Below are positions 1-64,000 of a DNA stretch of 64,000 bases, piece by piece (positions within the stretch are counted from its first letter, which is position 1; each line of letters opens with the position of its first letter). The translations under genes were made by a program, and so were the position numbers. The stretch is from Minisyncoccota bacterium. GTDB lineage: Bacteria; Patescibacteriota; Minisyncoccia; Phycocordibacterales; UBA2100. The DNA is taken from the NCBI GenBank assembly GCA_043780835.1, contig JAYWCB010000001.1, forward strand, positions 103,738 through 167,737. Reading direction: 5' to 3'. Below the pieces are notes generated by a model. The model ran no database searches. It saw only the letters and a list, made by a program, of their open reading frames with translations, and was not told the DNA's origin.

Positions 1-42
1 CGCATGACATTGAAAAATCCTCCAGCAGCTCAAGGCCACCAA

Positions 43-483
43 TTAGAGAGCGCCGATCTCACCGAGTTTCTCGGCGAGCGCATCAGCCTGCTTCTCGATT
101 CGGGCTTTGTAGGTGTCCCAGCGGTCTTTGTCCCAGATCTCGACTCGATCAGAGACTCCTGCAAAGACGACTGTTTTATTCAAACCGGCAAATACTTTCT
201 GGTGATCCGGAATGAGTACGCGCCCTGCGGCATCGACCTCAACTTCGGCTGCACCGGAAAGAATGAATCGGTTAAATCCTCGAGTATCTGCTTGTGCAAA
301 CGATAGCTCCTGAAGCTTGGCGGCTACCTTTTGCCACGCCTTTTGCGAATACACAAAGAGGCAGTTATCGAGGCCGCGCGTCATGACCACCTTCTTACCC
401 AACGACGTACGAAAGGACTTCGGAAGCGATATCCGCTTCTTCTCGTCCAGATTGTGTTCGTATTCGCCGATAAACATGACCAA
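43..483 (-). CDS. mraZ: Transcriptional regulator MraZ
   Basis: 146-aa ORF starting MVMFIGEYEHNLDEKKRISLPKSF, a duplicated MraZ/AbrB-type fold with typical MraZ length. It lies at the window edge, so the dcw cluster would continue below position 1. Confidence 0.8.
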   Translation of the reverse strand: MVMFIGEYEHNLDEKKRISLPKSFRTSLGKKVVMTRGLDNCLFVYSQKAWQKVAAKLQELSFAQADTRGFNRFILSGAAEVEVDAAGRVLIPDHQKVFAGLNKTVVFAGVSDRVEIWDKDRWDTYKARIEKQADALAEKLGEIGAL

Positions 484-618
484 TTTGATTACTGCGCTGA
501 TTTCCCACTTTCTCCCACTAAGTAAGATTATAAACCACTATACCCCACCGCAACACAGTTATCCACACTGCAAAAAACCCCTGTATGTGGGGTTTTCACG
601 GCTGGTTATCGGAAGATT

Positions 619-1242
619 TTACTTCAGCTCAAATCCGAATAGTCTCTCCAGCGCGTTGAGTGAACCAGGCAGAATATTAAAGATGATTGGCAACGCAAAA
701 AGCAGGTACGCCACGTGAATCGAAACAAAAGCCGCACAGATTCCAAAGAACGTGAAAAGTGGAGTGATCAGCTGACGGATTTTCGCCTGCTTGATCAGAC
801 GCGTTGAGACTTCTGCGGTATCAATTTCATCAGAGGACAGCGCGTAGTTAAAAATGATTATATTGAGCACGCCGATCAAAAATATGTTGACTCCGTATAC
901 AACGACCGCAAGAGGAATATTCCGGTAGAGGTCGAGCACGCGCGCCGTGAATGGAATGAGTGATATGAGTGCAAGGTATATAAGATTGAGGATTATTAGT
1001 GATCGGTTGATGGTCTTTGCAAATACGGAGTAGAGGAAATTGTGTCCGATCCAAAACATTGTCAGAACGACAAAACTCAAAAAGAAGACTTCGAATGTCG
1101 GGAGGAGCTCGAAGAGTGCATGCTCAAGCGATGCGCTCGTTTTGATTGCCTCGGTATCCGGGATTTTTACATCGAACACAACAAGCGTAAGGACAATCGC
1201 AAACAAACCATCGGAGAGATTTTCGAGGCGGGATTTATTCAT
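619..1242 (-). CDS. DUF1211/TMEM175-family membrane protein (putative K+ channel)
   Basis: N-terminal RLENLSDGLFAIVLTLVVFD matches the DUF1211 signature (RxExFSDGVFAIAITLLV). Multi-helix hydrophobic profile, 207 aa. Confidence 0.6.
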   Translation of the reverse strand: MNKSRLENLSDGLFAIVLTLVVFDVKIPDTEAIKTSASLEHALFELLPTFEVFFLSFVVLTMFWIGHNFLYSVFAKTINRSLIILNLIYLALISLIPFTARVLDLYRNIPLAVVVYGVNIFLIGVLNIIIFNYALSSDEIDTAEVSTRLIKQAKIRQLITPLFTFFGICAAFVSIHVAYLLFALPIIFNILPGSLNALERLFGFELK

Positions 1243-1420
1243 AGATTTGTGGACCTACGGGGAGTCGGCGTGACTCACTAAGCTCGGAGCCTCGCTAAGT
1301 GGTCACTGCCCTGGCTCGGCGACCCGCGAGTACGCGGTACACCGCCTCCGCCTTTCAACTCCCCGTAAGCCCGAAAAATATAGTCAACCAACGCTACGCG
1401 TTGTCTTCTTTATTTTTCAG

Positions 1421-1491
1421 TGGACCTACGGGGAGTCGAACCCCGACCTGTTCCATGCCATGGAACCGTTCTACCGCTATACTATAGGCCC
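1421..1491 (-). tRNA. tRNA-Ala (anticodon GGC)
   Basis: The reverse complement folds as a cloverleaf: acceptor GGGCCTA/TAGGTCC with the G3:U70 Ala identity pair, anticodon stem GTTCC/GGAAC with loop ATGGCAT (GGC), T-arm CGGGG-TTCGACT-CCCCG. One D-stem mismatch. No encoded CCA. Confidence 0.75.
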
Positions 1492-1505
1492 GTTCGTTTC
1501 GAATC

Positions 1506-3473
1506 CTAACTTTTTTCAATGATGCGCACAATTCCATTATCAGCGTCCACCTCCACCACATCCCCATCAGCCAAGACCTGCGTTGCGATTTTGGTTGCAA
1601 TAATGCACGGCTTTTTTATTTCGCGAGCAACAATTGCCGCATGACAGGTAACGCCTCCCTCGTCGGTAACGAACGCTGCAGCTCTTTGCATCGCAGGCAT
1701 AAAGTCCGGTGTCGTCATCGGAGAAACTAATATATCTCCACTTTGTACGCGTGCCATATCCGCCTGCTTTCGGACAAGTCGCACGACTCCGCGTACCCGG
1801 CCCGGATATGCAGTTTCTCCGTTCACAGAAGTCATCTCCATTGACTCCTGTTTGTCCGAACGAAACAGGTATTCAGGATGCTGCCACACAAAGCTTTCTA
1901 ATGGCTCATTCGAAACCGCAACTCCGTCGATTAGAAGATAGGAGGATAATCTTTGATCGAGAATTTCTATCGAAGGAATCTGACTTACCTCGCCCGCCAA
2001 GACGACACCTGCCTGCTCAGGAGTTATGCCGGCACGTTCGGCAATGTATGCTCGCACAAATGCGTCGTTATCTGCAAAGAAATCAACGATCTCACGCGCA
2101 TGTACCGCTAGGTTTTTTGCTTTTTCCGGGCTGCGTTCGTCCATTCCCGTATACAAGAAGAGTGTCATATTGAAAGCCGCTTTGTAAATAAGATTCCGGT
2201 ACACATCAATATTCCTTTTTTCGCGCGCAGAACTTATTAACGAAAGTAATCCGGTATATTCCTCTAGTACATTCTCTAGAAATGTGATGCCTTTCTTATT
2301 CTCTACTGAAAGCGTGTCCAATAACCATCGAATAGCGGGTTCGTGTTCCCAAATCTCGACAACTCCTTCATGCACTCGGTGTGCAATGAAGGGCGTATGA
2401 GGGTTTTTCAGTCCGAACTTCTGTTCAGGTAACTCCAGGAGCCCCTTTGCCCAAAGTGCTTGCATGAAAAGCGTCGTATCGCGAGAGTATGATTTTTTAA
2501 AGGTTATTTTTGAGATCGCACCTGAGGCTTCAGAAAGTGTTGTTATTGGTCGGCTTTGCGTTATGTAGAACTTTCCCCCTTCGTATACCCATTCAATATC
2601 GCAGGGTAATCCATAATGCGCCTCAATGTGGGCGACCATGTCGGCAAGCTCAAGGATTTGCACGTCTGACAATGCCTGTGAACCTGCCCGAGCAGTTTCT
2701 ATGTCTCGCCATTCATTACCGCCCGTAACGGCCTGGAACATTCCTCGCGCTTGAGAACATATATTTTTGTCGATAATTACCCGCGGGACTTTTGTCACGA
2801 CATATGAATTTGGCGTTACCTGACCGGAGACAATCGCTTCGCCAAGACCAAACCCCGCTTCGATGATCATCTGGTTACGATCTTCGGTAACCGGATGTAC
2901 AGAAAACGCGATGCCCGAAACTTCGCTTTGAACCATTTTCTGAACGACAACGGCAACCGATATCTTTTGTGCACCCATACCCTTTTCAAAGCGATAAAAG
3001 ATTGCGCGTGGCGTAAACAAAGAGGCCCAGCATCGCTGCACGTTGGTGAGTAATTCGGTTTTCGTTGTATTTAAATACGTATCAAGCTGCCCTGCCCATG
3101 CAGCAGCAGCACCGTCTTCGGCCGTTGCACTTGAGCGAACTGCCACAAACTCCGCATCGAGATTCTTGAAATACTTTCGTATTTCTGCCGCGATATCCTC
3201 TGGCATAGATGCCGCATGTAACAAATTCTGGATTTTCTCCGACGCATGCTCAACCGTATGGATGGCATCCTTGTTTACCGTCATAAGAATCGCTTCGATG
3301 TCCTGTCTGAGATCAGACTCATTCAAAAACTGCTCGAACGCGTCGGTGAGAATTACAAATCCCGGCGGTACGGGGATTCCCGCCTGCGTCATTTCGCCTA
3401 GAGATGCTCCTTTGCCTCCCGCTATGTTGACATCATTACTACCGAGATGATCAAAGGGACGTATCAATTCCAT
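1506..3473 (-). CDS. PEP-utilizing enzyme family protein (PPDK-type N-terminal ATP-grasp plus phosphohistidine mobile domain; PEP synthase / rifampicin-phosphotransferase-like)
   Basis: N-terminus NIAGGKGASLGEMTQAGIPVPPGFVILTDAF is the pyruvate phosphate dikinase PEP/pyruvate-binding domain. C-terminus GGVTCHAAIVAREIKKPCI is the PEP-utilizers swivel His motif. No C-terminal TIM-barrel domain is present. Start placed at MELIRPF. Confidence 0.7.
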   Translation of the reverse strand: MELIRPFDHLGSNDVNIAGGKGASLGEMTQAGIPVPPGFVILTDAFEQFLNESDLRQDIEAILMTVNKDAIHTVEHASEKIQNLLHAASMPEDIAAEIRKYFKNLDAEFVAVRSSATAEDGAAAAWAGQLDTYLNTTKTELLTNVQRCWASLFTPRAIFYRFEKGMGAQKISVAVVVQKMVQSEVSGIAFSVHPVTEDRNQMIIEAGFGLGEAIVSGQVTPNSYVVTKVPRVIIDKNICSQARGMFQAVTGGNEWRDIETARAGSQALSDVQILELADMVAHIEAHYGLPCDIEWVYEGGKFYITQSRPITTLSEASGAISKITFKKSYSRDTTLFMQALWAKGLLELPEQKFGLKNPHTPFIAHRVHEGVVEIWEHEPAIRWLLDTLSVENKKGITFLENVLEEYTGLLSLISSAREKRNIDVYRNLIYKAAFNMTLFLYTGMDERSPEKAKNLAVHAREIVDFFADNDAFVRAYIAERAGITPEQAGVVLAGEVSQIPSIEILDQRLSSYLLIDGVAVSNEPLESFVWQHPEYLFRSDKQESMEMTSVNGETAYPGRVRGVVRLVRKQADMARVQSGDILVSPMTTPDFMPAMQRAAAFVTDEGGVTCHAAIVAREIKKPCIIATKIATQVLADGDVVEVDADNGIVRIIEKS

Positions 3474-3512
3474 CGATGCAGTATGAACTACGGAATCACA
3501 GATACACAATGA

Positions 3513-4022
3513 CTAGATCGCCTGCGGTGCTTGATCGAGCGCCGGCGGATGTGAGAGACATTGTTTCAGTGTCGCACTGTCTGTCCAGCCGCACTTTCCG
3601 TTTGCCTGCGGCTCGCATTTTGCTTTTTTGTAGCAGGCAAATTCAGGGCGAAATTCGCACGTAGATACCCCACCGCCATTTGCTGCGTCCAATGTAGATA
3701 TGCACAACTGTCCCGAGCAACCTGAAGCGACACAACCGCTCGATTCAATATATGGTGTACCCGTTGCAGAAGGCGCGCTTTGCACCGGTTGCGCATCATC
3801 CAGAAATGTCCGACCATCGGGCGTCGCACATTGTTCGGGATACGACTCCATTACCGGATATCCAGCCGCTTTGCATTCCTTGAATGTCGCTATCGAATAC
3901 ATGCGCTGCGTTTTAGCAATATTAGAAAGTGAAAGAAAAAGCCCGGCAATAATCGTGAGTATGATTGTAAGACCGACGAGCGTGACCGTTCGTATCTGTT
4001 TTTTTACCGCGTCTGATTCCAT
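3513..4022 (-). CDS. Hypothetical membrane-anchored Cys-rich secreted protein
   Basis: 169-aa ORF with one N-terminal TM helix followed by a Cys-rich region (about 10 Cys). No recognisable family. Confidence 0.4.
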   Translation of the reverse strand: MESDAVKKQIRTVTLVGLTIILTIIAGLFLSLSNIAKTQRMYSIATFKECKAAGYPVMESYPEQCATPDGRTFLDDAQPVQSAPSATGTPYIESSGCVASGCSGQLCISTLDAANGGGVSTCEFRPEFACYKKAKCEPQANGKCGWTDSATLKQCLSHPPALDQAPQAI

Positions 4023-4187
4023 ATGTTGGCATTATAACAGACCCTCGTTTTCCGAGTCATTTTCGTGTTAAATAGTGATATCCTCCTGTCGTTCAATGGA
4101 CCCCCGCACGCGCTATCGCACTCCGAGGACAAGTATTGAATGTTCGCGAGTGAGTCAAAAAAGATAATAGGTGCACAATAGTGATAC

Positions 4188-4259
4188 CCTCCCGTCGTTC
4201 AATGGATAGGATGGCCCCCTCCGAAGGGGCCGATGTAGGTTCGACTCCTGCCGGGAGGA
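4188..4259 (+). tRNA. tRNA-Arg (anticodon CCG)
   Basis: Acceptor CCTCCCG/CGGGAGG fully paired. Anticodon stem GCCCC/GGGGC with loop CTCCGAA (CCG). T-arm GTAGG-TTCGACT-CCTGC, discriminator A. D-stem is wobble-rich. No CCA. Confidence 0.6.
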
Positions 4260-4346
4260 CACGAGCGCAACGAGTGCCGCACGAGCATCGCAGTGCGATG
4301 AGAATGAAAGTTGAGTTGGAGAAGTTTTCACGTAGTATTCTTTTAC

Positions 4347-4420
4347 GCACCTTTAGCTCAGTTGGTTAGAGCGTTCGATTCACATTCGAAAGGTCATAGG
4401 TTCGAATCCTATAAGGTGCA
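4347..4420 (+). tRNA. tRNA-Val (anticodon CAC)
   Basis: GCACCTTTAGCTCAGTTGGTTAGAGCG... canonical D-arm. Anticodon stem TTCGA/TCGAA with loop TTCACAT (CAC). T-arm ATAGG-TTCGAAT-CCTAT. Acceptor GCACCTT/AAGGTGC. No CCA. Confidence 0.8.
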
Positions 4421-4461
4421 CTAACAGAGTGAAGTCTACATAAAAGTGGTATCGTTTCTGT

Positions 4462-5169
4462 ATGAACTCAAAAAAAGGCTCTATTACATTGAGACTTTTA
4501 ATAGCGATCATTCTGGGAGCGGTAGTGGTTGGTGGCAGCGCGTATTACGTAGGGCGTCAGAGTGTAGCACCTCAAACGCCCTCTTATCAGGAACAAACTA
4601 ATGCTCAGCCCACCGCTCAAGGGAAAGCCGCTGTTATTACTAAGCCAAAACCATCGACACAGTCTTCAGCGCGTGCAACTGGAGTAACCGGTATGAGCAA
4701 GTATGTTAGTTCAAAACACGGATTTTCATTTTGGTATCCGAGCGCATGGACCGTTGTTGAAAAGAGTGTTCCTGCGACTGGAACTGACCGCGCAGGTGAC
4801 ATCATATATTTTGATGTCGGAGGAAAAATAACGCTGATGTTACGGCACACGCTCGAGGGCACTGTTTTCGAAACAGTTAATCGAGTCGCCTCTGCGTCGG
4901 ATGCATCAGGCAATACCATGAGTGGACTTAAAATGTATTCCTTCCCTGACACCGCAAAACCTACAGACGCGTATCACTATTACGGTGCTGCGGTATCGCT
5001 AAATAACAATGTTTTTGTTTTTGTTGGTTGGGGCTCATCTCCTACGTCGCACGACATAGATCCGACACCATTGCTACGAACAATGGTGACAACGGACTCG
5101 TCCGCATCGGTTTCTCCATCAGAGCAGAATAAAGTGATACAAGCTGAAGCAGCTGCTTATTCCCAGTAG
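4462..5169 (+). CDS. Hypothetical membrane-anchored protein
   Basis: 235-aa ORF with an N-terminal TM helix and a Q/T/S-rich linker. No recognisable motifs. Confidence 0.4.
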   Translation: MNSKKGSITLRLLIAIILGAVVVGGSAYYVGRQSVAPQTPSYQEQTNAQPTAQGKAAVITKPKPSTQSSARATGVTGMSKYVSSKHGFSFWYPSAWTVVEKSVPATGTDRAGDIIYFDVGGKITLMLRHTLEGTVFETVNRVASASDASGNTMSGLKMYSFPDTAKPTDAYHYYGAAVSLNNNVFVFVGWGSSPTSHDIDPTPLLRTMVTTDSSASVSPSEQNKVIQAEAAAYSQ

Positions 5170-5254
5170 CGAAAGCCGAAGACAGTCACTGTGTTGTAGG
5201 GTAAGTGCACAGAAATGTAAATCTGCTACGATATTTGAGCGATTAGATCTTTTC

Positions 5255-5324
5255 CGGGCCGTAGTATACCGGTAGTACGCATGGCTGGGGGTCATGTAGA
5301 CCGGGTTCGATCCCCGGCGGCCCG
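5255..5324 (+). tRNA. tRNA-Pro (anticodon GGG)
   Basis: Acceptor CGGGCCG/CGGCCCG. D-arm GTAT-ACCGGTA-GTAC. Anticodon stem CATGG/TCATG with loop CTGGGGG (GGG, G37). T-arm CCGGG-TTCGATC-CCCGG. Discriminator A. Confidence 0.7.
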
Positions 5325-5392
5325 ACATAAACGAAGTGAGTGACACGTCTTTCACTTGACTAATACCATATTCTGTGGCTATATAGCAATCT

Positions 5393-5875
5393 ATGGTAAT
5401 CCTTCCTGCGTGGATGCGCATCATGCTTGCCTCAGGCCTCTGCTTTGCAGCAGGCGGCATTTCTGCGCTCTATATAAATGTACAGACCTTCCACTGGTAC
5501 GATGCCTTGAATCGCCCCCTCTTTTTTTCGCTACCACTGCCGGTTATTTTCTTTCTAGCGATTGTTTCATATGCCCTCATATCGATTGCATCAAGCCTCA
5601 TGTGGATTCATGATCCCAAGCCATGGGACTTTCGCGGTTGGGTGCCGCTGTTTTTTACGCATTTACTATTTAACATGGCATGGCTCATCCTTTTTTTCGG
5701 ATACAATGTCATTTTCGTTTCACTTATAGTTGCATTGCTGCTCGCCTTATTTGTTATGCTACTCACCGCTGAGGCTTGGAACCGTAGCCGCATCGCGTTT
5801 TGGCTCTTACTCCCCTACCTTGCGTGGACGCTCTACGCTGTCGGCATGAACATGGCCGTGTGGCTCAATAATTAG
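5393..5875 (+). CDS. tspO: TspO/MBR family tryptophan-rich sensory protein
   Basis: 160 aa with 5 predicted TM helices. Trp-rich, with conserved-looking W..N..W spacing (YLAWTLYAVGMN, LNN C-terminus) typical of TspO. Confidence 0.55.
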   Translation: MVILPAWMRIMLASGLCFAAGGISALYINVQTFHWYDALNRPLFFSLPLPVIFFLAIVSYALISIASSLMWIHDPKPWDFRGWVPLFFTHLLFNMAWLILFFGYNVIFVSLIVALLLALFVMLLTAEAWNRSRIAFWLLLPYLAWTLYAVGMNMAVWLNN

Positions 5876-5925
5876 ATATAGAATTTGAACAAGCAGCAGG
5901 TATTGGCTTTCAAACGACTCAACCA

Positions 5926-7008
5926 TTAACGAATAGTGCCGATGTCGTGGCGAATAGCATTGCGACGCTCGACGAGCTCAGGATAGTTGTAGAAAAACAA
6001 AGTCTTTTGCTCAGCAATAGAATTTCCTCGCGGTTTCGGTAATAACACGTAGGCAGCCCACGATTCAGAAATATCTTCGGCCATATTTTCGGCGGCGTAT
6101 CCGCTCACAAAGTCTCCTTTTTTATACTCACCAAACGGCATTTCATGCGCGCCAATGGAGCTGTGCCAAAATTGCCGGACAAACGCGTGAATATATGAAG
6201 CGGGTCTCGCACACCCCTCGTCGAACATAATCGTTGTGCACGTTGTTGAACTTATCGAAGCGTCGAGTTGACGGTCATTCAAAGTCATAAGGTGCGCGGA
6301 CTCATGAATGAGCGTGTGCACAAAATTACCTCTATCCACGATATGTCCCTGCCGGGTAAACGACACGCCTGCGTTAAGCGCTGCTTGCCACGTGGTCGTG
6401 CCAATCTTCAATACCCAGGCTTGAGAAGGTAACGATGCATTTACGTCATTCAATATAAGGAACTCATCAACTGAGAGCCGATCTTGCGGAGCGATTGCGA
6501 CTTCAAACATATTCCATAGCTCTTGGGGCGTACGACCAAAATATGGCTGACCTGTATGTGAGACCTCTTTGCCAAGTTCCCCGTGCTCGACTTGAAATGT
6601 CCTGTTCATGACTGAATCAGGATCAATTGGTTGATCAGCTCGTTCTGCAGCGGTCGATGTTTCATCATAGGGTGCTTCGACGAAACCAAAATACAGCTTC
6701 AAGTCATCCAGGCTGAGCACATTCATGATTCGTCGATAATTGCTCTCCAGCTTTGCGCATTTCTCATCGGAGCATTTTGCCGTACACGCACCCTCATCCG
6801 CGTCGAAACGCTCAAACGAAAGGCAGAGATTCGGTGTCAGCAATGAATGAGAAGCAAGACGCTCGTCGAGGGCGTTTTCATTGATTTGGTTACCGTATAG
6901 TACGGATCCGGCGACACCCGCAAGCACAAAGATGCAGAGCAGCGTCAATAGAAATGCTCGCGACGGTCGCACATCACGAGCATCGCTCAACCGTCTGAAT
7001 GCACTCAT
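5926..7008 (-). CDS. Putative secreted/membrane-anchored zinc metalloprotease (HExxH)
   Basis: 360 aa with an N-terminal TM anchor and an HESAH (HExxH) motif in HTLIHESAHLMTLND. Several Cys. Family not recognised. Confidence 0.4.
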   Translation of the reverse strand: MSAFRRLSDARDVRPSRAFLLTLLCIFVLAGVAGSVLYGNQINENALDERLASHSLLTPNLCLSFERFDADEGACTAKCSDEKCAKLESNYRRIMNVLSLDDLKLYFGFVEAPYDETSTAAERADQPIDPDSVMNRTFQVEHGELGKEVSHTGQPYFGRTPQELWNMFEVAIAPQDRLSVDEFLILNDVNASLPSQAWVLKIGTTTWQAALNAGVSFTRQGHIVDRGNFVHTLIHESAHLMTLNDRQLDASISSTTCTTIMFDEGCARPASYIHAFVRQFWHSSIGAHEMPFGEYKKGDFVSGYAAENMAEDISESWAAYVLLPKPRGNSIAEQKTLFFYNYPELVERRNAIRHDIGTIR

Positions 7009-7021
7009 ATCGTCTCTCTGT

Positions 7022-7052
7022 TAAAAACCCTCCGCGTAAGCGGAGGGTTTTT
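7022..7052. terminator. Rho-independent terminator (bidirectional hairpin)
   Basis: aaaaaccctccgcGTAAgcggagggttttt is a perfect GC-rich stem flanked by A and T runs. It lies downstream of greA. Confidence 0.6.
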
Positions 7053-7054
7053 AA

Positions 7055-7522
7055 CTATTTTATGTTTACAATTTTATACTTCTGCTGCCCCTTCGGAGTG
7101 TCGAAGGTAAATAAGTCACCTTTCTTTTTTTCCATGAGCGCGCTTCCAAGCGGAGAAAGATGTGAAATCTTTCTATCTTGCATGTTTGCTTCTGCGGATC
7201 CGACAATCTCGTATGTGTGTTCATCTTTTTCGCCCTGCTTCTGAATGGTAACGAAATTGCCGAGAGAAACCGTGTTGCCCTTCGTATGTTCAATAATGCG
7301 TGCGTGCGAAAGCTGTTCTTCAATGACGCGGATACGATCTTCCGTCGCTGCCTGTAAATTGCGCGCCTCTTCGTATTCTGCGTTTTCTGACAGATCGCCA
7401 AGCGAGCGAGCGTACTCCAACTGCTCCGCAATTTCGCGACGGCGTATCGTCTTAAGATGCTCAAGCTCGGTGGTCAATTCGTCGAACTTTTCCTTGCTCA
7501 AATAGTTTGTCTCATCTGTCAT
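7055..7522 (-). CDS. greA: Transcription elongation factor GreA
   Basis: MTDETNYLSKEKFDELTTELEHLKTIRRREIAEQLEYARSLGDLSENAEYEEA is the canonical GreA N-terminal coiled coil with an FKBP-like C-terminal domain. About 156 aa from MTDET. Confidence 0.85.
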   Translation of the reverse strand: MTDETNYLSKEKFDELTTELEHLKTIRRREIAEQLEYARSLGDLSENAEYEEARNLQAATEDRIRVIEEQLSHARIIEHTKGNTVSLGNFVTIQKQGEKDEHTYEIVGSAEANMQDRKISHLSPLGSALMEKKKGDLFTFDTPKGQQKYKIVNIK

Positions 7523-7576
7523 AAGGTTTGATGTCGCGCAGTATACAGGATAAAGGTACGGGTACAATGTGGGTAA

Positions 7577-9364
7577 CTAATTGACGTACTCAGGATGCTC
7601 CCGCTTGAGCCAGTAGAAGAAGGGTTGCAAACCGGGTGCGGCACCAGAGGCAGTGTGCGCCGGCGCTTTTTCAAGCACAACCGCGTACGCATATTTTGGA
7701 TTATCTGCAGGCCAAAATCCGATCGACCACGAATTCATATATTCGTTATGCGAACCCAGTTGCGCCGTTCCGGTTTTCGCCGCAATTTGAATGCCTGAAA
7801 TATTTAATGCCTTGACCGTCGCATCGGGGCGATCTGATGTAACCGCCATGCGCATGCCTTCCCGGGCAACCCGAAAGTACGCCACCGGAATATCGATTTG
7901 TCTGAATTCCGCCGTTGATGAGGCAAGTAGCTGCGGTTTTAAAAGCTTCCCCCCGTTTGCAATCGCCGCAGCAAATCGAACTGCTTGTAATGGTGTGATT
8001 TGAAATCCGAATTGTCCGATTGCTGTGTGATAGGTGTCTCCGATGCGCCACGGATCGTTCAGACCAAAATTCTTTTCTTTCCATTGAGGTGTCGGAATCA
8101 CACCCTCAACCTCACCTTTCAGGTCGATGCCGGTTCGCTCCGACATACCGAAGAGCCGTGCGTACTGGTCGATTTTCGAGATACCAAGACCGCGTTGTCC
8201 GCCAAAACCTCCACCAATGGTGTAAAAATATTCGTCTGAGGAAACTGCAATCGCTGTGCGCATGTCGACCAGGCCATGCACTGTCCAGTCCCGAAAAATC
8301 GACGGATTCGAGGGATCGTACGGATTTGGCAATACCAGCTTTCCGGTCGACAGGATACCCTTATCAGGCGAAATAATACCCTCCTGTAACGCAGCTATCG
8401 CAAATACCGGCTTCACGATAGATCCTGGCGTGTACAGTCCGCCGACAGCACGGTTGAGCATAGGCGAGTGCGTATTTTTCGAAATCGCGCTCACGATTGC
8501 GGAGTTTCCATCGGTGAAGGCTTGATTGTCGTACTCAGGAAAACTCGTGAGTGCGAGTAATTCTCCGGTGCGGATATCCATGATGACGGCGGCCCCACCC
8601 TTAAATCCCATTTCCTCCGCATGAGTCGCGAGGATTGTATTAAGTTTACTCTGCACGTCGGAATCAATTGAAAGATGGAGGTCTTCGCCATGCACTGGGG
8701 GAGAAACCATATTTTCCCGCTCCACATGTCCGTGTGCGTCCGCTTCGATCAGGCGGCTTCCGTTTTTTCCCGCAACACGCGCATCGTACGCAAGCTCCAA
8801 TCCCGAAACACCCGTGTATTCTTCTCGCCACCAGGTTCCATGCGCGTCGGATTTCGGATACTGCACAAATCCTAGAATATGTGCCATGCCGGGAACGGTC
8901 GTATATTTACGAAGTGCATACGTGTTGTCGTCTGTCGCGGTGGTGTTATCTTTTTTTGCCGCTATTGATCCATTTGCTGCTGTAATTCCTTCACGCAATG
9001 AATCCGTCGATGTGGAAACAGCGAGGGCGGTTTCGTTCCACGCGAGTTCGCGACCGGATCGATCGTAGATGATCCCACGCGTTGCAAATATAACCGATCG
9101 AGAAAGCGTGTTGTTTATTGAGATATCTTCGTACGTAGCCCCGTGCGCAACCTGTAGCGAAAATGCCCGGTAGCCGAAACCGAGCGAGACAAGTACGAAT
9201 ACTGCCCCGACAGCAAATATCGCTCTATTGGCGACAGGCCGTTCTACCCGACCCTCAAACGAGGCTGCGTTGAAATCCGGCAGATTTGACGAATCAAGAA
9301 AGATTTCCTCGGGCGCAATTTCGTATACTACCCGCATTTTCTTTCTTTTGAGTCGTCCGAACAT
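7577..9364 (-). CDS. mrdA: Penicillin-binding protein 2 (peptidoglycan D,D-transpeptidase MrdA)
   Basis: N-terminal TM anchor plus dimerisation domain. Transpeptidase motifs SIVKP (SxxK), SSD (SxN-like) and KTGTA (KTG). Positioned next to mreD/mreC/mreB. Confidence 0.85.
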   Translation of the reverse strand: MFGRLKRKKMRVVYEIAPEEIFLDSSNLPDFNAASFEGRVERPVANRAIFAVGAVFVLVSLGFGYRAFSLQVAHGATYEDISINNTLSRSVIFATRGIIYDRSGRELAWNETALAVSTSTDSLREGITAANGSIAAKKDNTTATDDNTYALRKYTTVPGMAHILGFVQYPKSDAHGTWWREEYTGVSGLELAYDARVAGKNGSRLIEADAHGHVERENMVSPPVHGEDLHLSIDSDVQSKLNTILATHAEEMGFKGGAAVIMDIRTGELLALTSFPEYDNQAFTDGNSAIVSAISKNTHSPMLNRAVGGLYTPGSIVKPVFAIAALQEGIISPDKGILSTGKLVLPNPYDPSNPSIFRDWTVHGLVDMRTAIAVSSDEYFYTIGGGFGGQRGLGISKIDQYARLFGMSERTGIDLKGEVEGVIPTPQWKEKNFGLNDPWRIGDTYHTAIGQFGFQITPLQAVRFAAAIANGGKLLKPQLLASSTAEFRQIDIPVAYFRVAREGMRMAVTSDRPDATVKALNISGIQIAAKTGTAQLGSHNEYMNSWSIGFWPADNPKYAYAVVLEKAPAHTASGAAPGLQPFFYWLKREHPEYVN

Positions 9365-9483
9365 TGTTCTACTATACGCGCTCGCCGCCGTAGTTCAATT
9401 CATGAACCCCGGTAGAAATCACGCCCGCACTTGCGCGCCCCACGGGACTTAGGGCGGGCTATTTCTAACAGGGGTCAACCATT

Positions 9484-9738
9484 TCAATGGAGAAATTCTA
9501 ATCGGAGCGGTTCAAATCCCCACACAAGAACGAGCGAAACGATAGTGCAAAGCGGAAACATAGTGAGCACAGAGTCATGCGGAAGCCACAGAAAATCAAG
9601 CAGGCTACCGAGCGCTACCGCCTCAAGCGCTCGAAATCGAACTGAAAGCACCACAATACACACCGCGGTTATCCACGGCGCAATAAATAATGAGGCGATT
9701 GCACCGAGCGCGGTACACATGACACGAAACGGAATCAT
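9484..9738 (-). CDS. mreD: Short MreD-like membrane protein
   Basis: 84-aa protein with 3 TM helices located between mreC and mrdA. Its start codon overlaps the mreC stop (ATGA). Assigned by position and hydrophobicity only. Confidence 0.4.
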   Translation of the reverse strand: MIPFRVMCTALGAIASLFIAPWITAVCIVVLSVRFRALEAVALGSLLDFLWLPHDSVLTMFPLCTIVSLVLVWGFEPLRLEFLH

Positions 9739-10553
9739 GGCGCAGGAATAATATAGACAAAGCGAATCAGCGACACGTTGACCGGCAATACGATATACAC
9801 TTTTTGCTCGGCGGTTGTCGAAACCGCTTCCACCTTTCCGACAATACCCACGGGATGGCCGCCCAACGTCGGTGCCGTAACCGTGTCACCCACCTGTACA
9901 TTGATACCCCGGGGCACATCCACGCGAGCGTTTCCGTTTCCTTGCCCCGTGGCGGTAACAGCAGCATTTCCGACAACGACGTCAATGTTTGATCCGTTTT
10001 GAAATACCGATTTCACGAGCGTATGCGTTTCACCAACGTCTGCCACGCGCGCGACCACATACCCTGTTTCGCTTAATACCAAGTCACCTTTTGCAATTGC
10101 ATCATTTGCGCCCGCGCTCACCAGAAATGTTCCGTACGGCGATGCGTGATACGACGAAACGACGCGCGCTGTAATACCCGGCGATGATTGCGTAAATCGT
10201 AGCATCGTGCGGAGCGTGTCATTTTCTTGCTTGAGCGCACCATACGCAAACGCGCGCTCTTGCAATGCTGTTAATTGCATTTTTAGGTTTTCATTTTCGG
10301 TGGCGAGCGTGCTGTTTCGAGCAAAAAAACCGCTTCCCGCTACGGATGAACGAGCAGAAGCTGCACCCGTCCACAGCGTGGCACCGGCGCTTCGTATAAA
10401 GTTTCGAAACGGACCTCCCAGCAACGCATCAAGCCCAAAAACACAGAGAATAAAAATTGTTATAAACAAAAGCGTACTTCGTCCCCGTGGCGCACCATGG
10501 AGTGTACGATGCGAAAATTCCTGACGTGCCATACCCGTCACACGAAACGGCAT
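9735..10553 (-). CDS. mreC: Rod shape-determining protein MreC
   Basis: N-terminal TM helix, coiled coil (LATENENLKMQLTALQERAFAYGALKQENDTLRTML) and a beta-rich C-terminal domain. Immediately downstream of mreB. Confidence 0.75.
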   Translation of the reverse strand: MPFRVTGMARQEFSHRTLHGAPRGRSTLLFITIFILCVFGLDALLGGPFRNFIRSAGATLWTGAASARSSVAGSGFFARNSTLATENENLKMQLTALQERAFAYGALKQENDTLRTMLRFTQSSPGITARVVSSYHASPYGTFLVSAGANDAIAKGDLVLSETGYVVARVADVGETHTLVKSVFQNGSNIDVVVGNAAVTATGQGNGNARVDVPRGINVQVGDTVTAPTLGGHPVGIVGKVEAVSTTAEQKVYIVLPVNVSLIRFVYIIPAP

Positions 10554-10665
10554 TGTCTTTGCATGCCATTTGAAATGAATAATGTCATCACTATTGTGGT
10601 TGCCTTTGTCTGCATAGATGGAATGATTCGACGCATGCTATGCCGTTTCGTGTGAATGGACATAT

Positions 10666-11742
10666 TTAGAATCTATCGTTTGCCAAAAGTTCTTCGTCGC
10701 TGCGAAGCATTGCTTCTTTGTACAACTCCATGTCGTTGAGAATAATTGACGTACCGCGCACGACCGCCGTCAGCGGATCCGACGCGACCGTAACCGGTAC
10801 GCCCAGGTTTCGTGAAAAGTATTCCGGCAAACCCCGTATGAGCGCACCACCGCCTGCAAGATAAATGCCTCGCTGTACGATATCTCCGACGATTTCCGGC
10901 GGGGTGGTTTCTAGCACCTCTTTAATGGAATCAACAAGCTCTTCAATAGAGTGACCAATTGCGTTTCTGATGTCTTGATCGGATACGAGGATCTCGCGCG
11001 GCAAACCCGTCACCAAGTCGCGGCCGCGAATTATTGCTTCGATACGATCACGGTTTAATGCGACAGACGCAATCGCTATCTTGACTTCTTCAGCTGTCTT
11101 TTCGCCGATAAGCATTTTAAATTCATTGCGGATATGACTCACGATGTCGCTATTGAAACGATCGCCCGCAATTCGTACATTGCGTGCATTTACCAATCCG
11201 CCGAGACTGACGATACCGATGTCCGTTGTGCCTCCGCCAATATCAACAATCATGCTTCCGGTCGGCTCGTGAACCGGGAGCTCAATACCAATAGCGGCCG
11301 CCAGCGGCTCTTCCACAATATGGACTTCTCGCGCACCTGCGGCGCGCGCTGCATCGCGAACCGCACGCACTTCAACTGAAGTAATACCCGAAGGCACGCC
11401 GACCGCCACACGGGGTCCGAGCATTTTTGATTTACCGCCCTGCGCTTTATCAATAAGGTACGCAAGCATTTCCGATGTAACTTCGAAGTCAGAAATGACT
11501 CCGTCAACAACCGGTTGTACCGCTTGAATATGTGCCGGTGTTCTGCCGAGCATGTCTTTTGCAACCTGTCCGACGGCAACCACTTGTCCCGTTTTTGTAT
11601 TCACCGCAACAATCGACGGTTCATTGATGACGATGCCGCGCCCCTTTACATACACGAGAGTATTCGCAGTGCCGAGATCGATGCCAATGTCGAGTGAGAA
11701 ATAGCCGAGTATTTTGTCTTTAAATTTTCGAAACGAATCCAT
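10666..11742 (-). CDS. mreB: Rod shape-determining protein MreB (actin homolog)
   Basis: LDIGIDLGTANTLVYVKGRGIVINEPSIVAV..., DIGGGTTDIGIVSLGG and the full actin-fold ATPase motifs. 358 aa. Confidence 0.9.
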   Translation of the reverse strand: MDSFRKFKDKILGYFSLDIGIDLGTANTLVYVKGRGIVINEPSIVAVNTKTGQVVAVGQVAKDMLGRTPAHIQAVQPVVDGVISDFEVTSEMLAYLIDKAQGGKSKMLGPRVAVGVPSGITSVEVRAVRDAARAAGAREVHIVEEPLAAAIGIELPVHEPTGSMIVDIGGGTTDIGIVSLGGLVNARNVRIAGDRFNSDIVSHIRNEFKMLIGEKTAEEVKIAIASVALNRDRIEAIIRGRDLVTGLPREILVSDQDIRNAIGHSIEELVDSIKEVLETTPPEIVGDIVQRGIYLAGGGALIRGLPEYFSRNLGVPVTVASDPLTAVVRGTSIILNDMELYKEAMLRSDEELLANDRF

Positions 11743-11757
11743 GATATTTCAACCGCA

Positions 11758-13011
11758 TTACTCGCAAAGGTACTCAATGACGCGGCTGTCCGCAAGAAAA
11801 GAAGTTGATCCGTTTTTCCTATCCATAACCTCTACGCCACCCTCGGCCATTGTCTTTTCTGAGACGATGATGCGCGTAGGAATTCCCATAAGTTCAGCGT
11901 CTGCAAATTTTTCTCCGGCACGCACATCGCGGTCATCGAACAATACTTCAATGCCGTGTTCTTGAAGCTCCTCGTACATACGCACCGCTTCAGCAACCAC
12001 GTCTTCATTACCGCCCGAGAGCACGAGCAAATGCACCGCATACGGTGCAACTGATTTCGGCCACACAATTCCTTTTTCGTCAGCGAACTTCTCTACGAGT
12101 ACGCCCATGAGACGAGTGATTCCAATACCATATGAACCCATCCATACAGGAGCTTCAGCACCCTGCGCATCTTTGACCGAAAGCCCAAGATCGCGCGCTT
12201 TTTCTTGCCCGAAATTAAATATGTTTCCGACTTCCGCCGAATTAACTTTTTCCAAAGAGTCGCGCTCAATTCCGAGCGTTTCAAGCGTCTCGTCATTGAG
12301 CACTTCTTCGTTGATGGCGATACCTCTCTCGCGGTTGATATAAATACAGTCTTCTCCCGTTTCGCAGACAGTCTGGAATTCGTGACTGTATTTGGTAAAT
12401 GCGCCACCTGCCGCAAACGTGATATAGGTGTCTGGCCCTAAACCGAGCCGCTCAAAAACACGCATGTATGCAGGCTTTACGGATTCGTAATAGGAAAGAT
12501 GCGATGCTTCATCGGCGGCAAATGAGTACATGTCGTTCATGACGAACTCTCGTCCGCGCATGATGCCGCTTTTTGCTCGTGTTTCGTTGCGAAGCTTTGT
12601 CTGGAACTGATACACGGATACCGGGAGGTCTTTGTAGCTCGAAATGTAATTTTTCATCATCTCTCCGCTCGGTTCTTCATGACTCCAACCGAATCCGACT
12701 TCACCTCCTGCTTTGAGTTCTGATTTGAACCACACGTCGACGACACCATCGTCCCATCGTCCCGTTTTTTCCCACAATTCTTTTTTTTGCAGAGTGGTCA
12801 TAATGAGCTCCTGCCCATCGACGGAGTTCATTTCTTCGCGGACAATCTGCTTAATCTTTTCTAAAACCCGAATTCCGAGCGGCAAATAGGCATACACGCC
12901 GGCCATTTCTTTATGAATATAGCCCGCTCTGATAAGCAGTTGCGCATTTTTTGCGACTTCGTCTTTTGGCGCCTCCTTTCGAGTTTTCGTAAATAGGTGC
13001 GATTGGCGCAT
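11758..13011 (-). CDS. proS: Prolyl-tRNA synthetase, short bacterial-type form lacking the INS editing domain
   Basis: MRQSHLFTKTRKEAPKDEVAKNAQLLIRAGYIHKEMAGVYAYLPLG matches the bacterial ProS N-terminus. Class II motifs and an anticodon-binding domain are present. Only about 417 aa. Confidence 0.85.
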   Translation of the reverse strand: MRQSHLFTKTRKEAPKDEVAKNAQLLIRAGYIHKEMAGVYAYLPLGIRVLEKIKQIVREEMNSVDGQELIMTTLQKKELWEKTGRWDDGVVDVWFKSELKAGGEVGFGWSHEEPSGEMMKNYISSYKDLPVSVYQFQTKLRNETRAKSGIMRGREFVMNDMYSFAADEASHLSYYESVKPAYMRVFERLGLGPDTYITFAAGGAFTKYSHEFQTVCETGEDCIYINRERGIAINEEVLNDETLETLGIERDSLEKVNSAEVGNIFNFGQEKARDLGLSVKDAQGAEAPVWMGSYGIGITRLMGVLVEKFADEKGIVWPKSVAPYAVHLLVLSGGNEDVVAEAVRMYEELQEHGIEVLFDDRDVRAGEKFADAELMGIPTRIIVSEKTMAEGGVEVMDRKNGSTSFLADSRVIEYLCE

Positions 13012-13210
13012 ACGTTGGCACATAGTATCAGATGCGCAGTCGCGTACAAAAAGGCGGTATTCTGGCCTTTTTGGGCTTATGAAAAAAAGCGCTTGTCAGC
13101 GCCGGAAAATACAGGTACATTCAGCGGGAATTGCACTCTCCCGTGCTACGATCACCTCACGCGGAGGTAGGTACTGTTAAGTAGTGCATTCGTGATCCTT
13201 TTCCCTAACC

Positions 13211-13431
13211 GAGGAAACTCAATGCCAGTCACCGCAGCTAACCGTACTGCCGACTTCGCCGACGTACCGCCCGGATCAATTCCGGCATCGCGCACCGGAG
13301 TGTATCGTCACGATCACTTTACGCATCGTGATCGTGTCTACGCGGCCCACATGCAGCAACAGATGCCTCGCGAAAACGATGTCATCCGCCAGCAACAGAT
13401 GCAACAGCAGTGCGGATCGCGTCTCGACTAA
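13211..13431 (+). CDS. Hypothetical small Q-rich protein
   Basis: 73-aa ORF with a GAGGA RBS-like sequence 8 nt upstream, followed by hairpins at 13448-13515. No family recognised. Confidence 0.25.
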
Positions 13432-13478
13432 TTGGGAAACCCAGAAGGGAGACTCGCCGCGTAAGGCGAGCCCATAAG

Positions 13479-13515
13479 CCGGCAGTGCGTGTGTACGTAC
13501 TGCCGGCTTTTTTTA
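13479..13515. terminator. Rho-independent terminator
   Basis: gccggcagtgcgtgtgtacgtactgccggc stem followed by ttttttt. A second hairpin (ctcgccgcgtaaggcgag) lies just upstream. Confidence 0.65.
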
Positions 13516-13518
13516 TAT

Positions 13519-14592
13519 TTACGCAAATAGCCGTGCGATATCGTGATAGGTCACCGTAACCATAAGCATGATCACGAGCGCGAGTCCGATAGCGTTTACT
13601 AATTGCACGGCAATTTTCGGAGCCCGTCGCCGTGAAATGGATTCAATAATGACAATCAATAATCGACCTCCGTCGAGCGCCGGAACGGGAATCAAGTTGA
13701 TGATTGTCAGATTCACAGAAATGAATGCGGCGAGTGAAAGGACGTAGCCCCACCCATTACTTGAAGCCTCTCCGACTGCGGTTACGAGCCCGACAGGCCC
13801 GACAACATCCGAAAGATCAGGTTTACCATGGAGTGCTTGCGACACAATGCCGTAAAGTCCATCCCATACAACAACAAATGTCACCTTTGTGCGCGCGAAT
13901 CCTTCGACAACAGATTCCTTGAAACCGAGCGATTCCGTTTCGGCGAGTAGCAGTCCGAGTCCGACGGCCGGTCTGCCTTCACTCCCCGGAATAATTGCGT
14001 GCGCAGGCCGCATGATGCCGGTTTTCAGTATTTTGTCGTGAATGTACGAGACCTCGATTTCTTTTCCTGCGCGCTTGCTCACAAAATCCGAAACACCTTG
14101 CGGCGTAATGTCCACAAGATCGGTTTTACCTTCGCGAACCGCCGCGATTTCATCGCCGGCCTTGATGCCCGAGGCATCTGCGGGAGACGCAGGTATAACT
14201 TGCGAAACAATTAATTGAGTATGTGCTCCCCGTACCTCAACCGGATGCAGCACACCAATCATGTATGCGCCGCTAAAGAGCGCCCACGCCGCGAGTGCAT
14301 TCATCGTAACGCCGGCAAGGAGGATTATCGCCTGCTTCCATCGTGGCGCATCGGAAAAGCTTCCCGAGCCATGCTCCTCTTCTTCCCCGAATAAGCGCAC
14401 GAAGCCGCCGAACGGGATCCAGTTCAATGTGTATTCAGTACCACCGAAACGGCCAAATGAAAACGCGCGCGGCGGATAGCCAACACCAAATTCTTCCACT
14501 TTGACTCGAAAGAGCTTCGCAGCAATGAAATGCCCGAGCTCGTGCACCACGATAAGAAACACGAGAATCGCAATGACCAAAAGTGCGGTCAT
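13519..14592 (-). CDS. rseP: RIP metalloprotease RseP (M50 site-2 protease with PDZ domain)
   Basis: HELGH (HExxH) in the first TM helix, a PDZ region (GIKAGDEIAAV) and an LDGG motif in a C-terminal TM helix. 357 aa. Confidence 0.85.
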   Translation of the reverse strand: MTALLVIAILVFLIVVHELGHFIAAKLFRVKVEEFGVGYPPRAFSFGRFGGTEYTLNWIPFGGFVRLFGEEEEHGSGSFSDAPRWKQAIILLAGVTMNALAAWALFSGAYMIGVLHPVEVRGAHTQLIVSQVIPASPADASGIKAGDEIAAVREGKTDLVDITPQGVSDFVSKRAGKEIEVSYIHDKILKTGIMRPAHAIIPGSEGRPAVGLGLLLAETESLGFKESVVEGFARTKVTFVVVWDGLYGIVSQALHGKPDLSDVVGPVGLVTAVGEASSNGWGYVLSLAAFISVNLTIINLIPVPALDGGRLLIVIIESISRRRAPKIAVQLVNAIGLALVIMLMVTVTYHDIARLFA

Positions 14593-14596
14593 ATAA

Positions 14597-15148
14597 TCAG
14601 GATGTCATCTCTGTCTCTTTTGCCTTAAATGCGCCTTCCAATGCCTCGTTTGTTGTATCGACTTTTTCCTGCAAGTTCTCTTTGAGCGCGAATTTATCGT
14701 CTTCCGTCAACGTGCCCTCGCGTTCGCGTTCCTGAATCTCTTTCCAGCATTCGTCGCGAGCAAGTCGCACCGATGTGCGCGCCTCTTCCAATTTGTGCTT
14801 TGCAATCTTAATCAGCTCCGCTCGTCTTTCACCTGTTAGTTCCGGAAATGTAACGCGCACCGATGAGCCGTCGGCAGTGGTACCCACACCAAGATTTGCT
14901 GCGATGATCCCCTTCTCGATATCTTTCAGAAGTGATGCGTCATACGCAGTGATTCGAATAGAACGCGCGTCTTCTACCGAAATATTACCGACTTGTTTTA
15001 AAGGAGTCTGTGATCCGTACGCCGAAATCTGCACACCGTCCAAAATAGCGGGTGTAGCTCGGCCAGTTCTCAGTCCCCCGTACTCCTTTTTAAGCCACTC
15101 CTCGGATGCTTTTAGTTTGCCCTCGACGTGTTTGAAATCGTAGTCCAT
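14597..15148 (-). CDS. frr: Ribosome recycling factor
   Basis: EGKLKASEEWLKKEYGGLRTGRATPAILDGVQISAYGSQTPLKQVGNISVEDARSIRIT is canonical Frr. 183 aa. Confidence 0.9.
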   Translation of the reverse strand: MDYDFKHVEGKLKASEEWLKKEYGGLRTGRATPAILDGVQISAYGSQTPLKQVGNISVEDARSIRITAYDASLLKDIEKGIIAANLGVGTTADGSSVRVTFPELTGERRAELIKIAKHKLEEARTSVRLARDECWKEIQEREREGTLTEDDKFALKENLQEKVDTTNEALEGAFKAKETEMTS

Positions 15149-15167
15149 ATATATTGTAGTGTGAAGA

Positions 15168-15863
15168 TTATAGCATTGGTACTAAAAGCGCGACATGTTC
15201 CAAGAGCGGCTTCAAGAGCGAGCCCTTATCACCGACATACCTGCGCGCCCGATACACCGCTTCGAGTCCCTCACGGCGCGCAGCGTCGGTTCCGTCCCTT
15301 GAGTGTGGCATTGACGCAAGCATGCGCTCCACGGATGAAAGGAATGTGATGATACCGCCGACGTCTCGCCGGTCATCGTCATTTTTAAGCAGCAGAGGTT
15401 TCAGCATTTCAATACGATCGCGTGGTTTTGCCCTGAAAAACTTTGTCACGTCGACTGCTGATTGTTCAGAAATACCGATATCTATCATTTGTGCGCGCGA
15501 GCGCAGCGTCGGTAACAGCGTTGCCGGTGCCGGTGTAACAAGAAAAAACAGCGCATTACTCGGTGGCTCCTCAAGTGTTTTCAACAGCGCGTTTTGTGCT
15601 TCTCCCGTTATAACCGTAAACAGCGCCACGAATATACGACGCCCACCGCTCATAGACTTGCCGTACGCACGCGCTGAAAGCTCGCGCGCCTCATCGATAC
15701 CAAAATGCGGGTATACACGCACGTAGGCGTCAGGATTTCCTATGAGTTCAATCCCCTCTGCTTTCAAGAGTTCTGCCAGTAACGGCATAGTGGACTCATC
15801 CCCTCGCACGAGATACGTATTGCCAGCAAGCGTCATGCGAGTAGTATACTCGCGATATGTCAC
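15168..15863 (-). CDS. holB: DNA polymerase III delta-prime subunit-like (clamp loader)
   Basis: ALLKTLEEPP and TLRSR (sensor-2-like) motifs characteristic of the delta-prime/gamma family. No intact P-loop, as is typical of delta-prime. Confidence 0.65.
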   Translation of the reverse strand: MTYREYTTRMTLAGNTYLVRGDESTMPLLAELLKAEGIELIGNPDAYVRVYPHFGIDEARELSARAYGKSMSGGRRIFVALFTVITGEAQNALLKTLEEPPSNALFFLVTPAPATLLPTLRSRAQMIDIGISEQSAVDVTKFFRAKPRDRIEMLKPLLLKNDDDRRDVGGIITFLSSVERMLASMPHSRDGTDAARREGLEAVYRARRYVGDKGSLLKPLLEHVALLVPML

Positions 15864-16405
15864 AGCAGCCCAATGATGTAGAAAAATTCGCCCTTAAGAT
15901 TACGCGTGGCATCGGTTCGCCCACATCAATAATCGTGCACACAATTTTGTTTATCAGCAGTTTTGCAATTTCGTTTGCCGGATGGATTCCCGTGGATCGC
16001 ATGCTGTTGGTACTCACAACTGTTTTATCTCTCGAAGCGATCTACCTCGCTATTTTCATACAGATGACTATCAACATTACGAACGCAACCGTGCGTGAGG
16101 TCGAGAAAGACATCGACGCTATTCAGGAAGACGTGGAGGAGATTCAAGAGGATGTGGGAGAGATTCAAGAGGATGTTGGAGAAATCTCCGAAGACGTTGA
16201 TTCCATTCAAAAAGACGTCGATGAATTGCAAGAAGACGTGGAGGAGATCTCCGAGGACGTGGAAGAAATGAGCGAAGAAGACAAGGCGGAGGAAGCAGAG
16301 GAAGCCGCCGAAGAAGTACGCAAGGGCGAACAAAAGCGAACACTCGAAACCATTCAAACCGATCTTCGCAAGCTGATGGAAGATATTTCGAAACTACAAA
16401 AATAG
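15857..16405 (+). CDS. DUF1003-family membrane protein with an acidic tandem-repeat tail
   Basis: Two TM helices after a short N-terminus (DUF1003 architecture). C-terminal seven to eight imperfect EDVEEIQ-type octapeptide repeats encoded by 24-bp tandem DNA repeats. Confidence 0.55.
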   Translation: MSQQPNDVEKFALKITRGIGSPTSIIVHTILFISSFAISFAGWIPVDRMLLVLTTVLSLEAIYLAIFIQMTINITNATVREVEKDIDAIQEDVEEIQEDVGEIQEDVGEISEDVDSIQKDVDELQEDVEEISEDVEEMSEEDKAEEAEEAAEEVRKGEQKRTLETIQTDLRKLMEDISKLQK

Positions 16406-16408
16406 AGA

Positions 16409-16433
16409 GCTCGGCACATCATGCCGAGCTCTG
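16409..16433. terminator. Intergenic hairpin (putative bidirectional terminator)
   Basis: agagctcggcacatcatgccgagctct is a perfect 11-bp stem between convergent genes. Confidence 0.45.
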
Positions 16434-16450
16434 TGTTTGCGTAATAGTGC

Positions 16451-16957
16451 TCACTGTTCAAGTATCAACATGCTCCGCTGCAATTCAACCCGCTTCAGAA
16501 GCGCGAGATAACGCATACCGAGGATCACGACACCGAGATGCCCACCGCGCTGAACGGCCGCGGGAACATTGCGCACAGTGACATCTCCGATCTGAATACT
16601 GTCGATGTTGACGCGCGCAAAATTCACGATACCGCTCGCGGTGAGTGCGCGTGCAGTGAAATCACGATCGCTCACGCGAATGCCAAGCGTCGCTGCCATC
16701 GTGTCGGTCAACACGATGCTCGTGGCCCCGGTATCCAGAAGAAATCGCGTAGGTGCTCCGTTGATGGTTCCCTCCGCTTCAAATGCGCCACCTTCTTGCA
16801 GTTGGATAACGGTGCGCTTCGGACCAGACTCCGGCGCTTTGTATTGAGACTGAACCACGAACGGAGGGTCGCAGATCTCCTTCGTTTGTCCGCTGAGCAT
16901 CCAGACGCAGTAACCACCAGCCAGAAATGAGATGCAGTACGTAAGAACACGAAGCAT
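16451..16957 (-). CDS. Retropepsin-like (clan AA) aspartic protease, membrane anchored
   Basis: N-terminal TM helix and the FLLDTGATSIVLT catalytic DTG(A) motif of the retroviral-type/TIGR02281 family. Confidence 0.6.
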   Translation of the reverse strand: MLRVLTYCISFLAGGYCVWMLSGQTKEICDPPFVVQSQYKAPESGPKRTVIQLQEGGAFEAEGTINGAPTRFLLDTGATSIVLTDTMAATLGIRVSDRDFTARALTASGIVNFARVNIDSIQIGDVTVRNVPAAVQRGGHLGVVILGMRYLALLKRVELQRSMLILEQ

Positions 16958-17118
16958 GTGGACGCCCCCTTTTGAATGCCGAACTGATGCCACCATGCTG
17001 GCTTATTGGGCCGTTGTCAAACGAAGCGCGAGATGCTTGACATCAGCAATTAAACGTGCTAAGATAAAGATCGCCTATATTGCTACAATCCTAAGTCACA
17101 ACCTGGAGGCTATCTCGA

Positions 17119-17939
17119 TGCTGTTCCGCACCATCACTGCTGCTGCCCTCTCGCTGTCGCTCGCTCTCCCCGCTCTTGCGGCGGATGCGACCTATACGGT
17201 CAAAAAGGGTCAACATCTGACCTGGATCGCAAAACAGAACGGAACCACTGTCGCGGCGATGATCGTCGCGAACGAGGCCGAGCTCAATGCGAACTACGAC
17301 AAGCAGTGCGCGCGGCTTTCGGACTCGTTCCGCAACCGCACGTCGAACAAAGGCGCCCTCAAAGGCGGCAAGTTCTACTGCAACGATCGTTTCACCCGTG
17401 GGTACGCCCACACGCTGAATGCGGGTCTCGTGCTCAAAGTCGCACCGACCGAAGCTCCGAAGTCGATCGAAGAGACGGTCATCGACATCAAGGGTAACAA
17501 TGTCACCCTGGTAATAGATGTCACCGTGTCGATGAACGACAAGATCTCGAAGACGGCGTCGTTCTACCACGCCGCTCTGAAGCAGCACAAGAAGGTCACC
17601 GCAGTGTACTTCTATGCAGACGGACGCGTCGATCGGCTCGAGAACACCGGCGTCGTTCGCATTCAGGAGGAGTTGGTGAAGCGCAGCAACGGCGGTGTCG
17701 AAAACACCTTCGGCGCTCTCAAGGAAGCGGCGAAGGACAAGCCCGATGCCATCGTTGTGGTCTCGGACGAGGTCGGCGACGACTGGGGCAAGTGGGAAGG
17801 CGTGAAGGATCTTCCGCCCGTCATTGCGCACTGCGTCTCGTCGAATCCCGGCAGCGATTGCCGCGATAGTTTCCAGCGCGTCGCGCGAGAAACCGGCGGC
17901 AAGTACATCGAGGGATACTCCTCAATGGCTCGCAACTGA
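17119..17939 (+). CDS. Secreted LysM-domain plus vWA-like domain protein
   Basis: GGAGG RBS. Signal peptide (ALSLSLALPALAADA). YTVKKGQHLTWIAKQNGTTVAAMIVAN is a LysM domain. VTLVIDVTVSMND is a MIDAS-like motif of a vWA fold. Noticeably higher GC than the flanks. Confidence 0.55.
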
Positions 17940-17966
17940 ACTGAAGTTCTTTCATTCTTTCAACTA

Positions 17967-17999
17967 AGGCAAAACCCCGCGATTCGTCGCGGGGTTTTT
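17967..17999. terminator. Rho-independent terminator
   Basis: aaaaccccgcgattcgtcgcggggttttt, a GC stem with UUCG-like loop and T tail. Confidence 0.75.
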
Positions 18000-18129
18000 G
18001 TTATCGGATCGACCATAATGGACTTTTTTGATTAAAGGAGGACGCTTGCTGTCTATTGACGACCTTATATACTTATGTTTCTATCCTGCTAGCCAATTCC
18101 ACTCTGCTCACGTCTGGGAGACTCCCGCT

Positions 18130-18540
18130 ATGACAAATGGTGTAAAACGGAATTCGAAAAAAGCACAAAAGGCTACGGACCGAAAAGCGATTGCCGCAAG
18201 GCTCAAGGCGGCGCGAATAAACGCCAAGTATCGAACCGCGACCGGAGCTGCGCACAAACTTGAGATTCCTACTCCGTCGTACCTCTCCTACGAGAACGGT
18301 ACGCGGTCGCTTCCGACCCGCATTGCTCAAATTTGCGCGAATGCGTACGGTACCACTATTCAGCAAATCCTCACCGGTGATCACACCGGGAAGTCGCTGC
18401 CAATCAGTGCCAATGCAAAACGCGCTCAGACTTCTGATATCGAAAAGTTATCGGAGCAGCTTGGAACACTCACTCCTTCAATGCGCGCGGTCTTTTTTGC
18501 GCATTTGACGGGGATGATTTTGGTCCTGCGGTCAATGTGA
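18130..18540 (+). CDS. XRE-family helix-turn-helix transcriptional regulator
   Basis: AIAARLKAARINAKYRTATGAAHKLEIPTPSYLSYENGTRSLP...IAQICANAYGTTIQQIL matches the XRE/Cro-type HTH. Start placed at MTNGVKR. Confidence 0.55.
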   Translation: MTNGVKRNSKKAQKATDRKAIAARLKAARINAKYRTATGAAHKLEIPTPSYLSYENGTRSLPTRIAQICANAYGTTIQQILTGDHTGKSLPISANAKRAQTSDIEKLSEQLGTLTPSMRAVFFAHLTGMILVLRSM

Positions 18541-18544
18541 TCTC

Positions 18545-18578
18545 TTTTGCCCCGCTCATCATCGTGCGGGGCAAAAAC
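18545..18578. terminator. Bidirectional Rho-independent terminator
   Basis: ttttgccccgc-tcatcatcgt-gcggggcaaaa is a perfect stem with A/T runs on both sides, between convergent genes. Confidence 0.7.
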
Positions 18579-18580
18579 TT

Positions 18581-19597
18581 TTAGCGTTTCGAAATGATCG
18601 CTTTTTTGTACGTGTCTAAATGCTTGAGGGCTTCGCCTGTCCCCTTCACGACACAAAACGGAGCGTCTTTTGCCAAGCGAGCCTTGACCCCCGTGCGGCG
18701 GAAAATGAGCTCGGGCAAATTGCGCAATTGCGAAGATCCTCCGGTCATAGTAATGCCATTGTCGATGATGTCGGCGGCAAGCTCCGGAGGCGTTTCCTGT
18801 AACACATCCTTGATTGCGTTCACCATCGTGCGGAGCTCTTTGCCTATAGCGCGCACGACTTCGTTGGTACCTACTTCGATTGAACGAGGCAATCCGGTGA
18901 GATGATCGCGACCTTTTACGAGCATGGTGAGCTCTTCTTCCACCGGTACCGCAGAGCCGATGTGGATTTTCATTTCTTCAGCCATTTTGTCGCCGATTGC
19001 GAGATTGGAGGATTTTTTGATGTAATCGGCAATTGCACGGTCAATTCGATTGCCGGCGCATTTCACCGACGTCGAGGCCACGATCCCACCGAGCGAAATC
19101 ACCGCCACGTCGGTGGTCCCACCGCCGATATCTACAATCATGTGGCCCCGCGCTTCATAAATGGGAATTCCTGCACCAATTGCGGCCAAAATCGGCTCTT
19201 TCACAACATACGCTTCGCGCGCACCGGCTTTGGTGGCAGCTTCTACCACTGCGCGTCGCTCGGTCGACGTCACACCGGCAGGAACCGAGACCATGACTTC
19301 GGGGCGAAACAAATTCCACTTACTCAAACTGCGACGGATGAAATAGCGCAACATTGCTTCCGTTACACGATAATCCGCTATTACGCCGTCTTTCATCGGG
19401 CGATACGCAATAATTTCGTCCGGGGTACGGCCGATCATCTCTTTCGCCTCGTTGCCGATCGCAAGAATTCTGTTGTCGTGTTGTGATACCGCAACCACGG
19501 ACGGTTCATTCAATACAATGCCTTTGCCCGGAACAAAGACAAGCACAGTCGTTGTGCCGAGATCAATACCGAGTTTTGGAGCGAAAGAGAATCCCAT
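18581..19597 (-). CDS. MreB/Mbl-like actin homolog (second paralog)
   Basis: GIDLGTTTVLVFVPGKGIVLNEPSVVAV, DIGGGTTDVAVISLGG and the complete actin-fold motifs. Alignable by eye to the mreB at 10666-11742. Start placed at MGFSF. Confidence 0.8.
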   Translation of the reverse strand: MGFSFAPKLGIDLGTTTVLVFVPGKGIVLNEPSVVAVSQHDNRILAIGNEAKEMIGRTPDEIIAYRPMKDGVIADYRVTEAMLRYFIRRSLSKWNLFRPEVMVSVPAGVTSTERRAVVEAATKAGAREAYVVKEPILAAIGAGIPIYEARGHMIVDIGGGTTDVAVISLGGIVASTSVKCAGNRIDRAIADYIKKSSNLAIGDKMAEEMKIHIGSAVPVEEELTMLVKGRDHLTGLPRSIEVGTNEVVRAIGKELRTMVNAIKDVLQETPPELAADIIDNGITMTGGSSQLRNLPELIFRRTGVKARLAKDAPFCVVKGTGEALKHLDTYKKAIISKR

Positions 19598-19652
19598 TGT
19601 GGGGGCATTGTACCCTACTGCGAGACGGCTCCAAATTATCATTCATGTGCCA

Positions 19653-19925
19653 CTCTCGGCCTATCACACTCAATCCCCTCGCAAGCGCTTTTTGTTCATT
19701 TCATCAAATTTCTTTTTGGACGCGGCTTTTGCTTCGGGTGTGTGATTTTGCGGCTTGATCTCCCACTACCCCTTCGGGGCACAAGTAGCTGTTACTTTAT
19801 TCTTTCTCTCGCTCTCGGCCTATCGCACTCAATCCCCTCGCAAGCGTTTTTTGTTCATTTCATCAAATTTCTTTTTGGACGCGGCTTTTGCTTCGGGTGT
19901 GTGATTTTGCGGCTTGATCTCCCAC
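19653..19925. repeat. Two direct copies (about 113 bp, period 159 bp, 2 mismatches) duplicating the 3' end of the adjacent CDS
   Basis: Copy 1 is 19653-19765 and copy 2 is 19812-19925. A ccccttcgggg hairpin sits between them. Copy 2 encodes the C-terminus of the 19829-20251 ORF. Copy 1 has an in-frame stop. Confidence 0.85.
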
Positions 19926-20251
19926 CAGAATTTTTTACTAAAGTTTGGCGATTCTTCACACACTTTTTTCAGATAATAAAGATCCTTCGTCGGTATCTGT
20001 TGCAAGAGCTTCCCCATGCGACCCATTGCAATCGGTGGGAGGCCGTCGGGAACGCGCGTCTTATTGAGCTCTTGGCAAAAATACCTCATGATCTCTCCTC
20101 GCTCGGTTTCGTTGGTCTTTTTGAGTGCGCGATTGAGTTGTGAGCCGATATGCTTCATGCGCCTATTGTACGCGTGTATGGGTTTAAACTGTATTGCCAA
20201 ATGAGGCAAAAAACGTAATAGTGACGTGAATTCACGGCGCTCATGCGACAC
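19829..20251 (-). CDS. Hypothetical protein (K/E-rich C-terminus)
   Basis: 140-aa ORF, possibly starting at the internal MKHIGSQL (20158). Its last 32 codons lie in repeat copy 2. No family recognised. Confidence 0.35.
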   Translation of the reverse strand: MSHERREFTSLLRFLPHLAIQFKPIHAYNRRMKHIGSQLNRALKKTNETERGEIMRYFCQELNKTRVPDGLPPIAMGRMGKLLQQIPTKDLYYLKKVCEESPNFSKKFWWEIKPQNHTPEAKAASKKKFDEMNKKRLRGD

Positions 20252-20785
20252 ATACTTCCCGAAAACGAAAATCCGGTTCTTCGACTGATTGCCGCACCGG
20301 TACCAGTCGCCGCAATTGACTCACCCGAGATCAAATCGCTTATCAAAGAAATGCGCACACTGCTATCGAAAGAGGATTACGGCGTTGCGCTCGCAGCCCC
20401 ACAAGTCGGTGAATCTGTACGTATTTTTATAATTTCCGGTCGAGCACTCGCTCGTGCCGCGCAAGACGAGAACGACGATAGCGAGCCCGTCCCCTTGCCT
20501 GACCACATTTATATCAATCCGGAACTCACGAGTGTGTCGCGTAAGAAAATAGAAAAACACGAGGGCTGCCTCTCGGTGCGAGGACACTGGGGCATGGTGC
20601 CTCGATCCGAAAAAGCGACCGTTCGAGCGTATGATGATTCCGGAAAGCGCTTCACGCGAGGTGCATCAGGATTTTTAGCACACATATTCCAACACGAGAT
20701 GGATCACCTCGAAGGTATTCTCTATACTGATAAAGCAACTGAACTCTATGAAGACGAACACAAAAATGAACACACGAACGATTAA
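20243..20785 (+). CDS. def: Peptide deformylase
   Basis: GVALAAPQVG (motif I), EGCLSV (motif II) and HEMDHLEG (motif III). Confidence 0.9.
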   Translation: MRHILPENENPVLRLIAAPVPVAAIDSPEIKSLIKEMRTLLSKEDYGVALAAPQVGESVRIFIISGRALARAAQDENDDSEPVPLPDHIYINPELTSVSRKKIEKHEGCLSVRGHWGMVPRSEKATVRAYDDSGKRFTRGASGFLAHIFQHEMDHLEGILYTDKATELYEDEHKNEHTND

Positions 20786-21641
20786 ATTTGCATACTTTGG
20801 AACCGGCGAAGTGGCACGGTTCGTTCTCGAAGAATTGGTAAGCGCAAAACTGTATCCGTCAGTTGTGGTTACTGCGCCGGACTCTGCAAAAGGCCGGGGT
20901 CTCACGCGCTCCCCTACCGCAGTTGGAATTCTTGCAGAGAATTTAGCAATACCGCTTCTGAAGCCCGGCTCAATTGATGCAGAAACGATCGCAACACTCA
21001 AGAAATCCGACTGGGATCTATTTGTGGTTGCTGATTACGGATCGCTTCTCAGAAATAATGTGCTCGATATACCGCGACGCGGCGTGCTCAACATGCATCC
21101 GTCACTTCTGCCCCGCTTACGCGGGCCCTCACCGATCAGAACAGCAATTCTGACCGATGAAAATCCGACCGGTGTAAGCATCATGCTCCTCGACAAAGAA
21201 ATGGATCATGGACCGATCATTGCGCAACGACGTGTGCCGATTACTCCGTGGCCGCCGCGGGCAACCGTGCTCGAGGAAGTACTCGCCCGTGACGGTGGCC
21301 TCTTGCTCGCCGACATGATCCCCTTGTGGGTACGCAAAGAAATTGAGGCGAGACCTCAAAATCACGACATAGCAACCTATACGCGTAAATTCGAAAAGCG
21401 CGACGGAGAAATTAAATTTCTCGATGATCCGTGGGAAAATCTCTTAAAAATTCGTGCCTACGAAGGGTGGCCAACCGCGTATGCGTTTTTTGAGCGCGAC
21501 GGCAAACAGTTGCGTGTGCAATTACTCGAAGCACATGTCGCCAACGATGTGCTCGTACTTGATACCGTGCGCCCCGAGGGCAAAAACACGATGTCGTACA
21601 CAGAGTTTGTGCGTACCGGTGCAACACCGATCATGGAGTAG
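20766..21641 (+). CDS. fmt: Methionyl-tRNA formyltransferase
   Basis: IKFAYFGTGEVA N-terminus, the NMHPSLLPRLRGPSPI formyltransferase active site, and a C-terminal Fmt domain. Overlaps the end of def (def-fmt operon). Confidence 0.85.
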   Translation: MNTRTIKFAYFGTGEVARFVLEELVSAKLYPSVVVTAPDSAKGRGLTRSPTAVGILAENLAIPLLKPGSIDAETIATLKKSDWDLFVVADYGSLLRNNVLDIPRRGVLNMHPSLLPRLRGPSPIRTAILTDENPTGVSIMLLDKEMDHGPIIAQRRVPITPWPPRATVLEEVLARDGGLLLADMIPLWVRKEIEARPQNHDIATYTRKFEKRDGEIKFLDDPWENLLKIRAYEGWPTAYAFFERDGKQLRVQLLEAHVANDVLVLDTVRPEGKNTMSYTEFVRTGATPIME

Positions 21642-21651
21642 CGAAGACGCG

Positions 21652-22020
21652 CTACCTCCCTGACTTAAGTGTCTTTTTCACTTCTGCGCCTTCCCGTTTT
21701 ATTTTCGTTTCTTTCACGGTTTTTTGTTTGCGAAGCTGACGCAGCGCTTCGTCTTTTGCATTGTCGATTGCCGCATTGATACTGGATTCATTATTGACCG
21801 CCCGAATCGGTTTTCTACGTGGAGCACGGATCATGATTTCGGCGAAATAGAGGTGCTCGCCATGACGCTGCTTCCCTGCCGCGCGGCCGATCTCTACCTC
21901 AACCTGTGATATCGATGCGTCTGAGCCGAGGAGCTTCTCAAGTGCCGCGATACGGATATCGAGATATTTCTTAACGGCACCGGTGAGTTCATAATCCTTG
22001 GTTTTGATTCGAATATTCAT
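21652..22020 (-). CDS. hpf: Ribosome hibernation promoting factor / RaiA family protein
   Basis: MNIRIKTKDYELTGAVKKYLDIRIAALEKL ... VEVEIGRAAGKQRHGEHLYFAEIMI matches the YfiA/HPF fold signature. About 122 aa from MNIRIK. Confidence 0.75.
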   Translation of the reverse strand: MNIRIKTKDYELTGAVKKYLDIRIAALEKLLGSDASISQVEVEIGRAAGKQRHGEHLYFAEIMIRAPRRKPIRAVNNESSINAAIDNAKDEALRQLRKQKTVKETKIKREGAEVKKTLKSGR

Positions 22021-22111
22021 ATGTTTTATTGTACACGAGATACCCATGGAGAGTATATGAATGACCCGTGCCACAACGGTGGCACGGGTCTCAAAGGACA
22101 TATAGGTCATG

Positions 22112-22576
22112 TCAACCGGAAACTATGTCGCCGACTCTGATGAATCGAGAACCCCGGTAATCGTCGCGGCAGCTTGGCACCAGAAATCCCTCAATACCGA
22201 CGAGGGGAGCCCGTTGCCATCGGCCTTCCAGTTCCCCTTTTCCGTGAATGCGAATATGCGGAACCTCAAAAGCTTCTTCACGGCCCGAAAGCCGTTCGGT
22301 TTCGCGTACTCCGAAGACCGCATGCATTTCTTTTGAACGATCTCCACCGAAGCAGTACACTCCGGGCATTACAAAAAGCGAAATTTCGAGCAACGCACTG
22401 AGCGTCGCATTTCGTTCCCGATTTTTTCTTGCTCTCAAATATTCATCGATGAGTGCACAGCAGCGGTTCATTCTCCCCTGAAGCAGGTCGTGCGCTACAG
22501 CGGGCGTCTCCGAAAGTAGTCGAATTCTGGCCAACGAATCATTCCTTATTTTATTCAGTCCCTCTTGTATATACAA
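22112..22576 (-). CDS. Hypothetical protein
   Basis: 154-aa ORF with no competing long ORF. No confident motif match; Nudix and metallophosphoesterase were considered and not supported. Confidence 0.3.
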   Translation of the reverse strand: MYIQEGLNKIRNDSLARIRLLSETPAVAHDLLQGRMNRCCALIDEYLRARKNRERNATLSALLEISLFVMPGVYCFGGDRSKEMHAVFGVRETERLSGREEAFEVPHIRIHGKGELEGRWQRAPLVGIEGFLVPSCRDDYRGSRFIRVGDIVSG

Positions 22577-22604
22577 AACTCAAACCGTTCTGTCTAACTG
22601 TGGA

Positions 22605-23231
22605 TTACTTTTCGCTGCGTGCGTATCTGCCAATAAGCGTCGAATGTGCGAGTACATGTGCGTTCATTTTCGCTCGCACCGTCTCTATCGAAGCACCTTC
22701 CTCCAATTCGAGCAGGGTATCCAATGCATACACATCAAAATAATATCGGTGTTCGCGTGGTTCATACTGCGGCGGTGAGCATGGTCCCACATACCCCGCT
22801 ATACCATTTCCGGTCGCACCTTGCACTCCGGCAACTTCTCCCACACCAATTTCTGTTTTCGTCGACGGGATGTCAAACAGTACCCAATGGAGAAATACAC
22901 CTGATGCAACGAGACTTTTCGGCACGTCGCGATCTTCGGCAATGACCACAAACGATTTTGTGTCACGGGGTGCACCGGCAAAAGCGAGTGGTGGAGATAT
23001 TTGTTTTTCGTCACACGTAAACTGTGCCGGTATCGATTCATTGTTTCCAAACGCGGGACTGGTAACTGCGAAGCCCGATGCATGAACTGGTGTTGTTTCT
23101 TTCGGGACCGTATTCATATATTGCGTAAAATCTCTTGTGTAATAGACATACAACAAGGCAATCAAAGCAATGCACCAGAGAATGCCAATGAAAATTGCAG
23201 TGCGTCGTATCATATCCGCAGTGTCATGCAT
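22605..23231 (-). CDS. YbhB/YbcL-family phosphatidylethanolamine-binding protein (PEBP/RKIP-like), membrane anchored
   Basis: FTCDEKQISPPLAFAGAPRDTKSFVVIAEDRDVP ... FLHWVLFDIP ... GYVGPCSPPQYEPREHRYYFDVYALD matches the bacterial PEBP signature. Confidence 0.8.
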   Translation of the reverse strand: MHDTADMIRRTAIFIGILWCIALIALLYVYYTRDFTQYMNTVPKETTPVHASGFAVTSPAFGNNESIPAQFTCDEKQISPPLAFAGAPRDTKSFVVIAEDRDVPKSLVASGVFLHWVLFDIPSTKTEIGVGEVAGVQGATGNGIAGYVGPCSPPQYEPREHRYYFDVYALDTLLELEEGASIETVRAKMNAHVLAHSTLIGRYARSEK

Positions 23232-23239
23232 CTATTCTC

Positions 23240-25291
23240 TCATCCAACACGCTCTCGCGAAGTTTCCTGTAGCGAAAAAAGATAGCGTTGAATTTCATCA
23301 ACGGAAACAGGTTTCACTAAATGCTTATCGAAACCCGCCCGCGCTGTCTGCAATCGATCTATTTCCTGACCATATCCCGACAACGCGACAATCTTTACCG
23401 CTGATTGCGCACGAATTCGGCGAGCTGTTTCGTACCCGTCCATTTCAGGCATACCAAGATCAAGCAATACAACGGTCGGAGAGAATGCATTGAGATCCGC
23501 GAGTGCGCGCGCTCCCGAATACGCGACCTGTACGGTGTGACCTTTGGCGCGTAAAAGTTTCTGTAGCGCTCCCGCTGCGGCCTGATTGTCGTCTACGATT
23601 AAAATTCGACAAGGTGCTACGTTTCCACTGAGCACTGTCGCCCGTACGTTTTCAAGCGGCATCTGAAGCGAGAGCGGTAATCGAATCGTAAACGTACTTC
23701 CCAATCCCTTGCCGGCGCTTTCCGCGCGCACCGTACCGCCGTGCAGTTCACATAATCGTTTTGTCAGAAACAGTCCTATACCAAGACCCGCATCACTCCG
23801 GTCCTTCGATTCTATTTGTTTAAATGGTTCAAAGATGCGTTCCAACATACGGGACTCAATCCCCAAACCGTTGTCAGAAATGCGTATTTCCAGCATGTTT
23901 TTGTCCGCTCGCGCATGCAGCGAAACAGCACTGCCGACTGGAGAATATTTGCTTGCATTATTGAGTACGTTGATGATGATTTGTTTGATCCGTACCGGAT
24001 CAGCGAAAAGAATCATACCGTCTACGTCCATTACGGACGTAAACGCTTGAGCACGAGATCGCATCAACGACTCTACATTCGCGACTGATTGCTCAAGAAC
24101 CGTTCGCACATCCACAGTTTCTTTTTGAAGCTTAAATTTCTTTTGTGTAAGCCGAGCCGTATCGAGGAGATCGTCTAATAAACGCTTAATCATTTCAGTA
24201 TGAGATTCCGCTATGCGTATGGTTTCCAGTGCACTCTCAGATTGGGTTTCCAATTTCAATAATTCGAGAGAACTGACGATCGGGGCGAGCGGATTGCGCA
24301 GCTCATGGGCTAATATAGCGATGAATTCATTTTTTGCTTTATCTGCCTCTGTGGTAATTTCATATGCGTGCTCCAGGTCGTGGAACGCAATCCGTCGCTC
24401 CTCTACCACAGACATAAACGGGAAAAAAAGTGCGGCGAGCAATCCGATGTAAATTTCATCTGAAAGCAATTGCGCACTCAGTGCGCCCGTTGAAGGATGC
24501 GCGATAATAGTCCCGGCGATAGCAATGATGGATGTACTGAGGAGTGCAAGCGTAAACCAGCGCACATGGAATCGCAGGGCAAACCATATGTAGATAGCCG
24601 GTAAAAAGAAAATGACTCCGACGCCGAACATTTGCAGATGCAGCGTCCAAAAGAGTAAATAATTGTTCACGAACAACACTGTAAATGCCGCAACGATTTC
24701 GAGCGCTTCACGTTTTGCAATCGTAAAATTCTTCCAGGGGTACCACGATGCAATGAACGAGGTTATAACCAGCACGCTGAACATGCCACCGCCCCATGCG
24801 CGTCCGATATTTTCCGATGGGGAAACAGTTAAGATGTTCGCAATCAGCTGCAGTGCGGTTGAAATTAAGGGAGCAATCAGCGTGACGAAAAGCGCGAGCC
24901 CGATCAAAATGAGCGCGTTGCGCATTTTATCTATATTGAGCGCGAGATTCAGACGACGTGCAATAAACAGCGCTGCAACTGATTGCATCGCATATGCCGC
25001 CCCCGTAATAACGGGTAGCAAAATAGCACCGTCAAGCTGTATGCTGAGCGCGAGAAACTGAGCAAGAAAAATAGGGACCGTCATTCGATACCCGCCGAAA
25101 AGTACCGCGGCGAGGGCAATTCCGACCGGCGGCCAAATAAGCGCCGGAGATGTGTGAAAGTGAAAATATACGTACAGCGAAATCCTGGCGGTAACAAAGT
25201 ACACGAGAAACACGAGCGCAGCGGAGGACAAATCGCGGAGCGACATGGTGGCCGAAAAGGTCTTCGGTCCTTTCATTGCCGAAATGTACAT
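23240..25291 (-). CDS. Hybrid sensor histidine kinase / response regulator with a multi-TM N-terminal sensor
   Basis: About 8 TM helices, a HisKA H-box (FIAILAHELRNPLAPI), a HATPase_c (N, G1, G2 boxes) and a C-terminal REC domain (ILIVDDN...DLGMPEMDGYE). Confidence 0.8.
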   Translation of the reverse strand: MYISAMKGPKTFSATMSLRDLSSAALVFLVYFVTARISLYVYFHFHTSPALIWPPVGIALAAVLFGGYRMTVPIFLAQFLALSIQLDGAILLPVITGAAYAMQSVAALFIARRLNLALNIDKMRNALILIGLALFVTLIAPLISTALQLIANILTVSPSENIGRAWGGGMFSVLVITSFIASWYPWKNFTIAKREALEIVAAFTVLFVNNYLLFWTLHLQMFGVGVIFFLPAIYIWFALRFHVRWFTLALLSTSIIAIAGTIIAHPSTGALSAQLLSDEIYIGLLAALFFPFMSVVEERRIAFHDLEHAYEITTEADKAKNEFIAILAHELRNPLAPIVSSLELLKLETQSESALETIRIAESHTEMIKRLLDDLLDTARLTQKKFKLQKETVDVRTVLEQSVANVESLMRSRAQAFTSVMDVDGMILFADPVRIKQIIINVLNNASKYSPVGSAVSLHARADKNMLEIRISDNGLGIESRMLERIFEPFKQIESKDRSDAGLGIGLFLTKRLCELHGGTVRAESAGKGLGSTFTIRLPLSLQMPLENVRATVLSGNVAPCRILIVDDNQAAAGALQKLLRAKGHTVQVAYSGARALADLNAFSPTVVLLDLGMPEMDGYETARRIRAQSAVKIVALSGYGQEIDRLQTARAGFDKHLVKPVSVDEIQRYLFSLQETSRERVG

Positions 25292-25331
25292 TTCCTATCA
25301 CAGACGTCAACTCGTGGAAAACCGATTGTTT

Positions 25332-26144
25332 CTAGACAAAAAATATGCGTTGAATAGTCCATACGAGCGCGATCGCGGCAATGATAAGCGCGACGATTTT
25401 AACAAAAACATGAAACCAGGACTTTTTGCGAACAGCGAAGAGTATCGGTAGTGCAACCGCGAGAATCATAATTTGGCCGATTTCAATTCCAATATTAAAT
25501 GAGAACAATGAAGCCAAGAATCTGTCATCGGGTATCGCAATATCTCGCAAGAGTCCCGCAAAACCGAGTCCGTGAAATAACCCAAAAAAGAATACTATCG
25601 CAATCTTTCCCCAACCGGTTTTAAAAATCGGGAGTTCACCGTAAAAGATCGGAAGAATCGCCATGACGGCAATAGATACCGCAATCATCGGTTCGACGAC
25701 CCTACCCGGCAACAACAAAAAACCTGTTCCAGCGAGTATCAAGGTCGTCGTATGTGCAGTCGTAAAGGTGGTGACGAGTTTGAGAATTTCGGCAATCGAA
25801 ACGAACGCGAGTGCAAGTGTCAGTACAAATAGAACATGGTCCGGTCCTGACAAAATGTGCCGAATGCCAAGTTTTATAAAATCCCATGCATTATCAAAAA
25901 AACTCGTCTGTGACTGACCTCGAACGATTCTCACAATTTGTTCCGTTGAACTATTTGTAAATTTAGCTGCAACATCCGGCGACTGTGACAACGCAAACGC
26001 TCTCAGCTCTTCCGGCGTGGCATTCGGATGTGTCTTGAGGTATTGCACGACCACTTTCGGCAATAGCTCGTGTGCCGATGCGGTATGCGCTCCACCAAAG
26101 AGAAGGGCAATCGCAACAACTGATGCATAGGAAAATCGCCGCAT
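25332..26144 (-). CDS. HupE/UreJ-family membrane protein (putative Ni/Co uptake)
   Basis: Signal peptide, then GIRHILSGPDHVLFVLTL and FGLFHGLGFAG His-rich TM motifs typical of HupE/UreJ. Confidence 0.6.
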   Translation of the reverse strand: MRRFSYASVVAIALLFGGAHTASAHELLPKVVVQYLKTHPNATPEELRAFALSQSPDVAAKFTNSSTEQIVRIVRGQSQTSFFDNAWDFIKLGIRHILSGPDHVLFVLTLALAFVSIAEILKLVTTFTTAHTTTLILAGTGFLLLPGRVVEPMIAVSIAVMAILPIFYGELPIFKTGWGKIAIVFFFGLFHGLGFAGLLRDIAIPDDRFLASLFSFNIGIEIGQIMILAVALPILFAVRKKSWFHVFVKIVALIIAAIALVWTIQRIFFV

Positions 26145-26147
26145 ACG

Positions 26148-27407
26148 TTATCGCTCTTTAAGAGCTGCGGAATAATTCGGAAACGTAAACTGATCAATAC
26201 TTTTTGCTTTCGTGAAGAGCTCACGAGCACGTACTGTCTCGCCAAGCGTTTCGTATATAGAAGCCGCATGGAACAAGATAGTCGTATCTGTTTCGCCGAG
26301 TCTCAGTGATTCGCCTACATATTTTAAAGCCTCGTGTGCACGACCATTTTTAAAGAGCGCCCACGCGAGTACATCTGCTCCATATATTGACGGCCGCCCC
26401 GCATACGCAGACTGCGCACGAGCAAGCGCAACTTTTGGATCGCCGTGATCTGCAAGGAACAGCGCGTATTCAAGATCGACGTTGACCCCTTTGGCATCTT
26501 TGAATGCAATGTCCGCGAGCGCAGCTTGTTGATCGGCTTTTTCTTTTTCACCACGTGCCACATAAAAATTGGCGAGTGATTGGGCAAATTGCGCCGTCGG
26601 GAATGCCACAAACGCGTCTCGGTAAAATTTCTCCGCCGCCACCATGTTGCCGTCTGCATAGGACAGACGTCCGAGCGACTCCAATGCGGGCGCATATGCC
26701 GGTTGAATCGCGAGCGCATGTTCAAAATCTAGTTTTGCCTTTACCCTATCGGTTCTGATGCGTAGCTTTCCGGTTTCCGTATATGCCCACGCCATATTTT
26801 CTACATTGGAACTGCCCGCAGAAATTGCGTCTGCGAGCGCGCTGAGCGCACCATCAAAGTCGCCATGCAGTTCCCGTTGATACGCGACGCGTGCGTACGC
26901 ACTGAATGCGGGTTTTAGATTCAGCATTTTTTGCAGTGATTGCTCCGCTGCATCGTATTGCCCTAACTCAATCTCGGAATCGCTCTCAATACCGTACATG
27001 TACGCGGTTTGTGGGCTGCGCGTTATGGCTTTATGAATTTCAACGAGGCCGTCTTTAAATTGATGTCGCCCATTTGCAACGGCGGCACGCTTGGCGACAA
27101 TGTCGGCGTTATCCGGTGATTTCGCCGCCGCAACATTCAGCACGTCCTCTATTTTCTTATAGAGTGTTGCGTCTCCTGTTTCGCGGATTTTCTGCAAATA
27201 CGCATCGGAAAGTGCGACTGCTAATTGCGGCTTGTCGGGCGTTGCGGCTACACTCTTTTCAAGAGTCGCGATTACGCGATCGGTTTGCGTCGCGTTCGCT
27301 TGTACGAGCGACCTTACGCTCCGAAATTGAATCCATAAAAAAGAAAGACTCGCCACAAGCGCGAACAGTGCGACAATGACGAAGATAATTGTGCTTTTGT
27401 TTTTCAT
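26148..27407 (-). CDS. Membrane-anchored tetratricopeptide (TPR) repeat protein
   Basis: N-terminal TM helix then multiple 34-residue TPR-like units (A/Y/L periodicity, for example AYAGRPSIYGADVLAWALFKNGRAHEAL). Confidence 0.6.
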   Translation of the reverse strand: MKNKSTIIFVIVALFALVASLSFLWIQFRSVRSLVQANATQTDRVIATLEKSVAATPDKPQLAVALSDAYLQKIRETGDATLYKKIEDVLNVAAAKSPDNADIVAKRAAVANGRHQFKDGLVEIHKAITRSPQTAYMYGIESDSEIELGQYDAAEQSLQKMLNLKPAFSAYARVAYQRELHGDFDGALSALADAISAGSSNVENMAWAYTETGKLRIRTDRVKAKLDFEHALAIQPAYAPALESLGRLSYADGNMVAAEKFYRDAFVAFPTAQFAQSLANFYVARGEKEKADQQAALADIAFKDAKGVNVDLEYALFLADHGDPKVALARAQSAYAGRPSIYGADVLAWALFKNGRAHEALKYVGESLRLGETDTTILFHAASIYETLGETVRARELFTKAKSIDQFTFPNYSAALKER

Positions 27408-27470
27408 GGATACTGCGGCGTTTGAGGCAGAGCCCCGGGTGGAGACACCCGGGGCTCATACGAAGTTCGA

Positions 27471-28937
27471 TTAATTTGCGTGCGGTCGAGAATCAAACCC
27501 TCCCCATGGCAGCGCCAGGTACGGGAATGATGTTCGGAAGGACGCGTCATTTGCGTCAACTCCATCGCCCAATTGTGCAGCAAGAGGGTCCGGGGTGAAG
27601 CTTGGATGGAACAGCGGATACGCTGCACCTGCTACGGCCTTGATTTCGATGTCTGTTACATCGTCGGCAAGGCGTCGTCCGTTCGGGAAACCTTGATTGT
27701 CTCCCGCGACAACTCCAAGACGGTTTGGAGATGCAGTTGGAGCAATCGCGAGATTCAGACGAAGCTCTTCTGAAGGCTTCACGTTTTCAGGTTTTGTGAG
27801 CCCTGGAATACCTGTCAAGAAGACTGCAATCAAGTCATCGCGCTGCGATGTGCTACCGAATGCACCCTGCGGAGGTACCGCGATGCCATAGAGCCCGTGA
27901 AGCAATGTGCCAAGTTCTGGATTTGCGACATACTCCGCAAACTGTGCATCGTCAGACGGCTTTGAAGCATTCCACACATCTTTATCTTTCAACGGAATAA
28001 CGACTTCGTTTACAAGCGGTGCTCCAAGTCGTGAGACTTGTACCCAGTTGCCACGATGATCTGCCCCGACGTTTGCTCGTCCGTTTCCATCGCGCAGAAC
28101 GCGCGTTGACTGACGAGAAGAGGTTGTCCAGACGCCGATGACCGCGTTTGAACTTGTGGCAATCGTCGGCATAGTGCCGTTGTTTGTCAGGTCTTTAATT
28201 GGCACTTGAAGCGCAATTGATTGCACATTGTACCCCTTCAGACCGTCCACTCCTCCACCTGCGTTTCCTGGCAGATTGCGAATGGTAAGGAGATCGAAGA
28301 GTCCTCCGAGCTCAACGAAGAATGGGTCATCACTTTGTCCGGCAAACACCTTTCCGCCGCCGCTGAGCGGCTGTACTGCAGCTGCCTGTAGCGATGCATA
28401 ATTCGGCGTCGATTTCGGTCCGACATTTGTCGGCGGCGTCGGCACGTCTTGTGCGATGACCGTTTCTACATCACGCCCATGATTTTTTCCGTACACCACT
28501 TTCGTTACAGTATACGTTTGTCGGATGTTGAAATCCGGATCGGTGAGCGATGTGATCGGACCTGTGTTGTACAGGAACGTGTTTGGATTTTGGACGTTTG
28601 TCTTGAAGCGAAATTGATACGAGATGTCCGGCATCGCGTCGCCGTTGTTATCGACCTTTATTTCGTAGAGCACATTATCGTCGAACTGATAAAAATTTGG
28701 TCCGCCTGCCGGTTCTTCGAACGGAAGATAATTCGCGATGAGTGTCGCGGTGCTCGAAGAATCTGGACTGACGAACGCGAACAGGTCTGTTGCGTCAGCC
28801 TTTGGGTCTCCGCTGATGAGTGGAGCCTCGCGGTGACTCGATGCCTGGCTTATCTGCACCGTTGCGAATGCTCCCACGAGAGCAATCGCAATGATTGCTG
28901 CCACGCTGAGCGGTCGAGTAATACGATTTGTATTCAT
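27471..28937 (-). CDS. DUF4331-family secreted protein
   Basis: Signal peptide followed by SSHREAPLISGDPKADATDLFAFVSPD, the hallmark N-terminus of DUF4331. 488 aa. Confidence 0.65.
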   Translation of the reverse strand: MNTNRITRPLSVAAIIAIALVGAFATVQISQASSHREAPLISGDPKADATDLFAFVSPDSSSTATLIANYLPFEEPAGGPNFYQFDDNVLYEIKVDNNGDAMPDISYQFRFKTNVQNPNTFLYNTGPITSLTDPDFNIRQTYTVTKVVYGKNHGRDVETVIAQDVPTPPTNVGPKSTPNYASLQAAAVQPLSGGGKVFAGQSDDPFFVELGGLFDLLTIRNLPGNAGGGVDGLKGYNVQSIALQVPIKDLTNNGTMPTIATSSNAVIGVWTTSSRQSTRVLRDGNGRANVGADHRGNWVQVSRLGAPLVNEVVIPLKDKDVWNASKPSDDAQFAEYVANPELGTLLHGLYGIAVPPQGAFGSTSQRDDLIAVFLTGIPGLTKPENVKPSEELRLNLAIAPTASPNRLGVVAGDNQGFPNGRRLADDVTDIEIKAVAGAAYPLFHPSFTPDPLAAQLGDGVDANDASFRTSFPYLALPWGGFDSRPHAN

Positions 28938-29170
28938 ACTGTGTTCGTTATGAGTAATACGAGTAATGAATGAGATGAATGTGGAGAAATCACATTTGAC
29001 CCATGTAAAGGAGACTATACATTGCGGCCTGAAGGCAAGATGAAGAATTCCACACTCTCACGCTATACGATGCAACTTCATTTTTGTACAGCTATATTTC
29101 TTGCACTCTTTTTCAATATCTTGAACATGAAAATTAAGCTCGACGAATGTGGCAGCCAACGTTTCTCGTA

Positions 29171-30442
29171 TTAAGCCATCATGAGCCGGGCGGTATCCTG
29201 TCCGCTTTGCAACGCTCCTTCCACTGTGCCTTGCGCATCATCACCAAACGCTTCGCCGGCGAAATAAAGGCGGCTGTGCACGGGGTCGAGTAACACCTCG
29301 TTTGCCTCCCACTGCTCAGGCGTTGTATAGCTATATGCTCCACGTGCATGCGGATCGGTTCCCCAATCAACGGAGATGTACGTAATCAGCAATGACTTCA
29401 GGTGCGCTCTGTCGATCGTAAAAATATGTGCCAGCGATTGTAATGCAAGAGCCTCTAATTCATCTTCGGTCTTACGGCGTAAATTATCGGCATGCGGACC
29501 CGCAACCCAGCCGGTAAGTACGGGGTATTGCTCCGGGTACTGCGTCCACCAGGTCGGTACAATTTCGTCTGAGAACATGAAAAAGAACTTCTCAAACGCA
29601 TGCTCGCGAACACTCCCCCACCACTTATGATCGAAGCGCATGAGAATTTTAATGACAGAACCCATGCCGATACTGTCGGCTGCCTGCATCTTTTCGGCGA
29701 TTGCAGGTACGAATGTGATCGTCTGAAGAACCCGCAATGGCACTGTTACGAGAACTTTATCTGCATTATACGTAGCGGACGCCGTGCGGACCGTAACACC
29801 ATGCAGCGTCGTTGTGATCTGCAAAACGGGCTCATTGAGACGCAGTTCAAGCCCGACAAGGTCAGAGTGCAGATATCGAATAAGTGCTCCATATCCTTCT
29901 TTCAAATTCCGCTGTTTCCAACGCGCACTTCCCTGCATGTCGTAACGCAACGAAAGTGCGCTCGCGCGATCAATGTCACCCGCATCATAGCCTTCAATCC
30001 AGTGCTGAACATATTGGCGTAGCTCCACGTATTCGTCGCCCGAGAAGTTTGTCTTCAGAAATTGCGCGACAGTCACATCGTTTTCTTCGGTGAGTATCGC
30101 AAGCCTCTCAAGCAACACCGGTTGGTGACTTGAGCTCGGCAGATCAATTGATCCTTCCCCATGTAAGATCCCCGGTTCCTCGTCACGTACATCCCACCAC
30201 TCAGTTGCGTGTGTAAATGAAAAACCGGCTTCAGTAGCGAGCTCGGTTGTGACTGGTGCATCTCCGTGCACAAATTCTGCGCCGCCCATTGCCTCATATC
30301 CAAACTCATCTACCGATAGTGGATATATGCGACCACCGATCCGATCGCGTGCCTCAAGAATAGTTACAGAATGACCCGCGCGAGAAAGTTCCCGCGCCGC
30401 CATCAATCCGCATGCACCCGCGCCCACCACAATTACCTTCAT
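29171..30442 (-). CDS. FAD-dependent amine oxidase family oxidoreductase
   Basis: KVIVVGAGACGLMAARELSRAGHSVTILEARDRIGGRI is a Rossmann dinucleotide-binding motif of the flavin amine oxidase family. C-terminus FAGEA also matches the family. Confidence 0.7.
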   Translation of the reverse strand: MKVIVVGAGACGLMAARELSRAGHSVTILEARDRIGGRIYPLSVDEFGYEAMGGAEFVHGDAPVTTELATEAGFSFTHATEWWDVRDEEPGILHGEGSIDLPSSSHQPVLLERLAILTEENDVTVAQFLKTNFSGDEYVELRQYVQHWIEGYDAGDIDRASALSLRYDMQGSARWKQRNLKEGYGALIRYLHSDLVGLELRLNEPVLQITTTLHGVTVRTASATYNADKVLVTVPLRVLQTITFVPAIAEKMQAADSIGMGSVIKILMRFDHKWWGSVREHAFEKFFFMFSDEIVPTWWTQYPEQYPVLTGWVAGPHADNLRRKTEDELEALALQSLAHIFTIDRAHLKSLLITYISVDWGTDPHARGAYSYTTPEQWEANEVLLDPVHSRLYFAGEAFGDDAQGTVEGALQSGQDTARLMMA

Positions 30443-30446
30443 GCCC

Positions 30447-30851
30447 TTACATTCCTTTTGGCTGCAACATTGATGCGCGATTTCCTTCTGAATCAATGAA
30501 TCCGCAGTACAGTCCTATTCCCGGAATGTCGTCCGGCGCGTCCGGTCCACCTTGTCCGCCTAGAATTGTTCCACCTGCTGCTTTTACTTTTTCCATTGCA
30601 TCGTGAATATCGTCTACAGATATTACCACTGATGGCACTTGTTCGGGCTTTGTGCGCTTAAACAGGCCTCCGTTAATGTGTCCCGGTGTCTGAACCATAC
30701 GATTTTCGTCTGTTTCGGTTGTTTGCACCACCACATAGTCCCCCATCTCCGGACCCATAATGTTTGGCTTCCATCCGAACGCTTTTGTATAAAATTCGGC
30801 CGCGCGGTCGGCGTCCTCGTATGGCATTTCAAAGTGAACGACTGGATTCAT
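30447..30851 (-). CDS. VOC/glyoxalase-family protein
   Basis: MNPVVHFEMPYEDADRAAEFYTKAFGW is the VOC (glyoxalase/bleomycin-resistance) beta-alpha-beta-beta-beta N-terminus. Confidence 0.6.
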   Translation of the reverse strand: MNPVVHFEMPYEDADRAAEFYTKAFGWKPNIMGPEMGDYVVVQTTETDENRMVQTPGHINGGLFKRTKPEQVPSVVISVDDIHDAMEKVKAAGGTILGGQGGPDAPDDIPGIGLYCGFIDSEGNRASMLQPKGM

Positions 30852-30932
30852 ACATGAAAGTTTTAACAATTAAGTGCTGGTATTGTAGCACCGCCTCATG
30901 AAGAAACGGTGCGTCTGCGCTATAGTAATGCT

Positions 30933-32153
30933 ATGGAGAATATTGAAACCCAATGTGTCATTGCGGGCGGTGGTCCCGCCGGGATGATGCTTGGATACCT
31001 CCTTGCACGAGCGGGAGTTGAAGTTCACGTGCTGGAGAAATGGCCGGACTTTTTCCGGGATTTTCGTGGCGACACGATTCACCCGTCCACGATGGAGATA
31101 CTGCACGAACTCGGCATTCTCGAAGATTTTTTGAAGCTGCCGCACAATAAGACGCGAAAGATGAACGGCATGGTGAACGGTGAAGTGTTTACGATTGCCG
31201 ATCTCACACGACTCAACGTGCGTGAGCCGTATATCGCTTTTTTGCCGCAATGGGACTTTTTAAATTTTCTCGCAGGTAAAGCAAAACAGTATCCCTCGTT
31301 TCATGTGCATATGGAAACCGATGCGAGGGATCTGATTCAGGAAAACGGACGCGTCATCGGCGTTCGAGCAACACATGCGGGCAGCGAATTCGAGATTCGT
31401 GCCGATTGTGTGATTGGTGCCGACGGCAGACATTCGACTATTCGTGAGAAAGCGAATTTGGTCATGGAAACACTCGCCGAGCCCTTCGATGTGCTTTGGT
31501 TTAAGCTCGCGGCTACGACGACGGATCCTGAGCAATCTCTCGGAGTGCTCAAAGATCACAAAGTCATGGTGATGCTCGATCGGGGCGATTACTGGCAATG
31601 CGGATTTCTCATCGAGAAAGGCAAGCTCGACACAATGAAAGAGCGTGGCATCGAAGCGTTTCGAGCCGATATCGTGAGCCTTGCCCCGGCAATGGCACAG
31701 TCGGTCCTCGCGCTTACCTCATGGGATCAGATCAAGCTTTTGAGCGTCACATTGGATCATGCGACTCAGTGGTATAAGGACGGGGTGCTGTGCATCGGCG
31801 ACTGCGCACATGCAATGTCACCCCTCGGTGGCGTGGGCATAAACGTGGCGATCCACGATGCCGTCGCGGCTGGCAATGTGCTTATTCCCGCATTTCGTCG
31901 AGGGGCTCCCACGCTACGTGATCTTTCTCTCGTACAGGCACAGCGCGAACGGGCCGTTCGGAAAATGCAGCTCGTACAGCGCATTATGCAAAATCATTTC
32001 TTACTACCGTTTCTCAGATCGCACGGCACATCCGGCGTGCCGTTTCCTTTTCGTCTCCTCAAGTGGTTTCCGTTTTTGAGCGTAATCCCTGCTCGATTTA
32101 TTGGCATCGGCTTTGAACCGCAGCATATATCAAAAGAGTTGTTCAAAATATAG
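30933..32153 (+). CDS. FAD-dependent monooxygenase (UbiH/PheA-like)
   Basis: CVIAGGGPAGMMLGYLLARAGVEVHVLEK is a GxGxxG FAD-binding site. LCIGDCAHAMSPLGGVGINVAIHDA is the DG and GD motifs of class A flavoprotein monooxygenases. Confidence 0.7.
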   Translation: MENIETQCVIAGGGPAGMMLGYLLARAGVEVHVLEKWPDFFRDFRGDTIHPSTMEILHELGILEDFLKLPHNKTRKMNGMVNGEVFTIADLTRLNVREPYIAFLPQWDFLNFLAGKAKQYPSFHVHMETDARDLIQENGRVIGVRATHAGSEFEIRADCVIGADGRHSTIREKANLVMETLAEPFDVLWFKLAATTTDPEQSLGVLKDHKVMVMLDRGDYWQCGFLIEKGKLDTMKERGIEAFRADIVSLAPAMAQSVLALTSWDQIKLLSVTLDHATQWYKDGVLCIGDCAHAMSPLGGVGINVAIHDAVAAGNVLIPAFRRGAPTLRDLSLVQAQRERAVRKMQLVQRIMQNHFLLPFLRSHGTSGVPFPFRLLKWFPFLSVIPARFIGIGFEPQHISKELFKI

Positions 32154-32238
32154 GTACTGAGCGCAGCATCTGGAACAAAGAGACATTGCGCACACGAACT
32201 TCACGATACTTTTATCCTGAACGGCTCAGTATGGATCG

Positions 32239-33051
32239 ATGGCAGACTGGTCAAAGATTACGAGCCGCGGAAATGTTGAGGACCGGCGCGGATTTTCTCC
32301 TGTATCGATTGGTGGCGGCTTGGGCGTAACGGGTTTAGTGATCGCGCTCTTGCTGAATTATTTGAATACCGGTAGCGTGAACGTAAACGACATGTTGTCA
32401 CAACTACAGAACGTGCAGGTGGCATCGGAACAAACACGCAATGCAAAAGCATTTGATGGCGCGGACTCATACGAGGTGTTTGCTTCTACCGTCCTCGGCT
32501 CAACAAATGACATGTGGACGAAAGTATTCGCCTCACAGAATCTCACCTATACTCCGCCAAAATTGGCTCTCTTTCGAAGCGCTACCCAATCAGCCTGCGG
32601 CGGAGCTGATGCACGTGTCGGACCGCATTACTGCCCGCTTGATCAGACTATTTACCTTGACGAAACGTTTTTCGATGAACTCAAAAAACTCGGCGGGTCC
32701 GGCGACGTTGCACAAGCGTATGTTATTGCGCACGAAGTAGGACATCACGCGCAAAATCAACTCGGGTTGTTTGATGCTGAAAAGACGGCAGCGGACTCCA
32801 TTGCAATCGAACTGCAGGCGGATTGTTTTGCGGGACTGTGGGCATATTCAGTGCGAGACCTCGGTGTATTTGCACCGGGGGAAATTAATGAAGCGCTCGG
32901 TGCAGCCGCAGCTGTGGGCGACGATCGAGTGCAGTCAACATACACCGGCAGAATTACACCTGAGACCTGGACACACGGTTCGTCAAAACAGCGAGTGGAT
33001 TCGTTTAACGCTGGCTATCAATCCGGCAGCATCGGTGCTTGCATAAAGTAA
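32239..33051 (+). CDS. YpfJ-family putative neutral zinc metallopeptidase (Zn_peptidase_2)
   Basis: GPHYCPLDQTIYLDETFFDELKKLGGSGDVAQAYVIAHEVGHHAQNQLG ... LQADCFAGLWA is the family signature, including HExxH. Confidence 0.8.
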   Translation: MADWSKITSRGNVEDRRGFSPVSIGGGLGVTGLVIALLLNYLNTGSVNVNDMLSQLQNVQVASEQTRNAKAFDGADSYEVFASTVLGSTNDMWTKVFASQNLTYTPPKLALFRSATQSACGGADARVGPHYCPLDQTIYLDETFFDELKKLGGSGDVAQAYVIAHEVGHHAQNQLGLFDAEKTAADSIAIELQADCFAGLWAYSVRDLGVFAPGEINEALGAAAAVGDDRVQSTYTGRITPETWTHGSSKQRVDSFNAGYQSGSIGACIK

Positions 33052-33187
33052 GATGCCGCTCGTAATCGGTACTCAGCTTTCGCATTCATGATGAAATGCC
33101 ACATCTGAAATAATCGAGAGTTTAACCGTGTATTACATACGGAGCATAAGGACGCTTGTGCCCGAATTACAAAGTTAAAAAAATCAT

Positions 33188-33286
33188 ATGACTAAAGCAC
33201 AAAAGATCTTCGCCGTGCCGTCGATCGGAGCACTTCTTCTGGCGGGAGCGGTCGCAGGATCTGCGGGCTTAGCATTCGCCAACTGA
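33188..33286 (+). CDS. Possible small hydrophobic peptide (32 aa)
   Basis: MTKAQKIFAVPSIGALLLAGAVAGSAGLAFAN followed by a 7-bp-stem hairpin (33297-33322). Below the ORF-track length cutoff. Speculative. Confidence 0.2.
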   Translation: MTKAQKIFAVPSIGALLLAGAVAGSAGLAFAN

Positions 33287-33352
33287 CCACGAAACATCTC
33301 TGACAGACCGACGCACGTCAGAGTTCGATGAATCCGCCGATTCAGTCTCTAT

Positions 33353-33826
33353 TTATTTTTGATCGTTTAAGTCTCCAAATTCTCCGACACCATCCAGCTT
33401 CCCTATTTTGTGCATCATCACAGCGCGAACATTCTTGGCACTAAAGTAAAGCGCAACGAGCAGCAGCAAAGACAGGAGCTCGAATGCCATGAACACAAAA
33501 AGTGCATGGCTCAAGTACGCAGCAATGGCATACGCCTCACCCATTAAAATTCCGAGAACCGCAGCAATGGTATCGAGAATCATGATCATTTTGCTATGCG
33601 GATTTGTAAAACCGGCAAGGACGACGAGCGCAAGTACAATTGGCATCCCGAGAAGGCCCGCCTCGATGCTGCCGCCAAACGGAATCATGAGACCAAGTAT
33701 TACGGCACAGGCTACAAAGATAGCGCGCACCACATCTCCGTAGTAGTGCGCAACTAATGGCCATGCCGGTAGTTGACTTTCGAGCGGGGGTTGTGCACTC
33801 ATTTGTAAAGTATATACCTGTCTCAA
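33353..33826 (-). CDS. Hypothetical integral membrane protein
   Basis: 157 aa with 4 hydrophobic helices. No motif recognised. Confidence 0.4.
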   Translation of the reverse strand: MRQVYTLQMSAQPPLESQLPAWPLVAHYYGDVVRAIFVACAVILGLMIPFGGSIEAGLLGMPIVLALVVLAGFTNPHSKMIMILDTIAAVLGILMGEAYAIAAYLSHALFVFMAFELLSLLLLVALYFSAKNVRAVMMHKIGKLDGVGEFGDLNDQK

Positions 33827-33864
33827 GTCCCCGCTATCTCAGCCACACAGTGTATACTCGGCTG

Positions 33865-34332
33865 ATGACAGACGACTCAAACAGTCGAGACGAAGCCCTC
33901 ACTTTTTTGAAAGCACATTCTGCGGGTGTCGTCGCCACCGTATCTAAGGACTATGCTCCGCATGCGTCGGTGATTTTCTACGTAACAGACGAGGCATTCA
34001 ATATTTATTTTCTGACGAAACGGAGCAGTCGAAAGTTTAAAGCAATCAGTGCCCATCCGCAGGTGGCATTTACCATCGGACCGCAGGATGTGCCACAAAC
34101 GCTGCAAATTGAGGGTACGGGTTCAGAACTAACAAGCACAGAAGACCGGGATAAGCATATACCCGACCTCATGAATATTCTGGCGGCGCAACGTCCGGGA
34201 TTTGTTCCGGCCGGTAAAATGGACGGCGAACTCACCGTTATGTGGATTCAACCGAAATGGATTCGTTGGGCTGATTTTTCTAAGCCGGTAATCGGCAACG
34301 ACAATTTGTTTGTTGATATTCCGCTGAGCTAA
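33865..34332 (+). CDS. Pyridoxamine 5'-phosphate oxidase-like FMN-binding split-barrel protein
   Basis: The LKAHSAGVVATVSKDYAPHASVIFYVTDEAFNIYFLTKRSSRKFKAI pattern matches the PNPOx-like family. Start placed at MTDDSN. Confidence 0.55.
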   Translation: MTDDSNSRDEALTFLKAHSAGVVATVSKDYAPHASVIFYVTDEAFNIYFLTKRSSRKFKAISAHPQVAFTIGPQDVPQTLQIEGTGSELTSTEDRDKHIPDLMNILAAQRPGFVPAGKMDGELTVMWIQPKWIRWADFSKPVIGNDNLFVDIPLS

Positions 34333-34336
34333 TCAA

Positions 34337-34365
34337 AACCCCTCAAGACGAGGGGTTTTGATTCG
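34337..34365. terminator. Bidirectional Rho-independent terminator
   Basis: caaaacccctcAAGAcgaggggttttg between convergent genes. Confidence 0.75.
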
Positions 34366-34379
34366 CTTAAAGCGAGTAT

Positions 34380-35171
34380 TTACTTACCTGTCTTAAACGA
34401 CAAGATTGTTCCATTCACCGTTCCGTACTCATTCTGCGCATTGATGCGAAAATAATAGGTGGTGTTGGCATTTAATTTTGGTGAAGCAGTGGCCACAATT
34501 GAAGCATCACCGTTTCCGATTGAAACAAATGCTGTTGTATGCCCGAGGTTAGCGCTTCTTCCGTACTCGAACCAATACTGAGTCATGCCTTTGTTCGGGT
34601 TCACTTCCCCGCGGAGCGTGGCACCGGAATTCGTTATGGCGTCTGCCGGAAACGTCTTCGATGTAGGGACGGTACCGGACGCCGGGCTGCTTGCGCCGGA
34701 CGTTCGTACGGTTTTGAGAATCCCGTTGCTGCGCCCGTATTGGTTTTCTGCGACCAATCGGTAGTAATACGTCGTGTTTTTTGTCAATTCGGTAATGTAG
34801 CCGGGCGCAAGCGTTGCAACACGACCAGATCCGACGCTTTGTTTTTCCGATTGCTTACCGAGCGAGGTACCGAGGCCATATTCATACCAATACGCCGTGA
34901 TCGCACCGTTTGGATTTACCGTACCCGTAACGACTGCCGTTGTGTCGGTCGGCGCAACAGTTTCGTTTGTCGTTGCGACGGGTGCCGTCCCCACAACATC
35001 TTCGCTGTCAGGCACGCTCACTTGATCAGCGACAGCGGTGTTTTCGGCAGATGTAGTGGTCCCATTCGGAATACTCGTTACTATATTCGGGTTGCGCGAG
35101 GCAAGCATGAATACTATTAACGCCAGTAGAATAATTATAATACCTCCGATAACGGACGTGGTTTTTGACAT
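34380..35171 (-). CDS. Membrane-anchored surface protein with two tandem ~75-aa beta-sandwich-like repeats
   Basis: N-terminal TM helix and a T/V-rich linker. Repeat 1 ...VNPNGAITAYWYEYGLGTSLG...TTYYYRLVAENQYGRSNG and repeat 2 ...VNPNKGMTQYWFEYGRSANLG...TTYYFRINAQNEYGTVNG. Confidence 0.5.
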   Translation of the reverse strand: MSKTTSVIGGIIIILLALIVFMLASRNPNIVTSIPNGTTTSAENTAVADQVSVPDSEDVVGTAPVATTNETVAPTDTTAVVTGTVNPNGAITAYWYEYGLGTSLGKQSEKQSVGSGRVATLAPGYITELTKNTTYYYRLVAENQYGRSNGILKTVRTSGASSPASGTVPTSKTFPADAITNSGATLRGEVNPNKGMTQYWFEYGRSANLGHTTAFVSIGNGDASIVATASPKLNANTTYYFRINAQNEYGTVNGTILSFKTGK

Positions 35172-35224
35172 ACAAGAAACACTACTAACTAAGACGTGAA
35201 GGGTTCATGAATATTTGATTTTTT

Positions 35225-36418
35225 CTACAGCTCTTCTTCTACATGCTCTTCCACGCGACTTTTGCCAAATGGCAACGTAAATGAAAATGTAGACCCTTCT
35301 CCAGGCTTGCTTTTTATGTCCATGGTTCCACCATGGTCTTTGATGATCTCGCTGGCGATATGCAGCCCAAGACCGAGGCCTTCGATATGATCGCTTCCCT
35401 CTTCGCGAACGCGAAAAAATCGATTGCGAACATTTTCTATTTGATTTTTCGGAATACCTATACCAAAGTCCTGCACACTGACCGTGACCGTATCCGTGCT
35501 TTCCGCGACAGAAACGATAATTTTATCAGCTCCAGGCGAATACTTTGCGGCGTTTGTAATAAGATTCGTTACTACCTGCTCGATACGAGGTTTATCTGCA
35601 AATACTGCTCTCGAGACCTCTCCTTCACAGAGAATGACATGTGATTTATTGAAACTGCGGACCATTTTTATCACTGCGGTAATCATGGAACTGAGATCGA
35701 ATTCTGATTTACGAAGTTCCAATTTGCCTGTTTGTACGCGATAGAGATCAGTAAATGAATCGATTAATTCCGTTAGGCGATCGATTTGCTGCTCGAGCAT
35801 AGTAAGTGATGAGACATTCTCCTCGTGGTTTTCGTTGCGTGCGTCAATTAAAAGCGCTTGGGTAAGTGCCTTGATGCTTCCGAGTGGCGTACGTAGTTCG
35901 TGCGATGCGACGCCAATAAAGTCGTCTTTCAGTTGCTCAGTTGCTTTTCGAAGCGTTATGTCCTGTATCGCGAGTAATATGAGCCCTGTTTTATATTTCT
36001 CCAATATGATTCGGCGCGCATTCAAAAGCATCGTCTTTTCGCCCACGTCCTCGAAGGTGTGTGTAATTTCAAAATCATGGAATTGCGAATCACGGGGCAA
36101 AATATCGAGTAAGAGCTCTTTCAGTTTGGGGATATCCCATTGCCCATTACCGATGTCGAAAATCTTCTTCTCATATGTTTCCTCCTTGGTCACCCGAAAC
36201 GTATCGAAAAACGCCTTGTTTGCCGTTCGGATGGCAAGATCCTCCCCTAAAATAATAAGCGGCTCTCGCACGGTTTCCACAATGGCGTCTGCATATGCAT
36301 ATATCACTACGAGATCCTCAACGCTCAGATTTGAAATATCTTTCATCAATTCTATCGCTGACGGTGCGGCAAAAATTGCTGCCGGTAGCGGTTCCTTTTC
36401 TTCATTGGAGTCGGTCAT
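35225..36418 (-). CDS. PAS-domain sensor histidine kinase (cytoplasmic)
   Basis: N-terminal PAS-like region. H-box IGVASHELRTPLGSIK. HATPase_c with N box (NLITNAAKYS) and G boxes (DFGIGIP, GLGLGL). Confidence 0.8.
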   Translation of the reverse strand: MTDSNEEKEPLPAAIFAAPSAIELMKDISNLSVEDLVVIYAYADAIVETVREPLIILGEDLAIRTANKAFFDTFRVTKEETYEKKIFDIGNGQWDIPKLKELLLDILPRDSQFHDFEITHTFEDVGEKTMLLNARRIILEKYKTGLILLAIQDITLRKATEQLKDDFIGVASHELRTPLGSIKALTQALLIDARNENHEENVSSLTMLEQQIDRLTELIDSFTDLYRVQTGKLELRKSEFDLSSMITAVIKMVRSFNKSHVILCEGEVSRAVFADKPRIEQVVTNLITNAAKYSPGADKIIVSVAESTDTVTVSVQDFGIGIPKNQIENVRNRFFRVREEGSDHIEGLGLGLHIASEIIKDHGGTMDIKSKPGEGSTFSFTLPFGKSRVEEHVEEEL

Positions 36419-36495
36419 ATTCGCTCACTGTAACACTTGCGCCTCTAACCTACGACAAAATCGCCGGCGATTTGCCGGCGACTTTGTCTTCATCA

Positions 36496-36711
36496 TTACT
36501 GCGTAGAATTTCCACCGGTATTCCCGACCGGATTCGGAACTGTCACATTTATGTTGTTTGTGGTCGGAGCTGCACGTCCGAACGCGCCATGACGGTAGGC
36601 ATAAATACCTCCGCCGATCACTACGATAAGAATAAGCACTGCAACCATCCAACCGGCAGAACTGTCGTTATTGCTCGGAGTTGGAGTGTTGGTGATAATA
36701 GTATCTGCCAT
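36496..36711 (-). CDS. Hypothetical small membrane protein
   Basis: 71 aa with one TM helix and an N/T/G-rich tail. Confidence 0.3.
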   Translation of the reverse strand: MADTIITNTPTPSNNDSSAGWMVAVLILIVVIGGGIYAYRHGAFGRAAPTTNNINVTVPNPVGNTGGNSTQ

Positions 36712-36812
36712 AACAATTGAATTAAGAACACGTTAAACCACTGCTAATACGCAAGCGTAGTAAATAAAAGATGGATATATCATGAAGACGGCCTACAGAC
36801 GCGTATACATAT

Positions 36813-36845
36813 ACACAAACGCTGCACAATGTGCAGCGTTTGTGT
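36813..36845. terminator. Perfect palindromic hairpin (putative terminator)
   Basis: acacaaacgctgcacaATGtgcagcgtttgtgt is a 15-bp perfect stem downstream of the 36864-37400 gene. Confidence 0.55.
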
Positions 36846-36863
36846 ATATACCTAGACTGATCG

Positions 36864-37400
36864 TTATTTCAGTTGGTATGAATTGATGTCCATGGCGCCT
36901 GCTTCTCGAAGCACGCTCGCGATATCAATCGCATCATCAGCATGCACTGCGACAAGCACATTTCCTGCGACTATTTTCTCTTCATACACTTTAGCGGCGG
37001 ATTCCTCTATTCCAAGATTCACAAGGGCTCCCACAATACCCCCTGCAGCGGCTCCCGTAAGTGCACCCGCCGCAGTCGTAGCGGCCGCACCAGCACCCAT
37101 ACCAAGTGCGGCAAGAAGAGGTCCTGCTGCAAAGATAGGGCCAATGACCGGAATAAGACCAGCCACCGTCGCCAAACCAAGACCGGCACCTACAACTCCC
37201 CCGATGGTTGCACCCGTGACCGCGCCATGAGCTGGAGCGGCTGCATTACTGTTTGCGTCCCCTGATTTCATTGCCCCGTGCGCATCTTTGTAAATATAGG
37301 AAATTTGCTCAGTAGGAATCGATAAATCGTTGTGAATTCGACTGACCGCATCATCCGCGAGCTCCGGAGTGGCAAAGATTCCGAGTGTATAGTTTTTCAT
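36864..37400 (-). CDS. YflT/DUF1269-like stress protein with a central glycine-zipper membrane segment
   Basis: N-terminal MKNYTLGIFATPELADDAVSRIHNDLSIPTEQISYIYKD and C-terminal AKVYEEKIVAGNVLVAVHAD flank a G/A-rich zipper (GAAAGGIVGALVNLG). Confidence 0.45.
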   Translation of the reverse strand: MKNYTLGIFATPELADDAVSRIHNDLSIPTEQISYIYKDAHGAMKSGDANSNAAAPAHGAVTGATIGGVVGAGLGLATVAGLIPVIGPIFAAGPLLAALGMGAGAAATTAAGALTGAAAGGIVGALVNLGIEESAAKVYEEKIVAGNVLVAVHADDAIDIASVLREAGAMDINSYQLK

Positions 37401-37524
37401 ATATTGGTTATTTTTTTGAATGAGAGATTAATGTTTGTGTAGCAATGTAAATCGACCCTACTGTGGTCATCCTAAAGAAAATATATGAAGCACGGATTAA
37501 GCACATCTTTATATGCGTACTATA

Positions 37525-38898
37525 TTAGTATTGCTGTACAAATTTCAGCGCGAAAAGTTCGCGCCACCTCTCCCATAGTCCTCGGTCTTTCCACTCAGAC
37601 GGCGAAATTTCTGTCGAGCGTGCACTATCGTCTAAAAACGTCTTTTCTAACGTTGCTCCAAAGTTGGTATCCCAGATGCCGAGAATAAATTCCTGATTGA
37701 TATTCCGGCTTCGGAAATCCATATTTGCCGATCCAATAACAGACCACGCTCCGTCGATAACAAGACCTTTGGCGTGTATGAATGTGTCGTTATATTCGTA
37801 GATTTTCACACCGGCATCGAGCAGATCCGCATAGGAATAGCGACTCGCAAACCGTACAGACTTGATGTCTGTGTGATCTCCGGGGACAAGAATTCGCACA
37901 TCTACCCCCTCACGCGCCTTCTCGATCAGCGCTTTGCGCAACGACTCATCCGGAAGAAAATAAGGGGTTGTCAGGTAGATATGCTGATGGCCGGCATAGA
38001 TCGACTGAAGGATTGTGCGCTGCAGCGTGAGCGAATCTGGTGACGGTGTGCTCAAGAGCGATATATAAAAATCGGCTGATGAATGTGTTGAATTTTTTTG
38101 AGAAAAGAAGGGACTGCCTACAAGCGCCTCGCCGGTCATGCTCGTCCACGATTGGTTGAATGCGGCCTGCACGTCATTTACCATTGAGCCGTGAACACGG
38201 TACATGGTATCGCGGTATTCGTCAGAGTTTCGCGCATCACCGAGCCAGAGATCATTGATTGCCATGCCTCCTATGTACGCCACGGAATCATCAATCGCGA
38301 TTGCACGCCGGTGGTTTCTCACCCGATTTCTCAATAACTCCCACGGCGTGATCGTCAGCGATTGAAAAACCGCGTATTTTCCTCCCGTCTTTTCGAGTTC
38401 ATCTAAACGTTTCTGAGGTCGGCCCGTTGAGCTTCCGAATCCGTCGATAAGAATCCGCACCTGCACACCCATTTCCTGTTTCTTGAGCAAATGGTCGAAA
38501 ACCTGATCACTCATGCGTCCGTCGGCCCAAATGTAGTCCATGATGGTAATCGATGTGTGCGCCTGATCGATATCGGCGAGGAGTGATTTCAGAAAATTAT
38601 CGCCGTTGTTGATCAATTGCGGTGTTTGTCCTTGCTGGACAGGCAGATTCAAAGACTCCCCCATCACGCGAACAAATTCCGTCGACGTCGCAGCAGGCAT
38701 TGTTCCCGTGAACGTAAAAGATGTTCGTCCCTTTCCCGTCGGGAAGAATAAAATCACAAAAACAGAAATAATCGATATGAGACCAATTATAAAAAAGGCG
38801 ATCTCCCACCAGGCATAGTCCATAAGATTTTTTCTTATTATTTCAATGAATTCCCCAATGCGCGCGCTAATATTTTTTACGAGTTTTTTCGCAGTCAT
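37525..38898 (-). CDS. cls: Cardiolipin synthase / phospholipase D family protein (two HKD motifs)
   Basis: Two N-terminal TM helices. HKD-like motif 1 (NHRRAIAIDD...GGMAINDLW) and canonical HKD motif 2 (HAKGLVIDGAWSVIGSANMDFRS). Start placed at MTAKKL. Confidence 0.75.
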   Translation of the reverse strand: MTAKKLVKNISARIGEFIEIIRKNLMDYAWWEIAFFIIGLISIISVFVILFFPTGKGRTSFTFTGTMPAATSTEFVRVMGESLNLPVQQGQTPQLINNGDNFLKSLLADIDQAHTSITIMDYIWADGRMSDQVFDHLLKKQEMGVQVRILIDGFGSSTGRPQKRLDELEKTGGKYAVFQSLTITPWELLRNRVRNHRRAIAIDDSVAYIGGMAINDLWLGDARNSDEYRDTMYRVHGSMVNDVQAAFNQSWTSMTGEALVGSPFFSQKNSTHSSADFYISLLSTPSPDSLTLQRTILQSIYAGHQHIYLTTPYFLPDESLRKALIEKAREGVDVRILVPGDHTDIKSVRFASRYSYADLLDAGVKIYEYNDTFIHAKGLVIDGAWSVIGSANMDFRSRNINQEFILGIWDTNFGATLEKTFLDDSARSTEISPSEWKDRGLWERWRELFALKFVQQY

Positions 38899-38920
38899 AC
38901 TCCGGCAGTGACCACAAATA

Positions 38921-39676
38921 GTGCCTTGTTCGGAGCGAAAATGCAATAATGGTATTGTTGCGCACATGAAGAAAACATTGACGCGTTTTATAGCCGATCG
39001 CGTGGATAGAACCGCATTTACCGGTCTACCATTGACAGCATTGGTACTTCTTGGTGCCATACTTCTTGCTGGATTTGCGGGGATTGCAAATTCCATCGTG
39101 GATTCGGCACCGATCGTGATGATCGATACGCATTTTACTGCGTGGCTATTTTCGCACAGAAGCGCGACGCTCGCCCATGAACTCTATCTTGTGACTCACG
39201 TGGCAGATCAGCTTGTCATTGCGGTCTTATTCGTTCTTGTTTCGCTGTATCTTATCGCAAAAAAGGAATTCGTTTATTTCTTCGCGTTTCTCATTGACGT
39301 TGCGGGCGCTGAACTCAGTGTGTATCTTTTCAAGCTTTTCATAAGTCGGGCGCGTCCCGACGCAAGCATTGCGTATTATATTGAACAAACAAAGTCATTT
39401 CCGAGCGGACACGCAACGATCTCGATCGCTTTTTATGGCTTTATTATGTATTTCGTTCTGCGTCAAATTGCAAAACAGAACGAATGGCGATTACCGATTA
39501 TTTTGCTCGGCAGCTTCCTCATCGCGGCAGTCGGATTTTCGCGCATTTATCTCGGTGTTCATTATCTGAGTGATGTGCTCGGAGGATATCTCATCGGTGG
39601 CTTATGGCTTATTATTGCGATTGCGTTCCGCGAACAAAATTTATATAAACAATCATTGAAGCAGGCCCTTTCGTAG
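38921..39676 (+). CDS. PAP2-family phosphatase (phosphatidate / lipid phosphate phosphatase-like)
   Basis: KLFISRARP (KxxxxxxRP), PSGHA (PSGH) and SRIYLGVHYLSDV (SRxxxxxHxxxD) are the three PAP2 motifs. Multi-TM. Confidence 0.8.
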   Translation: MPCSERKCNNGIVAHMKKTLTRFIADRVDRTAFTGLPLTALVLLGAILLAGFAGIANSIVDSAPIVMIDTHFTAWLFSHRSATLAHELYLVTHVADQLVIAVLFVLVSLYLIAKKEFVYFFAFLIDVAGAELSVYLFKLFISRARPDASIAYYIEQTKSFPSGHATISIAFYGFIMYFVLRQIAKQNEWRLPIILLGSFLIAAVGFSRIYLGVHYLSDVLGGYLIGGLWLIIAIAFREQNLYKQSLKQALS

Positions 39677-39708
39677 TAAATGTGCTCCTGATTCGTCAGA
39701 GCGAATGT

Positions 39709-40590
39709 ATGCCAAAGATTGCCATTATCGCGAATACAAAATCAAGATCCGGCAGCGGATGGGCTACCTGCGAACCCCTCCTTCGAGGACGTTCCAATTT
39801 TAAAGTGTATCCGATAATAGATACGTCTGTCGATTCGCTCGTTACGACTGCGTTGAAAGACGGTAGTCTCTCAATCATTGCAGCTGGGGGTGACGGAACC
39901 GTCTCAGCAGTTGTGAATGCGCTCATCAAACAGGACATACTCGCAAAATTCGGCGTTCTCCCTTTGGGAACCTTTAATCATTTCGCCAAGGACCTTACCC
40001 TGCCACTTAATCCGAAAGATGCACTCGAAGTGATACAACAGGGCCATACGCGGCTCATCGATGTTGGGATGGTAAACGATACATATTTTGTAAATAACTC
40101 TTCGGTCGGAGCCTATCCCCACTTTGTGGAAGAACGTGAGGCGCTACAGAAACGGGGCACGCATAAAGCGCTGGCTCAGTTTCGAGCGGCTGTATCGCTG
40201 TTAAAAAAACAGCCCAGCTTTACACTCCGTTTTGGGTTTACAGATTCACAGAGCGAGAAGCGTGCGCTGGGAATTTTCGTTGGGAATAATCGGTATTCCG
40301 TCGACGGGATGAGCCTTGGTTCGCGCGCAAAGCTCGATGAAGCAACGCTTTTCGTAGCGCTTTTAAAGTACATTTCATCGGCTGGTTTTATACACATACT
40401 TATCGCTGCATTGCGCGGTAATACCGCCGCCAAACGTGAACTCGATGTCATCGGTTTACACGAGTGTGTAATCGACAGTACAAAACATGATATTCTCGTT
40501 TCCTGCGATGGTGAAATATCTCGAATGCGTACACCGCTGCGATATTCCATTAAACCGAAAGCTCTCACTGTAATCGTGCCGTCACTATGA
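39709..40590 (+). CDS. Diacylglycerol/lipid kinase catalytic-domain protein (YegS/DAGK_cat family)
   Basis: KIAIIANTKSRSG ... IIAAGGDGTVSAVVNAL is the GGDGT motif of the DAGK_cat domain. Confidence 0.75.
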   Translation: MPKIAIIANTKSRSGSGWATCEPLLRGRSNFKVYPIIDTSVDSLVTTALKDGSLSIIAAGGDGTVSAVVNALIKQDILAKFGVLPLGTFNHFAKDLTLPLNPKDALEVIQQGHTRLIDVGMVNDTYFVNNSSVGAYPHFVEEREALQKRGTHKALAQFRAAVSLLKKQPSFTLRFGFTDSQSEKRALGIFVGNNRYSVDGMSLGSRAKLDEATLFVALLKYISSAGFIHILIAALRGNTAAKRELDVIGLHECVIDSTKHDILVSCDGEISRMRTPLRYSIKPKALTVIVPSL

Positions 40591-41423
40591 AATCAATTAT
40601 TCACATATCCGACATGCACTTCGGCAAGTCCGATCCGGCGATCAATGATGCACTGCTCAAGGCGTGTCAAATGATCGATCCCGATATATATATCCTCTCC
40701 GGTGATTTTACCCAACGCGCACTCACGAGTGAATTTGAAAGCGCGGCGGCTTTCATAAAACTCTTGCGCCGACCAAAAAAGCGCGTCGTGGCGATACCTG
40801 GAAATCATGACATTGAACCGTTATATAAACCTCTCGCGCGTATTCGCAGGCCGTACGAGCGCTATACAGAATACATTTCACCCCGAACCTCCACTTCATA
40901 CGTTGATTCTGAAATTGTGATAGCAAGTATTAATACAGTCCGCATCGCTCGTATAAAAGACGGCGGTGTTTCCCGCCGCGCACTCAACGACGCAGAATCA
41001 TGGTTCTCAAAACAGTCAGCACGGGCTGTTCGTCTGCTCGTCACGCATCATCCACTGGACTTGCCCACAACCGTCTCAAAAAGAAAACTGGTTCGTAAAG
41101 CAACGCGCAGTGTGTACCAACTTGCGCGCTCCCGCGTCGATCTCTATCTGTCCGGTCACTATCATAGAAGTTCTGCAGTGGTAACCTCCGCTCGATATGC
41201 AAAAGATCATCACGCGGCAATTGCACTTCAAGCGGGTACGGTATCGACTCGCAGCCGAGGCCAGACCCAGTCATTTAATGTACTGCATGTTGCACAAGAA
41301 CGGATAGAAATTACCGTGTATTCGCGGGACGAGAAATCCGGGAAATTTAAACGATCAGAAAAAACACGATTCGTTTTGACGCCAACCGGTTGGATGCCTA
41401 CCGGTATCGGCACCAGCAAATAA
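40587..41423 (+). CDS. Calcineurin-like metallophosphoesterase
   Basis: IIHISDMHFG (DxH), ILSGDFTQR (GDxx) and AIPGNHDIEP (GNHD/E) motifs. Start overlaps the upstream stop (ATGA). Confidence 0.75.
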   Translation: MKSIIHISDMHFGKSDPAINDALLKACQMIDPDIYILSGDFTQRALTSEFESAAAFIKLLRRPKKRVVAIPGNHDIEPLYKPLARIRRPYERYTEYISPRTSTSYVDSEIVIASINTVRIARIKDGGVSRRALNDAESWFSKQSARAVRLLVTHHPLDLPTTVSKRKLVRKATRSVYQLARSRVDLYLSGHYHRSSAVVTSARYAKDHHAAIALQAGTVSTRSRGQTQSFNVLHVAQERIEITVYSRDEKSGKFKRSEKTRFVLTPTGWMPTGIGTSK

Positions 41424-41426
41424 TGC

Positions 41427-42191
41427 TTACGCTGTAGATTGAATTTCGTCGCGTCTAGTCGCACTCAAATACACAACAAGCACGAGGATTACGATGAGAA
41501 AAATAGCACTCGTCACGGTTGTGCCGAGTCCGAGGCCGCCATCTGCCTTCCCTTGCGACATATAATCACCAATCGACGCACCCAGTGGCCTCGTCAGGAT
41601 GTATGCAAGCCAGAATGAGAGCACCGCGTTCAAACGAATTCCATAGTATGCCGCAGAAATAAGTGCAATAAGGCCACCAAATATAACGGCAGATAGCAAA
41701 TATCCTACGTTGAATCGTTCCGCAACGAGATCTCCTGCGGCCGTGCCCAACGCAAACGTAAATAAAATCGTAAGCCAGTAGAATGACTCACGCGTTCTTG
41801 TCGTGATGCTATGAATCGATAGCGTTTTCTCTTTCAAATACCACACGGCAAAGGTAATCGCGAGAGCGATCGCAAATACGATCGTGCTCGTCATGAGCGA
41901 TATGCCCACATTATCAGTCAGATTGTCCGTGATTAACGTGCCTACGACACTGATTAAGACAACCGCAAGCCAATATATGGATGGGACGTACTTTCGCGCC
42001 CTAAACTGAAACACGAGTACGACGATAAGCAGTGCACTCATTACAAGAGAGGTGCCGGTGAGTCCAAAATTGAGCGCACTGTTTAGAAAATCCGCCGCTG
42101 TCTCCCCGACTGTCGTACATAAAATCTTGATGATCCAAAAAAATAATGTAACCTCCGGAACCTTATTGAGCATCTGTTGTACGGAGGGCAT
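41427..42191 (-). CDS. DUF347-repeat-like integral membrane protein (two internal repeats)
   Basis: Two halves each carrying a T(T/A)VGETAAD / GTAAGDLVAE motif followed by TM helices. Confidence 0.45.
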   Translation of the reverse strand: MPSVQQMLNKVPEVTLFFWIIKILCTTVGETAADFLNSALNFGLTGTSLVMSALLIVVLVFQFRARKYVPSIYWLAVVLISVVGTLITDNLTDNVGISLMTSTIVFAIALAITFAVWYLKEKTLSIHSITTRTRESFYWLTILFTFALGTAAGDLVAERFNVGYLLSAVIFGGLIALISAAYYGIRLNAVLSFWLAYILTRPLGASIGDYMSQGKADGGLGLGTTVTSAIFLIVILVLVVYLSATRRDEIQSTA

Positions 42192-42263
42192 ACCAATATT
42201 TAAAATAAGTATACGCGATCAAAAGCCGCCGTTGCAACGGCGACTTTTGGAGCACGTGTTTTA

Positions 42264-42581
42264 CTAATTACCGGACGGTCCATCATCGTTGGTCTCACCA
42301 TCGCCGTCGCCCGCTTTTGTGCTGCCGTGATCAACTGCTTTGTTTCCGTCGTCTGCAGTTTCAACGTCTGCTCCCTGCTCGTCTTGTCCTTTGACTTCCT
42401 GACTATCCGGGACTTCTTTGTCAGCATCTGCTGCCTGAGTAGCCGTCTGCGCTGATTCTATCGGCGTCGTGGTAGTCGTCTGCGCCGTTGTTTGCGCGAA
42501 TGCAACGCTACCGACTATACCGACGACTGCAACCGGAATCGCAATGAGTCCCAACAAGCCTTTGTTGAAGCTTTTCTTCAT
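42264..42581 (-). CDS. Small secreted acidic low-complexity protein
   Basis: Signal peptide (MKKSFNKGLLGLIAIPVAVVGIVGSVAFA) then a T/Q/D/E/G-rich tail. Confidence 0.4.
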   Translation of the reverse strand: MKKSFNKGLLGLIAIPVAVVGIVGSVAFAQTTAQTTTTTPIESAQTATQAADADKEVPDSQEVKGQDEQGADVETADDGNKAVDHGSTKAGDGDGETNDDGPSGN

Positions 42582-42668
42582 ATTTTGTTCTGTTATTTGA
42601 CTAATACGGAGCCGATTGTCTCTGCCCCATATAGCTAGTACGCGCGTCATGCCTGTTTCCTTTCAAAA

Positions 42669-43145
42669 TCAATCCGATGCGTCTTCACGTGAATGAATGA
42701 GGGCATCATAAAAAGTCGCGTGTGACAGGAGATAGGTATGAACAGATTGCCCAAAATCAACGGCATTCAACGACATGCCAAGAACGACACTTGCAACCAC
42801 CGAAGAACACAGCACCATTACTGTTGTGTAGCGGTATCCTGAACGTGTTTTTCGAAATCCCTTGTAAGCGATGTACGTAAAGATACCCAGAACCGCGAGC
42901 CATAGGTACGGAATACTGAGTGCGATATCGTGAATTGGTGCGTCTTGCAATGAGGAAAGGTTTATGCCGTCGTTATCAAAAAAAACATAGTCAGCAACAC
43001 CAAATGCAACCCCTCCAATTACCACTGATAAAATCGCAAGTACCCAAAATGCAGTTCGCGTTAAAAGGAACTGCCAACGTGGTGTCGGCGCGAGACGTTG
43101 CTCCTCAATCTTTTTTAGAATGCTGTCCGTGAGGTGATCGTTCAT
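42669..43145 (-). CDS. Putative membrane anti-sigma factor
   Basis: 158 aa with 4 TM helices, translationally coupled (ATGA overlap) to the upstream ECF sigma gene. Assigned by context only. Confidence 0.4.
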   Translation of the reverse strand: MNDHLTDSILKKIEEQRLAPTPRWQFLLTRTAFWVLAILSVVIGGVAFGVADYVFFDNDGINLSSLQDAPIHDIALSIPYLWLAVLGIFTYIAYKGFRKTRSGYRYTTVMVLCSSVVASVVLGMSLNAVDFGQSVHTYLLSHATFYDALIHSREDASD

Positions 43146-43705
43146 GGTGAGCGTGTGCCGTTCTCGGCCAGCAACTGTTTCAATTGCGACTTACCGCGAT
43201 TAATATTCGTAGCAACTGTCCCCTCCGGAATTTGCAGAATATCCGAGATCTCAGTATAGCTTTTATCTTCAAAATATTTGAGAATGAGCGGTATGCGGTA
43301 TTTATCGACGATTTTTCCGAGAACGTCCCGTAGTTGACGGGCATCCCATTCTTGCGCACGGGCTTCGAATAAATCGGTGCCGTCATGCAAGTTTTCAAAT
43401 ACCGTAAGCTCCTCTTCACTTGCAACCGCGGACGGTCGTACACTTTTCCTTCGGAAAAAAGACATCGTTTCATTGTGCGCGATACGATAGATCCATGACG
43501 AGAATTTGAGGCTCGAATCATAATCATTGAGATTGATGTAGCATTTTAGAAACAATTCTTGCAGTACGTCTTCGATATCCTGCGGATCATTACAGCCGAG
43601 CCTTCGTATATACCGCCTGAGCGGCTCTTCATATCGCTCCACGATTGCCCTAAATGCACGCGAATTACGCAGGGCTGCAATGACAAGATCGCGGTCACTG
43701 TACAT
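43142..43705 (-). CDS. ECF-type RNA polymerase sigma-70 family factor
   Basis: Region 2 (IEDVLQELFLKCY...FSSWIYRIAHNETMSFFRR) and region 4 HTH (SYTEISDILQIPEGTVATNINRGKSQL). Start placed at MYSDRD; the longer ORF overlaps the upstream gene. Confidence 0.75.
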   Translation of the reverse strand: MYSDRDLVIAALRNSRAFRAIVERYEEPLRRYIRRLGCNDPQDIEDVLQELFLKCYINLNDYDSSLKFSSWIYRIAHNETMSFFRRKSVRPSAVASEEELTVFENLHDGTDLFEARAQEWDARQLRDVLGKIVDKYRIPLILKYFEDKSYTEISDILQIPEGTVATNINRGKSQLKQLLAENGTRSP

Positions 43706-43707
43706 GA

Positions 43708-44829
43708 TTACAGCATACCAATTTCGCTTGTAAGGGTAGGCTTCGCGGGAACTTCGATTGCAACTGCGATAGTCTTTGAAAACGGGTACACATTGAACCG
43801 TTGTGTAGATTGCAACCAATCCCGCATCCACCGGTCCCATGTCGAGAGGAAATAAGCCGCGCCTATAATGATAACTTCGAAGCAGATCACGAGAGTTACC
43901 CACGAGACTGGTGCAACTCCGGTCAGTACATCGATCATCATGTTCCCTATTCGCTGATGAATCAGATATAACGGATACGTGAGCGCACCCATGATTGCGA
44001 GCCCGTGCAGCAGTCGTTGACTCGTGACGTATGCGGAAATATACACCAGCAGCGGAATTGCTAAGAAAAAACTAATATGCAGTACCGTAATAATATTCAC
44101 GTCATGCTGATTGGAAATTGTGTACGCAGGTATTGCTCGCGTATGCATGTACGTAGCGAAGAACGCACTGGCAAAGAGTAGTATCCAATCGATACATTTC
44201 TCTCGCAACCTGTGCGCATCTTTGCTTACGAGAAGCGAAAGCGCGCTACCAAATATAAAATATGATGCGTGGCGAACGAGCAAAAGTTTAACGTAAAAGT
44301 TTTCATCGATGTGAAATAAAAATGCGCATAGACTTACGAGCAGCCATACAAGAAGAAAATATCGGATATTGTGATGTGCAAAGTGATGCACAAAAAGTGC
44401 TACTCCGACGTAAAAAATGAGTTCGACGGTGAGCGTCCAGTACGAAGGGTCGATCAGCGCAGCCGGCCCGACGATACCATCGAACACGTCGCCGATCATC
44501 GTCATGCTGCGTAGATAATCACTAAAACGGAGCACGGAGTGCACATCAGGCAGAAAAATCGTGAGCAGGTATGTGAGCGTACAAAGGATCCAAAACAACG
44601 GAAACAGTCTCCAGAATCTTCCTACAATAAACTCTTTCAGCGATTTGCCTTTCAACGACTGTACAATCACAAACCCGCTGATGATGAAGAAAATTTGAAC
44701 GCCTAAATTTCCGTACCGGTACCAGTGCACTTGCGTGCTGTCGCCATTTCCAAACAAATAGTGAAAATTCATTACCCAAAAGGCGGCGAGAAATCGCGCC
44801 GCATCGAGCAAGCTATAGTATTTCTTCAT
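43708..44829 (-). CDS. Acyltransferase family 3 (OafA-like) membrane protein
   Basis: LDAARFLAAFWVMNFHYLF ... GVQIFFIISGFVIV match the acyl_transf_3 signature. About 10 TM helices. Confidence 0.75.
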   Translation of the reverse strand: MKKYYSLLDAARFLAAFWVMNFHYLFGNGDSTQVHWYRYGNLGVQIFFIISGFVIVQSLKGKSLKEFIVGRFWRLFPLFWILCTLTYLLTIFLPDVHSVLRFSDYLRSMTMIGDVFDGIVGPAALIDPSYWTLTVELIFYVGVALFVHHFAHHNIRYFLLVWLLVSLCAFLFHIDENFYVKLLLVRHASYFIFGSALSLLVSKDAHRLREKCIDWILLFASAFFATYMHTRAIPAYTISNQHDVNIITVLHISFFLAIPLLVYISAYVTSQRLLHGLAIMGALTYPLYLIHQRIGNMMIDVLTGVAPVSWVTLVICFEVIIIGAAYFLSTWDRWMRDWLQSTQRFNVYPFSKTIAVAIEVPAKPTLTSEIGML

Positions 44830-44899
44830 GTCGCGTGTGCGTCCGCCGGATCATATCTCATTTTGCGTTACAACGACGAGATAGAATAGCCGCTCAGAT

Positions 44900-46342
44900 T
44901 TATTTCCAGACTGAGTCGTCGAGGATCGTTTCGACTGCGGCATCCATGTACGGATCGGTTGAACTCGCATATTTCGGATCCTTCACATCAACCACGATGT
45001 CGGGTGTGATACCAGTGTGTGAAATAGTTCGTCCGTTTGGTGTATACCATCGCGCAATCGTGATTTTCAATGTTCCCAACGTACCGATATCAACGATTGT
45101 TTGCACCGATCCCTTCCCAAATGATTGCTCACCCACTACTTTTGCCACCCGATGGTCCTGCAAAGCGCCCGCAAGAATTTCTGATGCGGATGCACTGTTG
45201 CGATTTACTAAGACCACAATGCGTCGCGAAGACGTCGCTATACCGTTGAGCGTGTCGTACCCGAAACTTCGATACTCCGACGCAATACCATTTGCACCCT
45301 GCTTTTCTGTAACCACGAGGTCCCCCTTCGGTAAAAAGTAACTTGCCAAGTCATTGGCCACATCCAGATATCCTCCGGGGTTATTACGAAGATCGATGAT
45401 GAGGTTATGAGTGTCGGATTTCGAGAATCGTTGCAGGTCCGTCACAAACGCATCGACAGATGTCTTTGTGAATGTAGCAAGCTGCAGCACGAAGAACTTT
45501 TGTTTTTGTGCGGAGACAATTTGCGCCTTTGCATCCTCTGAGGCTTGTGAACCGGGCAGCGCAGCCGCTGCAGCAGCTGTTGCTTTTGCGACAGCCGCAG
45601 CAATTACGTTTTTAGCCGCGGTAACGACACGCGTCGCAGTCGACGGAATTACCACCGTGCCGCGCGTGACTTCGATAACAGTTTCCTTGGACGATTTTGC
45701 GTGCGCGATAGTGAGTTTAACTACAGTACCTTTTGCACCACGAATATGAGGAATTATATCTTCGAGCTTTTTCCCGAGCGTTGGATCTCCGTCAACCGCT
45801 ATCACCCGATCACCGGCCTTGAGTCCTGCTTTTTCAGCGGGACTCGCTGGCAATGTGCCGATGACAACGACTCCTGCGTCTGAGATATTCAATCCGGCGC
45901 CGATGCCTTCAAATTGGCCATTCACTTGCTCTTTGAAACTGTCTGCATGCTCCTTTGGCAAGAAAACCGTATACGGATCATTGTAGGAACTCGCGAGACC
46001 CGCGATTGCGCCCGCAATGCGGGTTTGCGAAGTGCTTGTGGCTGCAGAGGATGTGGAAGTCGGTGCAAAATTCTTATCCAAAATGTTCCACGTTTTCCAG
46101 AATTCTGCAAAATCAACTTTTGAGGCGGGATCGTCGAGTACAACTGAGAGATCTCCGCTGGAGGCGGTATGAATCAGATTCGCCGAGAGCGGGGGTGACG
46201 ATACGTCTCCTGAGCCTTTGCGGTAGCCGTATGAATATGCTCCAACTCCAACGAGCGCCAGTGACATAACAAAAAACAAATACACGACAGTCCTGCCTCT
46301 GCTTTTTTTCAGTGTATTCAACACCGCGACATTGTACCCCAC
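44900..46342 (-). CDS. ctpA: Carboxy-terminal processing protease (S41 family, with PDZ domain)
   Basis: PDZ region (GLNISDAGVVVIGTLPASPAEKAGLKAGDRVIAVDG). S41 catalytic region (DLRNNPGGYL and GPNGRTISHTGITPDIVV). An unusual Ala-rich insert (AAAVAKATAAAAAALPGSQAS). Confidence 0.8.
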   Translation of the reverse strand: MGYNVAVLNTLKKSRGRTVVYLFFVMSLALVGVGAYSYGYRKGSGDVSSPPLSANLIHTASSGDLSVVLDDPASKVDFAEFWKTWNILDKNFAPTSTSSAATSTSQTRIAGAIAGLASSYNDPYTVFLPKEHADSFKEQVNGQFEGIGAGLNISDAGVVVIGTLPASPAEKAGLKAGDRVIAVDGDPTLGKKLEDIIPHIRGAKGTVVKLTIAHAKSSKETVIEVTRGTVVIPSTATRVVTAAKNVIAAAVAKATAAAAAALPGSQASEDAKAQIVSAQKQKFFVLQLATFTKTSVDAFVTDLQRFSKSDTHNLIIDLRNNPGGYLDVANDLASYFLPKGDLVVTEKQGANGIASEYRSFGYDTLNGIATSSRRIVVLVNRNSASASEILAGALQDHRVAKVVGEQSFGKGSVQTIVDIGTLGTLKITIARWYTPNGRTISHTGITPDIVVDVKDPKYASSTDPYMDAAVETILDDSVWK

Positions 46343-46372
46343 GAATGTCGCGATGCACTGAGGATACGGAAA

Positions 46373-48490
46373 CTACGGTAGCGTCGGCGTATTGTTTTTA
46401 ATGACAATCCCCCTTCCGACCATATAGAGGACCGCGATTATAAACGCACACAAGAGCGCGAGCAGTGGAATCGCGGCACCATTGTTGAATAGCGTCGGCT
46501 TTTCCGCAGTTGTTACACCGAGCGGTGATGCTGTGTCGAGCGTCGCGGCCTCGGCAGTCTTGGTAAACGGAATCGCAATACTTTTTGCGACGATCGTTCC
46601 TGTGTTGTCCACCGTGGCGACATACATAGTGTGCCGACCATCCTCGAGTTCTTTGTCGACTGTATAATGCCAATCACCGGAGCTATCGGTTCGTACCGTC
46701 ACTATGATCGGCGTACTGTACACAAAGAGCGTGATGTAACTATTCGGAAGCGCTTTGCCGCTCATGGCAATCTTTTTTTCGGCCGAAAGTTTTACATCAG
46801 TGACCGCATACACGCTTGTCTGTGGGGCGAGTGATTCAAGCGGCTCTTCAGGTGTCACTTGTACGAGCAGTTTTTGCGTTGGGTCATACCCGAGGAGCAC
46901 TTTCTCGCCGGCAGTAAGCGTAGTAGTGCCCAACAGTGATACCGGGCTCGGCGCGATCGGATCGATATGATAAATATGCTCAGAATCAAAGTCGGAAATG
47001 CCGTCATGATTTGAATCTTTAAATACTGTGTCGCCCCCCGACGTCTTTAGTATGTCGATCGCGCTTTGAAAGGCGTTCGACAGCGAATCGATAGATGCAA
47101 CGATCTCGTTATTTGTGGCATTAGTTGTTGTCGCGGCCAATGTATCGATGCGCTTGAGGCCATTATTGATCGTCGCTTTGAGCTTTGTAAAATCCTCCGG
47201 TGTGCCATGGGAGAGCTCCGCAAGTGAACGATCGACATCATGCATGAGTGATTCTCGCAACGAATTCATGGCCATCGTATGAGACACATTGGCCGAATCC
47301 TCACCAATCGCCGTAATGTGTGCATCGATTGAATCGACAATACTTTGCCTTGTTTCGGCGATAGCTCTCTGTGAGGTCTCGACTGTACGAGAAATATCTT
47401 GCATTGACGCAACAATTTCAGATGACGCAAAAGCTGTACGAGCACTGCGTTCCCCGCCTTCTAACGGACGAAACCCTGCGGCGTGATGGTTTTCCGCTGA
47501 CTTTGGTGAGGTTACATTGGGAGGTACTGCGCCGTGAGTCGGCCTGTCAGACGTAGAACCCGATGGATGTGTATTGCCAATCGTACGAGGTTCGGGCTCT
47601 GTGTCGTCGATATCATGCGGTTGTATTACCTCCATGTGAGTTTCATTGTGCGCCACACCTGCTGTCGCAGCTGAATTTTCCATCGGCGGGACTGGAATCG
47701 TTGCTGGCTGCTGCGAAATTACTGATGTTTGATTTTCAACCGCTGTGCTCATTATGATTGGCACCGACACAATCGCAGATGCGCCTGAACAACCGGCCAT
47801 GTTGCATGCCTCAACTTGATAATCCATTGGTGAGCCGAGATTAAGAGCATTGTCGGTGAATGTGCTGGAAAGTCCGGATAACGTTTGAAAGAGAGCGAAC
47901 GTGCCGTTTGCAATACGGCGAAATATTTTAATAACAGACTCATTTGACGAGGCGTTGTGCCAGGTGAGTACAATCCCACCTGCAGCCGTATTCAATACAG
48001 CGGCAAAATTGCTCGGTACCGAAGGTATAGATTCCAAGGAAGTGCTTGAGGTTGCGCTCATGAGGTGTGAGTCAGTGACACACTTCGGTGGCGCTGTAGC
48101 AATGATGCTCGCATATGGTGCTGTTGTGCCGTACGCAATCAGGTAGTATGTGTGCGAAGTACCATCATCTAAGCCCGAATCCGTATACATCGTTTGCAGA
48201 TTTTCATACACTTTCACGGTTGATGAGTCTCTATATAGACGGTACGACAGTACGCCTGAAACAGAACTCCATGACAAATCAATTTTGCCCGTACCACAGC
48301 CTCCGGCAACTGCGGAAAGGATGGGAGCGGCTATCGCTCCCGATAATGTGTCTCGTTGCATCGGCTGTGACATCGACTGAGCGCGCACTGTCGCATTCCC
48401 CACATATAAAATACCGGTCAGCATGAGACAAACGAGCAGAGCGCCAAATTCTGTTCGCTTGATAAATGATATGTGCTGTTTGTCGTACAT
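46373..48490 (-). CDS. Large hypothetical cell-surface protein (signal peptide, C-terminal TM anchor)
   Basis: 705 aa with an N-terminal TM/signal and a C-terminal hydrophobic anchor (IPLLALLCAFIIAVLYMV). Beta-rich T/S-rich middle. No catalytic motif. Confidence 0.5.
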   Translation of the reverse strand: MYDKQHISFIKRTEFGALLVCLMLTGILYVGNATVRAQSMSQPMQRDTLSGAIAAPILSAVAGGCGTGKIDLSWSSVSGVLSYRLYRDSSTVKVYENLQTMYTDSGLDDGTSHTYYLIAYGTTAPYASIIATAPPKCVTDSHLMSATSSTSLESIPSVPSNFAAVLNTAAGGIVLTWHNASSNESVIKIFRRIANGTFALFQTLSGLSSTFTDNALNLGSPMDYQVEACNMAGCSGASAIVSVPIIMSTAVENQTSVISQQPATIPVPPMENSAATAGVAHNETHMEVIQPHDIDDTEPEPRTIGNTHPSGSTSDRPTHGAVPPNVTSPKSAENHHAAGFRPLEGGERSARTAFASSEIVASMQDISRTVETSQRAIAETRQSIVDSIDAHITAIGEDSANVSHTMAMNSLRESLMHDVDRSLAELSHGTPEDFTKLKATINNGLKRIDTLAATTTNATNNEIVASIDSLSNAFQSAIDILKTSGGDTVFKDSNHDGISDFDSEHIYHIDPIAPSPVSLLGTTTLTAGEKVLLGYDPTQKLLVQVTPEEPLESLAPQTSVYAVTDVKLSAEKKIAMSGKALPNSYITLFVYSTPIIVTVRTDSSGDWHYTVDKELEDGRHTMYVATVDNTGTIVAKSIAIPFTKTAEAATLDTASPLGVTTAEKPTLFNNGAAIPLLALLCAFIIAVLYMVGRGIVIKNNTPTLP

Positions 48491-48498
48491 AGGATGAA

Positions 48499-49866
48499 CT
48501 AGTGAGCTACCGGGAATGACACAATAAAGTGTGATCCCACTCCGACGATGGACTCAATTGAAATTGTACCTCGCATTTCCTTCACCAGTTGCGCGGTGAT
48601 CCACAAGCCCAGTCCGGTCCCGATAATCGACTCGGTTTCGTGCGAATGAATGCGAAAGAATTTCTGGAATAGTTTCTCACGATTTTCGGCACTGATGCCC
48701 ATGCCGGTATCACTGATGCGGATTAAAGCGCGTCCGTCCTCGCTATATTGACTGATTGTAACACCTCCGGCTTTTGTGTATTTCAGCGCATTGCCGATCA
48801 AATTCACCATCACCTGCCGCAGTCGCGCCGCATCGATCATTATTTGATCTGCAGCGGCTTTGCTTTGGTCGAGTGAGAGTTGTAAGCCTTTCTCATGCGC
48901 GAGCAATTCAAATGACGAAACAGCTGCCGCAACGATGTCGCGCACGTCACAGAGCTCCATTTTGAATTCCATCCGACCTTGCTCAATGCGTGACACTTCC
49001 AACATATCGCTCACGAGCGCATCAAGTCCTTTTGCAGCGAATTCAATTTTCTGCGCGTATGTAGTTGCCTCTGTAGGAAGACCCTTTGAATTATTGAGGA
49101 ATTCCGCGTATCCGCGAATAATCGTCAACGGGGCACGCAATTCGTGTGATGCCATGGAGATAAAGTCATCTTTGAATTGATCGACTTCTTTCAGGCGACG
49201 GTAAAGATCCATGTAATCGACGATTCGCGAATGACGCAGAAAGAGAAACAGAATGAGCACAATAACGGCAATCAACAGGTAGATGCTGTCGGTGATGTTT
49301 TTTTCGATTGCACGGTCGGCTTGGGATAGCGTTTGGGTAGTGAGTGCAACACCCACGACGTTTTGTTGTGCATCTACAATGGCGCGTGCGGTATTGAAGT
49401 ACCGTTCAGATCCTCTTTTAGTTTCTGTAGTAAATGAATGCGACGGATCGCCCGAGACGAGCGAATACAATACATCGGTATCGCGAGAGGCTTTGCCGAT
49501 TTCTGAACGATCATTCGAGGCGATAATAATGTATGCGGTGGTTGTTGCATCGGTAAACACGAGGCGTTTCTGCACAATGCGAAATTGTTGAATGGTTTCG
49601 TTGGAGCGGATCACATCGTCAATCCGAGCATTCAAATATGCTGGATCATCCATTCTGTCCGCTGCAAACGATACGAACGCGTCCTGCAGAGAGCCGATTC
49701 GCACGTTCACCAGACGGTCTTGCGCGTCCCCTGCGATGCCGATAAACCGGCTCGCCATAAAGATAAACGCGCCCACGATAATAACCGCGATCAGAATCGT
49801 GTATATGAGCTGTGGGTTACTCCCTATCTTTTGAATCCCCGCCCTGAGGCGTTCGAAAAAAGGCAC
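48499..49866 (-). CDS. Membrane sensor histidine kinase
   Basis: Two TM helices flank a periplasmic sensor. H-box MASHELRAPLTIIRGYAEFL. HATPase_c (NLIGNALKYT, DTGMGI, GTGLGL). Confidence 0.8.
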   Translation of the reverse strand: MPFFERLRAGIQKIGSNPQLIYTILIAVIIVGAFIFMASRFIGIAGDAQDRLVNVRIGSLQDAFVSFAADRMDDPAYLNARIDDVIRSNETIQQFRIVQKRLVFTDATTTAYIIIASNDRSEIGKASRDTDVLYSLVSGDPSHSFTTETKRGSERYFNTARAIVDAQQNVVGVALTTQTLSQADRAIEKNITDSIYLLIAVIVLILFLFLRHSRIVDYMDLYRRLKEVDQFKDDFISMASHELRAPLTIIRGYAEFLNNSKGLPTEATTYAQKIEFAAKGLDALVSDMLEVSRIEQGRMEFKMELCDVRDIVAAAVSSFELLAHEKGLQLSLDQSKAAADQIMIDAARLRQVMVNLIGNALKYTKAGGVTISQYSEDGRALIRISDTGMGISAENREKLFQKFFRIHSHETESIIGTGLGLWITAQLVKEMRGTISIESIVGVGSHFIVSFPVAH

Positions 49867-49904
49867 CCGCTAATTGTATCCCACACAAACGCGACACTTT
49901 GTAT

Positions 49905-50282
49905 TTATGCGACTGCCGCTACGGATACAAATCCTCCATGGGACTCACGATGACAATTTGCACATAAAAGAATACATTTGTCCGCTTCAGTTTTCATTTT
50001 CTCCCAAGATCTGGTGATACCGCCCCTTGAAATTCCGAATGATTTATTCTTGTCGTCAGTATGATGCAGATCGAGCGCACCATAGTATTTACAATATCCA
50101 CAACGAACGCACTTTCCACCCTTGTACTCGACGAGCATTCTTTTAAGTTTTCTTCTACGGTCGGAAACTGCTTTTTTTAGATATTCCGCTCTATCGGCAT
50201 ATGTTCTTTTTTCTTTCTGAACCATGGTATACAAGATAAGTATACCGCGGGTTCTCAGCTTCACCGAATTGCAAATAGCCAT
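49905..50282 (-). CDS. HNH endonuclease
   Basis: CVRCGYC...LDLHHTDDKNKS...N...CILLCANCHRESH is a CxxC...HH...N...CxxCH zinc-finger HNH nuclease motif. The longer ORF (to 50462) would overlap the tRNA, so the start is placed at MAICNS (MVQKEK is also possible). Confidence 0.6.
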   Translation of the reverse strand: MAICNSVKLRTRGILILYTMVQKEKRTYADRAEYLKKAVSDRRRKLKRMLVEYKGGKCVRCGYCKYYGALDLHHTDDKNKSFGISRGGITRSWEKMKTEADKCILLCANCHRESHGGFVSVAAVA

Positions 50283-50325
50283 TTTTTGGCTACTATACGC
50301 AAGTCCATGCAGCGCATGGTCATAT

Positions 50326-50646
50326 TCCGCGGTGGCGCAACGGTAGCGCAGCTCGCTGTCAAAGGCAGCTTTCCGGAGGAATCCGGAAATGAAAACGAGG
50401 AGAATTGCTGGAAGCCTCACTTTTCGCGTTGAAAAAGTGGTAATCAGCAGCCGAGCCTGCATTCGCAGGAAGGTTCAGAGACTATCCCATATGGGAGTAG
50501 GTCCGCACAGTTAATTTTCTGGCGGCCCGAAGCACCTCGCATCCGACAACTATCTGATAGTTGGGATGATGATATAGTCCACCCCTTTTGGAAACATAAG
50601 GACACGTGTAACGAGTTGGTTGTAGGTTCGAATCCTACCCGCGGAG
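50326..50646 (+). tRNA. tRNA-Asn (anticodon GUU) interrupted by a group I intron in the anticodon loop
   Basis: Exon 1 is 50326-50359 (TCCGCGG-TG-GCGC-AACGGTA-GCGC-A-GCTCG-CTGT). Exon 2 is 50609-50646 (TAA-CGAGT-TGGTT-GTAGG-TTCGAAT-CCTAC-CCGCGGA-G). The spliced loop CUGUUAA and discriminator G match tRNA-Asn; anticodon UGU (Thr) is possible if the splice site is shifted. Confidence 0.75.
50360..50608 (+). ncRNA. Group I self-splicing intron (249 nt) within tRNA-Asn
   Basis: P1 can form between exon end GCUGU and internal guide GCAGC with a U-G pair at the 5' splice site. P 50403-50414, Q 50442-50451, R GTTCAGAGACTA 50473-50484, S GATGATATAGTCC 50568-50580. P2-like 50373-50386, P8-like 50547-50563. 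Intron ends in G. Confidence 0.75.
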
Positions 50647-52344
50647 CAAGTTAGGACGACGGGACTCGAAAGAGTCCTTTTGTCGTTTATTAGAGCCGAC
50701 TTTTTCAGGTTCTAACCCATTGGTTAATAACCTTTGATTTTTTATCTCGTTTTCGATCAGAAGATATGGATGCAGCATCTCTACGCTTAGCGTGCGGTCT
50801 TTTAGAGTTAGGTTCGAGCCGATTGATCCAAATATCGTTCGTTTCGTCTGTAAGTCGGCTGTAGTCGTGAATTGACGCTTTGCCAGTGCGCAAAATGAGA
50901 AAACCCGCTCAGCTGTTTCCAAATCCCGATCTAATTTTTCCTTTGTGCCGAAAAGTTCTGCTTCCAGACGGCCCCGTTCTATGTTCAGCTCCATCTTGAG
51001 CTTTCGAAACTCCTCTTGCGTGTAGAGCTCATAATTCGTGTTCAGCGGGGATGTGAATTCACGACTCAAGTTCACCAAACGTTTCTGACATGTGTCGTAG
51101 GACGATTGCAGCGACTGTCGCATAGCCCTTTCTTCGCGGCCTGAATTCTTCTCTACATCATTAAGGTAATCGAGGGCTAGTTTCAAGTAGTCCTCGTCAA
51201 TTGTCAATCCGGTTAGTATCTGCGAAAACTGAAGTTCTAAAGATTCGAGGCGTATCGTTTTTTGTGAGCATTTTCTATTCTTCTTCTTTGTACATCGGTA
51301 ATATACATAATTCAGAATTGTGGGTTTTGTCATCGCAGAGATGTCCATATGGCAATTCGGGCAAGCCGATTTGCTTTCGTATGCAAACTTATGCTTACAG
51401 CTTGTGCAGATCAACTGATTCTTTTCCTCTGCGGTAATCGAAGAATCGCATTCACCGCATCGCATAAGGCCTGTGTAAGCGAATTGTCGCGTCTTAGGCT
51501 GCTGTTTTCCTCTTTTACCTAACAATATTTGGGCGCGACGGTATTCCGCCTCCGTAATGATTGGTCGATGATTTCCTTTGATCATTCTGCGCTCACCGCT
51601 CTCTGGGTCGGTCCACGGATAAGATCCATAGTAAAAAGTATCACTGAAGATGTTATACATGTGGCTCATCGAAAGAGGTTTACCGCCGATTTTTCGACGC
51701 GGCAGAGTCGTTAGATGCCACTCTTTCGTTGCGATATCTCGGATCTTAGAAACAGAATATGCGCCCGTCAGAAACAGATCCCACATTTTACGCACTAGCT
51801 CAAAACGTTCGGGATCAATGTCTATAGTTTTGCTTCCTTTTTCTGTGCCGACATTAAGATAACCAATTGGACCTCCAGATGGACGCCAACCCCGCATTGC
51901 TTTGCTATTGAGACCTCGTTTTACGTTCTTTGACAAACGCATCACATAGTCCGTGGCACGTCCACCCTCAATACTCATGAGCAATCCGGCATCTTCCGGG
52001 TAGTAAGAACGTCCGGGGGTTTTTATCTCCTTTATGACACCCTTTTGAAGCATCCATTGCAGGCGCCCGTTATCAATCGGATTGCGAGAAAGACGATCGA
52101 TATCCCAACACAAAAGCCCATTGGCTTCACCAGACTGTATTCGGTCTAATAGGGCGTCGAACACAGGCCTCCCCGGGTCTTTAGCGCTACGCTCTTCAGT
52201 AAAGGGTTCTCGCGCCAAAACAACGCCCTCACGCTCAGCGAGTCCGCTTAGGGCATTGATTTGATCGCCTATAGATGCAACTTGCCGCTGCGAGTCTTCT
52301 GAACTCTTACGGCAGTATGCAAAGTATTTTAGAGACTGACCCAT
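50635..52344 (-). CDS. Large serine recombinase (resolvase/invertase-type catalytic domain, recombinase domain and zinc ribbon)
   Basis: N-terminus KYFAYCRKSSEDSQRQVASIGDQ (catalytic Ser region) ... DIDRLSRN. Central recombinase domain. Cys-rich zinc ribbon (CGECDSS...CTSC...CPNC). Coiled coil. Last codons LLRG and the stop lie inside the tRNA-Asn 3' acceptor stem. Confidence 0.85.
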   Translation of the reverse strand: MGQSLKYFAYCRKSSEDSQRQVASIGDQINALSGLAEREGVVLAREPFTEERSAKDPGRPVFDALLDRIQSGEANGLLCWDIDRLSRNPIDNGRLQWMLQKGVIKEIKTPGRSYYPEDAGLLMSIEGGRATDYVMRLSKNVKRGLNSKAMRGWRPSGGPIGYLNVGTEKGSKTIDIDPERFELVRKMWDLFLTGAYSVSKIRDIATKEWHLTTLPRRKIGGKPLSMSHMYNIFSDTFYYGSYPWTDPESGERRMIKGNHRPIITEAEYRRAQILLGKRGKQQPKTRQFAYTGLMRCGECDSSITAEEKNQLICTSCKHKFAYESKSACPNCHMDISAMTKPTILNYVYYRCTKKKNRKCSQKTIRLESLELQFSQILTGLTIDEDYLKLALDYLNDVEKNSGREERAMRQSLQSSYDTCQKRLVNLSREFTSPLNTNYELYTQEEFRKLKMELNIERGRLEAELFGTKEKLDRDLETAERVFSFCALAKRQFTTTADLQTKRTIFGSIGSNLTLKDRTLSVEMLHPYLLIENEIKNQRLLTNGLEPEKVGSNKRQKDSFESRRPNLLRG

Positions 52345-52355
52345 ATTCCCGTTAA

Positions 52356-52742
52356 TTATAGCCCCTTCGGCAATTGAATTGCGACTCTGAGGGCCTTTTC
52401 ACGCGCCCCGATGATGAGCTGAAGTCTGGCAATATCTACAGCCTCTAAGTGTGTTAGTGCAGGAAGGAGTTCGCGAATGTCGACTAATTTTGCCAAATTG
52501 GCTTGAGCTATCAGTAGTTCAACATGAATAGCCGTTACTTTTTCCATTTCCACTTTTGGTGCACCTCGATATCCCTCCCGAAGACCGTATTTGTATCCTT
52601 TCATTCGCCCATCTTCGAACGCCCCCTCGCTTAATACGACAAAAGCGTGTTCTGACCAGAAGGTTTGGCCGCATAGCCTGCACCTAAAGTGGTCATGGGG
52701 ATGATCTGCTACGGCCTCAAGACGATGGAAATGAATTTTCAT
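52356..52742 (-). CDS. Hypothetical protein with a His/Cys cluster (possible zinc-binding)
   Basis: 128 aa with HPHDHFRCRLCGQTF near the N-terminus. Sits between the AAA ATPase and the recombinase. Confidence 0.35.
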   Translation of the reverse strand: MKIHFHRLEAVADHPHDHFRCRLCGQTFWSEHAFVVLSEGAFEDGRMKGYKYGLREGYRGAPKVEMEKVTAIHVELLIAQANLAKLVDIRELLPALTHLEAVDIARLQLIIGAREKALRVAIQLPKGL

Positions 52743-52852
52743 ATTAGTTTGTTTTGGTGGTAATTTCGCAATAGTTATTAATACACTTACCGAATTGCCA
52801 TCTTGTTATCCCTCAAGGGGAAAAACCTTAAGTGGCAATTTGGTAACATTAT

Positions 52853-54022
52853 TTAGCTAGTATCGAAAAAATTACCTTGTTCGATGGAGCCTAAGGTATC
52901 GGCCTCAGAAATAGAGCCGTTTTCCGCTTGAGGCAGAAAGTAGAACTTTTCTTTGCCGCGTTTAATCGAATCTATACTTTCGGACGCTTCTAATTCCCTG
53001 AGCGCATCCGATACGTTCTTCTCACCGATCTTCCTATCCTGAAGGATTTTCAATACTTCTCGCCTCGTTCTACCCGATTCCTCGAGGATATTGAGTATTG
53101 CTTCCTTGGCTTCCTCTTTTTTCGTCTCCTTACTTTCGAGTGGACCGCAATATTTAAATCTGATCCTCGGCTCGCCCAAATCATTTATGTAGTCCTCCAT
53201 TTGTATGGCGAAGGGGTCTACCTCCTTGCCTGTACGGTTTTTTCGTTGATAGACGTGAATCTCACCATTTCCTTCATTTCTGAGCATTAGTAAGGCTTCT
53301 GCACTTGCTGCTTTATCGATCGAACCAAATAGATGCTCCTTTTTGGGAATCTTTCCCTCGAAATTCGAGGGTTTGCGGTAATGGTCCAATACAATGACGC
53401 TGACACCAGAATTCTTCAGAACGCTAAACTTTTTAAATGATGCACGTACTTCTTCGGCCTTTTCCTCTTTAAGGCCTCCTGCAACGGCTCGATAGGTGTC
53501 AGCAACAACAACATCAATTCGATTTTGCTGCACATATTTAAGGAGCCACCTGTAGTCCCTGGTCTCACAAACTGTTCCCGGTGCGTATATGTTGAAATCA
53601 TCGCGATTTAGGAAAAACAGATCTTTGTTGCCGTTGTCGATTCCAAGCAACTTTCCTCGGCGCTGCATTTCGCTTTCAGACATTTCCGCATTGATGTACA
53701 AAACGCGACCACCGATAGTTTTAAAATGATCCAAGAATTCGGTAAACTCGGAGATACATTTTGCGATATACATAGCGAGCCAGGTTTTACCTTCGCCGGC
53801 TATTGCAGCAATTATTGTGACCCCCTGAACTGGCACAAGATCTTGAATGCGCCATAACGCCTTGGGTAAATCCTTGGACCCGAATTGATTCCAGCCCTGG
53901 GGTTTTGGATATCCAATGTCTTCATCGTATTCTTCCTCGACTGCAGGATCGTAACGCGTCGAATACACCAACTTATGTAGCGGTGTGGCATCCGGTGGTA
54001 GGTCATTGTCCATAAAAATCAT
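52853..54022 (-). CDS. RepA/DnaB-like RecA-fold AAA ATPase (AAA_25-type) with a C-terminal winged-helix region
   Basis: Walker A IAGEGKTWLAMYIAK. INAEMSE, Walker B DVVVADTYRA and VLDHYRKP match the plasmid/phage RepA-DnaB C-terminal fold. K/E-rich C-terminus with HTH-like ILQDRKIGEKNVSDALRELE. Confidence 0.65.
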   Translation of the reverse strand: MIFMDNDLPPDATPLHKLVYSTRYDPAVEEEYDEDIGYPKPQGWNQFGSKDLPKALWRIQDLVPVQGVTIIAAIAGEGKTWLAMYIAKCISEFTEFLDHFKTIGGRVLYINAEMSESEMQRRGKLLGIDNGNKDLFFLNRDDFNIYAPGTVCETRDYRWLLKYVQQNRIDVVVADTYRAVAGGLKEEKAEEVRASFKKFSVLKNSGVSVIVLDHYRKPSNFEGKIPKKEHLFGSIDKAASAEALLMLRNEGNGEIHVYQRKNRTGKEVDPFAIQMEDYINDLGEPRIRFKYCGPLESKETKKEEAKEAILNILEESGRTRREVLKILQDRKIGEKNVSDALRELEASESIDSIKRGKEKFYFLPQAENGSISEADTLGSIEQGNFFDTS

Positions 54023-54671
54023 GCGTTTTAGGCTTATAAATAGCGTCTACTAGCGCGATCAATTTTTCGAAATATTCCAAAGCGGCATCGTCAGAAATAG
54101 CGCTGCCGGTCGTCTCCTCGTAGAGAGTTTTGAATCTTTCGATGTATCTATTTTTTTCGACCATAGCAAAAACCTCCACTCAGCTCTGCGGATCACTTGG
54201 ATGATTCGCAGAACTAAAGGGAGGTTCAGCAGAGTCCAAGTTTCCGCAAATAAAAAATACCGCCTATTAAGCGGATTCTTGGACTGGTATGAGATTTATA
54301 CGATACAGGCTAAGAATGTCGCTTAAAGCAAGCAGTATTCTTAAACCCACAGCAGATCGTTACGCAAAAGAGTTTTGCGAAAAACGGCATTGGGTGCCTG
54401 AAAGAACGTCCCACCAATCATATCCACCTTTTAGATCTGGTCAATTGATTTATCCCCAGAGACTGCAATAATAACTTCACAATTGAATATCGAGCCGCAA
54501 GGCTAGTGCCTAAACCGCCGGAGCAATCCTCGGCATGGCACGAAATCCCACGTGAATACTGAACCCGTCGTTCAGCTCCATTCACGTGGTCTTACGGGGA
54601 AACTCGTAAGGAGCAGCAATGCTCGGCTAGCGGCGGGCTTTGTGTTGCCTGCCGCAAGCATTATTTAAGTA

Positions 54672-55667
54672 ATGCGAATCATGAAAAAATTTAGCGCAAT
54701 TCTCTTCTTTTTAATTTCTTTACAAACGACTATTGTTTATGCAAGTTCCGGTGCTTGCTCTGATCACGGCGGTATCAATTGCAGTGCCGGTGCCGGTACT
54801 GGTGGGAGTGTAATTTGTAATGATGGGTGGTCAAATAGTTCGGTGTTATTTTCAAGTGCTGATGAGTGTAAAATCTCATGCACACCGCCGAGCGCATCAG
54901 GTTGTAAAACTGAAAACGACTACGGGGCCTTGCAGGTACAGCTCAACGCATCGGGCGGTTATCTCGGCGCGGGATCTTCGCAGACGGGCGCATTGAACCA
55001 GTGCCGTAGCGAGATAAATGCATATCAGGCGAACCTACAGGTCTACAACACCTGCCAAGCCAACAGCTCGTCAAACGCCTCCGTTTCTAGCAATGCAGAT
55101 TCATACCTTAAGGCAAAGATGCAACAATATTGCGTCAATACATATGGCCCACAAAGTTTTTCCAATTATTCAGATAAAACATGTGGATGTAACAGCGGCT
55201 ATAGCTTGACTGCACAAGGATGTTTGCTCAAGCCTAAAACTAACCTAGGAATCACAACATCAACAACAATCGAATCGTGTGAAAATAATGGGGTTAAGGG
55301 TTACAAAATAAATGGCCAATGTGTTTTCCCAACAGGGACATCCACGACGATTGACCTAAACAAGCCGATTACTGGAATCCTGTCAGATATTAGCTCATGG
55401 CAAAACGTGCCAACGTCTACAAACCAAAAAATTGTTTCTCAATTTAATAGAAGCTTAGCGAGGGGTATGCGTGGCAATGATATTATTCAACTTCAAACAT
55501 TGCTTCAAAATCTTGGGTATCTCCCTACGAGTACTAAGCCTACTAATTACTTCGGGTCGCTAACTCAAAAAGCAGTGATCGCGTTCCAATTAGCTCATGG
55601 CATCACGCCACCACAGGGGTATGTAGGGCCTAAGACGGGAGCTACTCTTATCCAGACAAACTATTAG
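54672..55667 (+). CDS. Secreted Cys-rich protein with a C-terminal peptidoglycan-binding (PG_binding_1-like) domain
   Basis: Signal peptide, a Cys-rich N/S-rich body, and a C-terminus LARGMRGNDIIQLQTLLQNLGYLP...FGSLTQKAVIAFQLAHGITPPQGYVGPKT resembling PG_binding_1. Confidence 0.55.
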   Translation: MRIMKKFSAILFFLISLQTTIVYASSGACSDHGGINCSAGAGTGGSVICNDGWSNSSVLFSSADECKISCTPPSASGCKTENDYGALQVQLNASGGYLGAGSSQTGALNQCRSEINAYQANLQVYNTCQANSSSNASVSSNADSYLKAKMQQYCVNTYGPQSFSNYSDKTCGCNSGYSLTAQGCLLKPKTNLGITTSTTIESCENNGVKGYKINGQCVFPTGTSTTIDLNKPITGILSDISSWQNVPTSTNQKIVSQFNRSLARGMRGNDIIQLQTLLQNLGYLPTSTKPTNYFGSLTQKAVIAFQLAHGITPPQGYVGPKTGATLIQTNY

Positions 55668-55693
55668 ACAATGGGCCTGTACGTTAGTATGAA

Positions 55694-55894
55694 ATGAGTA
55701 TGATAAAACTAACACTCAAAGCGGTAGCAGGAATGTCGGATGATGAGATTTACAAGCTCTCTATGCCGCGCCCATTCCACCCCGAGGCACGCGGCTTTAT
55801 GCTTGACCCACAAAGTTTTGGAAGTCAGCAGGAAATGTCGGAATGTCTAGCAGCTCTGATGAAACGTCTTGGGGAAATACAAAAAAATAAGTGA
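55694..55894 (+). CDS. Hypothetical small protein
   Basis: 66-aa ORF inside the island. No motif. Confidence 0.25.
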   Translation: MSMIKLTLKAVAGMSDDEIYKLSMPRPFHPEARGFMLDPQSFGSQQEMSECLAALMKRLGEIQKNK

Positions 55895-56065
55895 TCATCG
55901 TTGTTACCGAAAACAATGACCCTTGGGTGCGAAGCGCCTAGTATCAAGTTCGTTCAATCGTTTTTATTCTAGATCTAGTAATCATTTTAGACCTGATTGT
56001 TTATCATTTCTTACGCTAGCAATTCAGTCTTGTGTTGACCGAAGGCTTATTGCATAGTTGCGTAT

Positions 56066-56299
56066 ATGAAGAAACTCTCCCTATTGCTTCTTGTCGCTTT
56101 CTTGGTGCCAACTGTCGCGCTGGGAGCATCTCTGCATCACTATAAGAATGTAGACGGTATTTCGGTTGAAAACCCAATCCAATCCCAGGTTATACCTGTC
56201 GGAGCGACCGCTCAATGTAAGGACCGGTCCTACAGCTTCAGCCTGCATCACAGGGGCGCGTGTTCACATCATGGCGGAGTCAGTAAGTGGATTCAATAA
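56066..56299 (+). CDS. DUF3761-like small secreted protein
   Basis: Signal peptide plus CKDRSYSFSLHHRGACSHHGGVSKWI, which matches the DUF3761 pattern (CxDGTYSxSxHRxGxCSHHGGV). Confidence 0.55.
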   Translation: MKKLSLLLLVAFLVPTVALGASLHHYKNVDGISVENPIQSQVIPVGATAQCKDRSYSFSLHHRGACSHHGGVSKWIQ

Positions 56300-56302
56300 A
56301 AA

Positions 56303-57739
56303 ATGCGAAATATATACATTATTGTCATAGCAATCGCATCGTTAATTGCTATCGGAATATTTGCCGGCACATCGAATCATTCCAGTTCCGAAACCGCCTC
56401 GCATCAAAGCCCACTCAATCCTGCAATGAGCGACTTTTTTGATCAGTACGACATCTATTTCACCGGCTGGAATAATTACTTACGAAATGGCCAAGATTTA
56501 GGTCTAACCGAAACGGGATCCTCTAGCTTGCAGGCATTTGAGCTTGGGATGTCTAAAAATGCTACGTCCACTGCTACAGAGGCAGAAATATCGCGTCAAA
56601 TCAAAAAAGGTCAAACGGAAGGGCGTGTTCTCACCGTGCTCCCCCATAGTGCATTCGTGATCGAAAGTCACAGTCCGAATGAAGCTAATTTGTCCTACGG
56701 ATCATTAACTCCAACCGTCTTGCAGTTTAATGGCGAAACGTTTACGCGGGACGCTGTAAATTCAAATTATTATGTGGATGGGAACCACATAGTCTACGTT
56801 GGGTGTTTAGAACAGACGTTTAATGAGAGATCAAATGGGAATCTTTGCTCGCAATATGGATTATATGTGGACCATAAATTAATTGATCAAACATTCAAGT
56901 CAGACGCAAACAAATTCTTTGATCTGACAATTTACCCTATACGCGACCACGTGGTCTACTACTCAAAAAGTGAAAGTGGCGGCGATAACCCATTTTTTGC
57001 GTACAATTTAGAAACGGGAATAAAGTCACCGTTGTCTGCAAGCGACGGTTTCGAATGTGAGCTTCTAGGCTTTGTAAATCGTCTGCCAGTCAACCTATGC
57101 GTAAATTTCGATAAATATCCGAGCAGCGATATATCCGTTGGCGGTGTACGCAAATATGAAATTTCTCGATCAAAGGACGACGTAGGCTCAGTCTCGCAAA
57201 GAATACTAGTGGCTAATGATCATGTTTATTACAGCGTGGTCAACAAACCTGCCGATTCATCTTCACCTATTAAGGCCTCACTTATTCGCGATGGTTTAAA
57301 AGTCGCTGAGGCTGAGGAAGCTTCTTCACAATACTTTTACGATGGTTATACTTATCCTACCAACGGAACGGACACGGGATGTTTGTTCGCAAATGATCAA
57401 CCCGGACCATCTTTTTGTATTGTAGGTAATGATGTAATCTCACGTAGTAATTTTGGTTTTGATCAGAATGAATACTACCTAAACGGACAAATCATTGATT
57501 TTACAAACTACTACAACGTGATTTTGACACCACAGGATCCGAAATGGGATGGAAAAAAGCCAAGCATATGGCAATTGGATTTTTTGCCCGACAGCAAAGG
57601 CAAACTTTCTAAGGTACTGTTTGAAACTTTGTCACCACACGATATTTATGTGTCAGATATACTCCCAAATAATACGATTTCGAGCCCCCAACTCTTGGTC
57701 AGCAACGTGGGAGCCATCGTAGGTGCAAGCCATAAATAA
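56303..57739 (+). CDS. Hypothetical membrane-anchored extracellular protein
   Basis: 478 aa with an N-terminal TM helix and a beta-rich N/S/Y-rich body. No motif. Confidence 0.45.
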   Translation: MRNIYIIVIAIASLIAIGIFAGTSNHSSSETASHQSPLNPAMSDFFDQYDIYFTGWNNYLRNGQDLGLTETGSSSLQAFELGMSKNATSTATEAEISRQIKKGQTEGRVLTVLPHSAFVIESHSPNEANLSYGSLTPTVLQFNGETFTRDAVNSNYYVDGNHIVYVGCLEQTFNERSNGNLCSQYGLYVDHKLIDQTFKSDANKFFDLTIYPIRDHVVYYSKSESGGDNPFFAYNLETGIKSPLSASDGFECELLGFVNRLPVNLCVNFDKYPSSDISVGGVRKYEISRSKDDVGSVSQRILVANDHVYYSVVNKPADSSSPIKASLIRDGLKVAEAEEASSQYFYDGYTYPTNGTDTGCLFANDQPGPSFCIVGNDVISRSNFGFDQNEYYLNGQIIDFTNYYNVILTPQDPKWDGKKPSIWQLDFLPDSKGKLSKVLFETLSPHDIYVSDILPNNTISSPQLLVSNVGAIVGASHK

Positions 57740-57826
57740 AAACGTGGCCACGCCTTGGGAAGTTGATCCCGGATCGCTCATCATGCTGTGGAGGTGCGCG
57801 AGACGGCAATTTGATATGTTGTTTAC

Positions 57827-58498
57827 ATGTGCGGACGCTTCACTATCGCAAATACGGCAAGAGTGATTGAGCGACGCTTCGGCGCGAAATTCATAAGCCC
57901 TGCCTGGGTGCCGACATTTAATGCCGCACCCTCGCAATTTTTACCAATAATTACAGGAATAGACGCGTCGCACATCACGCTCGCAAAGTGGGGCTTTGTC
58001 CCCGAATGGGATTTAAAGCACAAATTAAAGCCCCAGATAAACGCGAGAATTGAAACGACGGCAGAAAAACCATCATTCAGGGACGCATACCGATCACGCC
58101 ATTGCATTGTTATAGCTGACGGGTATTACGAATGGCGGAGAGTCGGTTCGCGAAAAATCCCGTACCGATTTACTAGAAAAGACGGCGACATGATGTCATT
58201 TGCCGGAATATGGTCACGATCGAGCGATGAATCGCCAACAACCTTCGCCGTATTGACGACGGATTCCGTCGGGGAGGCCAAGAAATACCATCATCGCATG
58301 CCCGTTATCTTGAGGCCTGGGAAGGAGCGAATTTGGCTGCCAACGGGCCCAGGATTGCTTATACCGCCTCAAAATGAAGAAGATGCGATCATGGCGCAGC
58401 GTGTTTCGGAGGCTGTAAACGACGTTGGATTCAACGCTCCGGAGGCAATTAAGCCTGTTGCGGACGATTCACTGTTATTTATCCAAAAACTAGCGTGA
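57827..58498 (+). CDS. SOS response-associated peptidase (SRAP/YedK family; abasic-site DNA-protein crosslink protein)
   Basis: MCGRF N-terminus (catalytic Cys2), ...AKWGFVPEW..., INARIET..., ADGYYEWRR and FAGIW are SRAP hallmarks. Confidence 0.8.
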   Translation: MCGRFTIANTARVIERRFGAKFISPAWVPTFNAAPSQFLPIITGIDASHITLAKWGFVPEWDLKHKLKPQINARIETTAEKPSFRDAYRSRHCIVIADGYYEWRRVGSRKIPYRFTRKDGDMMSFAGIWSRSSDESPTTFAVLTTDSVGEAKKYHHRMPVILRPGKERIWLPTGPGLLIPPQNEEDAIMAQRVSEAVNDVGFNAPEAIKPVADDSLLFIQKLA

Positions 58499-58626
58499 CC
58501 TATATTTGACGGCGGTTCTTGATCGGATATCTAAGTGTCGGTAATAGAGCCGTGGGGTCTAAATTTTCCCTTCCGGGGGCCTAGGAGAGCGCGGCAGATC
58601 AGTGGAACTTCCATCTAACATCGCAA

Positions 58627-60003
58627 TTAGTCGTCGACATCTCGCTTCTTAATGACTCCACTTTGGATCAGTATTTGGAATAATAGTCCGTCATTAAAGA
58701 GTCGCAAAAAAGTACGCTTCGCAGATTCAAGCAAGACGTCATCGGAAGCCTGTGCCATCAAGTCATTTACTTCTCGTAGCGCCGGAAGCGCTGAGGGATC
58801 ATCCTTGTATTTCAATAGAAAACCCCGCACCTGACTTTTAGGTAAGAGGCTAATTACCATCCTGCTAGGCAGATAATCTTCGGGAAATTCAGGTAAAGGA
58901 GGCGTCGATATAAATTTAACTTTATACGAGGTGTACCCATACTCACTTGTTTTCGTCTCCACTATTTCGGCGAGATCATTCCCAGCAAGTACGATATCGC
59001 CTTTTTCAAACAATCGCCTAAAGTTGTGCGTTATAAGAGCGGGTCCCCATGACTGGCCGTCCTTTTGTACTTTACTAATATCATCAGGATCATCGAAGTT
59101 TAGAAGCTCATTAATCCGACTGATCGAGTGCAGACTTAGAAGCGATATCATCGCAATATTGTCGCGTATACTTTTGTGAGAGTAGTGTTTCTCGTTCCTA
59201 GCACCTGCCTCGGGATGAACAGATCCGCTGAGATCCGAAAAAAAATTGAAATACGAGCCACCCATGACGATCCTTTCCTCATCTCTAGCAAGAGATAGGG
59301 CTCGTTTATAACTGCTGCGCGCCGTGCTGAATACAGAAGAAGATTTTGTCGTCTCCCATTCGGCTTTAAGAAACCACGGTCGTGCATTGACCTTGGACAG
59401 GTCAGCGCGAATCCGTCCGCGAAACAATTTGATGGAACTGTCGGTATTATGACTGGTGAATCCGTAAAATTCCTTTGAATCAGATTGTCTGCCTAAAAAC
59501 CGATCTAAATTCTCAGCGCTCAAATACATACGATACGCCTCGTCGACGTTGGTATTCGAGAAATTGATCAGATTTATTAGAATTTCGATCAGCTTTCTCG
59601 CTAAAGTATTTTGACGATCGATCATAGCTTCTACTACCGCTCGACCCAGCGTATCAAGATCAATACTTTTTAGATCTTCAACCAACAAATCTTGCTCAAC
59701 CATGATTGATGCGCCGGCTTTCAGGATCTGCCGAGCATAGCCATATAAAAAAAGTCTTTTGGCTTCAGCAGGCGAAATATTGGCGAATCGCGCCCGCGTA
59801 TAAAAAGTGTCGTTGGGAAAGATTCTATTCAGGAGACGATTCGACTGTCTCGTCACGGAAGAAACGAAAAAAGTAGTTTCTGGATCTATTCTTAAATGTC
59901 GGCGGCGGAAGCTACCTAGCTTGGATTCGATTTTTATCAAAAACCTCGCAAAACCAATTTTCCATTTTGGAACTGACTCCTCGTCCCTTGGATGCGCAGA
60001 CAT
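58627..60003 (-). CDS. Hypothetical protein (458 aa) of unknown function, island cargo
   Basis: Long soluble ORF with no TM segment and no recognisable catalytic motif. Convergent with the SRAP gene. Confidence 0.45.
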   Translation of the reverse strand: MSAHPRDEESVPKWKIGFARFLIKIESKLGSFRRRHLRIDPETTFFVSSVTRQSNRLLNRIFPNDTFYTRARFANISPAEAKRLFLYGYARQILKAGASIMVEQDLLVEDLKSIDLDTLGRAVVEAMIDRQNTLARKLIEILINLINFSNTNVDEAYRMYLSAENLDRFLGRQSDSKEFYGFTSHNTDSSIKLFRGRIRADLSKVNARPWFLKAEWETTKSSSVFSTARSSYKRALSLARDEERIVMGGSYFNFFSDLSGSVHPEAGARNEKHYSHKSIRDNIAMISLLSLHSISRINELLNFDDPDDISKVQKDGQSWGPALITHNFRRLFEKGDIVLAGNDLAEIVETKTSEYGYTSYKVKFISTPPLPEFPEDYLPSRMVISLLPKSQVRGFLLKYKDDPSALPALREVNDLMAQASDDVLLESAKRTFLRLFNDGLLFQILIQSGVIKKRDVDD

Positions 60004-60079
60004 ATGGCCACATTATCATCGCTCATATAAAGGCGATATTCCATAGACGTGGGGGCCAAATTTTTCCCCCCGGGGGTCG

Positions 60080-61792
60080 CTAGACTACAACGGGGACGTA
60101 AAAATCCCGTCCGCCGGCAATTACCCAGGTTCTAACAGCCTCAACGGTTCGGAGCAATGTAGGACCAAGGGACTCGAAAGAGTCCTTTTGTCGTTTAGAC
60201 ATTGGCTTTTTGGAGGTTCGAGCGGACACTTCTTCAGAATCCAAAGAATGCTTATTCTCCATTATGGTTAAGAAGAAAGGATGTAGGTCTACATTGATTT
60301 TTTGGTCTTTTAGCACGAGGTTCGAGCCGAGGCACGCGAGAATGGAACGCTTGGTCACTTTATCTCCGTTCTCGAACCAAACACGCGCATAACAGGCAAA
60401 ATTGAACGTCTTTTCACTCAATTCAAGCCATTGCTCCTTCTCTCGACCCTTATCCGCTAAATCACTCTCAAGCGAATTTTTGCGATTGAGGAGCGTACCC
60501 TTCATAGATTGATATTCATTATTTGAAATAAGACTGCTGTCTGCGTTTTGGAGCGACGTATATCTCAACAAGAGACCGTCAAGCTGCTTGTTAATCACTT
60601 CTAGCTCCGCGTGTTTTTTTCGCAAATCTTTTTCCTGATTTTCGGCTTCAGTTGTTCGAATTTCAGAAAGATGTTTAAGAGCCCACGCTTTAAACTTTTC
60701 CGAAATGGTTACGCTTTCAAGAAGCTCTAGGACCTGACGGTTCAATTCCTTAAGTTCAATTGATTTTTCCGTACAGTTAGGATTTTTCTTATGTGTGCAG
60801 TGGTAATAGACATAATGATGTACATTTCCGTTTTTTTGCTGCTTAACTTTCGGTTCGGCAGTAATACTGCTACCGCAGCTCGCACAACGCATCAGACTGC
60901 CCGTAAAGGCCATTTCGTGATGTGTCTTTGGTCGCGGCGCACCCTTCCGACCTAGACGTTCCTGCACTAGGTTATATTCCCACTCACATATCATCGGCTC
61001 ATGTTGACCTTTCTGCCACACAAGTTCTCCCGTGTCTTTATCCTTATATTGAAACCACCCGTAATAAAAAGAATTTTTGAATATGTTTTTATAAACGTAG
61101 CTGCGCGTTAAATGCTTTCCACCAATATTTCTATGCGGAACTGTTGTGAGGCCCCATTCCTTTGACTGTTTCCAGACTTCGGCGGCAGTGTATTGCCCCG
61201 CAAGCATCAAGTCCCACATTCTACGGACCAGATAAAAGCGCTCTGGGTCTTTCTCAATGGTCTTATATCCCTTTGGTTTATCGGGAGTATTGCGATAGCC
61301 AATGGGCGCCCCTGACGGTCTCCAACCCAACTTTGCTTTGCTATTCAGACCTCGCTTTACATCAATACCCTTGTTGTCGTTTTCCAACTTTGCCTGCATA
61401 CACAGGAAGCTCAACCAAAACTTATTATCTGGTGTATTTCGATAAGTTTGTTGCGGAGTCCTGACCTCAACAACCGTATTAAGGTCGAGAAGGTAAATTA
61501 GAGTTCCTGTATCAACCGCATTTCTTGAAAGTCTATTGGGATGCCAAACAAGAATTCCGCTCGCTTCGCCCATATTAATCCGCTCCACCATTGTTTTGAA
61601 GTCAGGTCTGCTATTGGGGACTTTTGCCGAGTGCGATTCCTCAAACCAATCCACAATCTTTAAATCATCCTTATCCGCAATTATTTTCAGTTCCTCACGC
61701 TGCGAAGAAATCGAGAGCATTTGTCGGTCTTCTTGCTCACTCGACTTTCTCAAATACGCAAAGTATTTAATGGGACTCTTTTCCAAGGACAT
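60080..61792 (-). CDS. Large serine recombinase (paralog of 50635-52344)
   Basis: KYFAYLRKSSEQEDRQMLSISSQ ... HPNRLSRN, a zinc ribbon (CASCGSS...HYVYYHCTHKKNPNC) and a coiled coil. Shares the C-terminal KRQKDSFES motif with the first recombinase. Confidence 0.85.
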   Translation of the reverse strand: MSLEKSPIKYFAYLRKSSEQEDRQMLSISSQREELKIIADKDDLKIVDWFEESHSAKVPNSRPDFKTMVERINMGEASGILVWHPNRLSRNAVDTGTLIYLLDLNTVVEVRTPQQTYRNTPDNKFWLSFLCMQAKLENDNKGIDVKRGLNSKAKLGWRPSGAPIGYRNTPDKPKGYKTIEKDPERFYLVRRMWDLMLAGQYTAAEVWKQSKEWGLTTVPHRNIGGKHLTRSYVYKNIFKNSFYYGWFQYKDKDTGELVWQKGQHEPMICEWEYNLVQERLGRKGAPRPKTHHEMAFTGSLMRCASCGSSITAEPKVKQQKNGNVHHYVYYHCTHKKNPNCTEKSIELKELNRQVLELLESVTISEKFKAWALKHLSEIRTTEAENQEKDLRKKHAELEVINKQLDGLLLRYTSLQNADSSLISNNEYQSMKGTLLNRKNSLESDLADKGREKEQWLELSEKTFNFACYARVWFENGDKVTKRSILACLGSNLVLKDQKINVDLHPFFLTIMENKHSLDSEEVSARTSKKPMSKRQKDSFESLGPTLLRTVEAVRTWVIAGGRDFYVPVVV

Positions 61793-61795
61793 AAA

Positions 61796-62347
61796 TTACT
61801 TATAAATCTCAAGAGAACCGTTGAATGATGTGATTTCGGCAACTTTTTCGTTCGTAAGTGAATCTCTAACTTCAAAGTGTTTGTAGCCAGTGACCTCTTT
61901 CTTAAGAAGACCTATTTTTGCCAGAAAGTCTTTTTTGAAGGTCACGGTTTGGGTATACCAAGCCCTGTCCGCATACACGACGACAGCGCTCGCGGAAAAT
62001 TCGTAATCGCTAATCAGTCCTGCTTTCTTTGATAACGACATAAGGCTATCCAATTCTGCCTGTGCGTCAGCTTTGGGTCTTTCAGAAGCTGTTGGTTGCG
62101 GGGCGGCAGTAGTTTCTACAACAGGCGTAGTTGCGGCTGGCTGTGACGTCAATGATTCATCTTCAACAAGCGAGGTTACTAATACAACTCCAAAAAGGAT
62201 AGCGATTGAATAAAGAAAACCTTTACGATTCCAAAACGGGGTTTTAGTAGGGGTCGCATCCATACAATTATAAATTAGTCGCACGTATAAAGTCGGCAAT
62301 ACAAAAAGCGGCAGCCGTAGCCTGCGACCCACAGTATCGAACTGCAC
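61796..62347 (-). CDS. Hypothetical secreted/membrane-anchored protein
   Basis: 183 aa with an N-terminal TM helix and a T/P/A-rich linker. Confidence 0.35.
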   Translation of the reverse strand: MQFDTVGRRLRLPLFVLPTLYVRLIYNCMDATPTKTPFWNRKGFLYSIAILFGVVLVTSLVEDESLTSQPAATTPVVETTAAPQPTASERPKADAQAELDSLMSLSKKAGLISDYEFSASAVVVYADRAWYTQTVTFKKDFLAKIGLLKKEVTGYKHFEVRDSLTNEKVAEITSFNGSLEIYK

Positions 62348-62661
62348 GAGGCAGCCAATTGTGGAGGACAGCTGCCGCTTACTGGCCGCAATTGGGCTGT
62401 AAGAAGCAAAACTGCCTCGGTGCAGATATTCAATGCCGTGGGTCGCAATGTAAGTATGACTGTTTTATACATAGATTTCAACGCAACTGCTTATCCCAAA
62501 CCAAATCCATAAATTCGATTGCATCTCGAATATCGGGTCGAGAGCTCTGTGTGTAGCGCCTCAAAAGGTCGTCTACATACGTCGCTTGATACTCAATCGG
62601 GCAATCATCAATACACACGTAATGCGGAAAGCGCCGACGTATCTGCCTATCGCTTGGTCGC

Positions 62662-63093
62662 TTATTGTTCGCCATACATTAAGTTGCGCCCACCTGTTTG
62701 GAGGTCATACAGAGACCACAGAAGCGATTTTATGGTCTCGATTTTCTTGCTCTCAATTTCAACCGCGTACCATAGAGCCCGTGACTTGGATGCTTCCGTC
62801 TTAAAAGTAAGTGACTGCGCATAGAAGGTGCGCTTTGCCTCATCCATAAAGGCTATGTAATCTGCTAGTCGCTCCTGAAGCCAAACCCTTGCCTCTGCGG
62901 AGTTACCGAGCACCTTCAATCGCTCTTTTCGGTTCTCGTGTATATCGCGACTTATGGTCCGAATATCCACCTTCAGATGTACTGCAATTTCTGTGACAGA
63001 TAAGCCCTGAATATGTAATCGCTCCACAGCGACACGACGAATTTGAATCTCTATTTGTTTGGGGTTTAGCTTTTCCTTGTTCATAAAAATCAT
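62662..63093 (-). CDS. Putative HTH DNA-binding protein (regulator or terminase-small-subunit-like)
   Basis: LSVTEIAVHLKVDIRTISRDI is a helix-turn-helix. 143 aa in a phage-like context. Confidence 0.4.
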   Translation of the reverse strand: MIFMNKEKLNPKQIEIQIRRVAVERLHIQGLSVTEIAVHLKVDIRTISRDIHENRKERLKVLGNSAEARVWLQERLADYIAFMDEAKRTFYAQSLTFKTEASKSRALWYAVEIESKKIETIKSLLWSLYDLQTGGRNLMYGEQ

Positions 63094-63267
63094 CTAACTG
63101 TGACATCTAGGACATTTGCATCATTTAGGTCACTTCGCTTGATTGGTCTATATACGACGTCGAAAAGCATAAGAAGTGAAGTCGCGTTTTCTACTGCATC
63201 TTGTTCGGATTTCTCCGTGCCAATTTCTTCAGCCCAAATTTCCATAAACTCTTTAACTGCCCGTGGA

Positions 63268-63507
63268 CTAATCATTGTGAATAAACCCTTTCAGGTTCTT
63301 AATGGCCGAAATAAACGCTTGGGGTTCGACCGACGCCTTACCAAAAGAAAAATCCCGCAGCAGGTTTTCTCTGTTTTCGAATGCATCGAAAGCAAAGAAA
63401 ACACGCTGCGGGTCCTTACGGTTCACATATGCAATTTTGTGGCCATGCGCTAGAAGAAAAGCTGCAATGTAGAAATCTCTCGTTACGAATTCTGTCTCAT
63501 CCTCCAT
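63268..63507 (-). CDS. DUF5659-like small phage-associated protein
   Basis: FVTRDFYIAAFLLAHGHKIAYVNRKDPQRVFFAFD matches the DUF5659 pattern (F.T.DLYLAA.L...G........FVF). Confidence 0.45.
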   Translation of the reverse strand: MEDETEFVTRDFYIAAFLLAHGHKIAYVNRKDPQRVFFAFDAFENRENLLRDFSFGKASVEPQAFISAIKNLKGFIHND

Positions 63508-63559
63508 ACAAGGATGCTATTCCTTCCGAGTGAGAAATAGGGCAAAAACGTGTTTGTAT

Positions 63560-63958
63560 CTAATTGGTTGGAAATACACCACCTTTCCGCTTCGGGGACA
63601 GAATCATCCTGTACACGTCATCGACATCCACCCGCAACTCCCGTATACGTCGCCATGTTACAGGGTTCACGAAATGCACCATTCCATTCGTCATTTCTAT
63701 AAAGAAGATTTGGGCTAGCGCACCTCTAAATCCCAAGTCTCGCAGTACATCATCCATTCCCTTTTTCATCTTGAATTTCCAGACATCCTCCACTTCCTGT
63801 CGCGTCACCTTTCGATTTGCATTCCCATGTATGTATTGAAAAAAGCCACTGACGTCGCTCCCGAAATGGGGTCGGCTGATAATGTGGCCGTTGACAGCAA
63901 TGTATTTACTTTTTGAGGCATCGTAGTTCACTCTGAACGCAGTTTCATCATCTGGCAT
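63560..63958 (-). CDS. Hypothetical protein
   Basis: 132-aa ORF at the window edge. No motif. Confidence 0.3.
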   Translation of the reverse strand: MPDDETAFRVNYDASKSKYIAVNGHIISRPHFGSDVSGFFQYIHGNANRKVTRQEVEDVWKFKMKKGMDDVLRDLGFRGALAQIFFIEMTNGMVHFVNPVTWRRIRELRVDVDDVYRMILSPKRKGGVFPTN

Positions 63959-64000
63959 ATTTCATATTCATTTGGCCGAATTATAGCCATTTTCTGCCTA

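Follow-up and report, generated by a model that had tools for sequence, protein, structure and literature searches.

A predicted self-splicing group I intron at position 35/36 of a Patescibacteria tRNA-Asn gene, adjacent to a free-standing HNH endonuclease gene

The classical group I introns of bacterial tRNA genes interrupt tRNA-Leu(UAA) at positions 34/35, tRNA-fMet at 33/34, and tRNA-Arg(CCU) and tRNA-Ile(CAU) at 36/37. They belong to subgroup IC3, and lack the P7.1 and P7.2 hairpins. The preprint by Williams (2020; bioRxiv 10.1101/2020.01.27.920355), by use of tFind, raises from 4 to 21 the number of bacterial tRNA classes known to have introns. The class denominated 'Asn.4Ug' in that work is equated by Nakagawa et al. 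(2026; PMC13011429) with a tRNA-Asn intron inserted between anticodon positions 35 and 36. In 95 complete Patescibacteria genomes, these authors identified 15 tRNA-Asn genes interrupted at 35/36 by a group I intron. In a set of 4,934 complete genomes, they counted 28 introns at the same site, 19 of which in Patescibacteria, and 25 of the 28 were classed in subgroup IA. Precise self-splicing was obtained in vitro, a G-to-C change at the terminal G serving as control. A genome seldom had, for one anticodon, both a copy with an intron and a copy without (PMC13011429). A second group of described systems, to which we return below, consists of phage introns lacking ORFs and accompanied by free-standing endonuclease genes.

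The intron described here is a further member of the published, experimentally validated class of tRNA-Asn 35/36 introns. It is located in a window of 64,000 nt, the term denoting the whole stretch of DNA that was analysed. Two exons on the + strand, 50326-50359 (positions 1-35 of the tRNA, ending in CUGU) and 50609-50646 (U36 to the discriminator G73, with no encoded CCA), flank a 249-nt intron that has no ORF (50360-50608, +). Once joined, the exons are recognized by ARAGORN as a canonical tRNA-Asn(gtt). The program finds no tRNA at 50326-50646 in default mode, and with introns allowed reports a tRNA-Thr(tgt) i(33,249) at 50326-50647.

The splice junction could be fixed by comparison with intron-less alleles, which were retrieved from the DNA around genes for histidine kinases homologous (69-70% identical) to the one encoded nearby in the window. 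Loci L123 (GCA_040959275.1) and L125 both host an intron-less tRNA-Asn(GTT) gene near the kinase gene, in matching relative orientation. The joined exons are identical to the L125 tRNA at 72/72 positions, and to the L123 tRNA at 71/72. The anticodon loop reads CTGTTAA in both, and only a junction at 35/36 reproduces it. The complete identity to the L125 allele thus places the splice site between nucleotides 35 and 36 of the anticodon, and close relatives differ in having or lacking the intron as one discrete block of 249 nt. A sequence-only reading of this DNA had assembled the cloverleaf from the same two segments, named the gene tRNA-Asn(GUU) split after anticodon position 35, and proposed that the intron ends in omega-G. 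All this is borne out by the ARAGORN call and by the two alleles, which place G50608 directly before exon 2. The spliced tRNA is also 70/72 identical to the tRNA of a Nomurabacteria genome.

Genes surrounding the tRNA locate the window in the phylum. Numerous homologues, 55-88% identical, exist for the ProRS gene (11758-13023, -) and the histidine-kinase gene (48499-49866, -); those with a name are from Minisyncoccia, Paceibacterota, Pacebacteria, Taylorbacteria and Patescibacteria group genomes, which assigns the window to a Patescibacteria genome. Upstream of the tRNA, the TATAAT box found 11 nt before the intron-less genes in L123 and L125 aligns with the window sequence TACTAT (50291-50296). 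About 18 extra nt, including a short palindrome (CCATGC...GCATGG), separate this box from the tRNA start in the window. ARAGORN in intron mode also reports, at 9620-10807 (-), a tRNA-Val with a 1091-nt 'intron'. This is probably a false positive, as the segment has no group I match and spans large ORFs.

The Rfam model RF00028 (Intron_gpI), a search with which had been suggested as a check, matches positions 50350-50601 (+) over its full length (1-253), with a score of 71.4 bits (E 3.8e-16) against a gathering score of 50 bits. No further group I match was detected in the 64-kb window, even at E<=0.1. The P (AATTGCTGGAAG, 50403-50414), Q (AATCAGCAGC, 50442-50451), R (GTTCAGAGACTA, 50473-50484) and S (GATGATATAGTCC, 50568-50580) core elements, all on the + strand, are found where the sequence-only reading had placed them. 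A P1 helix with U-G at the 5' splice site, and the P2 and P8 hairpins, all named in that reading, are present too. Helices P3, P5, P6, P7.1, P7.2 and P9, which that reading had not listed, are present as well.

Relatives of the intron were collected by scanning one genome per species with a degenerate DNA pattern made of the S element, the terminal G, TAA and the T-loop. At least 120 loci were found, and 96 of those listed pass a strict split tRNA-Asn test. The window intron and 53 introns not exceeding 300 nt were aligned by MAFFT, and a hand-derived structure was mapped onto the alignment. For this structure, derived from the window's own sequence, 89.3% of the cells in the 54 introns form a standard pair, vs 34-44% when 3' partners are slid by 1-3 columns, and changes on both sides are observed in 45/61 pairs. 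None of 500 shuffles reached the observed pairing and covariation values. The unconstrained minimum-energy fold of the window intron recovers P1-P6, P7.1, P7.2, P8 and P9 (z = -2.8).

Individual helices, all on the + strand, can be described as follows. P1 (50355-50369 in the Rfam alignment) is formed by GCUGU/C, the slash marking the splice site, with GGCAGC, and has an AAA loop. U50359.G50365, the wobble pair marking the 5' splice site, is conserved in 54/54 introns, and three further pairs between exon and guide are invariant. P2 (50371-50388) is a 7-bp hairpin with a GGAA tetraloop, in which 7/7 pairs have changed on both sides; like P8, it is part of the minimum-energy fold. The 5' strand of P3 (CGAGG, 50396-50400) pairs with CCUCG at 50535-50539 (5/5 double changes, 99.3% of cells paired). 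P4 (50406-50411/50444-50449; 5/6 double changes, 98.4% paired) encloses P5, made by 50415-50416/50439-50440 plus a distal hairpin. The C-G pair 50416/50439 is invariant, and in the window sequence the conserved register of P5 competes with a shifted 8-bp helix. P6 (50450-50451/50473-50474) has an inner stem, 50456-50460/50465-50469, with 5/5 double changes and 97% of cells paired. P7, the guanosine-binding helix, forms a pseudoknot with P3: its 5' strand (50478-50484, in the R element, with A50479 bulged) pairs with 50575-50580 of the S element, and the 6/6 pairs are invariant in 54/54 introns, although the invariance of the S element, and hence of part of P7, as well as that of the terminal G and the following TAA, is partly forced by the search pattern.

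The 46 nt found between P7 and the 3' strand of P3 are an insertion relative to the Rfam model, and contain two hairpins, both part of the minimum-energy fold. These are P7.1 (50485-50488/50493-50496) and P7.2 (50500-50506/50522-50528, extended by 50508-50510/50519-50521), the two together occupying 50485-50528. Double changes occur in 11/11 of their pairs, with only 66-74% of cells paired on the MAFFT alignment. As P7.1 and P7.2 are a hallmark of subgroup IA, the intron may be described as IA-like. P8 (50541-50567) has double changes at 3/4 basal pairs and 95.8% of cells paired. P9 (50584-50601), a hairpin with a GAAA tetraloop (6/7 double changes, 76% paired), is followed by the tail ACACGUG, ending at the omega-G 50608.

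It is very probable that the window hosts a tRNA-Asn(GUU) gene of Patescibacteria (Paceibacteria-type) split between U35 and U36 by a 249-nt, ORF-less, IA-like group I ribozyme able to splice itself. The splicing pathway of group I introns is well established, and provides the basis for the mechanism proposed. The pre-tRNA would be transcribed as a unit of its own. Pairing of the exon end GCUGU with the internal guide GCAGC would form P1, in which U35.G50365 would mark the 5' splice site. An external guanosine bound in P7 would attack after U35; G50608, the last nucleotide of the intron, would then take its place in the pocket, and the 3'-OH released on U35 would attack after G50608. The ligated exons would make a 72-nt tRNA-Asn with the anticodon loop CUGUUAA. 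We infer that splicing takes place along these lines in this organism.

Two other interpretations of the locus have been weighed. The gene could be a tRNA-Thr(UGU) with an intron at 33/34, two nucleotides upstream, as called by ARAGORN in intron mode; in this register too, a U would precede the 5' junction and the intron would end in G. In it, however, U50357 would pair with A50367 rather than form a U.G wobble, and Rfam places the consensus U.G on U50359.G50365. The shifted register would moreover give an anticodon loop CTTGTAA, whereas the intron-less alleles have CTGTTAA. The U1-A72 pair and the discriminator G73 are typical of bacterial tRNA-Asn, and count against the threonine reading. 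The same two-base error of ARAGORN and tFind was met by Nakagawa et al. (PMC13011429), who confirmed the 35/36 site by sequencing of spliced products. Intron-less Thr or Asn tRNA genes, looked for in the first 121 loci for isotype comparison, were absent. The intron-less alleles and the splice-site U.G pair refute the tRNA-Thr register, to which practically no credit is left. According to the other interpretation, an intron that has become an inactive relic persists in a tRNA pseudogene, tRNA-Asn being supplied from elsewhere in the genome. The view of the genome spans 64 kb, and an intron devoid of an endonuclease gene is what is expected late in a homing cycle. Yet every core helix is intact, and all the residues invariant across the 54 relatives are present in the window intron. 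The exons are identical to those of a functional-looking intron-less allele (L125), and copies of one anticodon with and without intron rarely coexist (PMC13011429). A relic is accordingly very unlikely, and a working ribozyme in a tRNA-Asn gene is the reading retained here.

The window intron shares with the class of Nakagawa et al. the host tRNA, the insertion site, the phylum and the P1 design (CUGU/.aaaGGCAGC), and has, as in subgroup IA, putative hairpins between P7 and the 3' strand of P3. The size is similar (249 nt, vs a mean of 257), and the ARAGORN miscall as tRNA-Thr is common to both (PMC13011429). It differs in coming from another genome, in sequence, and in having an endonuclease gene located outside the intron. 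The classical bacterial tRNA introns, in contrast, reside in other tRNAs and at other loop positions. Since 35/36 tRNA-Asn introns have been catalogued, and their self-splicing published, in the same phylum, neither site nor lineage is new, and the suggestion to the contrary made by the sequence-only reading has to be dropped.

Among the matches listed, the closest introns are 77-84% identical to that of the window over 213-229 aligned columns. The closest of these matches is L113 from Kaiserbacteria (83%), other close ones being L101 (Uhrbacteria), L024 (Saccharibacteria) and L096 (unclassified Patescibacteria-group); identities for these four fall in the range 82-84%. Identity to the Saccharimonadia tRNA-Asn intron self-spliced by Nakagawa et al. 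is 76% over 215 columns. The class is found also in genomes labelled as Cyanobacteria, Acidobacteriota, Nitrospira, Elusimicrobia, Ignavibacteria and several proteobacterial groups, but bin labels may be unreliable.

An intact, free-standing HNH homing-endonuclease gene (49905-50225, -), encoding 106 aa, is located 101 nt upstream of the tRNA-Asn gene and is divergent from it. The public annotation features here a 185-aa ORF (49905-50462, -), which extends through exon 1 and covers 103 intron nucleotides. Translation, with its CxxC...HH...CxNCH pattern, sets the real start at the ATG at 50225. In tblastn searches, the protein matches endonuclease genes residing inside tRNA-Asn introns of the fetched loci with E values from 1e-47 to 1e-22. 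It keeps 24/24 invariant residues of the family, among which C39, C42, H54, H55, C88, N90, C91, H92 and H96. The Pfam HNH model matches 18/25 family members (E<=0.01). The window copy alone scores 13.8 bits, under the cutoff of 21.4, and a Pfam search made with the 185-aa form of the ORF gave no match. The family profile also matches the endonuclease-domain region of the group II intron maturase 6me0_C (E 3e-4).

This gene family is normally carried in the P1 loop of tRNA-Asn introns. Homologues are found within the intron in at least 25 loci, on the tRNA strand and just past the 5' splice site. Nakagawa et al. (PMC13011429), who looked for endonuclease genes only inside introns >500 bp, found an HNH gene in four introns, of the same family as the window gene. 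Three intron-borne copies (L064, L011, L068) have internal in-frame stops, which suggest decay, in introns otherwise intact. No endonuclease homologue is found in the intron-less relatives L123 and L125. A remnant of the tRNA-Asn 3' end was sought upstream of the endonuclease gene, and the search gave only the 8-mer ACCCGCGG, a match rejected given its shuffle p of about 0.12.

Metagenome contigs were scanned with the family alignment, and at least 563 confirmed relatives were obtained, the best 80 of which were classified by layout. In this subset, the gene is inside a split tRNA-Asn in 53 loci, free-standing beside a split tRNA-Asn in 5, and free-standing beside an intron-less tRNA-Asn in 8, at distances of 16-109 nt and in two cases within tRNA arrays. 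The remaining 14 loci are not classifiable, most being cut by the contig end near the gene. The layout of the window locus, an ORF-less intron with an adjacent free-standing endonuclease gene, resembles that of collaborative homing. Eight further such pairs have been identified (L038, L041, L085, L131, L149, L160, L187, L204). The L038 layout is as in the window, while the gene is downstream of the tRNA on the same strand in L041, and upstream on the same strand in L085.

The four closest relatives of the window endonuclease among the matches listed (L130, L129, L041, L131) are all free-standing. The first two of these matches, L130 (74%) and L129 (73%), lie beside an intact tRNA-Asn. The L041 and L130 endonucleases are 91% identical, and in both loci the gene lies downstream of the tRNA-Asn gene, which is interrupted by a 223-nt intron in L041 but uninterrupted in L130. 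Of 17 free-standing copies, 9 have another free-standing copy as nearest relative, vs 2.9 expected (p about 0.005). The remaining ones are scattered across the family, implying that the layout has switched several times. Endonuclease relatives are found directly after tRNA-Asn in dense tRNA arrays in L203 and in L206, a human gut metagenome contig with 21 tRNAs within 4.3 kb. These arrays look phage-like, and recall by analogy SegB among the clustered tRNA genes of T4.

'Collaborative homing' is known from phages, and stages have been proposed by which endonuclease genes invade ORF-less introns (Hausner et al. 2014; PMC3984707). The three layouts observed here match these stages, as well as the phage collaborative-homing layout. 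The cyanophage S-PM2 psbA intron with F-CphI, and T4 mobE with I-TevIII (PMC3984707; PMC2790892), similarly associate an ORF-less intron in a conserved gene with an adjacent free-standing endonuclease. Unlike these, the window pairing is in a tRNA gene of a cellular chromosome and is known from sequence, and relatives of the enzyme also adjoin intron-less tRNA-Asn genes. In T4, tRNA genes are likewise accompanied by a free-standing homing endonuclease, SegB (PMC2330249). This enzyme belongs to the GIY-YIG family, not to HNH, and has no intron involved. Free-standing copies are not mentioned in the main text of Nakagawa et al. (PMC13011429), and no other report of them was found in a literature search of incomplete coverage.

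We infer both that the HNH protein is active as an endonuclease and what its target would be. The enzyme probably drives, or once drove, spread of the locus at the DNA level. The window may represent a middle stage in the formation of a mobile intron in a cellular genome; if the enzyme cuts intron-less tRNA-Asn alleles, the intron would be mobilised in trans. This is put forward tentatively, its chances being judged well short of even. A role of the gene apart from the intron has to be set against it: the HNH gene could take no part in intron mobility, being either a relic or an independent selfish element homing to the flanks of tRNA-Asn genes, with or without intron. Within the best 80 of the at least 563 relatives, free-standing copies beside an intron-less tRNA-Asn outnumber those beside a split one (8 vs 5), and the closest relatives among the matches listed, L130 and L129, adjoin intact tRNA-Asn genes. 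An enzyme that cuts the intron insertion site would be intolerable to a host whose own site is intact. The occurrence of relatives beside an intact tRNA-Asn argues that the target is not simply this site, or that host copies are immune. On the other hand, the family is inside the intron in 53/66 classifiable metagenome loci of the same subset, the spread of intron-borne copies requires cutting of intron-less tRNA-Asn, and the gene is absent from L123 and L125, which have no intron. A gene without part in intron mobility is in our judgement a serious possibility, somewhat short of an even chance. The free-standing endonuclease gene is the only part of the locus that may add something new. Mobilisation in trans, if true, would weaken the published inference that the tRNA-Asn 35/36 introns rarely move, most of them lacking an endonuclease gene; the layouts suggest that ORF-less tRNA introns may be more mobile than the absence of an internal endonuclease gene implies.

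The practical value of the intron lies in annotation. The split gene is missed by standard tRNA finders and called tRNA-Thr by intron-aware ARAGORN, and the 106-aa ORF has been overextended to 185 aa; because of such errors, Patescibacteria genomes seem to lack tRNA-Asn. The endonuclease family, with at least 563 metagenome relatives, displays three layouts around one conserved tRNA gene. Near-identical pairs differing only in the presence of the intron, as L041/L130, are natural material on the entry and exit of endonucleases in group I introns, and this near-matched pair suits the study of intron gain and loss.

A terminator-like hairpin followed by a T-run (50661-50688, +), found by consensus scan only, begins 15 nt past the tRNA 3' end. 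It is part of a 48-nt repeat (50642-50689), which includes the last 5 nt of tRNA-Asn, and recurs at 60150-60197 with 92% DNA identity. Two large serine recombinase genes, at 50635-52344 (-) and 60080-61792 (-), share this 48-nt repeat, and the encoded proteins are only 38% identical. The repeat looks like an attachment-site or terminator repeat bounding an element of ~9.5 kb inserted immediately past the tRNA. No second copy of the T-arm/acceptor sequence, which might mark an island boundary, was found in the window with up to 3 mismatches allowed. GC content falls from ~0.49 to ~0.45 at the putative element, and the 48-nt repeat contains the end of a public contig from this genome. In L123 also, a serine recombinase gene converges on the tRNA-Asn 3' end. 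A literature search on the LOOT RNA of Rfam (RF03000) retrieved no relevant paper. A full-length match to this model, scoring 71.6 bits against a gathering score of 46.4, is found at 54507-54624 (+), inside the putative element, between the genes for an AAA_25 ATPase and a peptidoglycan-binding protein.

Follow-up and report, generated by a model that had tools for sequence, protein, structure and literature searches.

The locus analysed here raises the question of whether two adjacent genes on a putative mobile element, one encoding an SOS-response-associated peptidase (SRAP) and the other a protein of 458 residues, constitute a functional module or are independent passengers. Both lie in a 64,000-nucleotide stretch of DNA from a Minisyncoccota bacterium (the window), and the original prediction regarded them as a candidate two-gene system dedicated to DNA damage or to defence against phages. 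Such a system would have been a new gene pair of its kind; its refutation saves experimental effort. Our analysis favours, with a probability of around 0.7, two unrelated passengers on an element mobilised by its own large serine recombinase, the SRAP being of the YedK type and the 458-aa protein a conflict protein that is independent of it.

Arrangement of the gene pair

The two open reading frames are located exactly at 57827–58498 on the + strand (SRAP) and at 58627–60003 on the − strand (458-aa protein), and are indeed convergent as had been described, with a spacer of 128 bp (58499–58626) between the stop codons. An operon-like layout, with genes on the same strand and a short spacer, is not what we observe for this pair and, being convergent, the two genes are not co-transcribed. 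The SRAP gene is the final one of a co-directional + strand cluster (54672–58498), and the 458-aa gene occupies the right tip of the element, on the strand opposite to this cluster.

A delimited integrative element in an intron-split tRNA gene

The assignment of both genes to the cargo of a recombinase-bearing island is confirmed. This island, designated element 1, is a 9,508-bp unit (50642–60157) with the 8-bp repeat CGGAGCAA at both ends: the left copy (50642–50649) corresponds to the crossover region and left junction, and the right copy (60150–60157) to the junction with a second element. A contig of 9,516 bp recovered from a different sample (L007) matches window positions 50642–60157 with 0 mismatches and has CGGAGCAA at its start and end; since this identical contig has the same ends, element 1 is a discrete unit with precise junctions. 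The defined junctions, the independent contig and the presence of catalytic, recombinase and zinc-ribbon domains in the recombinases of both elements identify element 1 as integrative, and on the chromosome side of the window we find bacterial genes of an ordinary kind, among them those for PPDK, PBP2 and histidine kinases.

The insertion site of element 1 is the 3' end of a tRNA-Asn(GUU) gene, within its final bases; this gene is split by a group I intron. The 5' exon (50326–50359, +), delineated by reading the sequence, comprises the acceptor, the D arm, the anticodon stem and the loop up to U35; the intron (50360–50608, +) interrupts the anticodon loop and was identified by the Rfam model RF00028, which matches at 50350–50601 with 71.4 bits (gathering score 50, E=9e-17); and the 3' exon (50609–50646, +) has its final 5 nt within the left CGGAGCAA copy (attL). 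The P1 helix of the intron contains a U·G pair (50359/50365), and the splice ends were set using ARAGORN, which did not call tRNA-Asn on the unspliced sequence and called tRNA-Asn(gtt) once 50360–50608 had been removed in silico. A tRNA-like T-arm and acceptor strand are found directly to the left of the recombinase gene.

This recombinase, SR1 (50635–52344, −; 569 aa), has Pfam Resolvase, Recombinase and Zn_ribbon_recom domains, and its stop codon comes from the tRNA sequence. A further large serine recombinase with Resolvase, Recombinase and zinc ribbon domains, SR2 (60080–61792, −), belongs to the second tandem element, which begins at 60150 and extends beyond the window end. The SR1 and SR2 proteins are 38% identical, yet the 3' 48 nt of their genes, located 9,508 bp apart, have 92% DNA identity, and for this reason a DNA site (an attP arm) fits better than a protein constraint as an interpretation of the common segment. 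The predicted circular junction of element 1 reads ...CAACGGTTCGGAGCAAGTTAGGACG... and would encode an SR1 of 590 aa, 21 residues longer than the integrated form; as the crossover falls within the 3' coding end of SR1 itself, integration would trim the recombinase by these 21 residues. Both in the predicted circular form and in the actual tandem arrangement, the 458-aa gene lies on the same strand as a recombinase ORF whose end is 76 bp upstream. A 9.5-kb element from an uncultured bacterium that is so cleanly delimited, with exact junctions, offers a test case for predicting the targets of recombinases.

The remaining cargo comprises, on the − strand, a 128-aa ORF (52356–52742), also found in L007 and for which there is no match in Pfam or PHROG, and an AAA_25/DnaB-like ATPase (52853–54022; PF13481, E=1.2e-25) that matches primase and DnaB-like helicase families in PHROG and is a putative replication or helicase module. 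The + strand cluster is preceded, at 47 nt, by a LOOT RNA motif (54507–54624, +; Rfam RF03000, 71.6 bits against a gathering score of 46.4), of which another copy is present in a related element (L025); as LOOT is an orphan RNA motif, element 1 offers a first clue to its genomic context. The cluster itself consists of a protein whose N-terminus is hydrophobic and which has a peptidoglycan-binding domain at the C-terminal end (54672–55667, +; PG_binding_1, E=9.6e-15), two small ORFs, a co-directional ORF of 478 aa, with a hydrophobic segment at its N-terminus, directly upstream of the SRAP (56303–57739, +) and the SRAP. The hydrophobic N-terminus of the peptidoglycan-binding protein suggests that it may be secreted, and the SRAP is probably expressed together with these upstream envelope genes.

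An SRAP of a kind common on mobile DNA

The identification of the 223-aa protein with an MCGRF start as an SRAP holds: residues 1–200 cover profile positions 1–214 of 214 of PF02586 with E=3e-53 and 180.9 bits (cut-off 27.1), PDB matches include YedK and HMCES, two PDB entries being annotated as 'phage-related' SRAPs, and the catalytic residues C2, N72 (INARIE), E102 (DGYYEW) and H155 (HHRMP) are all intact, the last three aligning with N75, E105 and H160 of YedK in the PDB alignments. The protein probably acts like YedK, by homology with which Cys2 would crosslink covalently, as a thiazolidine, to abasic sites in single-stranded DNA, so that the DNA of the element or of the host may be shielded during replication.

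The top identity of the window SRAP to any database protein is 48%. Its nearest relatives are stand-alone genes found among those of a luciferase-like oxidoreductase, a glyoxalase and an amidohydrolase, and in one case among transposase genes. Carriage on a mobile element is not a new property of these proteins, as the paper that founded the family already noted copies in phage SPBc2 (SPbeta) and in prophages (PMC3765255). By tblastn, 44 phage and 1,654 plasmid records contain a relative, and the window protein matches phrog_1599 (E=2.4e-46). A mobile SRAP is thus an already known kind of passenger, and the one in the window is an ordinary mobile copy.

Family, conservation and predicted structure of the 458-aa protein

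The 458-aa protein had been described as having no recognisable domain, a statement that comes close to being right. Searches of NCBIfam and PHROG returned no match, PADLOC-DB v2 (5,027 models) gave none for this protein, the SRAP or three neighbouring proteins, and the sole Pfam match is to DUF5677 (PF18928), with E=5e-4 and 20.6 bits, under the cut-off of 27.1. In this match, which qualifies the earlier description, residues 127–268 align to profile positions 26–154 of 166. As the score is below the gathering threshold, the protein is to be regarded as a distant DUF5677 relative and not as a formal member. The same profile is matched by 10 of 12 close relatives and by 31 of 110 wider relatives, some reaching E=1.4e-6 to 1.5e-8, which makes the whole family a distant and longer sister group of DUF5677. 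With the PADLOC search empty, a known defence system is rejected; nothing above threshold in NCBIfam or Pfam argues likewise against a housekeeping family. We also reject a phage protein, given that there is no PHROG match and no relative in viral contigs; a tblastn search covering 50,697 phage and 72,556 plasmid records found none.

An exhaustive profile search puts the size of the family at around 450, with 453 representatives after clustering at 50% identity, most of them full-length proteins of 400–470 aa. The diversity of the wider alignments (A3 and A4) made them unsuitable for retrieving loci, and a final word-indexed search with A3 added a single usable protein. Across 110 family sequences R136 and H263, both within the segment aligned to DUF5677, are invariant, and conservation is 90% or higher for E140, D175, N186, W210, Y251, S259, G335, D336, V338 and G356. 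Rare members are fused to an N-terminal excisionase-type HTH_17 domain (one protein) or carry two SH3 domains, likewise N-terminal.

The structure prediction that had been called for yielded a confident model. Whereas a first AlphaFold2 model, based on 12 sequences, had a pLDDT of 65.6, the alignment of 110 sequences resulted in a pLDDT of 92 and a pTM of 0.88. The predicted structure consists of a long all-α body (residues ~13–330), a five-stranded SH3/Tudor-like β-barrel (~333–390) and C-terminal helices. Foldseek comparison of both models with the PDB and BFVD found no match at E≤1e-3, so the helical body is without a PDB or viral analogue at this level; only the barrel resembles Tudor/SH3-like domains and small phage proteins. 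The resemblances to ABC transporters, GPCRs and F-BAR domains were discarded as generic long-helix noise (TM-scores below 0.25), and a profile search of PDB sequences with the family found nothing below E=1. A HEPN-type RNase is rejected because 127 residues separate the invariant Arg from the His, so that the two do not form an R-x(4-6)-H motif, and HEPN structures are absent from the Foldseek matches; an active site like that of tyrosine recombinases is rejected on motif order and spacing. The family therefore combines around 450 clusters, a confidently predicted structure without a solved analogue and two invariant residues that can be targeted by mutation.

Genomic neighbourhoods of the homologs

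We have analysed 25 independent loci with homologs of the 458-aa protein, amounting to ~230 kb of context; L007, being the same element, was not counted among these. Twenty of them are recognisably mobile or defence loci and the other 5 have uninformative or metabolic neighbours, so that the homologs do occupy mobile and defence islands, in line with the setting that had been expected for the window protein. In 8 of the 25 loci (L012, L013, L016, L017, L022, L025, L026 and L030) the homolog adjoins a large serine recombinase from the subfamily to which SR1 and SR2 belong, and depending on the locus the two genes are convergent, divergent or co-directional. Restriction-modification (R-M) or other defence genes are present within 5 kb of the homolog in 12 loci: six have TaqI or MvaI/BcnI endonucleases and LexA-S24-methyltransferase fusions, usually head-to-head with the homolog, and the remaining defence neighbours are two methylases, GmrSD-HNH, Mrr, a MutH-like nuclease, HEPN_AbiU2, ThsB-TIR and a PIN toxin. 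Elsewhere we observe TraG-like coupling proteins and an IS30 transposase, and tRNA genes are found at the island tips of L017, L025, L026 and L029. A preprint on RADS reported that in Bacillota DUF5677 is statistically enriched beside serine recombinases and apparently co-transcribed with them; the one DUF5677 ORF tested there does not figure among the ORFs that it reports as protective against six Enterococcus phages (10.1101/2025.10.07.681051). Our loci extend this Bacillota-only association with recombinases to candidate-phyla lineages.

The SRAP is missing from these neighbourhoods. Searches with the window SRAP (phmmer) and with a profile HMM of 121 SRAP sequences detected no SRAP in any of the 25 loci, the only match among the homolog contigs being in L007, that is, in the same element. 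Reciprocally, phmmer and profile HMM searches of three independent loci encoding the nearest SRAP relatives detected nothing related to the 458-aa protein. Many homolog contigs are short, and on these a missing neighbour carries less weight. The genes being convergent and their co-occurrence 0/25 and 0/3, the two-gene module put forward for this locus is not supported.

Weighing the possible roles of the two proteins

In the reading that we favour, SR1 would mobilise a 9.5-kb element in which the SRAP and the 458-aa gene sit at the attR-proximal end, and which is followed in tandem by an element at the same target site. The 458-aa protein would be a stand-alone mobile-element conflict protein, involved in defence, exclusion or maintenance of the element and working without the SRAP, with the all-α domain providing a putative active or binding site centred on Arg136 and His263, and the SH3/Tudor-like barrel possibly acting as a recognition module. 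We infer that a lone mobile-element conflict or maintenance factor is its most likely role, although several points count against it: DUF5677 proteins have no known activity, the one tested in the RADS preprint is not listed there as protective, PADLOC gives no match, viral contigs, phages and plasmids contain no relative, and the helical body has no structural analogue. That the two proteins form a dedicated DNA-damage or anti-phage module is, by comparison, very improbable. Their physical adjacency on a mobile element is what suggested it, and there is a loose thematic echo in the six loci in which the homolog faces a fusion of LexA/S24, an SOS-type autopeptidase, with a methyltransferase, as two different SOS-associated peptidase families are thus seen beside the 458-aa family. 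However, to the convergent orientation and the lack of co-occurrence it must be added that the nearest SRAP relatives stand alone in metabolic neighbourhoods and that SRAPs are widespread on phages and plasmids without a partner, collections in which the 458-aa protein has no relative. The same six loci (L005, L008, L010, L013, L014 and L029; homologs 35–46% identical) raise the possibility of a damage-induced effector under LexA-like control, serving as an auxiliary R-M arm in the LexA-S24-methyltransferase clade and captured here without its regulator. Their head-to-head synteny and the spacers of 50–85 bp, whose locus-specific direct repeats are candidate operators, are consistent with such control, but the R-M pair of endonuclease and methylase is complete without the homolog, and the window copy, like many homologs, has neither a LexA-methyltransferase neighbour nor a corresponding motif. 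An operator motif that the window would have in common with these loci was rejected, the upstream region in the window having no GTTATCCACA box or repeats. We regard this alternative as quite improbable.

A role closer to the recombinase is that of an accessory factor, a recombination directionality factor or regulator, whose expression is tied to the state of the element. It agrees with the adjacent same-subfamily serine recombinases of 8 of 25 loci and of the window, with the excisionase-type HTH_17 of one family member and with the 76-bp same-strand arrangement predicted for the circular form and seen in the tandem array, an arrangement that, for DUF5677, the RADS preprint counted as co-transcription (10.1101/2025.10.07.681051). 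Seventeen of the 25 loci, including long contigs (L001, L005, L010, L011, L019, L024 and L029), are nevertheless devoid of a recombinase, the orientation relative to the recombinase varies, and both the invariant Arg/His pair and the size of 458 aa are atypical for known directionality factors. As these factors are mutually unrelated, the lack of homology to them is no objection, but on balance an accessory role is rather unlikely. A broader proposal would combine several of these elements: the DUF5677-like family would represent a single-protein effector of new fold, directed against phages or plasmids, or a recombinase accessory, with expression switched by topology. Excision or tandem insertion would set the 458-aa gene 76 bp downstream of a recombinase ORF, and integration would shift it to the end of the element opposite the recombinase; a link to DNA-damage signalling may run via the LexA-type neighbours in other lineages. 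Taken as a whole this proposal appears unlikely, and two unrelated passengers, with the 458-aa protein acting on its own, remain the reading that we favour.

Comparison with known systems

In its integration machinery element 1 resembles the elements and prophages in which a large serine recombinase targets tRNA genes: the integrase combines Resolvase, Recombinase and Zn-ribbon domains, insertion at the 3' end keeps the tRNA intact, and a short core is common to both junctions. Unlike in these systems, the crossover of element 1 lies inside the 3' coding end of SR1, the target tRNA gene has a group I intron, and two elements whose recombinases are 38% identical are found in tandem with the same 48-nt arm.

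The window SRAP has the Cys2 nucleophile and the Asn/Glu/His residues of YedK and HMCES, including the phage copies (SPbeta-type; PDB 1zn6 and 2bdv), and like the SPbeta-type phage SRAPs it is carried on a mobile element; SPbeta likewise employs a large serine recombinase. It differs from the SPbeta-type and prophage SRAPs in residing on a 9.5-kb non-phage integrative element of an uncultured bacterium, and it has at most 48% identity to any database protein. The family of the 458-aa protein is recombinase-adjacent, as is the DUF5677 of the RADS preprint (10.1101/2025.10.07.681051), but it comes from uncultured lineages (Saccharibacteria and Omnitrophota MAGs) and not from Bacillota. Its proteins, of about 430–460 aa, also extend beyond the 166-position DUF5677 model, with an additional helical region at the N-terminus and, at the C-terminus, an SH3/Tudor-like barrel that lies outside that model.

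Integration site and recombinase genes

The integration site of the island (element 1) is the tRNA-Asn(GUU) gene at window 50326-50646 (+ strand), in which a group I intron of 249 nt separates anticodon position 35 from position 36. ARAGORN calls this gene only after in-silico splicing, the unspliced gene being missed. Just upstream, on the opposite strand and overlapping the tRNA, we observed an ORF (49905-50462, - strand) with an HNH-like motif (CxxC...HH...CxxCH), for which a Pfam search at E≤0.01 returned no match; it may be a homing endonuclease.

The crossover region (50642-50689 and 60150-60197) falls in the 3' coding end of the recombinase gene itself. The integrated SR1, the large serine recombinase of element 1, has 569 aa, with the tRNA sequence providing the stop codon, and is predicted to have 590 aa when read across the circular junction. 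SR2, that of the tandem element 2, lies directly against element 1 and for this reason already has the long form. Along this 48-nt arm SR1 and SR2 are 92% identical, the recombinases themselves being 38% identical. At the junction of the two elements (60100-60210) the order is element 1 right arm, core (the 8-bp direct repeat) and element 2 left arm, and the junction is attP-like rather than attR/attL-like, a structure for which an origin by successive simple attP x attB integration fails to account.

Cargo of the element

In the protein collection, a 102-aa product of the source NCBI contig shares one 90% cluster with the 223-aa SRAP, a YedK-like abasic-site protein (57827-58498); since the clustered product has only 102 aa, against 223 aa, the SRAP gene call as deposited may be truncated.

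The orphan LOOT RNA motif (Rfam RF03000) is found on the + strand at window 54507-54624 (71.6 bits) and at 716-842 of a further locus, L025 (78.2 bits), the gathering score being 46.4, and in each case a co-directional gene starts 20-50 nt downstream. Both hosts are independent tRNA-integrated elements with a large serine recombinase and a gene of the 458-aa family, and a scan of 26 further loci found no other copy, which suggests that LOOT is an RNA of mobile elements.

Loci with LexA-S24-methyltransferase fusions

In loci L005, L008, L010, L013, L014 and L029, which encode homologs of the DUF5677-like 458-aa protein, the Type II R-M system includes a fusion protein in which the methyltransferase is joined to a LexA DNA-binding domain, present in full, and an S24 autopeptidase domain. 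The L029 homolog (8337-9664) is likely a pseudogene, as its reading is broken into three frames; the MvaI/BcnI R-M system beside it is intact, and a further neighbour is a GTPase of the dynamin family, whose gene adjoins tRNA-Asn.

The spacers of these loci lie at L005 3158-3250, L008 2336-2404, L010 911-995, L013 459-543, L014 2993-3042 and L029 8215-8340. The sequence GTTATCCACA, with a perfect DnaA-box 9-mer inside it, abuts the start codon of 458-aa homologs opposite the fusion genes, and also that of one GIY-YIG gene facing such a fusion. The short spacers carrying it have direct repeats too, differing by locus, which look like putative operators. The fusion of LexA DNA-binding and S24 autopeptidase domains to the methyltransferase implies that modification in these systems would be under DNA-damage-responsive control.
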